Part shown: piece after piece, positions 1-55,576 of the stretch
Numbering within the stretch: position 1 is the stretch's first letter
Layout: every line of letters starts with the position of its first letter
UHGV virus genome: UHGV-0320443
Direction: 5' to 3' (one strand)
DNA length: 55,576 nt
From: a virus
Notes under the pieces: generated by a model
Databases searched by the model: none
Seen by the model: only the letters and a program-made list of their open reading frames with translations
Told to the model about the DNA's origin: nothing
Translations under genes and position numbers: made by a program

Positions 1-651
1 AACTTCATCTTTGTCTATTGCTGGATGTAACATAAAGAATACGTGCATATCTAGCGATTTGTAGCGCTTGATAATATCTCTGATCTGATTACCTGAGATT
101 CCCCATTCCCTTACAGAAGGAACATCTGGATTCTGATCTGGTCGCTCTTGAAGAGCTTTCTGCATTACAGATTTCATATTCTTCTTTTGCAATTCGGTTA
201 CAGTATCGATCGCAACAGTAAAGTAAATTGGTACTTCAAAGTCTTCAAACTCTTCTTTAGTTTTAACACCAAAGAGAGAACCGATCTGCGCAGCTGCTTT
301 TTTCTTTTCAACTTCATCTGTAGCCAATAGATATTTGTCACGCCAAGTAGTATAGCGAACTAAGAATTCATAGAATCCTTGAATATCAGACCATTCACGA
401 ATTTCTTGATAGTCAACATTCAAACCTTCCAAAGTCAAAGTACCTTCATCGACGTCGGCAATGATAATGTCTTTTGTCATTTTGTGTTGATTTGCTGATC
501 CCAAAAAGTAAGTCTTTCCTGATCCAGGAGGTCCATAGATGATCGCTTTGATGTATCTCGCTGGAAGGATACTCGACGTATCTCTCGCAGATGAATCAGC
601 CTGCTTTACAGCGTCGTTGCTGTTTTTAATTCTTAGATTAAACTTGTTCAT
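1..651 (-). CDS. AAA-type recombination ATPase (Sak4/RecA-like); only the 5' part is inside the window
   Basis: Minus-strand reading from the ATG at 649-651 stays open to position 1. Translation MNKFNLRIKN...IYGPPGSGKTYF contains a Walker A motif. The start overlaps the upstream stop (TAATG). The ORF track missed it because it runs off the edge. Confidence 0.6.
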   Translation of the reverse strand, partial: MNKFNLRIKNSNDAVKQADSSARDTSSILPARYIKAIIYGPPGSGKTYFLGSANQHKMTKDIIIADVDEGTLTLEGLNVDYQEIREWSDIQGFYEFLVRYTTWRDKYLLATDEVEKKKAAAQIGSLFGVKTKEEFEDFEVPIYFTVAIDTVTELQKKNMKSVMQKALQERPDQNPDVPSVREWGISGNQIRDIIKRYKSLDMHVFFMLHPAIDKDEV

Positions 652-1739
652 TAATCTTCTCCTCCAATGCTTTCGGTAAATTCATCTCTTTCATCAGGTC
701 TAGCTTCGTAGTTTAATTCTAAATAAGGTTCTACGTCACCTCTCGCCTGCACAATAGAGCATGCTTCTTTGAAGTCGCAGTCCCAGCAACAATCTCTTGT
801 TGGATTAGGATAAAAACTCTGCGCTGTCAACATATCAACAGCTTCTTCAAAAATTTGTTTTTGCTGTTGAACGATCTCTGCTGGGTCACGATAAATATAT
901 TCACGTCTAAAGAACATGTTTGGTTTGTTCTTTAAGACAGTGAGAATATCTTCATAGTCAGCCGGATCAAAACCATTATCAAGAATAGCCTGCATGTATA
1001 CGTCATAAGTCGTATCAATGGCTTTGTTCTTCGACAACCCTTTGCCACTTTTCAGTACGGTAGGAACTGTTGGCACTTTCTTTTTAATTCCGTTGTAGAT
1101 AACACCTTTGACTCTTACATCGAATAATTCCTGAGCTGCCCAAACATAAGAACTTACTTGTTCATCCATTGGTAACTTATCGTCCCAATCAGAAAAACTT
1201 TTAGCTGTCTTATGCTCTAGTACCCAATAGTCACCATCAGGATCAATTACGATTCCATCGAAACGTCCATCGTAAGTAACGGGAACTTTTTTCTTTGTAA
1301 CAGGGTGTTCGACTTCAAGCTCATAGCCATCGTCTGGATCTTTAATTGGAATAGAAAACATGACTTCCATTTTGTATGGCTTAAAGGTATCTTTATCTTT
1401 ACACCATTTGGAATAATGAGATAACAAATCTTTTCCGAGTTGTTGATTCTCATCCATCTTTTCCCAATCATTTTCCCAGATAACTGCTCCTGACTCTCTT
1501 AGTCGTTTTCGTTCTTCCATAGCCCAATCGTCAAAGCTTTGCACAATGTCAATTGAACTATCCGATTCATAATACATTTGAAGAGCATGATGCACACCAG
1601 TACCTAACCAGAAAATTGAATTAGGTTTTTTAGGTTGCAGCCCACGTTGTAAGTTCGAAGCAAAATAAAATTTACGTCGACAACGTTTGAACACTCTTCG
1701 GTCTGAAGTATGAATCGCTATGCGATCATCATGAATCAT
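651..1739 (-). CDS. RecB/Cas4-like PD-(D/E)XK exonuclease with a C-terminal Cys cluster
   Basis: IDPDGD...VLEHKT matches the D...ExK nuclease core. The C-terminal CCWDCDFKEAC cysteines suggest an Fe-S cluster. RBS AGGAGG precedes the ATG at 1739. Confidence 0.65.
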   Translation of the reverse strand: MIHDDRIAIHTSDRRVFKRCRRKFYFASNLQRGLQPKKPNSIFWLGTGVHHALQMYYESDSSIDIVQSFDDWAMEERKRLRESGAVIWENDWEKMDENQQLGKDLLSHYSKWCKDKDTFKPYKMEVMFSIPIKDPDDGYELEVEHPVTKKKVPVTYDGRFDGIVIDPDGDYWVLEHKTAKSFSDWDDKLPMDEQVSSYVWAAQELFDVRVKGVIYNGIKKKVPTVPTVLKSGKGLSKNKAIDTTYDVYMQAILDNGFDPADYEDILTVLKNKPNMFFRREYIYRDPAEIVQQQKQIFEEAVDMLTAQSFYPNPTRDCCWDCDFKEACSIVQARGDVEPYLELNYEARPDERDEFTESIGGED

Positions 1740-1762
1740 CTAAATCCTCCTTTCTAAATATA

Positions 1763-1791
1763 ATTATACTCTTCTTTACAAGATAGTTCAA
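1763..1791 (-). promoter_or_regulatory. sigma-A-type promoter TTGAAC-17-TATAAT for the nuclease/ATPase genes
   Basis: On the minus strand, TTGAAC is at 1791-1786 and TATAAT at 1768-1763 with a 17-nt spacer. The RBS and the ATG at 1739 follow. Confidence 0.5.
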
Positions 1792-1793
1792 GC

Positions 1794-1831
1794 GAAAAAT
1801 AAAAACTTCTCAACAAAAGTGTTAAGAAGTT
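1794..1831 (-). terminator. rho-independent terminator after the SNF2 gene
   Basis: An 11-bp stem (AACTTCTcAAC / GTTaAGAAGTT, one mismatch) is followed on the minus strand by a U-run (plus-strand A-run 1794-1803). Confidence 0.4.
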
Positions 1832-1919
1832 TTTACGAAGGAAAAGAAAGATTCATGATCGAAAACCAACGAATGCGAAAGCAGTTCATCTACCTGATTT
1901 AATTATATAGGATAGGTAC

Positions 1920-3635
1920 TCATTTTGCAACCATCTTTTTAATTATTTCTTGAAGTGAACTCATTTCATCGATTAGATCTTGTCGCGTTGTTACGACTTC
2001 ATCGATGTATTCTTCAATCGAATTTTCTGTAATTAAGTCATAGATAATAGGATTGTTCTTTTGGCCTAGTCGATCGATACGTGCAATGGCTTGCTGGTTC
2101 TCACCAGGTACATATGATTTGTCGGCAAAGATTAAAGTATCAGCTACTTGTAAGTTTAATCCTTCCTTCATAGCCGCAATAGTACCTAACATGACTTTGT
2201 ATTTACCATTAGTGAAGTCCTGTACACGTCGTGTACGTTCATCTGCGGATCTCACTTTTCCTGTTATCATTGTATTTGTGATTTTATTTTTTGTTAACAG
2301 TTCTGCCAATAACTCAATGTACACACGACTTGAACTAAATATAACTACCTGTCTTTCAGCTTCTTCTACTATTTCAAGTATCCGATCTGTCTTGTTATTA
2401 GTAGCTATATTTGATCCTACGAGTGATGGATGCAATAGTAACTGTCTGAGTCGAGTTTCTTGTGTCATTACATTAGGCGAGACTACAAAGTTATTTTCTT
2501 CTACCTCAACAATTAGCTCCTCTCTAAATTTATCATAAAGCTTTCTTTCAGCCGAGCTAAGTTGTATTGGTATTTTCTGATAAATAACATCAGGTAGTTC
2601 AGTAAGAACATCACGTTTGTATCTTTGTATGACATAACTGTTCATCATATATCTATAGGCCTCTTTATTACGAGGTGCTATGATAGTTAAGGCATTGCTA
2701 TTTTTATTTTTAGCTTTGGCCATATAGTTTTCTTCTGTTTCATTGAATCGTTCAACAAAGCTCCAATAAGAACCAAAACGATTTTTGTCCATCAATTGCA
2801 ATAGACGAAATACCTCATTATGATTCTTATTAATCCACGTACCTGTCATGAGCACTAAGCTATTCTTTTTAAGTAACTCAATACCTCTAGATAATTGAGT
2901 TTTCTTATTTTTCAATACGTGAGCTTCATCGACAAAAACAATATCCCACTTCTGTTTAAATAGCTCAGGTAGTTTGTCAAGTGCTTTAAATCGGTTAGTC
3001 ACTTTGTCTACTCCCATTTGAAGTAGTGAGTAACTCCCAATGTAGAATCTGCTATCTTCCTGCAAGTTTTTGCGCATCTTTTCTAGGCGTTTGTAACTGG
3101 AATCCACATTGATGATTGTTGCTCGAGGATCCTCACTCCAAGCTTCTATCTCATTTTTCCAGTTACCTAGAATAGACAAAGGCCCTATGACTAAGATCTT
3201 TTTAGCTTTGATTGCATCAGCATATCCAATAGCTTCGATTGTTTTACCTGTTCCTGGATCGTTACCTAAGATTACATTTTGCATATGCATTAAAAGATTG
3301 ATATCAACCCTCTGATATGGACGCAACTTATCGTTATAACTGAGTGGTGTAACATCGTCCTTGCGCGATTTGATCTCAGCTATTTCTTTGTTTTTCTTTG
3401 CTTCTTGAGTGAACCAGTCATTGACTTCTTGGTCGATAGAAACTTCAATATTATTTTTCTTAATATAGTTCATAAAGAAAGTCATGACAACATCGTCTTT
3501 TCTGAATCTGGCAATAGCAAATTTCTTAGCTACATTTATGCCTGGTATTGCTGAAGCTAGTTTTAATAATCTACCTTGTTTCCCACTAGTGTCAACTATT
3601 TTTACCTTTGACGCTTCTAAAGATATCTTGAGCAT
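1920..3635 (-). CDS. SNF2-family DNA helicase
   Basis: Has GNDPGTGKT (motif I), VFVDEAHVLKN (DEAH box) and C-terminal helicase motifs. Length 571 aa. Confidence 0.85.
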   Translation of the reverse strand: MLKISLEASKVKIVDTSGKQGRLLKLASAIPGINVAKKFAIARFRKDDVVMTFFMNYIKKNNIEVSIDQEVNDWFTQEAKKNKEIAEIKSRKDDVTPLSYNDKLRPYQRVDINLLMHMQNVILGNDPGTGKTIEAIGYADAIKAKKILVIGPLSILGNWKNEIEAWSEDPRATIINVDSSYKRLEKMRKNLQEDSRFYIGSYSLLQMGVDKVTNRFKALDKLPELFKQKWDIVFVDEAHVLKNKKTQLSRGIELLKKNSLVLMTGTWINKNHNEVFRLLQLMDKNRFGSYWSFVERFNETEENYMAKAKNKNSNALTIIAPRNKEAYRYMMNSYVIQRYKRDVLTELPDVIYQKIPIQLSSAERKLYDKFREELIVEVEENNFVVSPNVMTQETRLRQLLLHPSLVGSNIATNNKTDRILEIVEEAERQVVIFSSSRVYIELLAELLTKNKITNTMITGKVRSADERTRRVQDFTNGKYKVMLGTIAAMKEGLNLQVADTLIFADKSYVPGENQQAIARIDRLGQKNNPIIYDLITENSIEEYIDEVVTTRQDLIDEMSSLQEIIKKMVAK

Positions 3636-4068
3636 AGCCTAACTCCTTTCCATCTCCAACAGTGTAATAGACTAGACCATGCCTGATAGCATCATAAGCA
3701 TGCCTTGAGGACACTTGTTTTTCTTTGCCAATGAAAGTATCGATATATTTATTAGTAAACATATCTTTCTGCGATGGTAATTGTTCGATGAACCTAATGC
3801 TATTTCGTCTGCACAAGTATTTGATCACGCCGATCACTTCTACTTCAGGAAATGTATCCCAAGACTTGTGTTGAGCTTTCCATGCATACAAAGCAAATTT
3901 TTCAATTATAACTAAATCAATATGAGCAGTATTCCGATGGAGCCATAAGCTCAACATATGCAAACCAGGATCCTCGAGATAAGAGAACTCACCACTATCC
4001 CGCAGTTGACCATCTTCGAATAACGCATAGCCTGTCATGTGACCTGGATCGAATGTTACGATTCTCAT
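3592..4068 (-). CDS. RuvC-like Holliday-junction resolvase
   Basis: MRIVTFDPGHMTGYALF resembles the RuvC N-terminal motif. Start re-set to the internal ATG preceded by AGGAGG; the track ORF extends to 4140. Confidence 0.5.
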   Translation of the reverse strand: MRIVTFDPGHMTGYALFEDGQLRDSGEFSYLEDPGLHMLSLWLHRNTAHIDLVIIEKFALYAWKAQHKSWDTFPEVEVIGVIKYLCRRNSIRFIEQLPSQKDMFTNKYIDTFIGKEKQVSSRHAYDAIRHGLVYYTVGDGKELGYAQDIFRSVKGKNS

Positions 4069-4140
4069 TAGTACTAACCTCCTATAAGTAAAAAATAAGC
4101 CTCCCATTACTGAGAGGCAAATTTTTAATTCAATGATCAA

Positions 4141-4647
4141 TTATTCAGCTGATTCTGCTTCAGCTTGTTTTGCAGCAGCTTTGGCAGCTTTTTCTGCTTC
4201 TTTTTGAGCTTTTGCTTCTTCACGTTCTTGTTTTTTACGAGCGCGTTCAGCTTCTTTTTCAGCTTTTTTAGCTTCACGTTCAGCACGTAAGCGTTCTTTT
4301 TCAGCTTCTTTTTCTGCTTTAGCTTTTTCGCGTTCCAAACGTTTAGCTTCTTTTTCTTCAGCTTCTTTTGCTTTTTTAGCTTCTAATTCAGGACGAACAC
4401 GTTCGTCATAAATTTCTTGAAACACTTTGCGAGCGCGATTAGCTGTTTGACGGTAGCCAGGTCCAACTTCTTCAGATACAACTTCACCGTTGTGAGTACC
4501 AATGATTTTGTAATCAGCTACTGCTTTTGTAACTGCATCAGTGTTTTCAGTTGCTTCTTGTAAAACAACTTCTGACTTAGTAACTTGTGCTACGACTTTA
4601 ACGCCATCTTTTTCGCGAGTGTAAATAACTTCAACTGTAGGTTCCAT
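4141..4647 (-). CDS. hypothetical protein with a Lys/Glu-rich coiled-coil C-terminus
   Basis: The last ~90 aa are KEAEK/ERLRAEREAKK repeats after a 75-aa N-domain. A promoter and RBS lie upstream. Confidence 0.55.
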   Translation of the reverse strand: MEPTVEVIYTREKDGVKVVAQVTKSEVVLQEATENTDAVTKAVADYKIIGTHNGEVVSEEVGPGYRQTANRARKVFQEIYDERVRPELEAKKAKEAEEKEAKRLEREKAKAEKEAEKERLRAEREAKKAEKEAERARKKQEREEAKAQKEAEKAAKAAAKQAEAESAE

Positions 4648-4703
4648 AATAAAAATCCCTCTTTCTTGTCTGTTTTATTTTATAGTGTGGATGCTCTATA
4701 AAT

Positions 4704-4732
4704 ATAATAACATAGAAAGAAGGATTTCTCAA
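4704..4732 (-). promoter_or_regulatory. promoter TTGAGA-17-TATTAT
   Basis: On the minus strand, the -35 is at 4732-4727 and the -10 at 4709-4704. Confidence 0.4.
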
Positions 4733-4790
4733 CAGGTTTTCACTTATTTGCTAAATTAATTTTTTCTAATAAAGCAGGACGTGTTTTGTA

Positions 4791-5741
4791 TTAGAGTTTG
4801 TTTTTATTCAAACGACGTTGAAGCTCTTTCACCATTTCTGATGTAGGTGCGCTTACGATGCCATCCTGAGTTGTACCAAAACGTTTTTGTAATGCTTTGA
4901 TAGTTGCTTGACCCATCAAACCATCTTGATTGATCTTCAACATTTTTTGCAATGCTCGAACAACATTGGATCCGATCAAAGTATTATCAAATTTTGCTGC
5001 ATGGATGTTTTGATTGTACTTCTGGCGGTATTGATGAGAGATCACCCCGTCTTGAGTCGTTCCAAAGTATTGTTGTAAACGTTTAGCTGTAGCAGGCCCA
5101 AAGCTTCCATCTACAGTCAATTGAGCGTAGCTAGGTTTGTTCGTTGATGGTGTACTTGGTTTACTTGGTTTGGGTTTGCTAGGAGTTGTAGGCTTAACTG
5201 GAGTAGTAGAACCAGTAGTAGCTCCGTATCCCATAACTTTCAATGCAGCGTTAACTCCAGCTTCCATTTTCTTAGCCATGATATCCATGTCTTTTTTGTT
5301 ATCAATGAATCCCCATTCAATAAGAATAGCCGATCCTACAGATGCACGAATGACATATAAATCAGTAGTAGCTTTAGCTCCACGGTTAACCCATCCAGTA
5401 TCAGCACATACAGCTGTACAAATTTCTGTTGCTAATTTCTTAGCTGCAGCATTGCCTGCATGATACCAAACTTCGAAACCATTAGCAGTACCATTAAATG
5501 CATTCAAGTGATGACTCACATGATAAGATTTACCAACAGCATTCATTTTACGAACAATGTTGTATAAGTTATCATTTGCTGTACGTCCTACATTATCTGT
5601 AGCATCAACAGCTCCTGTAGCTTTACGGAACAAGTCATGAATTTTTTGAGCCACCTCATGCTCTTTCAATCCATTACCACTAGCTCCAGGAACAATAGCA
5701 TTGTGTCCACGGTGCGAAGTTGAATTATTATATTTGACCAT
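4791..5741 (-). CDS. endolysin: N-acetylmuramoyl-L-alanine amidase (Amidase_3-like) with C-terminal peptidoglycan-binding repeats
   Basis: GHNAIVPGASGNGLKEHE matches the amidase_3 signature. Two C-terminal repeats LQ.YFGTTQDG (PG_binding_1-like) follow an S/T/P/K linker. Start re-set to MVKYNN (RBS GAGGTG); the track start is 5786. Confidence 0.8.
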   Translation of the reverse strand: MVKYNNSTSHRGHNAIVPGASGNGLKEHEVAQKIHDLFRKATGAVDATDNVGRTANDNLYNIVRKMNAVGKSYHVSHHLNAFNGTANGFEVWYHAGNAAAKKLATEICTAVCADTGWVNRGAKATTDLYVIRASVGSAILIEWGFIDNKKDMDIMAKKMEAGVNAALKVMGYGATTGSTTPVKPTTPSKPKPSKPSTPSTNKPSYAQLTVDGSFGPATAKRLQQYFGTTQDGVISHQYRQKYNQNIHAAKFDNTLIGSNVVRALQKMLKINQDGLMGQATIKALQKRFGTTQDGIVSAPTSEMVKELQRRLNKNKL

Positions 5742-5742
5742 G

Positions 5743-5994
5743 TTACTCACCTCTTCCTTCGTAGAAATAATCATCGATCTCTTCATCAGGATTGTCAGTT
5801 TTAGGACGTGGTGCTACTTTGAATTTGAATGTTTCATCTTTACCAGTAATAGTGAATTCCTTGCCTACTGTGTAAGATGGTTCTTTTCGTTGATTCATTG
5901 CATGGGCAGCATCTTGAACTGGATCGACTTCTTCTACGATTTCTGGTTTTACAACTTTGTTGTAATCTTCGATAAATTTTTCTTTGTTTCTCAT
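5743..5994 (-). CDS. hypothetical protein (83 aa) in the lysis cassette
   Basis: ORF packed tightly between the holin and the endolysin. Confidence 0.4.
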   Translation of the reverse strand: MRNKEKFIEDYNKVVKPEIVEEVDPVQDAAHAMNQRKEPSYTVGKEFTITGKDETFKFKVAPRPKTDNPDEEIDDYFYEGRGE

Positions 5995-6008
5995 GTCAAT
6001 CTTCCTTT

Positions 6009-6416
6009 CTATTCCTTAGGTAATTCGGCTGCGGGTGATTCAATCGTGATTGCTTCTTGCTCGGGTAGGACTACGGTTGTCGCTGTGTTCCAACCTTCGT
6101 TCATTCCATAGACGGCGCTTTCGATCCAGAATTGTAAATCTTTCTCTTCCACCGGAATGCCTTTGTTCTGTAAGTCAGTAGCTAACCGATTTTTTGCCTT
6201 AGCAAACTTTTCAGGACCGTCAAGATCCTGATAAAGTTGCTGGATAGCTTTAACTGCTGTATTAGCTGCTTTTTCGTAAACTTCTAATTCCTGTAATACC
6301 CCACGTCTGTCAAGATATTTTTTCAATTGAACTGAAGCGTATCCTGCGATAGCAGTAAATACTAATCCAATCAAAGAAATTAGTTGGTCCGATATAGCGT
6401 TTGCAATTGCATCCAT
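6009..6416 (-). CDS. holin (single N-terminal TM, Dp-1-holin-like)
   Basis: N-terminal hydrophobic helix LISLIGLVFTAIAGYASV followed by a charged tail. It sits two genes upstream of the endolysin. Confidence 0.5.
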   Translation of the reverse strand: MDAIANAISDQLISLIGLVFTAIAGYASVQLKKYLDRRGVLQELEVYEKAANTAVKAIQQLYQDLDGPEKFAKAKNRLATDLQNKGIPVEEKDLQFWIESAVYGMNEGWNTATTVVLPEQEAITIESPAAELPKE

Positions 6417-6769
6417 TATTGCTCTCCTCCTTTAATATTATTTAGTCGGATTAAAAAATCAACATTGTTTTTGATTGTCGTGACATTTCCACTCATCTCT
6501 TGCATGATTTTCTTTTCCTCGTTCAGTAAATCTTGTTGTCCACTAATTAGCTGTTGTTGACTACTTAGTAACTTTTGTTGATCATTAATCGTAGTCATAA
6601 AGTTATTTCTGTCAACTTTTGCCTCCTCACGCTCTTTCACCAACAACTTGAATGCCGTATAGAGAACGAATAACAGAATGAACATTACGGCAACAAACAT
6701 TACCATAAAGATTGAATCTGTACGTTGAGCCCAATCCAATATGGACTGAGCTTTGTCTACACTTTCCAT
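6416..6769 (-). CDS. XhlA-like membrane protein
   Basis: N-terminal TM (IFMVMFVAVMFILLFVLYTAF) plus coiled coil. Its position matches PBSX xhlA upstream of the holin. Confidence 0.45.
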   Translation of the reverse strand: MESVDKAQSILDWAQRTDSIFMVMFVAVMFILLFVLYTAFKLLVKEREEAKVDRNNFMTTINDQQKLLSSQQQLISGQQDLLNEEKKIMQEMSGNVTTIKNNVDFLIRLNNIKGGEQ

Positions 6770-6790
6770 AAGCTACCCTACCTTCCAGTA

Positions 6791-7027
6791 TCACCCCACG
6801 CTGCTTTCCCCTTCCGCAGGTGACTCTCCATCAGCTTCCGGTTGTTCTGGCACAGTTGGCTCTTCTGGGTCAATAGGTTCTGGCAGAGGTTCAGGATCAA
6901 CCTCAATACCTAAGATCTGATCTCGTTCTGCTGGAGTGATCCCACCTAGTTCACAAGCTTCACGGATTTGATCTGCTGTAGCCCAACCGACATCGTATGC
7001 ATATTTCCAAAAATCATATCCAAACAT
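6791..7027 (-). CDS. XkdX-family small protein
   Basis: The motif W..AY..GWAT.DQIREA...ITP.E...ILG is typical of the XkdX family. Confidence 0.55.
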   Translation of the reverse strand: MFGYDFWKYAYDVGWATADQIREACELGGITPAERDQILGIEVDPEPLPEPIDPEEPTVPEQPEADGESPAEGESSVG

Positions 7028-7362
7028 TATTGAACGCTCCCTTCTTTTAAGGCGTTAATTTCAGCTTGTTGCTTCATATCATTCAAGGCTAATTGAATAG
7101 AAGTTTTACCTACTTTTTCGCTCTCTGTAATTGTCTTAGTCACATCTGCTTGTAACTTGTCTAACACTTCAGTTACTTCTTTAGGCACAGCATCAACCCA
7201 TTGATTAGAATTCCAATCGAATTTAGGCGCATACAGTCCTTCCGGTAAAGGAACTTCTGTAAAAGGTAACATTGTTGGATAGTCTGCAGGTACTTCCCAA
7301 GGACCTTCAAAGCCTGAAACTTCTCCTGGTTTGAAAATAAGTTTTGTTGTTGTCTCTTCCAT
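7027..7362 (-). CDS. XkdW-like protein (position-based call)
   Basis: A 111-aa ORF between the fibre and XkdX, as in PBSX-like tail ends. Confidence 0.35.
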   Translation of the reverse strand: MEETTTKLIFKPGEVSGFEGPWEVPADYPTMLPFTEVPLPEGLYAPKFDWNSNQWVDAVPKEVTEVLDKLQADVTKTITESEKVGKTSIQLALNDMKQQAEINALKEGSVQ

Positions 7363-7415
7363 GATACACGTCCTCCTATAAATAAATTTATTAAATAGTC
7401 TATGACTATTTAGTA

Positions 7416-10400
7416 CTAAAAGAATGCAATGTCTTCTCCAACATAAGTTATACTAATATGGAAAATCTTGCCTGCTGATTGTTCGCCAGCATATCCGTTG
7501 ATTCCTGGATCAACCATTGTTGAGTTAGTTAGACGTCCATCAGTGTAAACATCACAGGTATATATTGTTCTACCACTAGATCGCATAATGATACCATTTC
7601 TGTTATACTTAGGTCGATAACCTTCAGGAATATTTGCCATGTGTTCCTGACCATTGGAAGGTGTGAATGTTGCAGTGTTTCTAATGGTTCCCGCTAAAGT
7701 AACAGTATCGCCATCACGAACAACTTTAGCATGCTGCCAACTAGACGTATCAGTATTGTAATCAGCCCATCCTGTAAGATAGGAAAGATTTGCTTCTGGT
7801 AAAGAAAGTCGTATAACTTTCCAAGGGCCCCAAGTACTGACACCGCTGATATTTTTACGTGTTCTCATAATACAGTTATTATCCATATCTGTATAAGTTT
7901 GAATAGCACCTACACTGCTAGGGTGAGAAATTACTTCTAAATAACCAAAGTTAGATAAATATTTAGGACCATTAGCTATTCCACTCATATACCATCTGCC
8001 GGGTTGATCAAATGAATCCCAGTTGACGGTCCCAGTTAATGGAGTAGGTTCTACGTTAGTAGCCACTTGAGCACCATTCACAGTAGGACGAGTAGTAAAG
8101 TTTTTAAGTCCTCCAACCGTTTGATTATTAGTACTGTCAATATCCTCTGACCAGGCTGACCAAATTCCATTGTGACTTTGTCGAGTATACGTCTTCATTG
8201 TACCACCACGCAGGGTTGCTCGTTGAAGAACATAATTATCAGCCCTTGCGATTGTTTCAAGGTAGTAGTAGACACCACTACCGCTGGTAGGTAGGTTTGA
8301 GGTTGCTGTAGCTTCTAGTTGGATTGTTTGGCTAGTGGTTATCTTATTTGCATCTGATGTAGTACCTAGTACTTGATCAATGTAAGGAGAGCTAAGTAAT
8401 TTCCAAGGTGACCAAGTACCATTAAATAATTGACGTTCATAAGTGTTTTGATATATACTACTAATGCGTGTAGCACGTTGATATACATAATTACCACTCG
8501 AGCCATACCTGACAACATCTGTATACCAACTTGTACTCGCTGCTCCATCAGGACTGTTTGTAGCACTAGTATTTACAATTGTTGCTGTTTCTTTAAGTGT
8601 GTTGAAATCAACTGCCATGGTGTCTACTCTTCCGTCGGACAATAGTGTAGGTATTTTGCGCCATTCACTCCAGACAGTATTAATACAAGCTCTTTGATAA
8701 GTCAAGCTGGGATCATTTGCACTCGTAATATTTTGTAGTACGTATGCTCCACCATATCGTTGAATTTTACCATAAATAGTTCCCACACCAGCAGGCACAT
8801 TTATTGGATTGATATAAACAAATTCACCACTAATTTTTTCGTTATTTAAATCTGCTCCGGTTTTACTTGCTTGATTACCATCCATCATAGCAGTTAAAAC
8901 TCTTTGCCAAGGAAGCCAGTTACTATTAATACGTTGACGTACATAAGTATAATCAGCATTACCTAGATTTAAACCCGTACGAATAGTGAGAGTTTGTTTT
9001 ACGTTAGTAAAATTGTCAAGAGGCTCATTAGTCAAATAACAAAAAGTAGTAGACGTTATATCTGGAGGAATAGTTCCTGTCATATTTCTTACTTTGTAAT
9101 TACCTTGAGCAACAAAGGTATCAATATTTAATCCCTCATAGCCTTGATATAAAGCACTATTTAAACTTTTGAAAATGTTCAATTCCATAATGTCTATACC
9201 TTGACCAGGCTCTAACCAAATAGAGAAAGCGTTACTTGCTTGCGTTTGAACAGTACCAGTATAATATCTCCAAGAATAAGAAGGATTCAATACCATGTTG
9301 TTACTCGAGCCAAAACCTATTTCAATAGGTTTAGCTACTGAAGCAAGACGTATTTTAACTTTGACATCAAACGGTTGAAATAAATCATTATCATTTATTC
9401 CCATATCTGCCATAAGCCAATAAATACGTAATCGCTCAGTGGTACTAGGATTTTTTAAACTCAAGTAACCACCGCTGATATAAGACATTTCTATTGTCGC
9501 TCCATTAAATGGTTCAGGAGTAGCAATAAAAGTTCCTGTCAGCTTAGGATCTGGGAAGACATTTTTGTGATAAAAAGGCTCATTATACTTAGTTAAGACA
9601 TCATTAGGACTTACTTGATGGCCAGTAAAAATAGTACCTTCTTGAACCATGATATCCTCAAAACGTACTAGATCAGTGACTCCTGCTGTGTCTCGTCTGG
9701 AGTAACTTAAAATTTTATACTGAGCTTCAGCAAAATTGGCTGGAGTAGTAAAAGTAGTTTCCCTTGTAATAGTGTCTCCAACTTTCAGATCTTTAAAGTC
9801 GTCTATAACAGAAGCTTCTCCGATCCAGATAGTAGGGTAGAAAGTGTTGTTTACATTGGAATACAAATTCAGCCCACCATGAGCCTTACTAGGACTGTAT
9901 AAGGCTCCACCATCTAAAGAAAGTAATCTTACAGTATACTTTGCATGGTAAGTAGTGTTGGGTTTAAACATTTTTGACGTAGCTTCTACGTTAAAAAGTT
10001 CATATCCCCAACCCCTAATTTCTACGGCATTGCCAGGAACTCTTCGACGAACCAGAGATTCAGGAGTTGTTATTAGTGATAAATCAAAGACATTTCGAGT
10101 ATTAATCTTAGCTGCATTGATTGCTGCAATTAATGTATCTAGATCAATTCTAGCTGTATTAATTTTGTTTTGCAATTCTTGTAGCTGAGTATTAATGTTT
10201 AATTTAAAAGCATCAATGTCATCTAAAGTATCTTGCATAATTAGACGAATCTGTTCCCGCAGTTGCTCAAATTCATCTACATAAAAATCAGACAAGTTTT
10301 CAATGTTAGCATCAATTAAGGATTGCTGCATTTCGAATCGGAAATATCCGAAGTCATGTGTTTTGATATTGTCAGCATTCATAGCTACAACACCAGCAAT

Positions 10401-10715
10401 AATAGTTCCGTTGAACTGTCTAATATTGTCTGGTAAGATTACGCTGACAACTCCATCTTCAGGATCTTCAGCTTGCATAGGAACAATAGTACGTCCCTTG
10501 CTAATATCTCTGTTAGGAGCCATTACCATATTAATGATAGCAAATTGTGATAAGTCAATCGGTTGATCTTCTTCATCAATCAATCGAATAATGAACTTAC
10601 CTGACTGCTTATCATAAGAGTAAAATCGTGCACCTAAGTCTGGCACATCACGTTCATCTGCGGAGAGTGCTAGGGTTAAAATTGCTCTTTTTAGATAATT
10701 CAAATCAGTTGCCAT
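7416..10715 (-). CDS. tail fibre / receptor-binding protein
   Basis: 1099 aa with an N-terminal coiled coil and S/T/N/G-rich beta-rich repeats, directly after Tal. Confidence 0.7.
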   Translation of the reverse strand: MATDLNYLKRAILTLALSADERDVPDLGARFYSYDKQSGKFIIRLIDEEDQPIDLSQFAIINMVMAPNRDISKGRTIVPMQAEDPEDGVVSVILPDNIRQFNGTIIAGVVAMNADNIKTHDFGYFRFEMQQSLIDANIENLSDFYVDEFEQLREQIRLIMQDTLDDIDAFKLNINTQLQELQNKINTARIDLDTLIAAINAAKINTRNVFDLSLITTPESLVRRRVPGNAVEIRGWGYELFNVEATSKMFKPNTTYHAKYTVRLLSLDGGALYSPSKAHGGLNLYSNVNNTFYPTIWIGEASVIDDFKDLKVGDTITRETTFTTPANFAEAQYKILSYSRRDTAGVTDLVRFEDIMVQEGTIFTGHQVSPNDVLTKYNEPFYHKNVFPDPKLTGTFIATPEPFNGATIEMSYISGGYLSLKNPSTTERLRIYWLMADMGINDNDLFQPFDVKVKIRLASVAKPIEIGFGSSNNMVLNPSYSWRYYTGTVQTQASNAFSIWLEPGQGIDIMELNIFKSLNSALYQGYEGLNIDTFVAQGNYKVRNMTGTIPPDITSTTFCYLTNEPLDNFTNVKQTLTIRTGLNLGNADYTYVRQRINSNWLPWQRVLTAMMDGNQASKTGADLNNEKISGEFVYINPINVPAGVGTIYGKIQRYGGAYVLQNITSANDPSLTYQRACINTVWSEWRKIPTLLSDGRVDTMAVDFNTLKETATIVNTSATNSPDGAASTSWYTDVVRYGSSGNYVYQRATRISSIYQNTYERQLFNGTWSPWKLLSSPYIDQVLGTTSDANKITTSQTIQLEATATSNLPTSGSGVYYYLETIARADNYVLQRATLRGGTMKTYTRQSHNGIWSAWSEDIDSTNNQTVGGLKNFTTRPTVNGAQVATNVEPTPLTGTVNWDSFDQPGRWYMSGIANGPKYLSNFGYLEVISHPSSVGAIQTYTDMDNNCIMRTRKNISGVSTWGPWKVIRLSLPEANLSYLTGWADYNTDTSSWQHAKVVRDGDTVTLAGTIRNTATFTPSNGQEHMANIPEGYRPKYNRNGIIMRSSGRTIYTCDVYTDGRLTNSTMVDPGINGYAGEQSAGKIFHISITYVGEDIAFF

Positions 10716-10727
10716 TGGGTTACCTCC

Positions 10728-12785
10728 TTAAATGGAATCTACGAATAATAAATCATCGCCTAGTTCCTTCATATTCGAGCCTAAGGTGATTGTGGATCTT
10801 ATCGGAACAAGTAAGTCCATGTTGCGCGATACAATCCTTAACTGAATCTTTTCTGGATTTCCATTAGCATCTAATTCCTCTTCATCATACAAAGTAGCCA
10901 AAGCTCTTAGGTAAGGTACTTCATGAGAGAAATAAGCATCTCCAGCTAGATTCAAAATGTTTACATCGAAAGTAAATTGTGGTGAAGCCATATCAGCTAA
11001 GCGCTCGGTAGCTCTTTTCTTTAATGATGCTGCCTTAGTAAAGCGTGAATCTGACCACAATAAATGTTTCTTAGGAGGTGTTTGACCTCTTGATGTATAC
11101 CAATCATAATTCTCTACGTAATCTTTTCCTCCATTGATCGAAGCAAAAGTTAAACCATCTTTCCCTTCGGCATGTAGGATTGTAACTACGTTTTGAGAAT
11201 TTTTCTTTCTTGTAATACTTTTTAGATTTTTTCTACGACGTATGTTGTAGTTGTAATCTAAATTAGTTGTCAATAACGAAACTGTTTTATTGACGTTATC
11301 ATAGACAAGATCTCCTCCCCATAATGAACGAACATTGTTCAAGTGGTCGATTCGGTTTTTTCTTTCTTCTACAATATAGTCGTTAGCTTCAAAGTCACCT
11401 TCAACGTTTAATACAGTCCATCCAGTTCCTGAAACCATTCGTTCCATAACTTGACGTGGCATGGCGTTCTCTATCGTAATCGGCGGCATGATAGAATCAA
11501 AGATGATGTCGTACCAAGCTGCCTCACACATGACATCGAAGACGACCCCCGATTCATTCTCTACTTGAGAAATGTCTCGTACATATAAACGATTGTAAGG
11601 TACATCATCGCCTCTGTAATGCAAGTCTACTCGATATTCATTGTCGATCCAACTAGCCTTATCACTATTCCGCAGTTGAAAATTCAGGACTTCTTGTCCA
11701 TCAGTACTATCCTGTAAATTAAGTGAAGACAAATCTTCTGAGGTTAAGATAACTGTTAAGTTGTCATTGTTATCATAAACTCTAGGTTCTGTAATTAGAC
11801 CAGTTAATTCAGGGACATTGTCTAACATAATGCGATCAAACGATACAAAGCTAGGTCCTGTAGGATCAACAGGTTCTACAGTTACTAATAATTGAACATA
11901 TGTGTTAGCTGGACTTACAAGAGTACCTGATTCACTAATTGGTTCCCAAGAAGAGAACGTAGATCCATCTGCGGAAGATCGCGAGAAAACTGTAGTGACG
12001 GCATTTGTTGATGCTCCGTTTACAGTCAAGTGAGCGTCAGATATCTTTGCCACTGAGTTTAACAATGGCGATAAATAAGTACCTTGAGTACTTCCTTCAG
12101 TTAATGTTAAAGTTCCATTATCGACAGACAAGTCAGATATCATAACACTTCTTGTCTCAAGATAAAATCTGACAATATCTTGACTTGGATTAGCTACATC
12201 TTCTAAATAAAGTTTTTTCAAATTACCTTTGAAGTAATTATTCTTACCATCACTACCAAAGATTAAAGTATCTTGATTTGCTAAGACATCTTTAAGTGAA
12301 AATACTTTTGTTTCATCATTGACAACTAGTGTAGCAAAGTTGGAATAGTTATTGATAATCAAAGATACGTAATATTCTTTGTTTACTTCCATGATGTGGA
12401 AAGGTCCTTCTAAAGTCTTTCCTTCAATTTCAAGATAAACTGATCCGCTTTGCATGTATACAGCGAATTTATTTGTCTTGAATAAATACTGTGGAGCTAT
12501 TCCCATCTGATTAAAAGTGAAAACTCCACCAATAGTAAAGTTCACAACATTTTCCCAAATAGCTTTATCTATTACGTAATGAGTCCCGTTAATAGTATTT
12601 CCACAAGGTTCTGTATGTTCGACTATAGGGTTACCAACTAACTTACCTTCAAAGCCATGACCTGAATCATCTTTGAAAGTTTCATTGACTAAAGTCCAGT
12701 TAGCTCTTGTGTTTCTGCCATTTACTGGTCGTGCTCCGATGTAAGAATTAATGTCATATAAGATTGGCGCTACCATTATTCCCAC
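10728..12785 (-). CDS. tail-associated protein Tal (baseplate hub, gp27-like N-domain)
   Basis: 685 aa, located between Dit and the fibre. Confidence 0.65.
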   Translation of the reverse strand: MGIMVAPILYDINSYIGARPVNGRNTRANWTLVNETFKDDSGHGFEGKLVGNPIVEHTEPCGNTINGTHYVIDKAIWENVVNFTIGGVFTFNQMGIAPQYLFKTNKFAVYMQSGSVYLEIEGKTLEGPFHIMEVNKEYYVSLIINNYSNFATLVVNDETKVFSLKDVLANQDTLIFGSDGKNNYFKGNLKKLYLEDVANPSQDIVRFYLETRSVMISDLSVDNGTLTLTEGSTQGTYLSPLLNSVAKISDAHLTVNGASTNAVTTVFSRSSADGSTFSSWEPISESGTLVSPANTYVQLLVTVEPVDPTGPSFVSFDRIMLDNVPELTGLITEPRVYDNNDNLTVILTSEDLSSLNLQDSTDGQEVLNFQLRNSDKASWIDNEYRVDLHYRGDDVPYNRLYVRDISQVENESGVVFDVMCEAAWYDIIFDSIMPPITIENAMPRQVMERMVSGTGWTVLNVEGDFEANDYIVEERKNRIDHLNNVRSLWGGDLVYDNVNKTVSLLTTNLDYNYNIRRRKNLKSITRKKNSQNVVTILHAEGKDGLTFASINGGKDYVENYDWYTSRGQTPPKKHLLWSDSRFTKAASLKKRATERLADMASPQFTFDVNILNLAGDAYFSHEVPYLRALATLYDEEELDANGNPEKIQLRIVSRNMDLLVPIRSTITLGSNMKELGDDLLFVDSI

Positions 12786-13606
12786 CTCGAATTCGGATAT
12801 ATTTGAATAGATAAGTATCGGTTAAAAGATAGTGGATCATAACCAGTTAGTGTTACGTCATAAGTTGTCTCCGGTAAAAAATGAGGGAATACAGTACTTA
12901 CAAACGGCAACGCGTTCTGTCTACGACCATCCGCACGATCAAAGAAAGCTGTCGATCTTCGGCAGTCGATCGTAAGGGTATCTCCTTCTTGTAAAGTATA
13001 ATTAGTAGGCAAATCAATTACGAACTGCTTGTCGTAATCATTTAGTTGAGAAATATTGAATGTCAACTGAGTTAAGTTATGTCCTTGAATAACAATTGTT
13101 GGGAATGTTTCAGCTAGACCAATATTAGCAACTGTTGTGCTCAAATTCTTATTATCAATAATTCCGGGTGTCTCACCTACGTCATACATGAAGGGGTCGT
13201 TTACTTTCATTTCTAAAGTAAAATAACCTTGAGATACTAACATATTCATATCTTGCTGACCACCACGTCTAACAGCTAAGTAATATTTATCAGGTTCTAA
13301 GTCGGATATGAGTCGTTTTGCTTTTTGTCTAGGAGATAACCAAGCAGCAATTCTATGACGTTTTTGTCGTAAATCGGCTTCATTCTTTGCATGTAATACT
13401 AGTTCGAATTGTAATGAAATTGGATCTAATCCTAAAAAGTCACTATACGTTTCATCCGATCTTAAAGCATTATCATCAGCTGTTCGTGATCCAGACAAAA
13501 TTGGTATAGGTGATTTTAATAACCACATATCAAAATCTCGACCTGAATGTAACCCGTCATAAGTAAAGCCGAATGTGTCTTTTGGTAATAATCCAGTGAT
13601 TCGCAT
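12776..13606 (-). CDS. distal tail protein Dit
   Basis: 276 aa, immediately downstream of the tape measure gene. Confidence 0.6.
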   Translation of the reverse strand: MRITGLLPKDTFGFTYDGLHSGRDFDMWLLKSPIPILSGSRTADDNALRSDETYSDFLGLDPISLQFELVLHAKNEADLRQKRHRIAAWLSPRQKAKRLISDLEPDKYYLAVRRGGQQDMNMLVSQGYFTLEMKVNDPFMYDVGETPGIIDNKNLSTTVANIGLAETFPTIVIQGHNLTQLTFNISQLNDYDKQFVIDLPTNYTLQEGDTLTIDCRRSTAFFDRADGRRQNALPFVSTVFPHFLPETTYDVTLTGYDPLSFNRYLSIQIYPNSRWE

Positions 13607-13624
13607 ACGCCCACTCCTTTCTTA

Positions 13625-13645
13625 TATTATTATACTATATAACAA
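13625..13645 (-). promoter_or_regulatory. TATAGTATAAT promoter element (minus strand) ahead of Dit
   Basis: The plus-strand ATTATACTATA at 13629-13639 is the reverse complement. The identical 11-mer recurs at 23437-23447. Confidence 0.35.
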
Positions 13646-13651
13646 AGAAAC

Positions 13652-13681
13652 GGTCCCTACCTTTAATTAGGTAGGAACCAC
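13652..13681 (-). terminator. hairpin with T-run just after the TMP stop (attenuator or terminator)
   Basis: GGTTCCTACC-taattaaa-GGTAGGGACC has one mismatch. On the minus strand it is followed by GTTTCTTTGTT. Confidence 0.3.
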
Positions 13682-16600
13682 AATTCCTCGAGCTTTATTT
13701 CGATTTGTTAAGTTTTGTTGAAGCTGTCTTGCTAATGTTGAAACACTTTCTGTAGTAGTCATATTAGCTTGTCCAACTAATGGTCCGTAGAAATTGTAGT
13801 ACATATAGTTGCTTGCACCTTGTTGGATCCTACTTTCAAAATCAATGTCTGAGTTAATACCTGTAATGGCAGTTTTTAGATTGTCATATAAGGTAGAAAC
13901 ATCTGGATTGATATAGAACGTGTCCATTAAGTTCTCAGCTAATTTGTCTGCTGCGCTAATTGCTTCTTGTTCTCCGTCAGTAATACCTAAAGCTAAACCT
14001 CTTGAGAACATGATACCAATTTCTTTCCGAGCTCTTCTTGATGGTGATTTGACTTGCAACTTACTCTTCGCTGCAGCAAGGGCTTCTTGAGCTACTGCCA
14101 TAGCAGCACCTGTAATAGCTCCCGCACCACCTCGAATACCTGAAGCAATACCAGATGAAGTATTGTAACCGACATCATACCATCCACCAACACTAGAGTA
14201 ACCACTCTTGGCTGCACTAGCATTTCCTGAACCGGCAGATCTCATGTCGCTATCTCCACTAGATACACCACTAGCAGCACTGGCAGTAATCTCTTCCCCA
14301 GCAGATCTTGCTCCAGATTTACCATTCTTAATTTCGTTAGAATAGTCTTTAGCTTGTCGCTTACCTGTATCAGGGAAGTACTTACTCTTCGAATCAATAC
14401 CGTCAATAACTGTTCCAGACAAGTATTTACCAGCTTCATCAAAGTCACCTGACTTCAATGCTGTGATAAAGTCTTTCTGACCTTTATCCCCGTTCTTAAA
14501 CATATCAGGAGGTAATTTTTGAATGATACCAATAATCTCATCATTCACCATTGCTGCGGCACCTTCGTAGTCACCATTTTGAATAGCTGTTACAAAGTTC
14601 TGTGCTGCATCTCCACCTTTGATTGCCATGACTTGAGCGAAGCCACCCATTGCGTCTTCAATCAAACCTGTCTTAGAAACAAATGCTGTATACAATGCTG
14701 CCAACTGAACATCTGACAATTCACCCATTGCAGAAATACCTTGTCCCCAAGATTCAGCTGTTAACGTACCATTGTTAGCCATCAATTCAATCATTTGACT
14801 ACCCCAAGCTGCAAGGTTTTCTTTCATGATATTGTTTTGATTGATTTGTTCATCAATCTGAATTTGATAGTTAGCTTTTTCAGTTTCATTAGAAGCTTCC
14901 CGTTTAGCTTTACGAAGCTCTTCTAAAGCATTTTCTCCTTCTTCAAGGGCTGTTGCTCTTTCTGCATATGCAGATTTTAGAACCTCGATAGCTGTTTGCT
15001 GTTCTTGGGCGGCTAATTCTTCACCTGATTGAATACGCAACAATTGTGCTTGGACATACAATTCATTCTGAGTAGCTAATTCTTGTCGAATTGCTTCAGT
15101 TTGTTGTTGTAATAATTCACGTTGTTGTTCAGTTAATTCAGTACCGTCAGCCCACTGATTGCTCTTCAAGATAGAATTGTAATCGCTGTAAGTAGCTAAT
15201 AGCAACTCATTATTTCCTTGAATAGCTTTGACGTATTCTTCATTAGCTTGTTGTAAAGCTTGAAGTCGTTCTTCACCCGACAATTGTTCAGCTGCGGCTA
15301 TTGCTTCTGTCGCTTTCTGCGATGCTGCCGCCGATTGCTCTTGATACGTTGCATACAGATCAGCCACGTTTTGTAAGAACTTCTTGGTTTGATCAGATAA
15401 TGCTTCGCCTGTTGCATCAACTGTGTTCATCAAGTTTTCAGTTACAGCTGTGCTTGCTTTTTCAAGTGAAGACGCTGTAGCTTCTGATGCCGTGTTGATA
15501 TTGGTTAACATATTCTCAAACTCATTGTTACTTACTTTAAATGTCTTAGTTACTTTCTCTGTAGCTTCGGCTGTTTTACCCATATTCTTATAAGTATTAA
15601 TTAAAGCAGAATTTGCAGGGTCAAAAGCACTTGCAATGTTCTTACCAACACCTTTGACATTGTCTACTAATGCGGCAGAACGTTCTTTGACTGCATCGAA
15701 GTTACCTACCATAGCAAAGCCAATAATTTCAACAGCATTAGATACTGCCATGAAAGCATTTAACAAGGCCATAGCTAGATTGATCGTAATACGAATGATA
15801 TCCGCAGTTGCTGCCAATGATGATATAAATGTATACCACACGGCAGCCCCTATGATCTCTACTACACCTTTCAGTATATCTACAAGAGGTTTCCAGGCAT
15901 TCGTGTTACTCTCAACAGTATTTCCTATTTGTGAGAAAGTATCTTTTATTGCATTCCAGAAACTAGATAATAGTTCCCTTACTTGGTAAGTGTTTTCATA
16001 GAAAGCTAAAGCCATAGCACCTAATGCTGCGATCACTACCGCAACAACTGCTGCAATAGTTCCTAATCCAACTACAGCTCCTCCTGTTGCTCCTCCGAGT
16101 GCAGTCATTCCTGAGCCAGCAGATCCTAATGCTTTTCCAAAGAATGGAAGACCAGATCCACCAGTCATTAAAGCGCCCATCTTAGTAGCAAAAGGTGATA
16201 GACCATTAGTAACAGAAAAGCGAAGTGCTTTAGAAAATGTTGGCAGAGTTTTACCACCAATGATTAACATCGGTCCACCAATAGTAGCTAATGCTGCAGC
16301 CACCATTGCTGACTTTGCAATGAACATTTGTGTTTCTTCATCTAGATTAGCAAAACCATTAGCCATTTTTTCTAAGGCTTGAATAAACGGCTCTGCTGAA
16401 TCAATGATCTCAGATAAAGCCTGTTTGAATACATCACCAACAGTGATTGCCATATCATAGAATCTGTTTTTCAACATCTGAACTTTGGAGTCAAATGTTT
16501 CATAACGTTTATCAGCTTCTGCAGTTAAGGCAGCATTTTCACGCCATGCTTTGTTAGACATTTCTACAGCATCGTTAAATAATTGTTGAGCCCCACCGAC

Positions 16601-17767
16601 ACGAAGCAAGGTATCCCGCAGACGAATTTCTTTGATTCCCATGTCATCAAGTAAGTTGATTGCAGTTGTACCTTTCTCTTCGGCGTGACCTAATCCTTCA
16701 ACGAAGGCTGCGATAGCACCTGTAGCATCTTCTTCAAATGCTTTCTTAAATTGTTCTGCTGACATGCCGGCAATATTAGCAAAGTCTTCTAAGTTCTTAG
16801 AGTTCTTAATTACGTTGTTCAACTCATCAGAAGTCATACCAATACTTTGAGCTAAGCCGTTAAAGTCAGATGAAGCATTCGCAGACATTAATTCTAAGTC
16901 ACGAATACTCATTCCTGTTTTTTCTACAACTTCTCTAGCAGGTTCTAAACCAGTAGAGGTAGCTACTTGCATGTTGATCATTGCTTTAGAGAAAGCAGAT
17001 CCACCCATTTCAGCTTTGATACCTAATGAAGTTAATGCCGTAGAGATACCCAATACATCAGCTTCCGAAAGACCTATTTGATCTCCGGCCGCTGCCAGAC
17101 GTAATCCCATGTTAACGATTTCAGTTTCTGTTGCAGCAAAGTTGTTACCTAATGCTACGATGGATGAACCTAATCGTCCTACATCATTACTACTAGTACC
17201 CATAATGTTTGAGAATCTAGCTAAGGCCGTTGCAGCCTCTTCAGCACTCATATTAGTAGATACACCAAGCTTGATCATTGTCTCTGTAAAGCTGGACACG
17301 TCTTCTGTTTTGATACCTAACTGACCAGCAGCCTCAGCTACTCCTGCAATTTCAGAAGCTGTAGCTGGAGTTACTTTAGCTAAGTTACGTAAACTTTGTT
17401 CTAAATCATCATAAGATAGAACGACATTTCCGTTTGAGTCCTCTACTTCATCTACTGTTTTCTTGACACCAGCAAAAGCCGTTTCCCAATCAGCAGCAGC
17501 AGTAACAAGTCCTTTAATACCTAAAGAAGCCGTAGCACCGACCGCAGTCATTACTGTACCAATCTGAACCATTGCTTGGCCGACCTTTTCAGTAGTTTTC
17601 TGGGCCGCTTTTACGGCTTTATCGTATTCTTCTCTTTGTTTTTGAGCTGACTCTTGAACTTTCTGATCAGCTTGATTGAACATTGCATTAGCACTATTCA
17701 AATCGCTTTGCAGAGTATCAAGTTTTAACCTCATTTCAGCATAAATGGAACCTAAGTTAGTAGCCAT
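13667..17767 (-). CDS. tail tape measure protein
   Basis: 1366 aa, coiled-coil-rich with central hydrophobic segments, and downstream of the chaperone pair. Confidence 0.85.
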   Translation of the reverse strand: MATNLGSIYAEMRLKLDTLQSDLNSANAMFNQADQKVQESAQKQREEYDKAVKAAQKTTEKVGQAMVQIGTVMTAVGATASLGIKGLVTAAADWETAFAGVKKTVDEVEDSNGNVVLSYDDLEQSLRNLAKVTPATASEIAGVAEAAGQLGIKTEDVSSFTETMIKLGVSTNMSAEEAATALARFSNIMGTSSNDVGRLGSSIVALGNNFAATETEIVNMGLRLAAAGDQIGLSEADVLGISTALTSLGIKAEMGGSAFSKAMINMQVATSTGLEPAREVVEKTGMSIRDLELMSANASSDFNGLAQSIGMTSDELNNVIKNSKNLEDFANIAGMSAEQFKKAFEEDATGAIAAFVEGLGHAEEKGTTAINLLDDMGIKEIRLRDTLLRVGGAQQLFNDAVEMSNKAWRENAALTAEADKRYETFDSKVQMLKNRFYDMAITVGDVFKQALSEIIDSAEPFIQALEKMANGFANLDEETQMFIAKSAMVAAALATIGGPMLIIGGKTLPTFSKALRFSVTNGLSPFATKMGALMTGGSGLPFFGKALGSAGSGMTALGGATGGAVVGLGTIAAVVAVVIAALGAMALAFYENTYQVRELLSSFWNAIKDTFSQIGNTVESNTNAWKPLVDILKGVVEIIGAAVWYTFISSLAATADIIRITINLAMALLNAFMAVSNAVEIIGFAMVGNFDAVKERSAALVDNVKGVGKNIASAFDPANSALINTYKNMGKTAEATEKVTKTFKVSNNEFENMLTNINTASEATASSLEKASTAVTENLMNTVDATGEALSDQTKKFLQNVADLYATYQEQSAAASQKATEAIAAAEQLSGEERLQALQQANEEYVKAIQGNNELLLATYSDYNSILKSNQWADGTELTEQQRELLQQQTEAIRQELATQNELYVQAQLLRIQSGEELAAQEQQTAIEVLKSAYAERATALEEGENALEELRKAKREASNETEKANYQIQIDEQINQNNIMKENLAAWGSQMIELMANNGTLTAESWGQGISAMGELSDVQLAALYTAFVSKTGLIEDAMGGFAQVMAIKGGDAAQNFVTAIQNGDYEGAAAMVNDEIIGIIQKLPPDMFKNGDKGQKDFITALKSGDFDEAGKYLSGTVIDGIDSKSKYFPDTGKRQAKDYSNEIKNGKSGARSAGEEITASAASGVSSGDSDMRSAGSGNASAAKSGYSSVGGWYDVGYNTSSGIASGIRGGAGAITGAAMAVAQEALAAAKSKLQVKSPSRRARKEIGIMFSRGLALGITDGEQEAISAADKLAENLMDTFYINPDVSTLYDNLKTAITGINSDIDFESRIQQGASNYMYYNFYGPLVGQANMTTTESVSTLARQLQQNLTNRNKARGIVVPT

Positions 17768-17791
17768 GGATTTACCTCCTTTCTAAGTTAA

Positions 17792-17998
17792 TTAGAGGAA
17801 ATCAGGCACATTACCCTTTTGTGGTGCGTCAGGTAAGTCAAGTTTTTCCCCATCAGATAATCGCTGTACTATAATAGTACAAGCTGAGTCAAGATCATAA
17901 GCAGTTGTTTGACTCAGCCCTGGGAAAAAGTCGCTAGGACGACAACTCCATGTTCTAGCATTAGCTATTAGCATCGTCATCTGGGCTGGATCCTTCAC
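17792..17998 (-). CDS. gpT-like C-terminal extension, probably read as a G-T fusion by +1 frameshift
   Basis: Its frame is open through the end of the G ORF. The CCC_UUU_C heptamer on the minus strand (plus 17999-18005) allows +1 re-pairing to CCU_UUC. There is no convincing independent RBS or start. Confidence 0.4.
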   Translation of the reverse strand: MKDPAQMTMLIANARTWSCRPSDFFPGLSQTTAYDLDSACTIIVQRLSDGEKLDLPDAPQKGNVPDFL

Positions 17999-18467
17999 GA
18001 AAGGGTAACATCGATAATGTATCCCCCATAGCCCATTGGAAAATAGCCATTTTTTGACTCTGCAAAAGATCGATGCCTTTTTCTTTAAATTCAGCAGCAG
18101 AAGGTCTAACTAAAGCTTTGTAAGCAACTTTGTCAACCATTTCCAGCATACGATCAGCAGTTTCTTGGTCGTTATTAATTTGATCTTCAAGTTCTTTAGC
18201 AACTTCGTCAAATTTTTCTTTGTCTTCGAATAATTCGTTAGCTGCCCCTTGAAGAGATGTGTTAGCTTGGAACATACCTTCTCTAGCTAATTCAACCATG
18301 TCCACCTGCCGGACCATAACTGTCATTGTTTGACCTTTACGAAATGATGGAATGTCTAAAGGTTCACCTTCGTTTACCATTTCAAAAATTTCGTCAATAC
18401 TTACAATATGCTTACCTTCTTTGCGCATATTTTTGATTTCATTAATTACCGTCTTGTTGTCGCTCAT
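17961..18467 (-). CDS. tail assembly chaperone (gpG-like)
   Basis: A 168-aa acidic protein directly upstream of the TMP. It overlaps the next ORF in a different frame. Confidence 0.6.
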   Translation of the reverse strand: MSDNKTVINEIKNMRKEGKHIVSIDEIFEMVNEGEPLDIPSFRKGQTMTVMVRQVDMVELAREGMFQANTSLQGAANELFEDKEKFDEVAKELEDQINNDQETADRMLEMVDKVAYKALVRPSAAEFKEKGIDLLQSQKMAIFQWAMGDTLSMLPFREGSSPDDDANS

Positions 18468-18481
18468 TATACTAATCCTCC

Positions 18482-19114
18482 TTAAGAAATTTCTGCTGGT
18501 GTAACTGCCTCTGTTGGAAGAGCATCCACGAGTTTTTTACGAACAGCAGGGATATTTGTTTTGGTGTTTTCTGAACCAGTGATAGTAAAGGCTTCAGCAG
18601 CCCATGTTTGATCTGCAAAGGACATGTTAGGAACAGTACCTGTACAGTTAGGACTTGTTACACATAAGTAACCATCCTTACGTCCACCACTTGTGTAGTT
18701 AGAAACGAAAATGTCGATTTGGAATGGAACCCGATCATCGGATTCAGCCATCATAGGCGCATCCCAACCAACAGCTTTTGTAACTGCATCAGGTTCTACA
18801 CCAGTAGTTTCGGTGATTAATTTACCACCAGCAATGATTGTTGACAACTGAGCATCGAAACGCGCATCAGTGAAACCAATCGAAACACCCGTAATTTTAG
18901 AATCTTCTTGCAACGTTACCAAAATACGATCTCCGCCACGTAAGTTATCAGATTCAGCATCTGACATTGTAGCTTCAACAGTAGCTTCCTGAGATGTATC
19001 CACCCAGTATTTTTCTGGAGTAGATGGAAGAGAACCATCAGCGTTTAAAACTGTGATAAGAGCTCCCCGGACACCTCGTAGGTAACCAGTTTTAACTTGT
19101 TCTTGACGAGCCAT
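18482..19114 (-). CDS. major tail protein
   Basis: 210 aa, immediately upstream of the chaperone pair. Confidence 0.6.
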   Translation of the reverse strand: MARQEQVKTGYLRGVRGALITVLNADGSLPSTPEKYWVDTSQEATVEATMSDAESDNLRGGDRILVTLQEDSKITGVSIGFTDARFDAQLSTIIAGGKLITETTGVEPDAVTKAVGWDAPMMAESDDRVPFQIDIFVSNYTSGGRKDGYLCVTSPNCTGTVPNMSFADQTWAAEAFTITGSENTKTNIPAVRKKLVDALPTEAVTPAEIS

Positions 19115-19115
19115 G

Positions 19116-19508
19116 TTAGTTCCTCCTTGTTCTAGCCTCGAATCTAATCGGGCCGTTAGTTATTTTGTTTAACGTTTGATCTAAATAAAAATCACTAATC
19201 ATAGTGACTTTGTAATCAACAAAGCCTTGTTCAAAAGTGTCATTATAAGGAACATCTAATGCTAAGGCTTTGATCAATTGATCCGTAGCTTCTTCTATGC
19301 GACTGAAATCTCCTGGTTCGTCATAGATGTAACAGTTCAATCTATTAATGTAAGCACCAGGCGTAATGTCTTCACCTTGGTTAGGAGATATAACCATGTA
19401 AAAATCCTCTTGCTCATCTGGATTGACTGTGTATGGTTGATAAATCTTATTCTCTAAAATAGGAATGTTTGCTCTACAATGTCGAATCAGTTCCTGGATC
19501 AAAGTCAA
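19116..19508 (-). CDS. tail terminator / neck protein (start uncertain, possibly TTG)
   Basis: The track ORF begins with TTG right after an in-frame TAG. There is no good RBS and it overlaps the upstream ORF by 35 nt. Confidence 0.4.
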   Translation of the reverse strand: MTLIQELIRHCRANIPILENKIYQPYTVNPDEQEDFYMVISPNQGEDITPGAYINRLNCYIYDEPGDFSRIEEATDQLIKALALDVPYNDTFEQGFVDYKVTMISDFYLDQTLNKITNGPIRFEARTRRN

Positions 19509-19701
19509 CCACCTCTACTGCCATTCCAGAACGCACTAACGAATTCACAAGTGACTCCGGCAGATGATCAAGGGACTGACCACGTTTAACCTGAAACTCG
19601 ACTTGTGGATCAGAGTCAGTTGCACGATAGTAATGTACTGAAGTTACTAACGCTTTAATCTGAGGCTTTTTAGTTTTTGTAGTGTCTTTAGGTTTTACCA
19701 T
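19474..19701 (-). CDS. hypothetical neck-region protein (75 aa)
   Basis: Strong RBS AAAGGAGG 9 nt before the ATG. Confidence 0.45.
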   Translation of the reverse strand: MVKPKDTTKTKKPQIKALVTSVHYYRATDSDPQVEFQVKRGQSLDHLPESLVNSLVRSGMAVEVVDFDPGTDSTL

Positions 19702-19716
19702 TTTTGCTTACCTCCT

Positions 19717-20055
19717 TTAATTGCTATTCCAAATTCTTTGATACTCTTGAAACATGCCTGGCGTTAAAGCATTCATGGTAGGATCGAGAATGGCGAACCG
19801 CCCTCCATGATCTCTTTCCAAGTATACTCCGTAGTAAGGCATTTGTGCTAATACAACAACAATCTCTTTTGAATTTACTTCAGAGGAACCAGTCAATTGA
19901 TTTCTGGCGTCACCTGTTCTGTCTGTCCAAGGAGCATTTGCTTTTGCATAAGTTTCTAATGCTTGTGCATGTTGTGCTGCTTTACTTGCAAGCTGATCAA
20001 TTTTACTATTGATATGCTTGTTAAGATTTTGATTTACTTCGACCGATCCAGGCAT
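19717..20055 (-). CDS. head-tail joining / tail completion protein
   Basis: Size and position in the neck cluster. Confidence 0.4.
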   Translation of the reverse strand: MPGSVEVNQNLNKHINSKIDQLASKAAQHAQALETYAKANAPWTDRTGDARNQLTGSSEVNSKEIVVVLAQMPYYGVYLERDHGGRFAILDPTMNALTPGMFQEYQRIWNSN

Positions 20056-20430
20056 TTATTCCACCTTCTTCAAATAACATTGGTAAGAAGCAATTTGGCC
20101 TTCAGCAAAAGTAGGAATGATCCCTTCGATTGAAAAGTTACCAACTGAGCATTTAAAGGAATCACTTATGTTTGAAGTAGCTTTGACGTCCGCATCCCAC
20201 GGAGCTAGCATAATATAGTCCGCTTCAATGGCTTTACCACCAATAACAACAGTTTTTTGAGGTGTTCCTAATAGATAAATACGTACGGTTTGAGCTGGGA
20301 GCGTAGTAGATACAGTACTAAGACCTCCACCATCATTCCGCTTCTTCTCCGAACGTACAATCTCAATTTGAATAGGATCCATATTAATGTGAGTTGAAGC
20401 ATCGGCACGTCTTTGTTCTAAGCTAATCAC
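20056..20430 (-). CDS. head closure protein
   Basis: Size and position in the neck cluster. Confidence 0.4.
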   Translation of the reverse strand: MISLEQRRADASTHINMDPIQIEIVRSEKKRNDGGGLSTVSTTLPAQTVRIYLLGTPQKTVVIGGKAIEADYIMLAPWDADVKATSNISDSFKCSVGNFSIEGIIPTFAEGQIASYQCYLKKVE

Positions 20431-20828
20431 CAGTCCATACCCATATGATCTTGAGTCAACCTTGAAATGTCTACCGATCTAGGACCGCATTTGCGACCTT
20501 TTTCACCTGCGGGTGTAGCTCTCACCATTCGTGCAGGACTTGCTTTGTCAGAATAGAATTGGTACATCTTCATAAAGTAAGCGTAGGCATCTTCGGGACT
20601 TGAGTAGTTGTAAGATTCGGCTCCAACTGAATAAGAAGTTGTAGCACTGGGATTCACACTAGCCGCCTTTTGTAACCAGAAATCGGCGGCTGTGCGATAC
20701 ATATTCCCATGAAATTCTTTTAACCTTGACTCAATTTCTTCGTCAGTAAATACAAATGGCGTAGAAGTATCCCCAATCATACGACGTAGTCTAGCGATTT
20801 CTGTAGGGTTAGTTTCTTGTGTAGCCAT
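20427..20828 (-). CDS. head-tail connector / adaptor protein
   Basis: Directly after the MCP, 133 aa, Tyr/Phe-rich. Confidence 0.45.
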   Translation of the reverse strand: MATQETNPTEIARLRRMIGDTSTPFVFTDEEIESRLKEFHGNMYRTAADFWLQKAASVNPSATTSYSVGAESYNYSSPEDAYAYFMKMYQFYSDKASPARMVRATPAGEKGRKCGPRSVDISRLTQDHMGMDW

Positions 20829-20841
20829 TTATATAACCTCC

Positions 20842-21882
20842 TTAGGCTGTTGGCAAAGTAATTTTTTGAACGTTGTCATCGATCGCGATATAAGCACCAC
20901 GACGAGTACGAGCAACTACTTGAGCTTCGATCAAACGAGACAAGTCAGCTAATGCAGAATCAATTCGCAAGCCGTGTTTAACAAATTCAATCAAACCACG
21001 TTTTGGACGAATTAAGAATGCAGTACCTTTTGGCACACCTTCGTAAGTGTATTGTTTTTTACCAACAGTTGTTTCCCAACCATCGTAGAAAATAACTTCG
21101 TTGATACCAGTTACACCAGGGAAAGGAGTAGCTCCTACAGTGTAGTTAGCAAAAGCAGCTTCGATTTGAACTTGGTCTTCTGAGCTAGCTAATAGCACAG
21201 TACCGGCACGATGATCTTTACGAGATGCAGTTAAAGCCGCATTCAATGTAGCGATCGTATTACGTTCTAAAGCAAAGTCACCAGTAAAAGTAGTAACCGC
21301 AGATGTTTGGTTAGCTGCTGGGTATTCATTGTATTTAATGATTGGGCCTAAGTGTAAGTCATTCAACAAAGCGTTGTAAGCTTCACCAAAAGCTTCATTC
21401 AATACTTGCATACCAAATTGTTCGTTGTAAAGAACCATATCTTCAGTGTATTCAAAACCTGCCGCGAATGCAGTCAAGCGAGTTGCAGGACCTTTTTCAG
21501 CAGATAATGCACCGAATTTGATTTCTTCACCTTCTTGCCATTCAGTAAAGATAACGTTACCGCGTTGAGCGAATGTAGCGTCAATCAATTTTGGCAATGT
21601 AGAATCTTCGATTGTACGGTAGATAGATTTGTAAAGCAATGGAACTTGCTCACGACCTAAATCTACATCCAATACGACTTTACGTAAAAGATCTTCAGCT
21701 CCTTGAGGAGATGTTAACATTTCACCTAAAGGTTTTGTGAATTCAATTGTTTCCATTTCCCCATTTACTACTTCAGATTCGGCAACGAATTCTTTACCAG
21801 CAATTGAGAAAGGTAATTCTTTTTTATAACTTTGTCCAGCCTTTGCAGCTAACAAAGTATCATGACTTGTAATTTTAACCAT
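20842..21882 (-). CDS. major capsid protein (HK97 fold)
   Basis: 346 aa, following the scaffold and a small head protein. Composition is typical of an MCP. Confidence 0.7.
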   Translation of the reverse strand: MVKITSHDTLLAAKAGQSYKKELPFSIAGKEFVAESEVVNGEMETIEFTKPLGEMLTSPQGAEDLLRKVVLDVDLGREQVPLLYKSIYRTIEDSTLPKLIDATFAQRGNVIFTEWQEGEEIKFGALSAEKGPATRLTAFAAGFEYTEDMVLYNEQFGMQVLNEAFGEAYNALLNDLHLGPIIKYNEYPAANQTSAVTTFTGDFALERNTIATLNAALTASRKDHRAGTVLLASSEDQVQIEAAFANYTVGATPFPGVTGINEVIFYDGWETTVGKKQYTYEGVPKGTAFLIRPKRGLIEFVKHGLRIDSALADLSRLIEAQVVARTRRGAYIAIDDNVQKITLPTA

Positions 21883-21906
21883 TGACTATTTCCCTCCAAT
21901 CTTTTC

Positions 21907-22254
21907 TTAACCCTGAGGTAAAAGAATTCCCCAAGTTACACCATTTGCATCACTTTTTTCAGTTACTCGCAAGTAAGCTGGATCAGCCGGAACTTCTTCT
22001 GCTGCAGCCGCAGCTACTTGGAATTTACCTGCTGAAGTGTAAGTAATTAAATCTCCTACTTGTGCTGTTAAGCCTTCTTCAGAAAATTCATATTCAGCTT
22101 GCTCAATGTTGATAACCATGTTATCCCCATTCAAAGCGTTACCAATTACGAATCCGTGGAAGCCATTAACAACTGCGAAATCACCATCGTTATAATCTTT
22201 GTCGGCTACAACTTTGACGGATTTACCATCAGACACCTTTGTACGAATTGCCAT
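21907..22254 (-). CDS. small head protein (decoration-like)
   Basis: Start re-set to MAIRTKV, preceded by AAGGAGG. Lies between scaffold and MCP. Confidence 0.4.
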   Translation of the reverse strand: MAIRTKVSDGKSVKVVADKDYNDGDFAVVNGFHGFVIGNALNGDNMVINIEQAEYEFSEEGLTAQVGDLITYTSAGKFQVAAAAAEEVPADPAYLRVTEKSDANGVTWGILLPQG

Positions 22255-22267
22255 GTTTGTTTCCTCC

Positions 22268-23401
22268 TTAATATCCAATCGAACGTTTTACTTTACGTAC
22301 GTTGGTTGATTTTTTGCTATTGCGGTTGTCTTTTCCACCACCAAAGCTTTGATCAGTCATCAAAGTATCGAAGACATTTTTGATTGATTCTTTGCCTAAG
22401 TAAGTATCCATTTCACCTACAATAGCTTCTTTGTCAGTTCCTTCAAAGTGGAACATTTCTGCAGCTAATTTTTGTGCTGCTTCGTTGTTAGGAATTTTTT
22501 CTTTGATGACCTCATCGATCAATTCCTCTTGTGTTTTATCTTCTCCGCCTTCTGGATCAGCTTTAAGCTTTTCTAGGGCGGCATCGATTTCTTCTTGTGA
22601 ACTTTCTGCTGTGACTCCCAATTGAGATAAGAGGTGCTCAAGATTTTCAGGAATTCGGTTAGTGTTATCTTCTTTTCCTTTGTCATCGTCCTCACCCTTC
22701 TTGTCTTCTGGGATTAGCGCAGCAAATTCTTCAGGAGTAATTTCTCCTGCATCTAACTTAGCTTTTAATTCTGCTAACAATTGCTCTTTGTCCATAGGTT
22801 CTTCATCCTCCTTCATTTCGCCTTTGATCTGTACATCAATTAATTGTGTAGGCATTCCTGGTCTACCAAGTGGCGTCCAGTCAATACTTAATAAGTCACA
22901 ATCAACTACCTGTGTTTCTCCGGCTACTTTTTTAAGTTGCATTTTTCCAAAGATCGAAACTTCCTTAATTCGTTTAGATTTAATCCAACGACGTAAGTCC
23001 TTTTCTTTCGGATCCACGTAACCTCTGAAGAAGCCTGCTTGTTTTGATTCGTCATAGATAGCTCCGATCCAGTGAGTAGCAGGATCTAAGAATTCGGTTG
23101 AAACATTCTCGGCTTTCTGATGACCTTTAAATCCCGCAGCCGTTCTATCAGCTACTTGATTTACAATCGACTTAATTGCCTCCACTGTGTAATTCCATCC
23201 GCGTTTTGATTTAGACGCAGGAATCTCAACCACTACTTCCATAGGATGTTCATCTCCAGCAGTCAATGCTTCATAATCTACTGCTTGAGACACTGGAATA
23301 GAATTGACATCTACTTGTGATATCGTAACAGGGTCACTTTGGATTTCTCCAGCGATCGTTGCGCCATCACGGTACTTTTCTAGAAATTCTTTTAAATCCA
23401 T
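22268..23401 (-). CDS. scaffolding protein (possible N-terminal protease-like domain)
   Basis: C-terminal half is K/E/D-rich helical (ELKAKLDAGEITPEEF...). It sits upstream of the MCP. Confidence 0.55.
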   Translation of the reverse strand: MDLKEFLEKYRDGATIAGEIQSDPVTISQVDVNSIPVSQAVDYEALTAGDEHPMEVVVEIPASKSKRGWNYTVEAIKSIVNQVADRTAAGFKGHQKAENVSTEFLDPATHWIGAIYDESKQAGFFRGYVDPKEKDLRRWIKSKRIKEVSIFGKMQLKKVAGETQVVDCDLLSIDWTPLGRPGMPTQLIDVQIKGEMKEDEEPMDKEQLLAELKAKLDAGEITPEEFAALIPEDKKGEDDDKGKEDNTNRIPENLEHLLSQLGVTAESSQEEIDAALEKLKADPEGGEDKTQEELIDEVIKEKIPNNEAAQKLAAEMFHFEGTDKEAIVGEMDTYLGKESIKNVFDTLMTDQSFGGGKDNRNSKKSTNVRKVKRSIGY

Positions 23402-23432
23402 TTTCTCACCTCCCTCGAATAATCTATCCTAA

Positions 23433-23452
23433 GATAATTATACTATAATTGC
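23433..23452 (-). promoter_or_regulatory. TATAGTATAAT promoter element ahead of the scaffold gene
   Basis: The plus-strand ATTATACTATA at 23437-23447 is the reverse complement. Downstream on the minus strand are the RBS GGAGGTGAG and the ATG at 23401. Confidence 0.4.
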
Positions 23453-23472
23453 TAGGTACCGTCACTAAATAA

Positions 23473-23501
23473 ATAATAAAAAAGAAGACCCGAAGGTCTT
23501 C
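23473..23501 (-). terminator. rho-independent terminator
   Basis: GAAGACC-cgaa-GGTCTTC stem (23484-23501) followed on the minus strand by a U-run (plus-strand A-run 23474-23482). Confidence 0.55.
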
Positions 23502-23503
23502 AA

Positions 23504-23632
23504 TTATTTTTTCACAGGAGCATATGGTTTACCATAGCTAGGCGTATCAGTTCCGCGTTTACCTGCTTGAACAATTCCTTTTACATCTGTTTTCTTTTTG
23601 CTCTCATTTGGCTTGTTAGTGTACTTAGGCAT
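23504..23632 (-). CDS. small basic protein (about 42 aa)
   Basis: Manual read: GGAGGTGAACACTC then ATG, giving MPKYTNKPNESKKKTDVKG...PVKK, and ending at the terminator. Below the track's size cutoff. Confidence 0.4.
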   Translation of the reverse strand: MPKYTNKPNESKKKTDVKGIVQAGKRGTDTPSYGKPYAPVKK

Positions 23633-23652
23633 GAGTGTTCACCTCCTTAAAA

Positions 23653-25149
23653 TTATGGTGTAAAGGTTTTAGAACCTGTGAAGTATTGTCCACCAGTGTA
23701 TCCAGTTATAGATCCAATAGTTGTCATATCTCCATAGGCTGTAACATAAGATGAGGTGATATTAATACCATTAGTGTTATTAGCACCCCACAAATTACCG
23801 ATACGAAATGTTGTTGAGAATCCACATAGTACAGCTGTCTTAGCATTAGCTACATAGTTGTTATACATAGCTCCAATAGAACTGTGGATAACAATATTAG
23901 CATTCCAATCAGCAATGTTTTTTGTATTAGTTGCAAATCGGCATCTATCGATAGCAATATATCCTGAACGGTCAGCATATAAGGAAGCTCTTGAATAACT
24001 TGTCTGATCTACTCCACCAGTATTAACAATGTTAGCTGAGTTAGCAGGATCAACAAAAGTAATACAACGTAATCCAATATAACCACGAAAATCTCGAAAG
24101 GCTATCTGTCTAATTTTAACAGGTGAGTCAGTAGTTTGTACATTGTAATCAGCAGGAACACCTAAAGAATTAAATTCTACTGAACGCCAGAAGCGACCAA
24201 ATAATCTAATGTCTTCCATATAAGTACCAGCTTTAATATTAAAGATAACATTCCATGGAAGAAAATAAGGTAGATAATCAACAGCTCTTTGAATAGTTCT
24301 AAAAGGCTTCGCCTCAGTTCCATCCGCAGTCGAATCATTGCCTTCTGTACTACTAATATAAATAGTAATAACATTATCAGCCTCAGATAACCTACGATAG
24401 ATATCATGCAACTCGCTAGCTAAACTATCTATGTTACCTTGTATAGTACCCATCTGAGCTACTAATGCATTATAGTCTGCATCGATACGAGCTTTCAGAT
24501 TTGCTTTAGCTAGTCCATCACTAGTAGCAGTTCTAGCATTGGTAACTTCAGTAGTTAAAGTAGCTAGATTATTTTGTAATAAAGCTACAGCACTAGATAA
24601 TTGCGCGGCAGTATCTCCATCTAAGTAAGTTTGTACGTTATTCCACCAAGCCATAAAATCATTAAACAATTGATCTTTACGAAGCTCAGCATCAGCATAA
24701 AGGTCTACAAACTTGGCACGCAGTGTTTCAAAGTCATGAATATAAAATTCTTGTTCAGCAACAGTCACACGATCGATTAATGATTGCTCAATTTGGAATG
24801 AGAATATAATAGAACCGATTCGTCCTTGAGTATCAGCTACAGTCAGTTGCCCTAATGCTTTACCTGGATGTCGTAAGACTGCTTTAGGTAATGAATAAGT
24901 AATCTTACCAGTTTGAAGATTTATGGCAGCTGGATCAGACATTTGGAATTTAGATTCGTCTTCAGTAGTAACAACAAAGAAATGATCTAATCCTTCTACG
25001 GCAATTCTTTTCTTAGTAGAAGCATCAATTAAAGTAAAGGCAAAATCAACAGCATTCCAGTCACCTGAAAAGACTTTAATGTTTGTTGGTCCTACTTTGT
25101 TAATGACATTATCGATTTCCAAAGTCATGTCAATACGCTTAGTTACCAT
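23653..25149 (-). CDS. beta-helix (pectate-lyase fold) virion protein with an N-terminal domain and a coiled coil
   Basis: GNDSTADGTEAKPFRTIQRAVDYLP is the classic N-cap motif of right-handed beta-helix proteins. The C-terminus is N/G/T-rich and repetitive. A coiled coil spans about aa 170-250. Confidence 0.5.
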   Translation of the reverse strand: MVTKRIDMTLEIDNVINKVGPTNIKVFSGDWNAVDFAFTLIDASTKKRIAVEGLDHFFVVTTEDESKFQMSDPAAINLQTGKITYSLPKAVLRHPGKALGQLTVADTQGRIGSIIFSFQIEQSLIDRVTVAEQEFYIHDFETLRAKFVDLYADAELRKDQLFNDFMAWWNNVQTYLDGDTAAQLSSAVALLQNNLATLTTEVTNARTATSDGLAKANLKARIDADYNALVAQMGTIQGNIDSLASELHDIYRRLSEADNVITIYISSTEGNDSTADGTEAKPFRTIQRAVDYLPYFLPWNVIFNIKAGTYMEDIRLFGRFWRSVEFNSLGVPADYNVQTTDSPVKIRQIAFRDFRGYIGLRCITFVDPANSANIVNTGGVDQTSYSRASLYADRSGYIAIDRCRFATNTKNIADWNANIVIHSSIGAMYNNYVANAKTAVLCGFSTTFRIGNLWGANNTNGINITSSYVTAYGDMTTIGSITGYTGGQYFTGSKTFTP

Positions 25150-25202
25150 TCCTCAGGCCTCCTTTTAGTTTTCTTACTTATATTATATAGGAAGTAGCCC
25201 AT

Positions 25203-25502
25203 TTAATCACTTTCTTTTAGCCCAATAACTGCAGCTTTTAAAGTAAGAATACCTGGCTCTCCTACTCGTCCTTCAATGTAGCCTAATTCTAAAATTTCTA
25301 AGTCTAAGAGAGACCCAAGTAAATGGTCTCTCATATGTTGACTTACATTGATCTTATCTGAAGGTAATTCCGTGATTCTTTTAGGAGCATTCGCGGGAGT
25401 TTGCGATGGATCTACATCCCAGAATTCTTCTGGAACTGCCATCATTCCTCGCGGTAGACGCTCTTTTTCATCGTCTAATAAACCTCTATCAGTCCTTGGC
25501 AT
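25203..25502 (-). CDS. hypothetical protein (99 aa)
   Basis: ORF overlapping the portal start by 14 nt. Confidence 0.4.
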   Translation of the reverse strand: MPRTDRGLLDDEKERLPRGMMAVPEEFWDVDPSQTPANAPKRITELPSDKINVSQHMRDHLLGSLLDLEILELGYIEGRVGEPGILTLKAAVIGLKESD

Positions 25503-27147
25503 TACGTTTCGCGTCCCTTCTTTGCTGTCTTGCTTGACTAACTGTCAAACCTGCGGTATCTTCATCTGCGGGATCTGTGTTGTCTTCGCTGTTAGCGTCC
25601 GTATTATCCTTCTCAACGTAAGGATCTGCTACACTGTTCAGGAATTCAATACCTTTCTTAATACGGCTTAACTCACTTTGACCGTCTTCACCCGTGTATT
25701 TACCCATGTAAGTAGGCATTACACTGTACAAGTAGTTGATTGCTGTCTCAACAGATACGAATTTCTTCTCAATACCCATTGCAAAAGCGTTAACCAACTG
25801 TGTTACAGCAGTACTTTCAGTCATAACATCGCGTTCTACTATAGCAGGCCACGTAATGTCTGTGTCATAATCTTCGATGACCGTACCTTCAATGAAGCTA
25901 CTTGCGTTGTACATATACAAATACATGCGCGCTAGCAGGATAAAGTCCGGCTCAAACATGTCTCGCTTCTTAGCTACTTTCTTAATCATAGGGGTCATCT
26001 GTTCTTTTACACTAGCTTTAGCACTATTGACTGCGTTACCGAAGACAAATTCAGGTGTTTGAGTCACATCTACTAAGCTCATGAACAAATAATCCAATAA
26101 TTTTGAACTATCTGTCATTGTACTGGTTGCTTGGCTCAATTCAATAGTATCATCGGCGTTCCCCGTGATCAAAATCTCCGTGCCTTGCAAATTAATGTTA
26201 GCACTTTCGCCTTCAGCTAAGCTTTCCACGTCAATACCAAAGTTAATATTCAAGAATTCAGTCACATCGGCTACGTTCATGATCATTTTAGGAGCGGAAT
26301 GGAGTTTATTATTGATCATTGAGTTAGACATTACATCATGGTATGCTTTAATGTAAGGTAATGCTGCTTCAATCTCTGAGTGTCCATATAATTCAGCTGG
26401 CTCTGCGTCATTTCTAAAGTGAATAATGTTAACAAAGCCCCATTTATTACGTTCTTGTCTAGGGTGCTGTTCATCGAACTCTTTATATTGTAGTGGCACG
26501 TCATTGCCATCGAAGTAAGTCTCAATCTTATCTGGCAAAATGGTCTCTACTATAATATATTCCCGGTCATCGCCATTCTTATCTGTGTACTCAACACTTG
26601 TTGTTACACGAAAGCCAATAGGGTTTCCCGTATCTGTGTCTAATACTCGGGTTACACTTTCTGGTGTTAGTACTTCAATAATAATATCTTTTCCACCGTT
26701 AGTATACAATTGGGCGTATGGGTGCTCTTTACGACTCAAACGTACATAACAATCAGCGTCCCGTAAACAATGACTGACAATCTTTTGGATCTCATCTTTG
26801 TTTCGTCTACGGAAGTCATCCAATAAAGACTGAGCACTTTCATCGTTGCTCTTCCAACTCGGAATGCCAATAAATCCTACTGTTGTATCAATAATAGGTT
26901 TTAATAATCCGGCACCTAAGTAATAATCCTCATTGGTATTATAATACAATTCTTTTGTCAGTTGGTAATTGGTTTTGCTTACATTCAACTTGTAGGTATC
27001 AATTCGTCCATGTAATCCTTTCCAAGGCCATCTTGTTTCTCTTAGGCCGCCAGAAAACATTTCTCCAACTACTTGTGTCCAACTTCTCTTTTTCTTTTGT
27101 GGTGTAGTTTCTTTTCTTAACCCACCAACGTAAATCGGCTCTGTCAT
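25489..27147 (-). CDS. portal protein
   Basis: 552 aa, directly downstream of TerL, with an acidic C-terminal tail. Confidence 0.8.
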   Translation of the reverse strand: MTEPIYVGGLRKETTPQKKKRSWTQVVGEMFSGGLRETRWPWKGLHGRIDTYKLNVSKTNYQLTKELYYNTNEDYYLGAGLLKPIIDTTVGFIGIPSWKSNDESAQSLLDDFRRRNKDEIQKIVSHCLRDADCYVRLSRKEHPYAQLYTNGGKDIIIEVLTPESVTRVLDTDTGNPIGFRVTTSVEYTDKNGDDREYIIVETILPDKIETYFDGNDVPLQYKEFDEQHPRQERNKWGFVNIIHFRNDAEPAELYGHSEIEAALPYIKAYHDVMSNSMINNKLHSAPKMIMNVADVTEFLNINFGIDVESLAEGESANINLQGTEILITGNADDTIELSQATSTMTDSSKLLDYLFMSLVDVTQTPEFVFGNAVNSAKASVKEQMTPMIKKVAKKRDMFEPDFILLARMYLYMYNASSFIEGTVIEDYDTDITWPAIVERDVMTESTAVTQLVNAFAMGIEKKFVSVETAINYLYSVMPTYMGKYTGEDGQSELSRIKKGIEFLNSVADPYVEKDNTDANSEDNTDPADEDTAGLTVSQARQQRRDAKRNAKD

Positions 27148-27158
27148 ATTAGTCCTCC

Positions 27159-28847
27159 TTAATGTAGCCTAATGCTTCGTAAAGCGGCTCCCTCTTTTGC
27201 TGTCATTCTCCGTGCAGGTCTATTACCAATAGTTCTTAACAAAATTTCACAAGCATCCAATACGTCATCGTGGTCTACATCTGGGTAACTAATAAATTCA
27301 CTAATGAAGTCTTGGTTATCTGGGTGTACCCAAATTCTACGTGTTTCAAAATGGACTCCTAGAGCCTCAATACGAGCGATCTTCGCCCCATCCCCCATAG
27401 TAGTAGGGATCTGCTTAATCGGCAGCTGAGCACTAATGGCTGTAGCAGCTTGCGCTAAAGCTTTTTGGTATTGAACTGCTTCTATCCCAATCAAGATTGG
27501 TTTGTAGCGTTCATTGTACTCTTGAATCAATCGCAATTGTTCCGTCAATGTAACTCTGGCTTTAAATGTTTCTATAATAAACAAGCGCTGGCTCTTATGG
27601 TGCCAACCACCTACTTGAATACAGAAGAAGTCACTATCACCACTTTCCAATCGTCCGATATAATCCTTATCAGCGATCGCCGGGTCAATCCCTATATAAA
27701 AACTAAGCTGTTCAAATGGTGGGAGTGTTACCTCGTAACCACTTTGAGCAGTTCTACCATAGTAATTCAACCAAGCTGGATTTAACAATCTACCGGTTTG
27801 TGCATTCCGATTGTTCTGGAATAGCTTTTCAAATTTAACTGCTCCAACTGTTCGTTTCTTAGCCATCAACCGTTCGTAAGGCCAGCGTTGGCTTAGTGTG
27901 GTGTGAGTGCTTTCATCTAATGCTTTAATGTGTACATAAGTAAACTCTTCACTCTCGGATAAGACACAATACAAATCTAAGCGACTTTGTAAGGTACCAA
28001 CCATAGCACATTTTCCGCCTTCAACCAAACGGCTAATTACCATTTCTGTAAACCAGTTGTAAATGCTTTCCCTAGTATTGACTGTTTGGCTATTAGTTAA
28101 GTCCAAAATATCATCACATATAATAATATCTAAACGTGCTCCGTTAATAGCGCCCCCGGCTCCTAAGAATTGAAAGGTTGGGTCTTTCGTTTGTCTATCT
28201 TTATCCCGCACTACATATCCTTCAGCCTGTGTCCACTTCTCATTAAAATCAGGCATCAAATATTCACCAAAATCTTCGTGCAGGCGATCATTGTGCTCAA
28301 TGTGCCACATCAAGCGTCGACCAAATCGTTCTGCTTGTCGAGCAGTTCGTGAAAAAATACCCATCCGAATATTTCTATCATTAATTAAATTCCACAAAGG
28401 AAACACTTCACTAATCCAAGTACTCTTCCCATGCTCAATCGGAATGTGTACAATGGTCTGAGCACTTTCCATAACTGCTTGCATCAGTAGGTATTGATAA
28501 TCCTCAGCATCCGTGTTCCATTGTTTATTATAAGGTCTCAGATAATACTCAGCAAATATAACTGGGTTAGCTCTAGCTAACTTGACCCTAGTCTCCTTAG
28601 GCAATTGTTCCATCTTATCCCGGAACTCAACTGCGGATGGTTTTAGTAATAACCGCGGAACGCGTAAATACTTTGCCATTACCTGCTGTACTAAGAAATT
28701 GTCACTTTCAGCCCTAATCTCATCTGTAATCTCATAATCGAAATCGACGGAGTCGACCTCCTCAAGGTTACCTTCGATCAACTGTAACTTGGGCTTATTA
28801 GAATCGCGGACCTTCTCACCATAATATTTATGTACCACGTCTCTCAC
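27159..28847 (-). CDS. terminase large subunit
   Basis: ATPase motifs HIPIEHGKST and DIIICDD, plus a C-terminal RNaseH-like nuclease region (GIDPAIADKD). GTG start. Confidence 0.85.
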   Translation of the reverse strand: MRDVVHKYYGEKVRDSNKPKLQLIEGNLEEVDSVDFDYEITDEIRAESDNFLVQQVMAKYLRVPRLLLKPSAVEFRDKMEQLPKETRVKLARANPVIFAEYYLRPYNKQWNTDAEDYQYLLMQAVMESAQTIVHIPIEHGKSTWISEVFPLWNLINDRNIRMGIFSRTARQAERFGRRLMWHIEHNDRLHEDFGEYLMPDFNEKWTQAEGYVVRDKDRQTKDPTFQFLGAGGAINGARLDIIICDDILDLTNSQTVNTRESIYNWFTEMVISRLVEGGKCAMVGTLQSRLDLYCVLSESEEFTYVHIKALDESTHTTLSQRWPYERLMAKKRTVGAVKFEKLFQNNRNAQTGRLLNPAWLNYYGRTAQSGYEVTLPPFEQLSFYIGIDPAIADKDYIGRLESGDSDFFCIQVGGWHHKSQRLFIIETFKARVTLTEQLRLIQEYNERYKPILIGIEAVQYQKALAQAATAISAQLPIKQIPTTMGDGAKIARIEALGVHFETRRIWVHPDNQDFISEFISYPDVDHDDVLDACEILLRTIGNRPARRMTAKEGAALRSIRLH

Positions 28848-28914
28848 CTCTCTTTATTCTTCTACTCTATTATACCCTACAATGCAGATAGTTGGTAGTA
28901 TTATTTGTGTGTAT

Positions 28915-29065
28915 TCGGGAGACCTCCGAAGGACCCAATGGGAGAAGAGGGGGTAAATTGTATATTTTTGGTGCAAAGACCTGCGCCCTCGCCGGCGTAA
29001 GTGCCCCGCACAAGTTTTTCAGGGGGGGTCGAACTTTGGCTTGAGGCAGCCCCCACTCAGCAGAC
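28915..29065. other. GC-rich non-coding patch (candidate cos/packaging or other cis element)
   Basis: Local GC is far above the window's background. Contains the GCCGGC palindrome and a G7/C5 inverted run. The two track ORFs here lack any RBS. Confidence 0.35.
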
Positions 29066-29089
29066 CAACTCATCCAAACTTTATTTTCA

Positions 29090-29257
29090 GGCTCACCTAA
29101 CTTTTAGTTTCAACTCAACCAAACAATTAATTCAAGTCAGCCCTAGCTTGTGTGTGTGGCGAGCGTGTGTGGTATGTTCGGCCCACCTAACTCTACTATC
29201 CATCTACACTAACAATCTATTATAGTCTACCAGACAATATAGTTAGGCTCACCTAAC
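29090..29257. repeat. three dispersed copies of GGC(T/C)CACCTAAC
   Basis: Copies at 29090-29101, 29170-29181 and 29246-29257, spaced about 80 and 76 bp. Confidence 0.55.
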
Positions 29258-29538
29258 ATTAGCTAGAGTTGATTGAGTCAATCATACTTGACAGTCTAGT
29301 TAGATTAATAATGACAAACGATTTAAATGGATCCACAATGCAAAACGATTTAGAATGTGCATTGCGAATGCATTGGTACTTACTTACCTAGACTGTCTAG
29401 ACTTATTAAGACTATCAATACTTACTTACTTATCCAACCTAGCTACACTCTATACTTATATACTATCATAGTCTATCTATAACTTACCAGGGACAAAAGG
29501 CCCAGCTAAACTTTCCAGGGAAGAAAGAAACATTTTGC

Positions 29539-29573
29539 GGGACATTACTGGCAAGCCGTAGTATAATAAATAT
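29539..29573 (+). promoter_or_regulatory. promoter P1 of the plus-strand island
   Basis: GGGACA-17-TATAAT (-10 at 29562-29567). Shares a 24-nt element GGCAAGNNGTAGTATAATWAATAT with P2. Confidence 0.45.
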
Positions 29574-29631
29574 AGAGATAAGAGTTAGTAAGTAAGTTCC
29601 AAGCCAAGTTAAAAACTTTTAAACAAAGTTC

Positions 29632-29666
29632 GTGCCAAGGCAGGCAAGGTGTAGTATAATTAATAT
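29632..29666 (+). promoter_or_regulatory. promoter P2 of the plus-strand island
   Basis: GTGCCA-17-TATAAT (-10 at 29655-29660). The RBS AGAGGAGAG and the ATG at 29692 follow. Confidence 0.45.
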
Positions 29667-29691
29667 ATAATAAAGAAGAGGAGAGATTCAC

Positions 29692-29898
29692 ATGACAAGA
29701 TCAAGCAAGCAAAAATATTTATTCGTAAGTTTAACAATCAAAAGCTTGTCGGAGGAAATTGACAATTTATATGAAGCTTACTATAACTGGGACATTGATT
29801 ACGATCGTGATCAAATTGCAAAAGTTGTTGAGGAAAAAGAGTTGAAGTTGGAAGAATTAATTGCAGAGCGCAAAGCAATCTTGAGAGGAGAATTATAA
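29692..29898 (+). CDS. hypothetical protein (68 aa)
   Basis: Good RBS. First gene after P1/P2. Confidence 0.5.
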   Translation: MTRSSKQKYLFVSLTIKSLSEEIDNLYEAYYNWDIDYDRDQIAKVVEEKELKLEELIAERKAILRGEL

Positions 29899-30344
29899 TG
29901 AAAACAACATTAAACAATGGCTTGGTCGTAGAGGTTCCTAACACTCGTACAAAGGTTAAAGAGATCGAAATGGTAGCAAAAGTAATTAATGTGGACGTTG
30001 ACAATTTAAATCGTAAGGAAGCTTTGGAAGTAGTTAAGAGCGAATTAGATAAACACCAACGAGTGCTTCTTCTAAATGCTCCAGCTAAGAAGGAAGTTAA
30101 ATTAAGCCCAGCGCAATATAAAAAGCAATTGTCATTAGCGAAATGGGCTAATCAAGATTATGTCGCAGAAGCAGTTGAAGCTTATAACAATGGAGAAATT
30201 TCAAAGTCAGAAGCAATTCGACAATTACATTTCTTGAACGTACCAAATAACTTCATTGCAAAATTAGTCGGAGCTCGTTACCAAATGGTCTTCAACGTAT
30301 TGGATCGCATGGAAGATGCAATGTCAGAAATGCAAGAATTTTAA
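29898..30344 (+). CDS. putative DNA-binding protein (N-terminal HeH/SAP-like motif, C-terminal HTH)
   Basis: PNTRTKVKEIEMVAKV (Rho_N/SAP-like) and ...NFIAKLVGARYQMVFNVL (HTH). It is a paralogue of the minus-strand ORF 35343-35873. Confidence 0.5.
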   Translation: MKTTLNNGLVVEVPNTRTKVKEIEMVAKVINVDVDNLNRKEALEVVKSELDKHQRVLLLNAPAKKEVKLSPAQYKKQLSLAKWANQDYVAEAVEAYNNGEISKSEAIRQLHFLNVPNNFIAKLVGARYQMVFNVLDRMEDAMSEMQEF

Positions 30345-30411
30345 TTGATAGAGAGGCTCAACAGAGCTTGAGCTTCTCCAATGAATTAAAATTTAAATAA
30401 AGAAAGAAGAG

Positions 30412-30843
30412 ATGAAAATGAAAAAATTAATCTTGCCAGCGAGCATCTTGCTCAACATAATGTTACTAGCGAGCGTCAACAGCTTGAGAAATTCAGCTGC
30501 GGAAGCTCAACAGGAACCGAAGGTCGTCACTAAAACTGAGTACGTGACCAAGGAAGTGGAAGTGCCAGTTTATTACGAAAAGGAAGTTGACTCGGGCGAG
30601 CACATTATTGAAAACGACAAAGTGAAAATTGAATACTTCGATCTAGATGATGGAGGCTTTGACATTCTATTCACAGCAAAAGAAGATTACAACGTGCTTC
30701 CAGTATTCACTCGCACAGATGACAAATTTTATCGCGACGCATATTTCACAGGAATGCAAAAGAACTTAGCAGAGATTCACGTAGACAACATGAACGAATT
30801 AAGTCCAGAGTTGAATTGGGACTTTAGCTGGGACAACGAATAA
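30412..30843 (+). CDS. secreted or membrane-anchored protein
   Basis: N-terminal signal/anchor MKMKKLILPASILLNIMLLASVNS with no lipobox Cys. RBS GAAAGAAGAGATG precedes it. Confidence 0.55.
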   Translation: MKMKKLILPASILLNIMLLASVNSLRNSAAEAQQEPKVVTKTEYVTKEVEVPVYYEKEVDSGEHIIENDKVKIEYFDLDDGGFDILFTAKEDYNVLPVFTRTDDKFYRDAYFTGMQKNLAEIHVDNMNELSPELNWDFSWDNE

Positions 30844-30900
30844 TAAAAAGAGAGGCCTGGGTCGGAGTTAATCCGGCTCAGAGCTAAGGAGGAAATTAAA

Positions 30901-31104
30901 ATGTTAACACACACTGAAAAGAAAAATATGACGATCGTAAGATCGATTGGGCAATATATTGTAGAGCATACTAAGGATCAACAAGGCTTCGAAGATTATC
31001 TAGAAGATGAAATGTTCCTTCGCGATTGCCGAGAGCTATTGCAAATGGCAGAAGAAATGCAAGCAGAGCGTGAATCGAAATTGGAGGAGAGCGAATATGA
31101 ATAA
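30901..31104 (+). CDS. hypothetical protein (67 aa)
   Basis: RBS AAGGAGG before the ATG. Confidence 0.5.
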   Translation: MLTHTEKKNMTIVRSIGQYIVEHTKDQQGFEDYLEDEMFLRDCRELLQMAEEMQAERESKLEESEYE

Positions 31105-31405
31105 GCGGGAGATTTACTTTAAAGCGCTCGAGGCAATTAAACCGGAAGAGCTGGTTTGGAAGAGCTACGAAGAAAATGAAATCTTGAAATGGGAATGGGC
31201 AGGTGCAAGAGGAGATTCGATCGGAGGGAAATTATTCTTCCGAATCGATCCTGTGACCAATGTCTTCGCCATGATGGGAATGGAAATTATAAATGGGTCG
31301 AACATTGATCGAGAGCCGATCTATATGACCATGATCGAAATTGAAGAACGGTCCCGAAATATGGACACGATCATAAAGTACCTGCTAGAATATATGGGGG
31401 CCTAG
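31097..31405 (+). CDS. hypothetical protein (102 aa)
   Basis: Start re-set to MNKREIYF (GGAGGAGAG RBS, ATGA overlap with the upstream stop). The track ORF starts at 31007. Confidence 0.5.
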   Translation: MNKREIYFKALEAIKPEELVWKSYEENEILKWEWAGARGDSIGGKLFFRIDPVTNVFAMMGMEIINGSNIDREPIYMTMIEIEERSRNMDTIIKYLLEYMGA

Positions 31406-31420
31406 GGCCTCCTTTTTTAT
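31396..31420 (+). terminator. rho-independent terminator closing the plus-strand island
   Basis: GGGGGCCTAGGGCCTCC palindrome followed by TTTTTTATT. Confidence 0.5.
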
Positions 31421-31432
31421 TGCTGTCAAATT

Positions 31433-31595
31433 GGGCCAAAAGTACCGGGTAAGCCTCGGGCCAAAATGCCCAGGTTAAGTTGGTAGGAAATGCCCAAAAA
31501 AGAGGTTCACCGAAGAAGAGGTCCAAAAGGCCCGTAGAGGGTACAAAAGGATTAAATTGCAGGCATAGTACGGGACAAAGTTACCGAAAAAGCCC
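31433..31595. repeat. iteron-like array of GG(N)CCAAAA(G) units
   Basis: At least six units (GGGCCAAAAG, GGGCCAAAATG, GCCCAAAAAAG, GGTCCAAAAGG, GGTACAAAAGG, CCGAAAAAGCC) in an intergenic region between convergent transcription units. Confidence 0.5.
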
Positions 31596-31769
31596 TGAGT
31601 TCATTGGTCAAGTAGTTCTGTGCCTAAGTTCTTCTTCTTCAACCTATTTCTACTGATTCTTATTAAATCAACGTATATCTCGCTCTACAAGGTTGAATCG
31701 AGAGATCGCCACAATTAATGTCGGAGATACTTATCGCGCGTCAAATCGCTTAAGAGACACAAAAAGGAT

Positions 31770-31801
31770 AAGAAAAAACACATCCAAGTATCAGATGTGT
31801 T
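31770..31801 (-). terminator. rho-independent terminator after the 239-aa gene
   Basis: AACACATC-caagtatca-GATGTGTT stem followed by a U-run on the minus strand. Confidence 0.5.
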
Positions 31802-31808
31802 TACGTAG

Positions 31809-32528
31809 TTATTCTTCAATTGGTTCTGCGGGTTTCGGGGTTAGGATATTATTGATCTCATCCAGCATGTTCAAACTTGAAGAGGAAATCTCAGAAGTGT
31901 TTTGAGTTGAATCTGCTGTTTGATTCACTTGAACTGCTCCATTGCCATTAATGCTTATTCCTACGCCTGGATTTGTTTTAGCTGGCTCGTCCATTTTCAT
32001 CGCAGTACTAACTAAACTTGACAATGCATCGATAGCTTCAGTGAACGTAACCAAGTCGACATTATTGACATCGATCTTAGTTAAAATGACTTCTTGCATT
32101 TTTGGAATTAAATCTGACCAAATCGAATTCATTACCATCGTCTTATTTGCTGCGATCGTTTGTTGCAATTGGGTCAAAGCTAACTCTGTTTGATTGACAT
32201 CAATTATCGCCTGCGGAATATCGTTGCCAACTCTTGTCTCGGCTTTTTGCAATGCATTTTGAACTTTGTTTTCCTCAGGCTCTTCGAAATATTCTAAGAT
32301 CCAAGGAAGCATTTCTTTATGCCTCGAAATTTGCTTTGGCGTAAGTTTTAAATTTTTCTTACCAGCGAACTCAATAATTTCTTTATAAGTTCTACCCGCT
32401 TGAATCATCCCATTAATATCTTTCATAAAGCCCGAATTGGCTATGCCAGAAGTGTTTAAGTAACGTGCGACTTTAAGCTTCTCTTTTTCAATATCTCGGA
32501 ATTGATTATCTAGGTCGTTTTGCTTCAC
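31809..32528 (-). CDS. hypothetical protein (239 aa)
   Basis: GTG start with AAGGAGG RBS, and its own promoter and operator-like repeats upstream. Confidence 0.5.
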   Translation of the reverse strand: MKQNDLDNQFRDIEKEKLKVARYLNTSGIANSGFMKDINGMIQAGRTYKEIIEFAGKKNLKLTPKQISRHKEMLPWILEYFEEPEENKVQNALQKAETRVGNDIPQAIIDVNQTELALTQLQQTIAANKTMVMNSIWSDLIPKMQEVILTKIDVNNVDLVTFTEAIDALSSLVSTAMKMDEPAKTNPGVGISINGNGAVQVNQTADSTQNTSEISSSSLNMLDEINNILTPKPAEPIEE

Positions 32529-32577
32529 CTTTAGTTACCTCCTTCTTTGCATACCTTCGGTACAATCTTATATTCCT

Positions 32578-32606
32578 ATTATAAAGTATCTCCAAAAATT
32601 AAGCAA
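32578..32606 (-). promoter_or_regulatory. promoter TTGCTT-17-TATAAT
   Basis: On the minus strand, the -35 is at 32606-32601 and the -10 at 32583-32578. Confidence 0.5.
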
Positions 32607-32639
32607 CACGATAAGTACCTTGGATAGGCATTGTATAAT

Positions 32640-32708
32640 GCGATTTAAAGCGATTTAAAGCTTATCAACATAGATATATGACTCTTATGTTTAATAAGTT
32701 TAAATCGC
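32640..32708. repeat. operator-like decamer GCGATTTAAA: two tandem direct copies plus one inverted copy
   Basis: Copies at 32640-32649 and 32650-32659 (direct) and 32699-32708 (inverted), just upstream of the promoter. Confidence 0.5.
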
Positions 32709-32714
32709 TTTATA

Positions 32715-33032
32715 TTAGCGCATATTCATAGTTAATTTAACAACAGTTCTGGCAATTAGCTTAGTTCGCTCTAAAGCTTCGACATATTGACCTGATTTAA
32801 TTAAAGGCTCAATAGCAGATGTAAAAATATCCATCTCCGAATAATTAGGTTCACGCCCAATATTATGAATGCAGTGATTGGTAAACAATATCGTCAACTG
32901 CTTTCTCATATATCTGTGATCTAACCAGGTACAAATTTTATCAACTAATGGTTGTAATGCTAGCAAGGACAAAACTAAAAGTAGTCCAGTAATGAAAATC
33001 GTTTGAACTATAGTTTCGGCTATGCCCGTCAT
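32715..33032 (-). CDS. small membrane protein
   Basis: N-terminal TM helix IVQTIFITGLLLVLSLLAL. Confidence 0.45.
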   Translation of the reverse strand: MTGIAETIVQTIFITGLLLVLSLLALQPLVDKICTWLDHRYMRKQLTILFTNHCIHNIGREPNYSEMDIFTSAIEPLIKSGQYVEALERTKLIARTVVKLTMNMR

Positions 33033-33484
33033 AATATAACTTCACCATTTCGATCTGATTTTTTGCAAGCCACTACGATCGCTTCAACAAAAGCAATTAA
33101 GCCAGGAATAAGCGTCCAGCAGAAAACTAAGTACAAAATACCTAAGCCAGTTTTTCCAGAATAGAATTTATGAGCACCTAAGCCACCTAAGAATAAAGCT
33201 AGCAAAACATAAACTACTTTGTTAACCCTTTTTTGACCAATTGCATTGTAAGCTCCGCCATTGCGATTGTTATCTAAAACGACGTGATCTCCTTCATCAG
33301 AGAAATAGACAATGACGCGATCTTCCAATTCAAAGTCTTTAACCCGTTTTGGACCTACTTGAACAAATTGAACGCCACCTGAATCAAAAGCTACTTTCAA
33401 AGTGCCTTGAACAAAACTCGATCCAACAATAACTCCTGTTTCTGGTGCCCGTCCTGCAATATAATTATTTCCTGCTTTTTCCAT
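33029..33484 (-). CDS. TM2-domain membrane protein with an N-terminal beta-rich domain
   Basis: C-terminal VYVLLALFLGGLGAHKFYSGKTGLGILYLVFCWTLIPGLIAFVEAI matches the TM2 domain (GxxGxHxFY). Confidence 0.55.
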   Translation of the reverse strand: MEKAGNNYIAGRAPETGVIVGSSFVQGTLKVAFDSGGVQFVQVGPKRVKDFELEDRVIVYFSDEGDHVVLDNNRNGGAYNAIGQKRVNKVVYVLLALFLGGLGAHKFYSGKTGLGILYLVFCWTLIPGLIAFVEAIVVACKKSDRNGEVIL

Positions 33485-33686
33485 AATATACCTCTCCTTT
33501 GATTTCTTCTATATGCATAATTTCTGTTACTGGAAATGGATTATCTTTCTTGAGCATTCGAATCGCTTCCTTCTTGTCACGAGCAACAATATGATCAGCG
33601 TTTAAAACCTCGGTTAAAGAAGAATCGATTCGACTGCGGGATTCCTTGAAGACTAAACTGAATCTAGGCATTTTGCTTGTCCACAA
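33465..33686 (-). CDS. hypothetical protein (73 aa)
   Basis: ORF only. Overlaps its neighbours by 20 nt. Confidence 0.35.
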   Translation of the reverse strand: MWTSKMPRFSLVFKESRSRIDSSLTEVLNADHIVARDKKEAIRMLKKDNPFPVTEIMHIEEIKGEVYYGKSRK

Positions 33687-33945
33687 AATTCATCAGACTT
33701 TTAATTCCACGACCTCGCTCTTTTGTCTTTCTTTCGATCCAAGTGCCTGTCGATGACCAAAAGTCAACTACTACGCCATTTTCGCAGGCAATAACGATTT
33801 GGTAAGTATTTGGATGTACTTCGAAATCATACTCTTTGCCTTCAAAAGTTTTCATTGCATTGGTAAAATATTTTTCACTTCTGTTTTGCTTTTCTTCCTT
33901 TAAGATAGGTTTGACATCACGCCAGTATTCTCCCAATTCACTCAT
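33664..33945 (-). CDS. hypothetical protein
   Basis: Start re-set to MSELGEYW (GGAGGG RBS). Confidence 0.4.
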   Translation of the reverse strand: MSELGEYWRDVKPILKEEKQNRSEKYFTNAMKTFEGKEYDFEVHPNTYQIVIACENGVVVDFWSSTGTWIERKTKERGRGIKSLMNFVDKQNA

Positions 33946-33949
33946 GTAA

Positions 33950-34123
33950 TTACCCTCCACTCATAATTGCATCTCTGACCACCGGGTCGCGATACATCAT
34001 TTTAATTTCTAATTGCAATGAATCGATCCGAGCCTTTTGACTAACCACGGCCAAAGACATAACACTCGAAGTAATCAGAGCCAAAACCAACATTACCAAA
34101 ATGGCTACCTTCTTCTTATTCAT
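33950..34123 (-). CDS. small membrane protein (about 57 aa)
   Basis: Manual read: AGGAGAGAAAA then ATG, giving MNKKKVAILVMLVLALITSS.... Missed by the track because of size. Confidence 0.35.
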   Translation of the reverse strand: MNKKKVAILVMLVLALITSSVMSLAVVSQKARIDSLQLEIKMMYRDPVVRDAIMSGG

Positions 34124-34334
34124 TTTTCTCTCCTAACCAAGGAACATCAATCTCATAGAAAATTTCCCTATTGTATTTGCGTCTACCAGTAATTTTAATA
34201 ATCGGTGGTAAAATATTTCTAGCTTCGATAGCACTGATGAAGTTTTTAGATTCTGCCTCCTGCTCTTCTTTGCTAAGTCTATTGTACCAATCTGATTGCT
34301 TTCGGGACATATGATAACTACCCTTAATTTTCAT
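34116..34334 (-). CDS. hypothetical protein (72 aa)
   Basis: ORF in a tightly packed operon. Confidence 0.4.
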   Translation of the reverse strand: MKIKGSYHMSRKQSDWYNRLSKEEQEAESKNFISAIEARNILPPIIKITGRRKYNREIFYEIDVPWLGEKNE

Positions 34335-34780
34335 TAGCTCTCACCCAAATCATCTGCGGGGTTTTCTTCGATTAGTCGGAAGCGTTTGCCGTCGAACTCG
34401 ATAATTTCACTTTCCGGATCTTTAAATCTTCTGACACGCTCTGGAAACATCTTAATTGCCTGATCATAAGATAAAATACATACAAAGAAAATACCACCAA
34501 ATTCAAGCGCTGCTTGAAAACTGTCTCTTCCGTAAGGTCTAATCTTACAAGCCTTTCTGTCAAAGAAAGGTAATTTTTCCATTGCATAAGCAAGTATGCT
34601 GGCTTCAAATATGAACTTAGGAGTAGATTCCATTTTATCCAATGTACTTGAACTAACAGTAGTGATTGTCGGAGCATTAATTGATATCTGATAAACGCCT
34701 AAGTCATCCAATAAGGTACCTAATGTGTTGAGATCAGTTACTGCTCTTTCAATAGTTTCTTTCATTTGGTCGTTTGTCAT
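34334..34780 (-). CDS. hypothetical protein (148 aa)
   Basis: ORF with ATGA overlap to the downstream gene. Confidence 0.45.
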   Translation of the reverse strand: MTNDQMKETIERAVTDLNTLGTLLDDLGVYQISINAPTITTVSSSTLDKMESTPKFIFEASILAYAMEKLPFFDRKACKIRPYGRDSFQAALEFGGIFFVCILSYDQAIKMFPERVRRFKDPESEIIEFDGKRFRLIEENPADDLGES

Positions 34781-34795
34781 TTAAATCTCTCCTTC

Positions 34796-35362
34796 TTAAT
34801 TTTCATCGTCGCCCAGATCAAAGTCTGGATCGCGATAAGCAATATCAATTTGCCTATTACCTACTTGATGCACTTCGAATTCGGCAGTATCTAAAATATT
34901 CACCTCAGCTTTATAAACACCCATCGAATTGTCATTGATATATAAATTAGCCAAATTGTCTAATTGCTTGTAGTATGGTATGTTTGTTTCCATCATTTCA
35001 TCTTTATATGGCTTGGTAACAATGATAATCAAATTGCCGATCTTCTTAAAGTCCAAAGGATGATTATGCGATATGATACTAATCATATAAGCATTTTGAG
35101 TCGGATTAGATAAACACTCTACAGTCAGGTTATTAAATTGCTTTGTAAAGCGCTCTAAGTCCTTATCAATGGTTTCGCTACTTTCATTAAGGCCTTCAAC
35201 AGATTGGTCAGGAACAACAGTATCGACTTCTTTTGGAGTGTCTTCTTTCTTGTCGGAAAATAAAGCAATTCCTACAAAGAAAGCGATCGCAGCCCCAATA
35301 GCTAAGATAAACATAATCAACAAGATAACATCAAACACGCTTTCAATCATCATCTTTCTCAT
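34796..35362 (-). CDS. membrane-anchored protein (188 aa)
   Basis: N-terminal TM helix VILLIMFILAIGAAIAFFVGIALF. Confidence 0.45.
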   Translation of the reverse strand: MRKMMIESVFDVILLIMFILAIGAAIAFFVGIALFSDKKEDTPKEVDTVVPDQSVEGLNESSETIDKDLERFTKQFNNLTVECLSNPTQNAYMISIISHNHPLDFKKIGNLIIIVTKPYKDEMMETNIPYYKQLDNLANLYINDNSMGVYKAEVNILDTAEFEVHQVGNRQIDIAYRDPDFDLGDDEN

Positions 35363-35873
35363 CTCCTATAATGTCTTCTAGCTCATCAGCTAGTTTTTCC
35401 ATTCTATATTTGGTGTAGACTTGATAAACATATTGATAACGAACATCCATCAATGAAGCGATTGTAGATCTATCAAATTTCTCGCTAGCCAATAATAATC
35501 GAATACGTGCTGCTTTTGTCATCTTGTCATTATGAATGATTTCGTTGACCCAATCTTCTTCAGCAGCTTTTGCAACTTTGTCATTTACACTTGGTTTCTT
35601 TTCCTTTGCTTTCTTTGGAGCTTTTTCTTTCTTAGGTTTCAGCTCCTCTTTGACTTCCTCTTTCTTAGTCAAATCAATTTCTTCAACCGGTACTGAACTA
35701 TAATCTTTTTGTAACCGAGCAATTTCTTGACCAATACGATCAAATAAAACTCCTCTTGAACCAGATGAATCAATTCCTAATGCTTCAGCTAGCTCTTTTA
35801 ATTCGCTAGCTTTCGTACGTGTGTTTGGGTAGTTGAATGTTTTGCCTCCAGCATTGATAGTTTTCTTTGCCAT
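35343..35873 (-). CDS. putative DNA-binding protein (HeH/SAP-like N-terminus, K-rich linker, C-terminal HTH)
   Basis: PNTRTKASELKELAEALGI and ...STIASLMDVRYQYVYQVY. Paralogue of the plus-strand 29898-30344 protein. Confidence 0.5.
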   Translation of the reverse strand: MAKKTINAGGKTFNYPNTRTKASELKELAEALGIDSSGSRGVLFDRIGQEIARLQKDYSSVPVEEIDLTKKEEVKEELKPKKEKAPKKAKEKKPSVNDKVAKAAEEDWVNEIIHNDKMTKAARIRLLLASEKFDRSTIASLMDVRYQYVYQVYTKYRMEKLADELEDIIGDEKDDD

Positions 35874-35875
35874 GA

Positions 35876-36214
35876 TTAATCTTCCTCTCCATTTCTTATA
35901 TATTTATTATCTACTAAATACACCAAATATGACAGGGCAGCTAGTCGTTTGTAAATTTCATATTCCAATTGTAAATCTTCAATCTCTCGATTCTCTCGAA
36001 GATCTATTTGATAGTTAACAATAACGGCTTGTAAGGAATCGAAAAATCCGATCCAATTGTGACTATCTAACTCAGCGATCATCGTATGAAATAAATCAGG
36101 CGTGCTTAGCTCTGTTTCTTTAAAAATTGCTTCTACAGTAGTGTCTAAGTCAAAATCATGATTGGTAGCTTCCTCCGCAATAATTTGACTAATGATACTT
36201 GACATAAAAATCAT
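35876..36214 (-). CDS. hypothetical acidic protein
   Basis: ORF only. The true start is probably the second ATG (MSSIIS). Confidence 0.45.
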   Translation of the reverse strand: MIFMSSIISQIIAEEATNHDFDLDTTVEAIFKETELSTPDLFHTMIAELDSHNWIGFFDSLQAVIVNYQIDLRENREIEDLQLEYEIYKRLAALSYLVYLVDNKYIRNGEED

Positions 36215-36416
36215 TCCTTCCTTTATCTTATATATTTATTATATATTAGACTTGACTGCATTGACAGGGCCACGACGTATATATGCAAAAATAAAAGGTT
36301 ACGATTTTCTTACGATGATTTTTAGTACCTAATAAATATATGAAAAGATAATGGGTATTCTCTCATAATCATGCAGAAGAAAGCGATCGATTTTTAGATC
36401 CATCTATAACTCTCGG

Positions 36417-36835
36417 TTAATTTAATTTAAGTTAATAAAACATGCTTTTCTTAACCAGTAGTTCGAACTTTCGGTTAAGAAAAGCATTAAAAAGTAAATG
36501 AAATTAATCGTGTCAATCCTTCTACATAGTGTCAAAAATTGTTTTTATATAATTTATTTATTTATTATTATTTTTTAGTCCTCCCCTAATATATATTATA
36601 TTATACAGCAAAATCAAGCAGTGGGCAATACGTCCAATTGATTTTTGAAGTGAGTTACTAATCCTCCACGTTTGCAAAAAGGACGGCAGACAATCGTAAA
36701 GGGAGGGGCGTCTCGCTGGTCTCATACTACAAGGGCTCTTGGTTTAATAATATTTAATAAAGCAATAAAAAAGCAACCAAAAGTTCGAACTTTCAGTTAC
36801 TTTTCCATATGATTATTAACTTAAATTAAATTAAA
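36417..36835. repeat. pair of about 20-bp AT-rich inverted repeats (TTAATTTAATTTAAGTTAA / TTAACTTAAATTAAATTAA) bounding a 400-bp non-coding segment
   Basis: Arms at 36417-36436 and 36815-36835. The same arms recur at 54267-54280 and 54442-54459. Confidence 0.55.
36442..36487. promoter_or_regulatory. perfect 15-bp-stem hairpin with a palindromic loop (AGTTCGAACT); a second AAAGTTCGAACTTT palindrome lies at 36779-36792
   Basis: ATGCTTTTCTTAACC / GGTTAAGAAAAGCAT flanking the loop agtagttcgaactttc. Confidence 0.5.
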
Positions 36836-36883
36836 TAGATATATAGGGAGTGACCTGTTTCTGCGTGTCTCTTCTTCCGATAT

Positions 36884-37102
36884 TTAATGGATGCCATCGA
36901 GAATCATAGCTTTACCTACTTCTAGCATTCCAACCAAGTGGAAAGTACCTTCTTGACTATAAAAAATTTCTACTTCATCAGAAGGACGCTGAACTACGAT
37001 ACATATTTGCTCAAAATCTTTTGCTTGATCCAATACCCAAGCTAAGAACTCCTCGTTAGTTTGTCCTCTCGCTTTCTTTCTCTTTAAGTCTTTAAAATCC
37101 AT
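36884..37102 (-). CDS. hypothetical protein (72 aa)
   Basis: ORF only. Confidence 0.4.
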   Translation of the reverse strand: MDFKDLKRKKARGQTNEEFLAWVLDQAKDFEQICIVVQRPSDEVEIFYSQEGTFHLVGMLEVGKAMILDGIH

Positions 37103-37123
37103 TTGATCCCCTTCTTTAAATGA

Positions 37124-37555
37124 CTAAGTATAGTCAAACACACTTTTACCTAATTGATGTGACTTGACTATCTCGTAGACAAAGTCTTGCATTAGCTTAT
37201 CATTGGTCTCAGCATCTTTAGGAATTCCGCCATAAACCTGGATATGCCTCTTGACCAAGTTCAATACACTTACGTAACTATAAGGTACCTTCTTGGTGAT
37301 CACTTCACAAGCTCGGAGTAATCTAACAACTACTTCCTTATGCAGGCCTAATTGCGCGAAAGCGAGTATATTACCCATCTCTTCCGCAGATGAATATTTC
37401 TCTTCTGTCTCCACATTTTCAACGCCGAGTATCTGACCACACAAAGGTAGATCAGAAACTATTGACACTGCTGTTTCTTTATCTTTGGCAAATACTGTAG
37501 TTTCTCTTACATCATTTAAGGCATTGATATAAGTTACTTTGAATTGTTTAGCCAT
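37124..37555 (-). CDS. hypothetical protein
   Basis: Start re-set to MAKQFKV (AGGAG RBS). Confidence 0.45.
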   Translation of the reverse strand: MAKQFKVTYINALNDVRETTVFAKDKETAVSIVSDLPLCGQILGVENVETEEKYSSAEEMGNILAFAQLGLHKEVVVRLLRACEVITKKVPYSYVSVLNLVKRHIQVYGGIPKDAETNDKLMQDFVYEIVKSHQLGKSVFDYT

Positions 37556-37574
37556 GTTAAACACTCCTATAATG

Positions 37575-38138
37575 TCAATAACCATTCTTCTGACGATCGA
37601 TATTCTCTTGCCATTTCTTATGATAGGCCTTCGTAATTTCATCTGCGGAAAGATTCATCATCTCGCCTAATTGCATGAAAGATACCCAAGACATTGCTAA
37701 GCATTTCATATCAGCCATAAGCCCTGCGGTCGTAATGAATGAAGTTAGTCGATTTACCATCGAAATAAACAGAGCATTTTTCGCGGAACTATCTCGAAGC
37801 GTGTATTGATCCAAAGGTCTACGAACCTCAACAAGCTCCGCTATTCTATTCGTAATTTTGTATGTGGGTGAACCATCCTCTAACTGATTAAAAATACTTA
37901 GGTAGAAGTGAATACAGTCAACATATTCTTCGACCAAAGTTTCCTTAGGCTCTTGATTCAGAGACCAGACTTTAAACCAACGAGCATCGTTAGCCATTTC
38001 AGCAAGCTCTACAACCAGAGCAGTTACAGTATTGACTAGACGCTGTTCACGCGTCCAGACAATACCATGTTGTTCAATTACCATATCATCTAATGCTCGC
38101 TGCTTTGTACGTAAGTCTTGAATATTAATTTCTAGCAT
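37575..38138 (-). CDS. all-alpha NTP pyrophosphatase (dimeric dUTPase / MazG-like)
   Basis: LVVELAEMANDAR and EEYVDCIHFYLSIF resemble the dUTPase_2 ExxE / ExxDxxHF motifs. Confidence 0.45.
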   Translation of the reverse strand: MLEINIQDLRTKQRALDDMVIEQHGIVWTREQRLVNTVTALVVELAEMANDARWFKVWSLNQEPKETLVEEYVDCIHFYLSIFNQLEDGSPTYKITNRIAELVEVRRPLDQYTLRDSSAKNALFISMVNRLTSFITTAGLMADMKCLAMSWVSFMQLGEMMNLSADEITKAYHKKWQENIDRQKNGY

Positions 38139-38140
38139 AT

Positions 38141-38725
38141 TTAAATTCCTCCACGTTTCAAGTTTGAATATTGTTCCGCCATTGTATTTAAAACTTCAGC
38201 GTTTTCTTTATCGCCCATCTTAGTTAACTGAGCTGCGATTACAGTCATCATATCCCCAATGTGTCCTACTACCATTTTACCTTCAGTGATCATGTTATTG
38301 ATGACTGCCCAATCAAAGTGAACTGTTGGTCCATCATCAATTTGAATGAAAGCTCCTGTGTCATATAATGCAGTGACAACTCCCCCATAGAACTTATCAT
38401 TATGAGCTCCTGATTGGTAAAATAAAGATGTTCCTTCGTCGATCAGATTTTTGTTATCTTTGATTTTATCTGGTCGAGTTGATTTCTTACCTGACCCTTG
38501 AGTACGTTGCTTTCTTTCTTTAGGAGCACTAGCTGGTTGCGACTCTGCCCAATTATCCCACACATCTGGATCAATCATTCGTTTGCCTGTAGTTTCATCT
38601 ACTGGGGCATCCTGTTTACGAATAGCTGCATTTATCTTTTGTGGTGAATTAAATCGAGCAATTCCTGCCTCCTCGTTGTGTTTAGCAAATTGTGCTACCG
38701 TCATTAGTTCTGCCATCTCAATCAT
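38141..38725 (-). CDS. hypothetical protein (194 aa)
   Basis: ORF only. Confidence 0.45.
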   Translation of the reverse strand: MIEMAELMTVAQFAKHNEEAGIARFNSPQKINAAIRKQDAPVDETTGKRMIDPDVWDNWAESQPASAPKERKQRTQGSGKKSTRPDKIKDNKNLIDEGTSLFYQSGAHNDKFYGGVVTALYDTGAFIQIDDGPTVHFDWAVINNMITEGKMVVGHIGDMMTVIAAQLTKMGDKENAEVLNTMAEQYSNLKRGGI

Positions 38726-38791
38726 TCCTCTCTCTTATTTATACTTTAATTATACGCCAGATTGACGGACTTGTCGAGGGCAAAAACCTAA

Positions 38792-39469
38792 TTAATCACC
38801 AAGTTTTTGTTCAATGTTTTGAGACACAGCTAGCATCATATGGGCAGACATTTCAGCAATATCATCTATAGCTCCCTCAGGATTATTAAGATTATTTTGA
38901 AAAGCGAGATCGGTGATAATATCCGCAAGAGCGTGAACAATTCCATCCATATCCATCATGCAAGTAACATTCCGAGCCGCGTTGTAACTGCCTTCTTCTT
39001 CATTTGATTCTGTCATATGAGATTCAAAATAGAGACAGCTGTGACCAACTACGTTTAAGAAGTTCTTTTCAAATCCTGACTCTTCTTCTAGCTCTTCGCG
39101 ATTGTTTTCATAAGCCTGCATTTGTTTATCTGCTTTGGATAGATTGAAGAAATCGTCTACCGAATCAAAGGTACGATCAGGGAATACGCGTAATACAAAG
39201 CCTTTGTGAGATTCTTCCAATACGACATACTCACCTACAGTAGCTGTATGACATTGGTAATTTTTAGTTTCACCATAACCATCTGGATATAACTTGATAT
39301 TAATTACATCCAAATCATCTGGATTTTCTGATACCACATAGTCAGATTTAGAAAAGGCCTGCGATAGTAACATCTTGACATTTTCCAATGACTCCGTAAT
39401 GTTGCTGCCTACATGATGAACCATGTAAGCTTTTGGTCGTGAAGTAATTCGTTCGATATTATATTTCAT
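38792..39469 (-). CDS. hypothetical protein (225 aa)
   Basis: ORF only. Confidence 0.45.
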   Translation of the reverse strand: MKYNIERITSRPKAYMVHHVGSNITESLENVKMLLSQAFSKSDYVVSENPDDLDVINIKLYPDGYGETKNYQCHTATVGEYVVLEESHKGFVLRVFPDRTFDSVDDFFNLSKADKQMQAYENNREELEEESGFEKNFLNVVGHSCLYFESHMTESNEEEGSYNAARNVTCMMDMDGIVHALADIITDLAFQNNLNNPEGAIDDIAEMSAHMMLAVSQNIEQKLGD

Positions 39470-39471
39470 GA

Positions 39472-40464
39472 TTATAAACCTAGCCCTTTCATTTCTTCTA
39501 AAAGTTCTTTCATGACAGGATCACTGTCAGCAACTTTTTCAAACAATGCCATCTTATTAGCTTCTTCATAACGAGCTTGTGCTTTAGCAAACAATTCTTG
39601 CTTCTTAGCAATATTGATCAACAGCTTTTCATTGAAAGCTTGTTGCTCTTCATAAGAGTCGATGCCTACAATGAATTTGGTACCTAATTTTCGATCTTCT
39701 AACTGCTTACTCGCTACCAAACCAATTTCGTAAGTTCTATAAGAATCTACACTAGGTACTACAGCAAACAGCGTCTTTCCAGATTCTAACAAGGCCTTAA
39801 CTTCTGGCTCCATATTGGTAGGTACTACATACTCATATAGTTTTGATCCTGATGATTTTGAAAATTTTACATTGATTGATTTCATGTTTGTTCCTCCTAA
39901 GATATTTTTTATAATATGATCTGGTACTTTAACGCCGTTTGCAGTCAGTTGTTCAACTGCGGATGTCACTTCACTGTCTGTAGGACACTCTTTCTTAATG
40001 AAAGGTGTATCTGGTAGCACTTCATAGCCCAACTCCTTCTTGAGTAGAAATCGATGATAAATATTTTCGTCCAGATAATTATTGACATAGGTGCGACTAA
40101 TATAGGTATAAGGAGTGTTACGCTGCAATATCCTTTCTATCCTTGATCCGAAAACATGATCTAGCTCTCCATAATAGTGTAACACAGCTCCAGCTATCTC
40201 TAAAAGAGCAGTAACTGGTCCTGTATATAAAAACCTTGTTTCTTGATACTTATTAAAACCAGCATCTTCGACCATGTTAGCTAAGCGCTTTCTTTCCTTC
40301 TTTGTAATGTTACTACTAATTGATCTCCACATATACTTATTCAAAAGATCATTGTAATACTTAGCTAGAGGTAACACCTTTGCAGTGAATAGATCATTTA
40401 CAAAGAGGCTAAATGTCGGACTCTCTAGCATCCGATCAGGTGTAGTTTTTTCTTTAGTCATCAC
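39472..40464 (-). CDS. hypothetical protein (330 aa)
   Basis: ORF only. Confidence 0.5.
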   Translation of the reverse strand: MMTKEKTTPDRMLESPTFSLFVNDLFTAKVLPLAKYYNDLLNKYMWRSISSNITKKERKRLANMVEDAGFNKYQETRFLYTGPVTALLEIAGAVLHYYGELDHVFGSRIERILQRNTPYTYISRTYVNNYLDENIYHRFLLKKELGYEVLPDTPFIKKECPTDSEVTSAVEQLTANGVKVPDHIIKNILGGTNMKSINVKFSKSSGSKLYEYVVPTNMEPEVKALLESGKTLFAVVPSVDSYRTYEIGLVASKQLEDRKLGTKFIVGIDSYEEQQAFNEKLLINIAKKQELFAKAQARYEEANKMALFEKVADSDPVMKELLEEMKGLGL

Positions 40465-40763
40465 TCTTCCTCCTTACCAAAATATCTATCTCGCATAGAG
40501 TCCATCATATTAGAAATGTCTTGTTGGACTTCAGCAGCAAAAATGTCATCTGCTTTAACTAGTTCGTTTAATGTCAGATTAGCATTTCTTAAATGAGTAA
40601 TAACTTGTTCGGCAACCTCTTGTGAATTTACATCAACTTCGTCCCGGAACCTACGATAGATAACACCCTCGGCACTTATCAAATGAAATACTTCTCCATG
40701 GTTAGTAATATCAGCAACTTCTACTACCTGGTCAGTTATTTTGTCAATCACTCTCATTGTCAT
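40461..40763 (-). CDS. hypothetical protein (100 aa)
   Basis: ORF only. Confidence 0.4.
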   Translation of the reverse strand: MTMRVIDKITDQVVEVADITNHGEVFHLISAEGVIYRRFRDEVDVNSQEVAEQVITHLRNANLTLNELVKADDIFAAEVQQDISNMMDSMRDRYFGKEEE

Positions 40764-40969
40764 CGTCTTTGCTCCCTTCTTTCTTGTTGAATAATTTCAT
40801 CCTCCTCGGCCACAATAGAAAGAAAATTTCCTACTGCGAAGATACCTATCAAACCAAAAGCAATACGAATATCTACATGTCCCAAATAAGCAATTACAAT
40901 TGAAATTAGTGCTGCCTGCATTGTGTGTTTTGAATCTCGACGAAGTTTCTTTCTTGTCATATGAATCAT
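40760..40969 (-). CDS. small membrane protein
   Basis: Start re-set to MIHM/MTRKK near the RBS GAGAGGAA. TM helix AALISIVIAYL...GLIGIFAVGNFL. Confidence 0.35.
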   Translation of the reverse strand: MIHMTRKKLRRDSKHTMQAALISIVIAYLGHVDIRIAFGLIGIFAVGNFLSIVAEEDEIIQQERREQRR

Positions 40970-41145
40970 TCCTCTCTTTATCTTATACATTAATAATATA
41001 ATAGAATGCTTCTCCAATCCAGGGACAACGCAAAAGAAAAGCATCTTATCCAAACTAATGAATAAGATGCTTCTCAAGAAGGTTAGCATTCTTGAACGAC
41101 CACAAGACGCTACCTTAATTATAACTGGTCACACGTCATTAGTCA

Positions 41146-43713
41146 CTACCAATCTGTATCCATTACTGAGTTTAGATTTCCTGATTTGTCTTCATATAAT
41201 ATATCACCATTGTCAGCTACTTGCATCTCATATAGTTCTCCCCATGAAGGCCCTATTTCAGCATCCGCTAAGAAAGGCACTTCAGTATCTAATAGGACAC
41301 TAGCAGCTACTGGCATATAAGTTTGATGAATAATATATACTAGTCTAATTATTTCAGGATCTTTTTTCACCTCAGCAATTACAGAGTCATGTACCGTATT
41401 GACTAAGCGAGCAACTGTTTCGCCATACATTTCATTTAAGACTTCGATCTCTTCTTCAATACGACATACTGACCAAACCATACAGTCAGACGCTTCAGAT
41501 TGAATTGGGAAGTTAACAGCCTCGTTTTGTAGTCCATTTTTATTAGTATCAGTTACTAAGCCGAATGGACGAATTCTTCCTACAGGTGTTTCAAATACTC
41601 TACCTTCCAATGGATCTTGACGACGCTCTTCCATCCACTTTCTAGTTAATGGTTGTGGAGCATACCAGTCTTCAATCAATTGTTCAGCTTCTTTAATACT
41701 CATGCTATGTTCTGCTGCCAAAGTATAGGCACTGCGTCCATAAGGAATACCGAAGTTTACAGCCTTAGCTCGAACACGTTGTTCTTTAGTAAAGTTCGGT
41801 CCAAATAATTGAATAGAGATCTCATCATGTAAATCGGAACCTTTGTAGTAAACACCTTGTAACCAAGGGTCTCCCCCTTCAACAGACAAGACACGTAGCT
41901 CTGCTTGAGAGTAGTCATGCTGCATCAATACAAATCCATCCTCAGCATCAAAGATATTTTTAATGTCTGATTGTCGAGGAATATTATGGAAGTTCGGATC
42001 CGCAGATGATAATCGGCCTGTCTCTGTTCCATGAAGTTTAAAGGTTGTATGAGCTCGGTCAGTATCTTTATCGATGATCTTGTCAATGCCTAAGATGTAA
42101 GTGGAGTACATTTTCTTATCCTTCGCATAACTCAGTTTAGCATCGATAAATTGGATTGCATTGACATCCGTAAGTCTTTCCTTGTATATATTGAGGGAAT
42201 CAGCATCGGACGAGATCTTCTTCTTTTTGATAATAGGCTTGAGTTGCCAAACGTGAAACAACAAGAACCGAATATGCATGTAACTATTTGGATTAAATGT
42301 TTTCGGTACTTTAGTAGGTCCAGGCTGTTTCTTGCCTGCAGCCCTACCTTTCTTCAACCATTCATCATATTTAGATTTATCAGCCCAACGAGCATATTCA
42401 ACAGGATCCCAACCAGAAAGATTAGCTTTCTCTACTAAGTCCTCAAATAGTTTTTCTAGTCGTGGACCATATTCTGCTTTAAGTCTTTCAATATGCTCAC
42501 GATTGGTGTGGTGTCCATTGATTTCCATATGCATGTAATATTCACTAGCATCCATCAATAGATCTAGCTCTTTCTGAATCTTACGTCCACGCTTAACTTC
42601 TTCATCAAAGAAAGGTTTCATAGCATGATAGACTCTGAAAGTAGCATCTGTATCGACACCTTGATATTTGTACAAGATTGGTCTAGGAATATCAGCAAAG
42701 CTTTCTTTTACATATTTATGAGCGTGATGTTCCCACGGCTCGAAATTACAAAACTCAATAGCTACTTGTTCTAAGTCATGAGTACCTTTACGTACATCTA
42801 AACAATAATGATAAAGCATTGTATCAATGTCTGTTCTAGCACGAATACCATATTGAGCTCGGAAGAACTTATTATCAAACTTACCATTATGATAAAGCCA
42901 GGTAATATTTTTTGACTCGATAGTTGCTTTTAAATCATCATAGATAGATTCATCAAGAATTATTTCTTCAGGAATGACATATGATTCTCCTTCCTTATAA
43001 GTAAAGCCTTGACAAAGTAGTTTATCTTTTTTAAAATCAAATCCTCGAGTCTCAATATCACTCGCGACAATTCTTTTGTCCTTACGTAAAAATTGCAAGA
43101 ATGCTTTGGTCTTTTCTACGGTTGGTAACACGTATACTTTCGTCTGCGGAGCCTCGTTTTGTAAGCCCTTCTCACGTTGGATTAATCGTAAGGCCTTGTC
43201 TAGGTCGAGCAACCACGTTTGAAAAGTATTAGGTGATGTAGCTACATACTTTGGATGGAAAGTTAAAATCGTGTAGGCATTTAAACGACCATCCCATTTC
43301 CATTTACCTCGACCTTCCATAACACCAGCTTTGGTGATAGCTAATGATTTGCCTGCAGCATTCCCTAAAGCAATAATAACTTTTGGTTTAGCTCTACGTA
43401 AAACAGATTCCAACATCGGTCTGTAAGCAGAGATCTGCGAAGCAGTGGGTTCCTTCTCTGTATACATGTCAGTCGCATAAGTATAAAATATTCTTAGGTC
43501 CTTGATTGGCTTATCCAAAACTTCATTTAAATTATGCTGTACCATTTTAATGACTTTCTTGAATAAAACAGCAGCAGAAGCCTGAAAAGGCTCCTGTGCA
43601 TATATTTCTGTTAAAGTAGGTGAATCTCCAACTACAACTACGTCATACTCTTCTTTAGGTAAAACAGTTCTGAGTCGTTGTGCTTTTAGCTCTATTGGAG
43701 GCATGACAACCAC
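41146..43713 (-). CDS. family-A DNA polymerase with an N-terminal UDG-family-4-like domain and a 3'-5' exonuclease domain
   Basis: DYSQAELRVLS is Pol A motif A. 855 aa. The N-terminal roughly 200 aa show UDG-like features (VVGDSP...TFHPKY). Confidence 0.8.
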   Translation of the reverse strand: MVVMPPIELKAQRLRTVLPKEEYDVVVVGDSPTLTEIYAQEPFQASAAVLFKKVIKMVQHNLNEVLDKPIKDLRIFYTYATDMYTEKEPTASQISAYRPMLESVLRRAKPKVIIALGNAAGKSLAITKAGVMEGRGKWKWDGRLNAYTILTFHPKYVATSPNTFQTWLLDLDKALRLIQREKGLQNEAPQTKVYVLPTVEKTKAFLQFLRKDKRIVASDIETRGFDFKKDKLLCQGFTYKEGESYVIPEEIILDESIYDDLKATIESKNITWLYHNGKFDNKFFRAQYGIRARTDIDTMLYHYCLDVRKGTHDLEQVAIEFCNFEPWEHHAHKYVKESFADIPRPILYKYQGVDTDATFRVYHAMKPFFDEEVKRGRKIQKELDLLMDASEYYMHMEINGHHTNREHIERLKAEYGPRLEKLFEDLVEKANLSGWDPVEYARWADKSKYDEWLKKGRAAGKKQPGPTKVPKTFNPNSYMHIRFLLFHVWQLKPIIKKKKISSDADSLNIYKERLTDVNAIQFIDAKLSYAKDKKMYSTYILGIDKIIDKDTDRAHTTFKLHGTETGRLSSADPNFHNIPRQSDIKNIFDAEDGFVLMQHDYSQAELRVLSVEGGDPWLQGVYYKGSDLHDEISIQLFGPNFTKEQRVRAKAVNFGIPYGRSAYTLAAEHSMSIKEAEQLIEDWYAPQPLTRKWMEERRQDPLEGRVFETPVGRIRPFGLVTDTNKNGLQNEAVNFPIQSEASDCMVWSVCRIEEEIEVLNEMYGETVARLVNTVHDSVIAEVKKDPEIIRLVYIIHQTYMPVAASVLLDTEVPFLADAEIGPSWGELYEMQVADNGDILYEDKSGNLNSVMDTDW

Positions 43714-44510
43714 TCCTTGACTCTTTTAATGTTATTGTCTTCCAACTTTTCAAATCGTGATCCGATCTCGTGATGACGATGATCAGCACTACCAGGTGTT
43801 CTTGCTTGCGAATGACGAGGATCTTCTCTGAAGTCACGTCCATGCATTGCTTCCCAGTTTGGAAGAACAGAGTCAACCGAGCGAACATATTCAGCTACGT
43901 CAGGTTCAAATAAGAAGTCCATTGTAGACCAAGCACCTAATAAATGAATTTCTTTCCCAAGAGCTTTAGTTTCTTGTAGTAGATTGTTTTGCAATAATGC
44001 TCGCAGAATGAAATTACGACTATAGCCATCAGAGCCTTTTAAAGTACTAGTCACTTTAGGAATACCAATAGTATCAATTCGTGGTTCTTGTAATAATGTA
44101 GCATAGCAAGATAAGAATTCTTCTACATTAGCTCCTTGGGCAACAGCCATGAATTTATAAGGAGCATCATAATGTTTTTCTAATGCAGCAAAAGTTCTTT
44201 GCAATGACTCTTTTTTACGAGTAAAGGCATCTGGTAAAATAACTTCATCAGCACCAATAATTCCAGCAGCTTCTAATACTAAATCCATGTTCATAGCTTT
44301 CTTACCCATTTCAATCAAGCTATTATCTAAGATAATAAATTCTTTGTTAAAGTCCTTACGAGCTTTATAGGCCTTAGCATAAAATTTATCTTCAGCCAAT
44401 ACTAAGTGAGTAAGCGCCATTTGAATGCCATCAGAGTAATCCAATGATTGTTGCATCTTGAAAGGATCCATATGTCCGAATAAAGGTATGTTAGCGAATT
44501 TGATAGTCAT
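43692..44510 (-). CDS. dpdA: DpdA-like tRNA-guanine-transglycosylase-fold protein (candidate DNA 7-deazaguanine transglycosylase)
   Basis: 272 aa with ILDNSLIEMG and HLLGAW segments that resemble the TGT DSGG and LGxG regions. It sits inside the que gene neighbourhood. Confidence 0.4.
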   Translation of the reverse strand: MTIKFANIPLFGHMDPFKMQQSLDYSDGIQMALTHLVLAEDKFYAKAYKARKDFNKEFIILDNSLIEMGKKAMNMDLVLEAAGIIGADEVILPDAFTRKKESLQRTFAALEKHYDAPYKFMAVAQGANVEEFLSCYATLLQEPRIDTIGIPKVTSTLKGSDGYSRNFILRALLQNNLLQETKALGKEIHLLGAWSTMDFLFEPDVAEYVRSVDSVLPNWEAMHGRDFREDPRHSQARTPGSADHRHHEIGSRFEKLEDNNIKRVKEWLSCLQ

Positions 44511-45066
44511 AGATAGGTTGTCCTCCGGTTTCGATTTGATCTAAAGCAATTGCAAGCATACTTGCTGCAGTCATGTGTGAGCTATTTAGTTGAAGTACAG
44601 GAACTCCAGCGGCTCTTAGAATAGCCATATATTTTCGGTACTGGCCTAAGATATCTTCGATTTGATCAATGCCCACAACTTCTTCTTTCTCAGCAATAAA
44701 GCGTCGAGCAATATCATATACAGTAGCTTCGCAGTAGATAAACAATGGTTTAGTTTCAACTAACCAGTCAAAGATTTCACTAAACTGATCTATCAATTCA
44801 CTTGAAGGAGTACCTGCCATAACATGACTGTAAACTAATTCCTCTGGATAATTGAATCGATCCATTAAGAAACTTTTGTTATGAGAATCACAACGGTAGA
44901 TAATTGCATGAGCTGTATTGATAGCTTCTTCAGTACTTTTAGGTAGATCACCTTTATGATACTTATAATCACTATCTGCTAATGCTGTTGTCAAACCTTT
45001 AATCAATGTCGACTTACCTGTTTTGTCACAACCTGTTACAATAATATTAGAATACTTCTTCTTCAT
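44491..45066 (-). CDS. P-loop nucleotide kinase (thymidylate-kinase / dNMP-kinase-like)
   Basis: IIVTGCDKTGKSTL matches the TMK-type P-loop. Start re-set to MKKKYSN (AGGAGA RBS). Confidence 0.45.
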   Translation of the reverse strand: MKKKYSNIIVTGCDKTGKSTLIKGLTTALADSDYKYHKGDLPKSTEEAINTAHAIIYRCDSHNKSFLMDRFNYPEELVYSHVMAGTPSSELIDQFSEIFDWLVETKPLFIYCEATVYDIARRFIAEKEEVVGIDQIEDILGQYRKYMAILRAAGVPVLQLNSSHMTAASMLAIALDQIETGGQPIYDYQIR

Positions 45067-45367
45067 CTGTGCTATCTCCTGACTTTTCTTCTTCTTTCTC
45101 AAAAGGGACTCCCATAAGGACAATACATTCTCCAGCAAAGTCTATCACTCTCCCAATATATTGCTCGTTTTCTTCATTTAAATTGACTTTGCCTCCAACA
45201 TTATAGCTAGCGTCAGTTGAGATAATACGTACTTCCTCACTAGTTGATCCTTGTAGAATTCTGATTAATTCTTCCCGGTCAAAAACAGTTTCTTTACCAA
45301 ACATATTTTTTCTTGCAGGTCTTTCGATGTTGTAAGTATCTAAGCGTTTTGTAAATTTTTCAATCAA
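45047..45367 (-). CDS. hypothetical protein (106 aa)
   Basis: ORF only. Confidence 0.4.
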   Translation of the reverse strand: MIEKFTKRLDTYNIERPARKNMFGKETVFDREELIRILQGSTSEEVRIISTDASYNVGGKVNLNEENEQYIGRVIDFAGECIVLMGVPFEKEEEKSGDSTDEEEVF

Positions 45368-45647
45368 AACTAACTCCTCCTTCGGTTGATTGTAATCCTT
45401 TAACTAAAGTAGCATACTCAGCCCTGTCTTGATTAAGTTGTTGTTGTAAGGCTTCAGCTAAAATATTTGATCTTAGTTTACCGCCAAAGACAGTATAAAA
45501 ATTCATACCTTTAGGATGTCTTCGCTGCATATGAACTTTGATATCAATATCTTCACTTTTAAATGTTTCATCATCTAAAGCTTTTTCGATATCTTCCATT
45601 CTAATACTTATCTCACGTAATCTTTCCAGAATAGCTAATTGACTCAT
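45360..45647 (-). CDS. hypothetical protein (95 aa)
   Basis: ORF only. Confidence 0.4.
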   Translation of the reverse strand: MSQLAILERLREISIRMEDIEKALDDETFKSEDIDIKVHMQRRHPKGMNFYTVFGGKLRSNILAEALQQQLNQDRAEYATLVKGLQSTEGGVSFD

Positions 45648-46472
45648 TTAATCTGCCTCCTTATCTTTTGCCGTCAACCATTCATCTGCGGAGCCTAATT
45701 CGTTTCGCTCGTAAAGCTCTGCGTGTTTACGATCCCATACATCATCTAGGTTGATATTAAAGTTACGAGCTAGCTTGGTAATGTAGATCATTACATCTAC
45801 TAACTCATCTTGAAGATTGTTCCATTCATGTTCTGACCAGCCATCACGAATTAGTTTCTTACAACTGTTAGCTACTTCACCGGCTTCACCAGAAATACAC
45901 ATGGACATGTAAGCTAGATCTTGCATCTTAGCTCCATCAATTGGTTGCTCTGGATTGTAATCAGCTAGCTTGTCCATCAAGGTAACATCATTCATCATGT
46001 CAGTAAAAGTTAATTGATTAGGACGGTGTAAGTCTACAAACTTTTCAGGCTTTTGTGAAAAAGCTCTTATGTGTTGGAAGCCAGCAAAATCTAAATAGTT
46101 ACGATAGAATTCACCAACTTGATCTGGATTAATTCGTTCGTCAAAATAATCAGCCAAGCTAAAGGTAGGTGCTTCAATTGTTTCTCTAGCGTCCGATAAA
46201 GTCTTTGACCAGTCCCAAATTAAATATGCTGCATAGCCTTGTAAGGTAGTAAAGATAGCGTACGCTGATTGTTTTGTCTCTTCGATCGCTTTCATAGACA
46301 TTGTACTGAATCGATACCCTAAAGTACGTTGAATTAGTACAGGATAGTTACGAGGATTAATTCTCATTGAAATAGTTACACTATCCAATAATAGGCCTTC
46401 AGTTACCATTTCCTCGTACAGTCCTTTAATTCCTAAGTTTCGCAATCGATCTGACCATTGGTTTTGTTTCAT
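45648..46472 (-). CDS. MazG-like NTP pyrophosphohydrolase with an N-terminal extension
   Basis: The C-terminal GEAGEVANSCKKL...EHEWNNLQDELVDVMIYI matches the MazG E..E...E..D core. Confidence 0.5.
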   Translation of the reverse strand: MKQNQWSDRLRNLGIKGLYEEMVTEGLLLDSVTISMRINPRNYPVLIQRTLGYRFSTMSMKAIEETKQSAYAIFTTLQGYAAYLIWDWSKTLSDARETIEAPTFSLADYFDERINPDQVGEFYRNYLDFAGFQHIRAFSQKPEKFVDLHRPNQLTFTDMMNDVTLMDKLADYNPEQPIDGAKMQDLAYMSMCISGEAGEVANSCKKLIRDGWSEHEWNNLQDELVDVMIYITKLARNFNINLDDVWDRKHAELYERNELGSADEWLTAKDKEAD

Positions 46473-46494
46473 AATTTCTTTTCCCTCCGTTGTA

Positions 46495-46527
46495 AGAATA
46501 AAATAAGTATAGCTGGTTGCTATACTT
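46495..46527 (-). terminator. hairpin plus T-run after folE (operon terminator)
   Basis: AAGTATAGC-aacca-GCTATACTT (9-bp perfect stem) followed by TATTTTATTCTT on the minus strand. Confidence 0.4.
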
Positions 46528-46562
46528 ATATTATATGTTATTTAAATGATTTTGAATAGGTA

Positions 46563-47273
46563 CTACTTCATACTTAATAATGAAAGTAATTCCTGTTTTG
46601 CTGAAGCGTTCGCTGCAAAGACTCCTCTAACTGCAGATGTTGTAGTTGTTGCTCCACGTTTATGTGCGCCTCGGCCACACATGCAGTAATGCTCTGCGTT
46701 AATAATAACGGCAGATCCGATTGGTTGTAATACATCTTCAATGGCGTCAATGACTTCCGTTGTAAGTTTTTCTTGAACTTGGAATCGTTTTGCATATCCA
46801 TCCAATGTTCTAGCGAATTTGCTAAGCCCAGCAATTTTATTTGAAGGAATGTAGGCAATGCTAGCTGTTCCGAAAAACGGAGCAAAGTGGTGCTCACACA
46901 TAGAGTTGAATGGAATGTCTTTGATAAGGACAATGTCTCGGCCGTTAACGTTAGCTTCAAAATCTTTGAGCAAGTGTTGCTTAGGGTCTTCGCCATATCC
47001 CTCTGTGTACTCAAGGAAGGCTTTAAGCACTCGGAAGGGCGTCTCTTGTAATCCATCACGTCTAAAATCATCTCCACATATAGAAATTAAAGCATGCAAT
47101 CCTTGTAAGGCAACATCAATAGGATTATCATGATCTTTATCAGCACGCATTTCTGATACCGTAGGAAAATCATAAGCAGCCTCTTTAGGTAATCTTGGGC
47201 GGATTAATGCTTCCAGTTTTTCCTCTTGTTCCTTAGTTAATAAATTGTCTTTAAAAATATTCTCTACTGTCAT
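46563..47273 (-). CDS. folE: GTP cyclohydrolase I
   Basis: MCEHHFAPFFG active-site motif. Start re-set to MTVENIF (GAGGAG RBS). Confidence 0.8.
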   Translation of the reverse strand: MTVENIFKDNLLTKEQEEKLEALIRPRLPKEAAYDFPTVSEMRADKDHDNPIDVALQGLHALISICGDDFRRDGLQETPFRVLKAFLEYTEGYGEDPKQHLLKDFEANVNGRDIVLIKDIPFNSMCEHHFAPFFGTASIAYIPSNKIAGLSKFARTLDGYAKRFQVQEKLTTEVIDAIEDVLQPIGSAVIINAEHYCMCGRGAHKRGATTTTSAVRGVFAANASAKQELLSLLSMK

Positions 47274-47277
47274 GTAA

Positions 47278-48123
47278 CTATACTCCTCTCGCATTTGCAT
47301 ATACTAGTGTGTGTAATTGTGGTAATGGACGTACGTTGTTAAAGTCGGGATCTTCTAGAACTTTATCCCATAGCCAATGTAGCTTCTCTAATAACCGTTC
47401 CGATACATCACCTGCGGAAGTAGAGTCTTCGTTTCCTACTGATACGTACATTGGTTGAGTTCCGCACTTATCTTCATAACGTTTCACTACTGTCCGAGCA
47501 TATTCGAAATCTTCATCATTAAAGATAACTACTTTCATAGTCCAGTTAACGTTATTTTCATTCAAGCGATCGACAATTTTGTCAAGTACTCGCCAATTAG
47601 TTTTCATTAGTGAACTAGGTGGTTTAGGACTCATTACAAAGTCATCAATGTGTACGAACCAATCCTGCCAGTTCACTCCTTGTGTTTCGACAGAGAATTT
47701 GAATTCATGTTCTTGTTTCATAATCCGAATAAATTCAGCCATCTCTTCGCCTACTAGAGAAGGGTTTCCTCCAGTCAGAGTGATATGCTTACAATTAGTT
47801 CCTCCACTAGAAAGAGCTAATACTTTTTGTTCTAGTTCACGTGGAGTGATCCATTCAGGTTCTTGAGATCCATCCCAAGTAAATTTAGAGTCACACCATG
47901 AACAACTATATTGGCAGAAGGCGGTACGAACAAAAATAGTCTTTTGTCCGATAACCATACCTTCACCTTGAATCGTAGGACCAAAACATTCCATGTAAGG
48001 AATTAAACCTTTACGTTTTTCCATCTTTAATCGATCAGGTCTATAATTTTTAGGACTTTCATTATAGGCTTCGATCTTTTCTTTCAACTTTGGGTTGCTA
48101 ATGTTTTGAGTACTAGGTTTCAT
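47278..48123 (-). CDS. queE: 7-carboxy-7-deazaguanine synthase (radical SAM)
   Basis: FGPTIQGEG...AFCQYSCSWCDSKFTW shows the CxxxCxxC cluster and QueE N-terminal signature. Confidence 0.8.
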   Translation of the reverse strand: MKPSTQNISNPKLKEKIEAYNESPKNYRPDRLKMEKRKGLIPYMECFGPTIQGEGMVIGQKTIFVRTAFCQYSCSWCDSKFTWDGSQEPEWITPRELEQKVLALSSGGTNCKHITLTGGNPSLVGEEMAEFIRIMKQEHEFKFSVETQGVNWQDWFVHIDDFVMSPKPPSSLMKTNWRVLDKIVDRLNENNVNWTMKVVIFNDEDFEYARTVVKRYEDKCGTQPMYVSVGNEDSTSAGDVSERLLEKLHWLWDKVLEDPDFNNVRPLPQLHTLVYANARGV

Positions 48124-48132
48124 AATGTCCTC

Positions 48133-48690
48133 CTAATCAATCATGACTTCATCTGGATCATATTCAATTCCTTTGTGTTTGTGGATAGCATAAACCACAA
48201 GAGCACCAATACCTTGAAGAACTGTTTTAACAATAATTTGTCCGATGATAGCATTAGGTACTTGATCCCAAGTTAAAACACCCATTCCTAAAGGTGATAG
48301 ACCTATCAAGACAAAGATAGAACTGTCAATTGTTCCACCAAACAAACCACTAACAAAGATTCGTACGTACATTGGTTGCTTCAATCGAGTATAAACTTCG
48401 GTGTCCATTGATTCGGAAAAGATGAATGAGATCGCAGAAGCGAAGACCACCCATAAAGTATCCCCTAAGAAAGCAGAAACAATAGCGCTCAAGATCAACG
48501 CAGCTACAATAATTGAATAAGTCTTCTTACGTCCAAATTTGTTTTGAACTAAGTCACGAAGGATAAAAGTAAATCCGATAAAGAAAGTTCCAAACGGTAC
48601 AAAGAAAGGCCCGAATGCTACTGGTGCGAAAGTTGCTGTTACTACGTTTGCTGCTGTGATCCCTAATAAGTATAAAAGTATTCTAATCAT
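48133..48690 (-). CDS. yhhQ: YhhQ-family (DUF165) membrane transporter, putative 7-deazaguanine precursor importer
   Basis: 185-aa multi-TM protein with the YhhQ-like start ...ANVVTATFAPVAFGPFFVPFGTFF...ILRDLVQNKFG. Embedded in the que operon with 4-nt overlaps. Confidence 0.55.
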   Translation of the reverse strand: MIRILLYLLGITAANVVTATFAPVAFGPFFVPFGTFFIGFTFILRDLVQNKFGRKKTYSIIVAALILSAIVSAFLGDTLWVVFASAISFIFSESMDTEVYTRLKQPMYVRIFVSGLFGGTIDSSIFVLIGLSPLGMGVLTWDQVPNAIIGQIIVKTVLQGIGALVVYAIHKHKGIEYDPDEVMID

Positions 48691-49214
48691 TTTTGTTCTC
48701 CATTCGTAGTTAGATTGAAATTAGTATCCATAAAGTTTTCGCCATCAAAGAACACAACATTTTCGAACATGTTTTCACTGATAGATAAAATACTTTTGAA
48801 CATGTAGTTGCGATAGTCGTCACGATGAATCATAGCAGAACCAGTAGGCGTCTCCCATAAAGCAACTCGCCATACAGGTAGATCATGTTTATGACACCAC
48901 CACATAATGAACAAGGCCATATTTTCCGCAGTCGTCCTAAAGCCAAAGCGAACAAATTTTGTATCGATAGATTCCATAACTGGTTCATTGCCTTGAGCTA
49001 AGAATGCATGATCTAAATGATCTAGCAATGGTTTGATCTTTTCTTTAACATCAGTAAAGTCCATTACCATACCACTTGACGACCCACGATGCTCTAATTC
49101 GCCTTTCATTGATACTTGTAATTTGTAAGTATGGCCATGCACATTAGCACATTTACCATTATGTCCTACTAGTTGGTGAGCTGAATCAAAGGTAAATTCT
49201 TTTGTGATTATCAT
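48687..49214 (-). CDS. queD: 6-carboxy-5,6,7,8-tetrahydropterin synthase
   Basis: TKEFTFDSAHQL...CANVHGHTYKL contains the QueD/PTPS motifs. The start overlaps the queC stop (TAATG). Confidence 0.8.
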   Translation of the reverse strand: MIITKEFTFDSAHQLVGHNGKCANVHGHTYKLQVSMKGELEHRGSSSGMVMDFTDVKEKIKPLLDHLDHAFLAQGNEPVMESIDTKFVRFGFRTTAENMALFIMWWCHKHDLPVWRVALWETPTGSAMIHRDDYRNYMFKSILSISENMFENVVFFDGENFMDTNFNLTTNGEQK

Positions 49215-49954
49215 TAGAATAATCCTCCTTGATAAGCATAAGATTGACAACCTGCCCAATCAATATAGTTTTCATATTTAACTGGATCTACAATATGATT
49301 GTATTTGAAAGCATTAACACGATCAATACATGTACCACAATGACCACATTGATCTTCATGCCCTTCGTAACAAGAACGAGTCAAGTGTAAAGGAGCGCCT
49401 AATTCTAATCCTAAAGTAACTACACCAGCTTTGTTTTTCATTAATAGAGGAGCATCAAGATTTACTTTATGTCCTGAGCCTGCAAAGATCGCACGATCCA
49501 TTGCTTTGTAAAATTCTGGAGTACAGTCCGGATAAGCTGAACCAGCTGCATCATCTGAATGAGCTCCATAAACAACTTTGCTAGCACCAATGCTATATGC
49601 ATATGCTGCGGCTTGACTTAACATTAAACCGTTTCGGAAAGGAACATATGAATCAACAGTACCTTCACCATTTTCTTCAATAATTTCTGCATAGCTCTTA
49701 TGAGATAATTCTCCATTGCCTTTAAGCAAAGTGCTATCACTCTTTGAAAACAGCTGCGGATCTACTGTTAGTACTACGTGCTCCACGCCATATTCTTTTG
49801 CTACGTTTTTTGCATTCTCGATCTCATTGTCATGTTTTTGACCATAAGAAAAAGACAGTGCGTGGACATTATCAGGTCCTACTTTCTTTACACTGTCTGC
49901 CAAACACACCGTGGAGTCCAAGCCACCACTTAATAATACTACTACTTTTGTCAT
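49214..49954 (-). CDS. queC: 7-cyano-7-deazaguanine synthase
   Basis: VVLLSGGLDSTVCLA PP-loop and C-terminal CGHCGTC zinc motif. Start re-set to MTKVVV (GAGGA RBS). Confidence 0.85.
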   Translation of the reverse strand: MTKVVVLLSGGLDSTVCLADSVKKVGPDNVHALSFSYGQKHDNEIENAKNVAKEYGVEHVVLTVDPQLFSKSDSTLLKGNGELSHKSYAEIIEENGEGTVDSYVPFRNGLMLSQAAAYAYSIGASKVVYGAHSDDAAGSAYPDCTPEFYKAMDRAIFAGSGHKVNLDAPLLMKNKAGVVTLGLELGAPLHLTRSCYEGHEDQCGHCGTCIDRVNAFKYNHIVDPVKYENYIDWAGCQSYAYQGGLF

Positions 49955-50581
49955 ATTCCTTTTCCTCATTTCATTTTTTATTTTATCCTGGTGGTTTGTT
50001 TCACCAGTCTAACTGGACCGGAGAGGAATCGCACCTCTCAATTAACTAAAGTAATATATGAGCGCTCACTACATTACCGTCGATCCAAAAAGAAAAACTA
50101 AATAGAAACCGTTACCTGAGAGAGATGTTGGGAGCTCATACCGCGAATTTGTGTTTTGTGATGAGTATGAGACTTATTTTTTAGAAAAAACTCAGGAGAG
50201 CTCCCTTGAGCGGATTTATTACACGGGACTAAAGCTCTACCGTGATCAGTCTTTCCTGACAGCCAATAACTACTGCACACTTGTACTCAATGTGATGCGG
50301 TGAGCAAGTTATACGAGCTTGCTCCATTGATGCAAATGCGACATACAACTTTATTTATTATTCGTACAACAAATGACTTTTCCCCAACGCGCTTGAGTTG
50401 ATTAATCATTTATTTTGTAGAGAGTTTTCCCAGTAACGATTTCATATTTAGTTTTCAATGTTGCGCACTATGATTGAAAAAGTTGAATTTCATGTATTTG
50501 ATTGAGACAGAAAGGCAAAGTTAGTCAACCAGAGTGTTACGCGAACTTAGTTATTTGATGGCCATCATTTAACTATACTTA
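49955..50581 (-). ncRNA. long structured 5' leader / candidate regulatory RNA of the que operon
   Basis: About 600 nt between a good promoter and queC with no credible ORF, GC above background and several stable hairpins (for example 50021-50039, 49988-50007, 50130-50205). Confidence 0.3.
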
Positions 50582-50610
50582 ATTATAACATATAATCATC
50601 ATGACCTCAA
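50582..50610 (-). promoter_or_regulatory. promoter TTGAGG-17-TATAAT directly after the primase stop
   Basis: On the minus strand, the -35 is at 50610-50605 and the -10 at 50587-50582. Confidence 0.45.
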
Positions 50611-50625
50611 CGGGCGAAATTCGTG

Positions 50626-53595
50626 TTATTTCATTTTAATGATTTGTAGAATCTCGTCCTCACGCTTCGACCGGAACTCCCGCAGTTGTTCATTCCATTT
50701 ATGAGTGACTCGATACACACTAGAGTTACCACCAGTATGAACGTAAATGATTTGCAAGTCAATCATGATCTTAATAGTTGCCTTAGCTTCTTCTGTATCA
50801 ATATTAAGTGTTTCTTCCAATGTCTTAGAAGTAAAGCTACCTTTGATAGAATCAACAATATTGACAACTTCTGAATTGATATGGAAGAAACGGAAAATTT
50901 TCTTCTGATCGTCTCCAGTAACAATATGACGACGTTGTTCGTCTTTAGCCATTGCTCGATAGCCTAATGTAGGATTGCTATAAATCTTTTCTAAGAAATT
51001 AGCTACGAATTCTACATGCTCCGATTTGACAATGACTTTTTCATATGTCTCATCAGTACTAAACAATCTTGCAGCACAGGCTACAGCAAGTCGACTTAAT
51101 TTAACTTTCATTGAGTTACGTTCTACAATAGATAAAGATGACCCATCATATTCGCGACCCATATTGGAAGCTTCTTTTAATAATCGACTATAAGCTTCAG
51201 CAGTAAATTCTACCTTATCATTTTCAGGTGTCAAGTAACCTTTAGCATTTCTTGACCAAGCCCACATAATTAATCGTTGACATAAGTCCTTAGTATATTT
51301 AACTGGTCCTTTAGGTAAATGAGATGTGTCTCTATTAATGATAGATTCATCGACCTCATCACGTCCAACTCCCATAGCAAAATCAAAACGAGCGATATCC
51401 TCAGACCGTCCTACTAAATCGATAATTGCTTTAGCACCGTATGGATAGTCCTTCATGTGTTTAGCACCATTACCTACACGAGGGTTAGAAATCCAAATTG
51501 ATCTTGTCCTAGCATATGCCTGACCAATCTTAGCTTTATTGATTTCTACGATACCACGAGAACGCATAGAAGACATAGCACCAAAGTCATCTTTAGATAA
51601 TCCAGATGCTTCATCTAAAATTAATAACTTACGATCGTTCTGTGGAAACTTACCCCAGGTGATTGTCCATTGATCATTACCCATTTGTTGTACAGTTCCT
51701 GTTAAACCTGTCAAACGAGTGTTCTCAACTTCAATCATATCTCCAGCTTGATAATATTCAGCCATGTACTCAGCTGTCTCAGATTTACCAGTACGTGGAT
51801 CTCCAATAGTTAACAATTCTAACCAGCCACGAGCCTGCAATTTATTATCTAAATGGAAACGCAATACAGAATGATATACCAAATCATAAGCAATGACTAA
51901 TTCTTTCCTGTCCCAGATACGAGTGTAAAGTTCTAAGTCGCTAGCAATTTCATACATCTTGTCTTCCACAGTTTGATCATCTGCGGGTTGAAAGATCTTG
52001 AGCTCTTCGATTTCTTCGGGTGTAGGTTTAAAGGCATCCATCTCTTCACGTATCGGTGTAGCCTTGGTAACTAGGTAAGCTACGTAACCCATGTCAGGAT
52101 CTGATGTACGCAATGCTTGCAATTTGTACACTCGGTTAGAAGTAACTGACTCCCTTGGCTTGTCATAAACATGGTAAGCTCTTTGTACATCAACTGAATC
52201 ATCACTAATGGTTCTGGAGAATTTTTCTACACTAGGACCAATATGCAATACTTCAATGTTGTAAGACTCAATTTCTTCAAACTTGTACATGTTATTATTC
52301 TTAGGTACACCTAAAGCTTCTTTCAATAACATTTCTCGTTTGTCATCGCTGACACCGGCAAATTTCATTGTGTCTCGAGTGATCTCAAAATTAATATCAA
52401 AGCCTTCTTTTAATTGCTTTTCAGTTAGACTACGTAGTACACATTGTCTACCAGGTACTAATTCAGGGTCATAATAATCAACAGACACTCGTAGTACTTT
52501 TGGTGCAGTAAAGATATTAGAACTTCGCCCAATAATCATAGCTTCGATCTCAATAGCTTTGTTATTGAATGCTGGATTGTAAGTTGCCTCACTAAGGCTT
52601 GTAGGAATAAATTCTGATTCTGCTAATGTACCTTTGTTGAGTTCTTTTAAATCTTCTTCAACAGTAGGGACAAATAATTTAGACTTAGTAAGTACTTCAT
52701 CATAGAAGTCATCTTTAGTTTTTCCTAGCTCAACAATAAAGTCAGTAAAATCTATATGTGGTTGAGGGTACTCACAAATCCGAACTTCGGCAGCTACCTC
52801 ACGTAAGTTTAATGCCTCACGTTCAGCACCTGATCTACCAGCATCGTCACCGTCGTAACAAATAAATACTTTCTTATCTCTAAAGTAGTGATCCATACAA
52901 CCACCCTTAGGCCATTGTCCAGCACCACCAGTTTGTGTGATTGAAGGAATGCCTAATTGTCTAGCTAATGCTGCATCGGTCTCACCTTCGAATATAACGA
53001 CCCAACCGACATTAATGAAGTCATGATCTAAAGGCCACAGATAAGATTTCGTATATGCATTCTTAGTATTAATAAATTTTGCTTTCTTAGCACCCATGCG
53101 ATACTTTCTTATATTAATAAGTTTTCCATCTAATGAATAAACAGGTATTGTATAACGCTGTGTGTCCGGATCATATCCTATTTGTCTTTGCTTGATTGTG
53201 TTTAAAGTAAATCCGCGTTTATTCATAAATTTTTCTAGGAATTTAGGGTGTTGAAGTAATGTTTGATGATATTCTTCAGCTATCGATTCATCCATAGGAA
53301 ACGCGAGTTTTCCTTTGCGTTCGAATTGCTGTTGTAGCTTAATTGATTCACCAAGAGGGAAATCATACCATTCTACTAACCAAGCAGCGATATCACCTCC
53401 GCCACCATTTTGTCCTGCATCACAGGCTTTACAGTTCCATAATCCGGTAGATAAATTTATATGCATTGAAGGGGTAGTGTCTCCGTGAAAAGGACAACAA
53501 ACTGCTACTTCTTCGTCTCCATCCATCGGCATCGGAAGTCCTGGTATATAGTCCTGATAAAATCGTCTATACTTGAACTTTGTTTCTTCTGCCAT
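50626..53595 (-). CDS. bifunctional DNA primase (zinc-finger + TOPRIM) / helicase
   Basis: CCPFHGDTTPS...CKAC (CHC2 zinc finger), VVIFEGETDA...FICYDGDDAGRSG (TOPRIM) and the C-terminal P-loop GDPRTGKS. 989 aa. Confidence 0.8.
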   Translation of the reverse strand: MAEETKFKYRRFYQDYIPGLPMPMDGDEEVAVCCPFHGDTTPSMHINLSTGLWNCKACDAGQNGGGGDIAAWLVEWYDFPLGESIKLQQQFERKGKLAFPMDESIAEEYHQTLLQHPKFLEKFMNKRGFTLNTIKQRQIGYDPDTQRYTIPVYSLDGKLINIRKYRMGAKKAKFINTKNAYTKSYLWPLDHDFINVGWVVIFEGETDAALARQLGIPSITQTGGAGQWPKGGCMDHYFRDKKVFICYDGDDAGRSGAEREALNLREVAAEVRICEYPQPHIDFTDFIVELGKTKDDFYDEVLTKSKLFVPTVEEDLKELNKGTLAESEFIPTSLSEATYNPAFNNKAIEIEAMIIGRSSNIFTAPKVLRVSVDYYDPELVPGRQCVLRSLTEKQLKEGFDINFEITRDTMKFAGVSDDKREMLLKEALGVPKNNNMYKFEEIESYNIEVLHIGPSVEKFSRTISDDSVDVQRAYHVYDKPRESVTSNRVYKLQALRTSDPDMGYVAYLVTKATPIREEMDAFKPTPEEIEELKIFQPADDQTVEDKMYEIASDLELYTRIWDRKELVIAYDLVYHSVLRFHLDNKLQARGWLELLTIGDPRTGKSETAEYMAEYYQAGDMIEVENTRLTGLTGTVQQMGNDQWTITWGKFPQNDRKLLILDEASGLSKDDFGAMSSMRSRGIVEINKAKIGQAYARTRSIWISNPRVGNGAKHMKDYPYGAKAIIDLVGRSEDIARFDFAMGVGRDEVDESIINRDTSHLPKGPVKYTKDLCQRLIMWAWSRNAKGYLTPENDKVEFTAEAYSRLLKEASNMGREYDGSSLSIVERNSMKVKLSRLAVACAARLFSTDETYEKVIVKSEHVEFVANFLEKIYSNPTLGYRAMAKDEQRRHIVTGDDQKKIFRFFHINSEVVNIVDSIKGSFTSKTLEETLNIDTEEAKATIKIMIDLQIIYVHTGGNSSVYRVTHKWNEQLREFRSKREDEILQIIKMK

Positions 53596-53615
53596 ATCTT
53601 ACTTTCCTCCGTCGT

Positions 53616-54188
53616 TTAATTTGCTGGGTCGTATTCATACAAGCACTCATTACATTGCCATGTACCGTCGCCATAATCTAAAATGTCATTGCTATTACAC
53701 TTAGGACAAAAGTCAGGCGCTTCGAGAGGTTCATCTGCGGATGTGGTCTCAGAGATGGCCGTAGGCTCGGGTTGAGGCTCTATATCAAAGACAGGGCTGG
53801 CAACATCTAAGTGCTCAGCTTCTTCAACGGTAGATGAAATGTCTTCAATAGTTTTAGTAGTGTCAAAGAACGTAGCGCCATTGTAATTAATTGATAAATT
53901 ATCACTAATTAAATCAGCAACGAAACGAGGAAGAAATTCATGTAGGCATCCTGCCCAAAACTTATCTTCAATCAGTTCTAATTGTTTCTCAGAAATAACT
54001 ACACCAATATGCACAGGTGTGAAATCAGCACGTTCGGTATTCAAATTTAATTCTCGAACTATTTGAGATACTCGTGCTGGGGTAATATCTAATTCTTCAG
54101 AAATTTGTTTTTGATTAAAACCTTCGTCGTACAGCCTCGCGACATCTTTGTATTTCTGAATCTTAGGGTGAACATTATTCTCGCTCAT
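53616..54188 (-). CDS. putative transcription regulator: sigma-70-region-4-like HTH plus C-terminal zinc ribbon
   Basis: GFNQKQISEELDITPARVSQIVREL (HTH) and CPKC...CNEC. Confidence 0.5.
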   Translation of the reverse strand: MSENNVHPKIQKYKDVARLYDEGFNQKQISEELDITPARVSQIVRELNLNTERADFTPVHIGVVISEKQLELIEDKFWAGCLHEFLPRFVADLISDNLSINYNGATFFDTTKTIEDISSTVEEAEHLDVASPVFDIEPQPEPTAISETTSADEPLEAPDFCPKCNSNDILDYGDGTWQCNECLYEYDPAN

Positions 54189-54540
54189 GAAAAATCTCCT
54201 TTATTAAAAAATAATTAGAAAAAGAAAGAAGAGACAAATTAATATCTCTTCTATATTATACACCTATTTAATTTAATTTACAATAATTTTTTTGCGATTA
54301 ATTAAATATAATTAAATATAATTATATATTTTTTCTCTTCATAGACTTTCCTATCTATAATTATATATCATTAAAATAGCAATAGCAACAAGTTTTTTCA
54401 TGACAACTATTTATGGGTGTTTAATTTTTTATATGGAAATCAACTTAAATTAAATTAACTAGAGTTGAGGAAAGAGATACAAAAAATATTCTTCTTCTTT
54501 TAAAAAACATACTATCATTATAATGTTTAAAGAAAGCAAA

Positions 54541-54570
54541 TAAAAAACCCCTATCTTTACGATAGAGGTT
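54541..54570 (-). terminator. rho-independent terminator after the 169-aa gene
   Basis: CCTCTATC-gtaaa-GATAGGGG stem followed by UUUUUU on the minus strand. Confidence 0.5.
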
Positions 54571-54577
54571 CACTTTT

Positions 54578-55087
54578 TTATTCCACTTCAAATGGTAAAT
54601 CTGCTTCTAAGCTAGGTGCATCAGCTAAAGAAGTATCTTCTCCGCTTGGTGCTTGTTCAGCTGTTGGATCGAAATCTTCATCAGCTAACTTAGCATTCTT
54701 AACTACGTTTTGTAGTTCGTCTTGATAAGTCCGAGTTCCCAAAGTAATTTTAACTACTTTACCGATCAAGTCTGATGGTGAGAATTCAAAACCAGGTGCG
54801 TTCAATTCTTCTGTTGTCCAAATGTCAGTAGCTACTAATAAACCTTTCAAGCTAAACAAAGCTTTTGGTGAATAAGAGTAGTTAGAAAACACACGACGAT
54901 TGCGAGCGCTGTTACCATTTTTGTCATGACCATCTAAAATGTTAAATTGAATTGACAAATAAGGATATTGCTTACCTTCTTTTTCCTCTGCTTCGAAAAT
55001 TGATGCGTGATATGTTCCTGCTGGCAATGCCTCAAAACTCATATCCTCTACTTCTGAAAAATTAAAACCCATTGCGACCATGTACAA
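54578..55087 (-). CDS. hypothetical protein (possible ssDNA-binding or annealing-associated protein partnering the Sak4-like ATPase)
   Basis: 169-aa ORF with an acidic C-terminal tail (DLPFEVE), positioned by synteny only. Confidence 0.35.
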   Translation of the reverse strand: MYMVAMGFNFSEVEDMSFEALPAGTYHASIFEAEEKEGKQYPYLSIQFNILDGHDKNGNSARNRRVFSNYSYSPKALFSLKGLLVATDIWTTEELNAPGFEFSPSDLIGKVVKITLGTRTYQDELQNVVKNAKLADEDFDPTAEQAPSGEDTSLADAPSLEADLPFEVE

Positions 55088-55186
55088 TTCCTCCTCTAAT
55101 TTGGTAGATAAATTAGCTCAATGAGCATCCAACTAAATGAGCTAATTTAATTATAACTTAGTATTAGCTATATTGCAACGATTATT

Positions 55187-55576
55187 TTAAACAGGTGCGT
55201 CTGAATCTATTTTGGCATCGTCCTGAGATTTTGGCTCTTCTTTTGGAGCTTCTTTCTTAGGTGTTTCTGCCTTAGGCTCTGCATGCTCAACCATTTTTTC
55301 TTTTGGCTTAGCCATAGTAGATAATTTCTTCTTACGAAGATTCTCAATAAGATCGAACATCTTAGGAATAGTAGGCATAGATAGTCCTTTTCCTAGAGCA
55401 CCAGAACGATCTTTCAATGCGGTATGTTGTCCAAATGGTTGCACATATAGATTGTTGGCGAACTCGCCAGTCTCTTTATCAACCGTAGCAGACATATAAC
55501 CAACGATATCGACATAGCCAGGAACTTCAGGAGCTAGTTTACCTGGAAGTGATGGTAATTGAGTTACTGTTCCCAT
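55187..55576 (-). CDS. hypothetical protein; the 5' end may lie beyond the window
   Basis: The ORF reaches the window edge and its C-terminus is K/E/P-rich. Confidence 0.35.
   Translation of the reverse strand: MGTVTQLPSLPGKLAPEVPGYVDIVGYMSATVDKETGEFANNLYVQPFGQHTALKDRSGALGKGLSMPTIPKMFDLIENLRKKKLSTMAKPKEKMVEHAEPKAETPKKEAPKEEPKSQDDAKIDSDAPV

What the first reader, a model, noticed from the sequence alone, without database searches (positions are those of the whole stretch)
49955..50625. Promoter followed by a roughly 600-nt ORF-free structured leader upstream of queC: candidate riboswitch or regulatory RNA
A well-formed TTGAGG-17-TATAAT promoter sits immediately after the primase stop, yet the first que gene starts 600 nt later. 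No credible ORF intervenes; the single 60-aa track ORF has no RBS. The segment is GC-enriched relative to the genome. It has mutually exclusive pairings: GGGAGCUC pairs with GAGCUCCC at 50130-50205 but overlaps an alternative CUCAUAC/GUAUGAG stem. It also has the hairpins GAGAGG-ugcgauu-CCUCUC and CUGGUG-aaacaaac-CACCAG followed by an A-rich tract just before the RBS. preQ1 riboswitches control que operons in Firmicutes, so a phage copy, or a different ligand- or protein-responsive leader, is plausible.
Basis: partly seen in the sequence, partly recalled or inferred. Interest (0 to 1): 0.65.

Follow-up and report, generated by a model that had tools for sequence, protein, structure and literature searches.

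The report
Structured phage RNA with tRNA-like module
Between a phage's primase gene and its queuosine-precursor (que) genes, a conserved promoter drives a ~600-nt non-coding stretch that is under strong selection and folds into a large closed RNA domain followed by a tRNA-shaped module; it matches no known riboswitch or RNA family and looks like a new phage RNA of unknown role.

Summary
A strong extended -10 promoter (50582-50610, minus strand) sits 15 nt after the primase stop. It is followed by 671 nt without any conserved ORF before queC. The GC-enrichment claim is wrong (0.373 vs 0.378 genome-wide).

The preQ1-riboswitch reading is not supported. Rfam 15 gives no hit here, in the 12 near-identical phage contigs I recovered, or in the short que leaders of distant relatives.

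What is there is a modular sense-strand RNA:
- two 5' hairpins;
- a 265-365-nt domain closed by a 24-28-bp long-range helix that carries compensatory changes;
- an invariant 62-nt core;
- a D-armless tRNA-like module (canonical T-arm plus acceptor stem);
- a conserved hairpin before the RBS.

The tRNA-like module exists in three swapped versions, and all of them pair.

Within one allelic type the region is more conserved (~98.5%) than the flanking genes (~96-97%; third codon positions ~90%). Between types only this element is replaced (71% identity).

My best model is a co-transcribed, processed non-coding RNA: RNase III cuts at the closing helix and RNase P/Z cut at the tRNA-like module, releasing a hairpin-capped que mRNA. 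This model is inferred, not shown. The element is a new RNA family, closest in kind to the large phage RNAs ROOL and GOLLD.

The parts
50582..50610 (-). Sigma-A-type promoter TTGAGG-17-TATAAT with extended -10 (TGT-TATAAT). The predicted transcription start is at about 50574-50576.
   Evidence: unique in the window. Identical or nearly so in all 13 clade members. A promoter at the same position occurs in distant relatives.
50548..50575 (-). H1: invariant 5'-terminal hairpin UAGUUAAAUGAUGGCCAUCAAAUAACUA. It contains the 12-bp perfect DNA palindrome TGATGGCCATCA. It could be a 5' stabiliser of the transcript or a protein operator overlapping +1.
   Evidence: The palindrome is unique in the window.
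50460..50546 (-). H2: long irregular hairpin (~87 nt). It is present at the same position and size in both allelic types although the sequence is diverged. Its apex (50498-50516, GCCUUUCUGUCUCAAUCAA) is a conserved pyrimidine-rich island complementary to the queC RBS.
   Evidence: (z -3.3 and -3.6).
50428..50456 (-). P1 5' strand of the long-range closing helix (pairs with 50093-50121).
   Evidence: (I1). 23-28 bp, with 4 pairs changed on both sides, 4-7 changed on one side, and no broken pairs in the RNAalifold register.
50306..50419 (-). Variable inner hairpins of the closed domain. Type A carries an ~82-nt hairpin-containing insertion that type B lacks.
   Evidence: The structure here is not consistent between variants.
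50209..50270 (-). Invariant 62-nt core GUUAUUGGCUGUCAGGAAAGACUGAUCACGGUAGAGCUUUAGUCCCGUGUAAUAAAUCCGCU. It has two hairpins: RUCAG-GAAAGA-CUGAY (50245-50260) and CACGG-UAGAGCUUUAGUC-CCGUG (50222-50244).
   Evidence: Nearly identical between types that are otherwise 40-60% identical locally. One pair runs through G-U, A-U and G-C.
50130..50205 (-). Post-core long hairpin (GGGAGCUC...GAGCUCCC in type A). A different hairpin occupies the same position in type B, and the base of the hairpin shows 3 double changes.
50093..50121 (-). P1 3' strand of the closing helix, followed by a U-rich tract.
50013..50088 (-). D-armless tRNA-like module. It consists of an acceptor-like stem (50081-50088 with 50013-50020), a variable hairpin (50050-50078) and a T-arm GAGAGG-UGCGAUU-CCUCUC (50021-50039) stacked on the acceptor 3' strand. 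No CCA is encoded.
   Evidence: Three exchanged versions (A, B, C) all fold alike; 18/18 acceptor cells pair and 4 of 6 positions change on both sides. Not called as a tRNA.
49988..50007 (-). Invariant terminal hairpin CUGGUG-AAACAAAC-CACCAG followed by an A-rich tract. It is not a terminator. It is a candidate 5' protective hairpin of the processed que mRNA.
49952..49967 (-). queC ribosome-binding site GAGGAAAAGG (49958-49967) and the probable true start ATG (49952-49954).
   Evidence: sequence. Gene calls of 246 aa in related contigs.

Best explanation
The 671-nt gap encodes a functional, multi-domain structured RNA on the gene (minus) strand, transcribed from the conserved promoter together with the que operon.

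Anatomy, 5' to 3':
- an invariant 5'-terminal hairpin (H1);
- a long hairpin (H2);
- a 265-365-nt domain closed by a 24-28-bp long-range helix (P1) around an invariant 62-nt two-hairpin core;
- a D-armless tRNA-like module whose acceptor and T stems form a ~12-14-bp coaxial stack;
- a conserved hairpin just upstream of the queC RBS.

Shown: the region is non-coding, is under purifying selection, has RNA-type (G-U-dependent) conserved helices, and belongs to no Rfam family.

Inferred: the layout mimics an rRNA operon. A stable RNA is bracketed by a processing stem and followed by a spacer tRNA. I therefore propose that host RNase III cuts P1, and that RNase P and RNase Z cut either side of the tRNA-like module. 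This would release a stable non-coding RNA carrying the invariant core as a binding platform for a protein or RNA partner, a small tRNA-like RNA, and a que mRNA that begins with a protective 5' hairpin.

The trans function of the released RNA is unknown.
For: 1. Non-coding. No ORF is conserved, frames shift among 98-99%-identical variants, and none has an SD sequence. There are 1-nt indels inside the conserved core.

2. Selection. Within type A the element is 98.3-98.5% identical. The flanking primase and que genes are 95-97% identical, and only 89-92% at third codon positions. Between types A and B only this element is replaced (71% overall; 38-61% in 200-nt windows, against 87-100% for 11 kb of flanks).

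3. Structure.
- The named helices pair in 96.8% of cells, against 37-51% when partners are slid.
- Five pairs change on both sides, against 0-1 in the slid controls.
- The covariation score is 0.114 against 0.018-0.047, and 0/500 shuffles reach it.
- RNAalifold independently recovers H1, P1, both core hairpins, the T-arm and the terminal hairpin, with 9 double-changed pairs.
- All 6 within-type substitutions at paired sites in the first 7 variants keep a canonical pair, and each involves a G-U allele.

4. Strand. 10 of ~72 pairs in the supported helices are G-U. Sense z is -4.7 against antisense -1.9. The T-loop sequence GGUUCGAWUCC reads correctly only on the sense strand.

5. tRNA-like module. 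Three different versions fold identically (z -3.0 to -3.8). Acceptor stems covary. There is a weak tRNA-clan hit in type B. U is present at -1 in all three. The acceptor plus T stack is 12 bp in types B and C, the length RNase P measures (PMC4919913).

6. Promoter. It is unique in the window and positionally conserved. No terminator lies between it and queC.

7. Precedent of kind. ROOL and GOLLD are large phage RNAs near or containing tRNAs (PMC5737381, PMC12286853).
Against: - There are no expression or processing data; every cleavage step is inferred from shape.
- Phylogenetic depth is shallow: 13 contigs and 8 distinct sequences, but effectively 2-3 lineages. The covariation statistics are therefore suggestive rather than conclusive, and the structure line was derived from the window itself.
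- The fold between P1 and the core is not consistent between variants.
- In type B the sense strand does not fold better than the antisense (z -3.3 vs -4.0).
- In 300-nt windows the region ranks only 7th of 228.
- One later variant (L182) carries a pair-breaking change in H2.
- Type A's T-loop has G at position 55, and its stack is 13-14 bp.
- The element was found in only one narrow phage clade. Relatives with the same operon do without it (80-230-nt leaders).
Confidence: 0.5

Rival explanations
1. A purely cis-acting 5' leader (riboswitch-like, or protein- or tRNA-responsive) controls translation or stability of the que operon. One version has the H2 apex or the T-arm 3' strand masking the queC RBS, with a ligand, a protein or processing relieving the block.
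For: - It lies in the 5' UTR with no terminator before queC.
- A conserved pyrimidine island in the H2 apex (50498-50516) and the T-arm strand UUCCUCUC are both complementary to the RBS. RNAalifold picks the H2-RBS pairing in all 8 sequences, with a duplex energy of -9.9 to -11.1 kcal/mol.
- The terminal hairpin and A-rich tract are invariant.
- Bacterial que operons in Firmicutes are commonly riboswitch-controlled (general knowledge).
Against: - No Rfam riboswitch, T-box or leader family matches, even at E<=10 in a 160-nt search.
- The RBS lies in an open A-rich stretch in the MFE folds.
- The anti-RBS duplexes are not outliers (z about -2; 1-3% of genome windows pair as well) and show no covariation.
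- At 600 nt, with a 28-bp closing helix and a tRNA mimic, the element is far beyond known riboswitch architectures.
- The peripheral helices and the tRNA-like module are swapped between otherwise near-identical phages.
- Relatives run the same operon from 80-230-nt leaders with no riboswitch hit.
Confidence: 0.22
2. A DNA-level element acts as double- or single-stranded DNA: a replication origin, a primosome-loading or single-strand initiation site next to the primase-helicase gene, or an operator or packaging site.
For: - It is immediately downstream of the primase-MCM helicase gene.
- It has long inverted repeats.
- H1 contains a perfect 12-bp palindrome at +1 that could be an operator.
- In type B both strands fold about equally well.
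Against: - The helices rely on G-U wobbles (10 of ~72 pairs; every within-type paired-site polymorphism has a G-U allele). These would be A-C mismatches on the other strand or in a cruciform.
- A canonical T-loop and acceptor stack make sense only as RNA.
- There are no iterons or direct repeats, no AT-rich unwinding tract, and ordinary GC content.
- Better origin-like candidates exist elsewhere: the AT-rich 54189-54577 (GC 0.19-0.23) and the palindrome cluster at 36417-36834.
Confidence: 0.08
3. A non-functional remnant: a decaying tRNA gene or array, a pseudogene, a scar of a mobile element with terminal inverted repeats, or an attP-type copy of a host tRNA 3' end.
For: - tRNA-like pieces lack a D-arm or a decodable anticodon.
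- The closed domain is bounded by imperfect inverted repeats, as in a MITE.
- The element is absent from more distant relatives.
- Segments appear to have been exchanged by recombination.
Against: - It is more conserved than the flanking coding DNA within a type, which is the opposite of decay.
- Three different tRNA-like versions all keep the 5' acceptor strand complementary, which an attP fragment would not need.
- The 25-nt T-arm plus acceptor strand of types B and C occurs in none of 185,579 representative genomes, and the core occurs in none.
- No integrase was found among 28 scanned proteins of the replication and early module.
- There are no other copies in the genome.
Confidence: 0.06
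4. A missed small protein gene lies within the gap.
For: Several 39-62-aa ORFs exist on the sense strand, and one gene caller annotated a 62-aa ORF in L182.
Against: - None has an SD sequence.
- Lengths and frames change among 98-99%-identical variants (60->48->66 aa; 40->17->62 aa).
- None is shared with type B (best local score 27).
- There is no Pfam hit.
- The conserved core carries two 1-nt indels between types.
Confidence: 0.02

Closest known systems
ROOL (RF03087) and GOLLD (RF01998) large ornate RNAs of phages and prophages
   Same: These are large (~0.5-0.8 kb) multi-helix non-coding RNAs encoded by phages of Firmicutes and other hosts, with unknown function. They typically sit next to tRNAs, and GOLLD sometimes has tRNAs embedded in its linker (PMC5737381, PMC12286853). 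The present element is 0.5-0.6 kb, phage-encoded, and covalently linked to a tRNA-shaped module.
   Different: There is no covariance-model similarity at E<=10. The linked module is a D-armless mimic rather than a real tRNA. The element lies in the 5' UTR of a que operon. It has been seen so far in one narrow phage clade with two or three allelic cassettes. Nothing is known about oligomerisation.
rRNA-operon processing architecture (long-range RNase III processing stems bracketing a stable RNA, followed by spacer tRNAs cut by RNase P/Z); established knowledge
   Same: The order is the same: promoter, leader hairpins, then a structured RNA enclosed by a 24-28-bp helix formed from its flanks, then a tRNA-shaped unit, then downstream RNA.
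   Different: The enclosed RNA is 265-365 nt and unrelated to rRNA. The tRNA unit is not decodable. The downstream RNA is an mRNA. Cleavage has not been tested.
tRNA-like processing signals: MALAT1/mascRNA, mitochondrial tRNA punctuation, RNase P-matured phage regulatory RNAs (P4 CI RNA, P1/P7 C4 RNA); cited from my own knowledge
   Same: An acceptor/T-arm mimic embedded in a longer transcript could recruit RNase P (and RNase Z) to define RNA ends. In P4 and P1 a phage leader transcript is matured in this way into a regulatory RNA.
   Different: Those RNAs are small (about 60-80 nt of mature RNA). Here the upstream partner is a large closed domain. There is no sequence relationship, and no experimental evidence here.
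preQ1 riboswitches (preQ1-I RF00522, -II RF01054, -III RF02680)
   Same: The element sits upstream of queC in a Firmicute-type, low-GC phage. A short hairpin followed by an A-rich tail just before the RBS superficially recalls preQ1-I.
   Different: No model match. The hairpin loop AAACAAAC has no complement to the SD for the H-type pseudoknot. The element is 15-20 times larger than preQ1-I.
YrlA / bacterial Y RNA-like RNAs (RF02553)
   Same: Both have a modular design: a long stem formed by distal segments plus a tRNA-like domain with a canonical T-arm. Some YrlA RNAs are phage-encoded.
   Different: No model hit in the window or in type B. YrlA is ~100-200 nt with a D-arm mimic. No Ro60/Rsr gene was seen nearby.

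Membership tests
preQ1 riboswitch (classes I, II, III) | Match to the Rfam covariance model (sequence plus pseudoknotted hairpin) | tested here: not met
   There was no hit at gathering score over the whole window. There was none at E<=10 in 1 kb or in the 160 nt before the RBS.
preQ1 riboswitch (classes I, II, III) | Expression platform: SD sequestration in the pseudoknot, or a terminator | tested here: not met
   No terminator lies on the sense strand between the promoter and queC. The terminal hairpin loop AAACAAAC is not complementary to the SD, and the RBS is unpaired in the MFE folds.
preQ1 riboswitch (classes I, II, III) | Binds preQ1/preQ0 | not testable with these tools
   This needs in-line probing or ITC.
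tRNA gene | Cloverleaf with a D-arm and a 7-nt anticodon loop (U33, decodable anticodon) | tested here: not met
   ARAGORN finds none in the window or L007 or at relaxed thresholds. In armless mode only type B is flagged, as 'mtRNA-???' with a 2-nt anticodon. The middle hairpins have 4-nt or AAUUAAA loops.
tRNA gene | T-arm with a UUCRANY T-loop stacked on a 7-bp acceptor stem (~12-bp stack) | tested here: met
   The T-arm is GAGAGG-U[U/G]C[G/A]A[U/A]U-CCUCUC and directly abuts the acceptor 3' strand. The stack is 12 bp in types B and C and 13-14 bp in type A.
tmRNA | tRNA-like domain formed by the 5' and 3' ends, plus a tag reading frame and pseudoknots | tested here: not met
   ARAGORN tmRNA search: none. 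The only Rfam tmRNA signal is a 6-bit fragment on the T-loop.
ROOL RNA | Match to RF03087 (six multistem junctions, three pseudoknots, conserved nucleotides) | tested here: not met
   cmscan at E<=10 with permissive filters lists no ROOL hit for type A or type B.
ROOL RNA | About 580 nt, phage or prophage location, near tRNAs | tested here: met
   The transcribed non-coding RNA is 504-621 nt, lies in a phage genome, and is followed by a tRNA-like module. This is a resemblance of kind only.
GOLLD RNA | Match to RF01998 (conserved 3' half) | tested here: not met
   No hit at E<=10.
YrlA / Y RNA-like | Match to RF02553; Ro60-binding stem plus a tRNA-like domain with D-arm and T-arm mimics | tested here: not met
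   No hit in the window or L007. There is no D-arm mimic in the module.
T-box leader | Match to the Rfam T-box model; specifier loop and T-box antiterminator | tested here: not met
   No hit, and no terminator.
RNase P/RNase Z substrate (tRNA-like processing signal) | Acceptor/T-stem coaxial stack of about 12 bp with a T-loop; single-stranded 5' leader (U at -1) and 3' trailer | tested here: met
   U precedes the acceptor stem in all three types. The ruler concept is from PMC4919913.
RNase P/RNase Z substrate (tRNA-like processing signal) | Actual cleavage at the predicted sites | not testable with these tools
   This needs in vitro cleavage assays or end-mapping in infected cells.
Phage attP overlapping a tRNA 3' end | Identity to the 3' part of a host tRNA gene; integrase present | tested here: not met
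   The 25-nt T-arm plus acceptor pattern occurs in 0 of 185,579 species genomes. No integrase was found in the scanned proteins; the structural genes were not scanned.

The most novel reading that the evidence does not exclude
This is the founding example of a new class of large phage-encoded structured RNA. An invariant core platform sits inside a processing-stem-closed domain and is coupled to an exchangeable tRNA-mimic cassette. After release the RNA would act in trans. It might be a decoy or sponge for a host tRNA-binding or tRNA-cleaving factor (an anti-defence role), or a self-assembling RNA particle in the manner of ROOL and GOLLD. The allelic cassettes would then reflect an arms race with the host.
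Probability: 0.2. Interest if true: 0.85.

Novelty: new variant of a known kind. Interest (0 to 1): 0.6.

Why it matters
Few bacterial or phage non-coding RNAs exceed 400 nt. Those that do (ROOL, GOLLD, OLE, raiA) have turned out to be structurally remarkable and are still functionally unexplained.

This element would add an unrelated example with unusually clear handles for experiment:
- a defined strong promoter;
- a closing helix and a tRNA mimic that predict exact processing sites;
- an invariant 62-nt core to mutate;
- natural allelic cassettes (A, B, C) in otherwise near-isogenic phages, which amount to ready-made swap experiments.

It also corrects the natural assumption that a long structured leader before queC must be a preQ1 riboswitch. 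None of the phage que operons examined here carries one.

Tried and rejected
- Known RNA families. All 8 Rfam searches (whole window, the region, the last 160 nt, type B, nine related loci, two short leaders) returned only chance-level hits (one search was for L181).
- Nucleotide homologues. There were none in GenBank phages for types A, B or C. None turned up in IMG/VR with four conserved exact segments, or in 185,579 genomes.
- Distant primase relatives. About 160 loci from IMG/VR and JGI metagenomes (30-53% identity) show no similarity. The apparent long gaps in some of them hold ordinary ORFs.
- QueC relatives. Identity jumps from 98% to 69% (Dp-1/MS1-like phages), and those have short leaders.
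- Real tRNA or tmRNA: rejected.
- GC enrichment: rejected.
- Fold z-score. The first z of -8.35 (20 shuffles) was inflated. It is -4.7 with 30 shuffles, and the region is unremarkable in 300-nt windows.
- Co-varying partner gene. None was found within about 5 kb.
- Anti-SD pairing of the H2 apex with the RBS. It is not above background.
- My T-arm regex scan of all loci was mis-tuned, because it misses the element's own 6+6-bp stems. I drew nothing from it.
- One promoter pattern was mis-specified and was redone.
Full report
LOCATION AND CONTEXT

Almost all genes of the window lie on the minus strand. The finding is the gap between a primase-MCM-type helicase fusion (50626-53595, 989 aa; Zn-ribbon, Toprim and MCM domains) and a 7-deazaguanine (preQ0) operon. 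That operon comprises queC (49214-49954/49969), queD, a Vut_1/YhhQ-like transporter, queE and folE.

The same order (HTH protein, primase, queC, queD, queE, folE, and later DNA polymerase A) is found in Bacillus phages BSTP5 and BSP7 (primase 51% identical) and Weizmannia phage Youna2 (37%). There the primase-queC gap is only about 80-170 nt. Metagenomic relatives at 53% identity have about 200-230 nt. The closest QueC proteins are those of Streptococcus phages MS1 and Dp-1 (69% and 61%), which have ~60-nt leaders. So about 500 nt here are extra.

CHECKING THE OBSERVATION

The promoter TTGAGG-17-TATAAT with a TG extension is real. It is the only match in 55.6 kb to a stringent extended -10 pattern (0.07 expected). 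A -35/17/-10 promoter sits directly after the primase stop in BSTP5, Youna2, L008 and L009 as well.

The gap is 671 nt to the probable queC start at 49954. The claimed GC enrichment is not there: 0.373 against 0.378 for the window, the 38th percentile. The named hairpins exist.

The sense strand folds better than dinucleotide shuffles (z = -4.7 with 30 shuffles; antisense -1.9). The background for 606-nt windows of this genome is -0.9 +/- 1.6. The first estimate of -8.35 came from too few shuffles, and in 300-nt windows the region is only 7th of 228.

KNOWN FAMILIES

Rfam 15 gives nothing at gathering thresholds. At E<=10 it gives only chance-level hits in the region, in the last 160 nt and in the second allelic type. 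There is no preQ1-I, -II or -III, T-box, ROOL, GOLLD, YrlA or tmRNA.

The que leaders of Dp-1, MS1, Youna2, BSTP5, L008, L009 and L015 also lack any hit. ARAGORN finds no tRNA or tmRNA in the window or in 45 related loci.

HOMOLOGUES

The element has no nucleotide match in 50,697 GenBank phages, IMG/VR or 185,579 bacterial and archaeal genomes. About 160 loci with distant primase relatives show no similarity.

The phage's own clade is present only in Logan and ENA assemblies. Through the 90%-identity primase cluster I recovered 12 further contigs, whose primases differ by at most 11 of 989 residues.

Their intergenic regions fall into allelic forms:
- Type A: 671 nt (the window and four variants).
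- Type B: 554-555 nt (three variants).
- Type A body with a third version (C) of the tRNA-like module: L178 and L182.

SELECTION

Within type A the element is 98.3-98.5% identical. The flanking primase and que genes are 95-97% identical, and 89-92% at third codon positions. The non-coding stretch is therefore more constrained than the neighbouring coding DNA.

Between types A and B the flanks remain 87-100% identical in 200-nt windows over 11 kb. The element drops to 38-61%, and 71% overall. The replacement is confined to the element, and no nearby gene co-varies with it.

Islands stay nearly invariant across types:
- the promoter;
- the first hairpin;
- a pyrimidine-rich H2 apex;
- the outer part of the closing helix;
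- a 62-nt core (50209-50270);
- the T-arm;
- the terminal hairpin plus RBS.

NOT PROTEIN-CODING

Sense-strand ORFs lack SD sequences. They change frame and length among 98-99%-identical variants (60->48->66 aa; 40->17->62 aa) and are not shared with type B. The conserved core carries two separate 1-nt indels between types. The 60-aa ORF has no Pfam hit.

STRUCTURE

Independent MFE folds of types A, B and A/C give the same module order:
- H1;
- H2 (~87 nt);
- a long-range helix P1 (28 bp in type A, 24 bp in type B) closing a domain of 365 or 265 nt;
- inner hairpins around the core;
- a long post-core hairpin;
- the tRNA-like module;
- the terminal hairpin.

On the eight-sequence alignment A3, the helices I named pair in 96.8% of cells, against 37-51% when partners are slid. 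Five pairs change on both sides (0-1 in the slid controls). The covariation score is 0.114 against 0.018-0.047, and no shuffle of 500 reaches it.

RNAalifold, run independently, recovers H1, P1, both core hairpins, the base of the post-core hairpin, the T-arm and the terminal hairpin. For P1 it gives 23 pairs, four changed on both sides, seven on one side and none broken. The base of the post-core hairpin has three double changes.

Within types, all six substitutions at paired sites in the first seven variants keep a canonical pair. One pair runs through G-U, A-U and G-C. A later variant (L182) has one disruptive change in H2.

Ten of about 72 pairs in the supported helices are G-U, and every within-type paired-site polymorphism includes a G-U allele. 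This points to RNA on the sense strand rather than a DNA cruciform or an antisense RNA.

Caveats: there are effectively only two or three lineages. The structure line came from the window. The fold between P1 and the core is not consistent across variants. Type B shows no strand asymmetry in folding energy.

THE tRNA-LIKE MODULE

In types B and C it reads GAGAGG-UUCGAUU-CCUCUC and GAGAGG-UUCGAAU-CCUCUC, which are canonical T-loops.

In all three types the T-stem abuts a 6-8-bp acceptor-like stem that encloses a variable hairpin. There is no D-arm and no encoded CCA (z -3.0 to -3.8).

Counted outward from the T-junction, the acceptor pairs are:
- Type A: G-C, C-G, U-G, A-U, G-C, G-C
- Type B: G-C, U-A, C-G, G-C, A-U, G-C
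- Type C: A-U, U-A, C-G, G-C, G-U, G-C

All 18 cells pair, five of six positions vary, and four change on both sides. The stack of acceptor plus T stems is 12 bp in types B and C and 13-14 bp in type A. A U precedes the stem in each.

cmscan gives a weak tRNA-clan alignment for type B (E = 0.23). ARAGORN's armless mode flags only type B, as an undecodable 'mtRNA-???'. These are therefore tRNA mimics, not decoding tRNAs.

The 25-nt T-arm plus acceptor strand of types B and C occurs in no representative genome. That finding, together with the complementary 5' strand, argues against an attP-type tRNA fragment.

L178 and L182 show that the module is exchanged as a unit, with breakpoints exactly at its borders.

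MECHANISM (INFERRED)

The layout parallels rRNA operons, where flanking sequences form RNase III processing stems around the stable RNA and spacer tRNAs are cut out by RNase P and RNase Z (established knowledge). Here the order is: promoter, 5'-terminal hairpin, a structured RNA bracketed by a 24-28-bp helix formed from its flanks, a tRNA-shaped unit, then the mRNA.

An acceptor/T stack of about 12 bp with a T-loop is what RNase P measures (PMC4919913). tRNA mimics define RNA ends in other systems: MALAT1/mascRNA, and the P4 CI and P1 C4 phage RNAs (from my own knowledge).

I therefore propose processing into three products:
- a stable RNA carrying the invariant core;
- a small tRNA-like RNA;
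- a que mRNA starting about 5 nt before the invariant CUGGUG...CACCAG hairpin, which would protect its 5' end. This hairpin has no U-tract and is not a terminator.

The function of the released RNA is not known. The invariant loops of the core suggest a binding platform. The allelic peripheral helices and the swappable tRNA mimic suggest either tolerance or diversifying pressure.

RIVAL EXPLANATIONS

- Purely cis-regulatory leader. This remains possible. The conserved H2 apex and the T-arm strand can pair with the RBS. The duplexes are weak, however (-9.9 to -11.1 kcal/mol) and not above background, and there is no terminator.
- DNA-level roles (origin or operator). G-U dependence, the absence of iterons and ordinary GC content disfavour these. 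Better origin-like candidates lie at 54189-54577 (GC 0.19-0.23) and 36417-36834. H1's perfect palindrome at +1 could still be an operator.
- Decay remnant, MITE or attP. The strong within-type conservation contradicts these readings.

COMPARISON AND NOVELTY

In kind the element is closest to ROOL and GOLLD, which are large phage or prophage RNAs of unknown function found near tRNA islands, with tRNAs sometimes embedded in GOLLD (PMC5737381, PMC12286853). It fails their covariance models, so it is not a member of either family.

It is a new RNA family with a distinctive combination of features: a processing-stem-closed domain, an invariant core, an exchangeable tRNA mimic, and a position in a que-operon 5' UTR. 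So far it is known from only one uncultured phage clade.

I rate it a new variant of a known kind, with interest 0.6. It is well supported as a functional structured RNA. Its function is unknown, its phylogenetic depth is limited, and the processing model is untested.

Noticed in passing
window 36417-36834 (within the ORF-poor stretch 36215-36883): A ~420-nt segment is bounded by a perfect 22-nt inverted repeat (TTAATTTAATTTAAGTTAATAA / TTATTAACTTAAATTAAATTAA). It contains two long palindromes (43- and 48-nt arms), each centred on GTTCGAAC. It gave the strongest fold z-score in my genome background (-8.0 on the + strand, 12 shuffles). It could be an origin, a MITE-like element or a bidirectional terminator cluster.
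   Followed up: partly
window 54189-54577: A very AT-rich non-coding stretch (GC 0.19-0.23) lies upstream of the HTH-protein and primase genes. It is a more origin-like region than the finding itself.
   Followed up: no
window 28848-29897: A 1050-nt gap without any ORF of 90 aa or more lies where gene orientation switches from minus to plus.
   Followed up: no
L181 (IMGVR_UViG_3300025282_000066) 3170-4450: An unrelated 45-kb viral contig has a ~1.2-kb ORF-poor region with three tRNA-like modules, none called by ARAGORN. The first is a T-arm plus acceptor plus CCA unit (3657-3749). The second is a miniature tmRNA-like tRNA domain with only 38 nt between its halves (3851-3935; Rfam tmRNA 39 bits, E 3e-13). 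The third is a weak YrlA-like hit (4002-4185).
   Followed up: partly
window 50498-50516: The pyrimidine-rich apex of hairpin H2 (GCCUUUCUGUCUCAAUCAA) is a conserved island between allelic types. It resembles the 16S rRNA anti-SD tail and is complementary to the queC RBS. RNAalifold pairs the two in all sequences, but the duplex energy is not above background.
   Followed up: yes
L008 4250-4290; L005 (Youna2) 9065-9105: Two phages whose primases are only distantly related to each other (53% and 37% identical to the window's) share a ~30-nt motif TAGTGACTATAAACCC[C/T]AACCAAAT just upstream of the queC RBS. It has no Rfam match. It may be a small conserved que-leader motif of its own.
   Followed up: partly
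window 49952-49969: The mechanical ORF for queC starts at the ATG at 49969, which lies inside the RBS. The real start is almost certainly the ATG at 49954 (MTKVV...), 9 nt after GAGG, as called in the related contigs (246 aa).
   Followed up: yes
L182 6250-6290 (equivalent to window ~50335-50345): One variant carries a 9-nt tandem duplication (TGTCGCATT) next to the conserved UCGCAUU segment inside the closed domain, and a G-to-A change that breaks a pair in H2.
   Followed up: partly
window 39472-40464 and other replication-module ORFs: Many proteins of the replication and nucleotide module have no Pfam match. No TGT/DpdA-like transglycosylase was recognised in the proteins scanned, even though a full preQ0 pathway is present. 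The DNA polymerase A carries an N-terminal UDG-superfamily domain.
   Followed up: no
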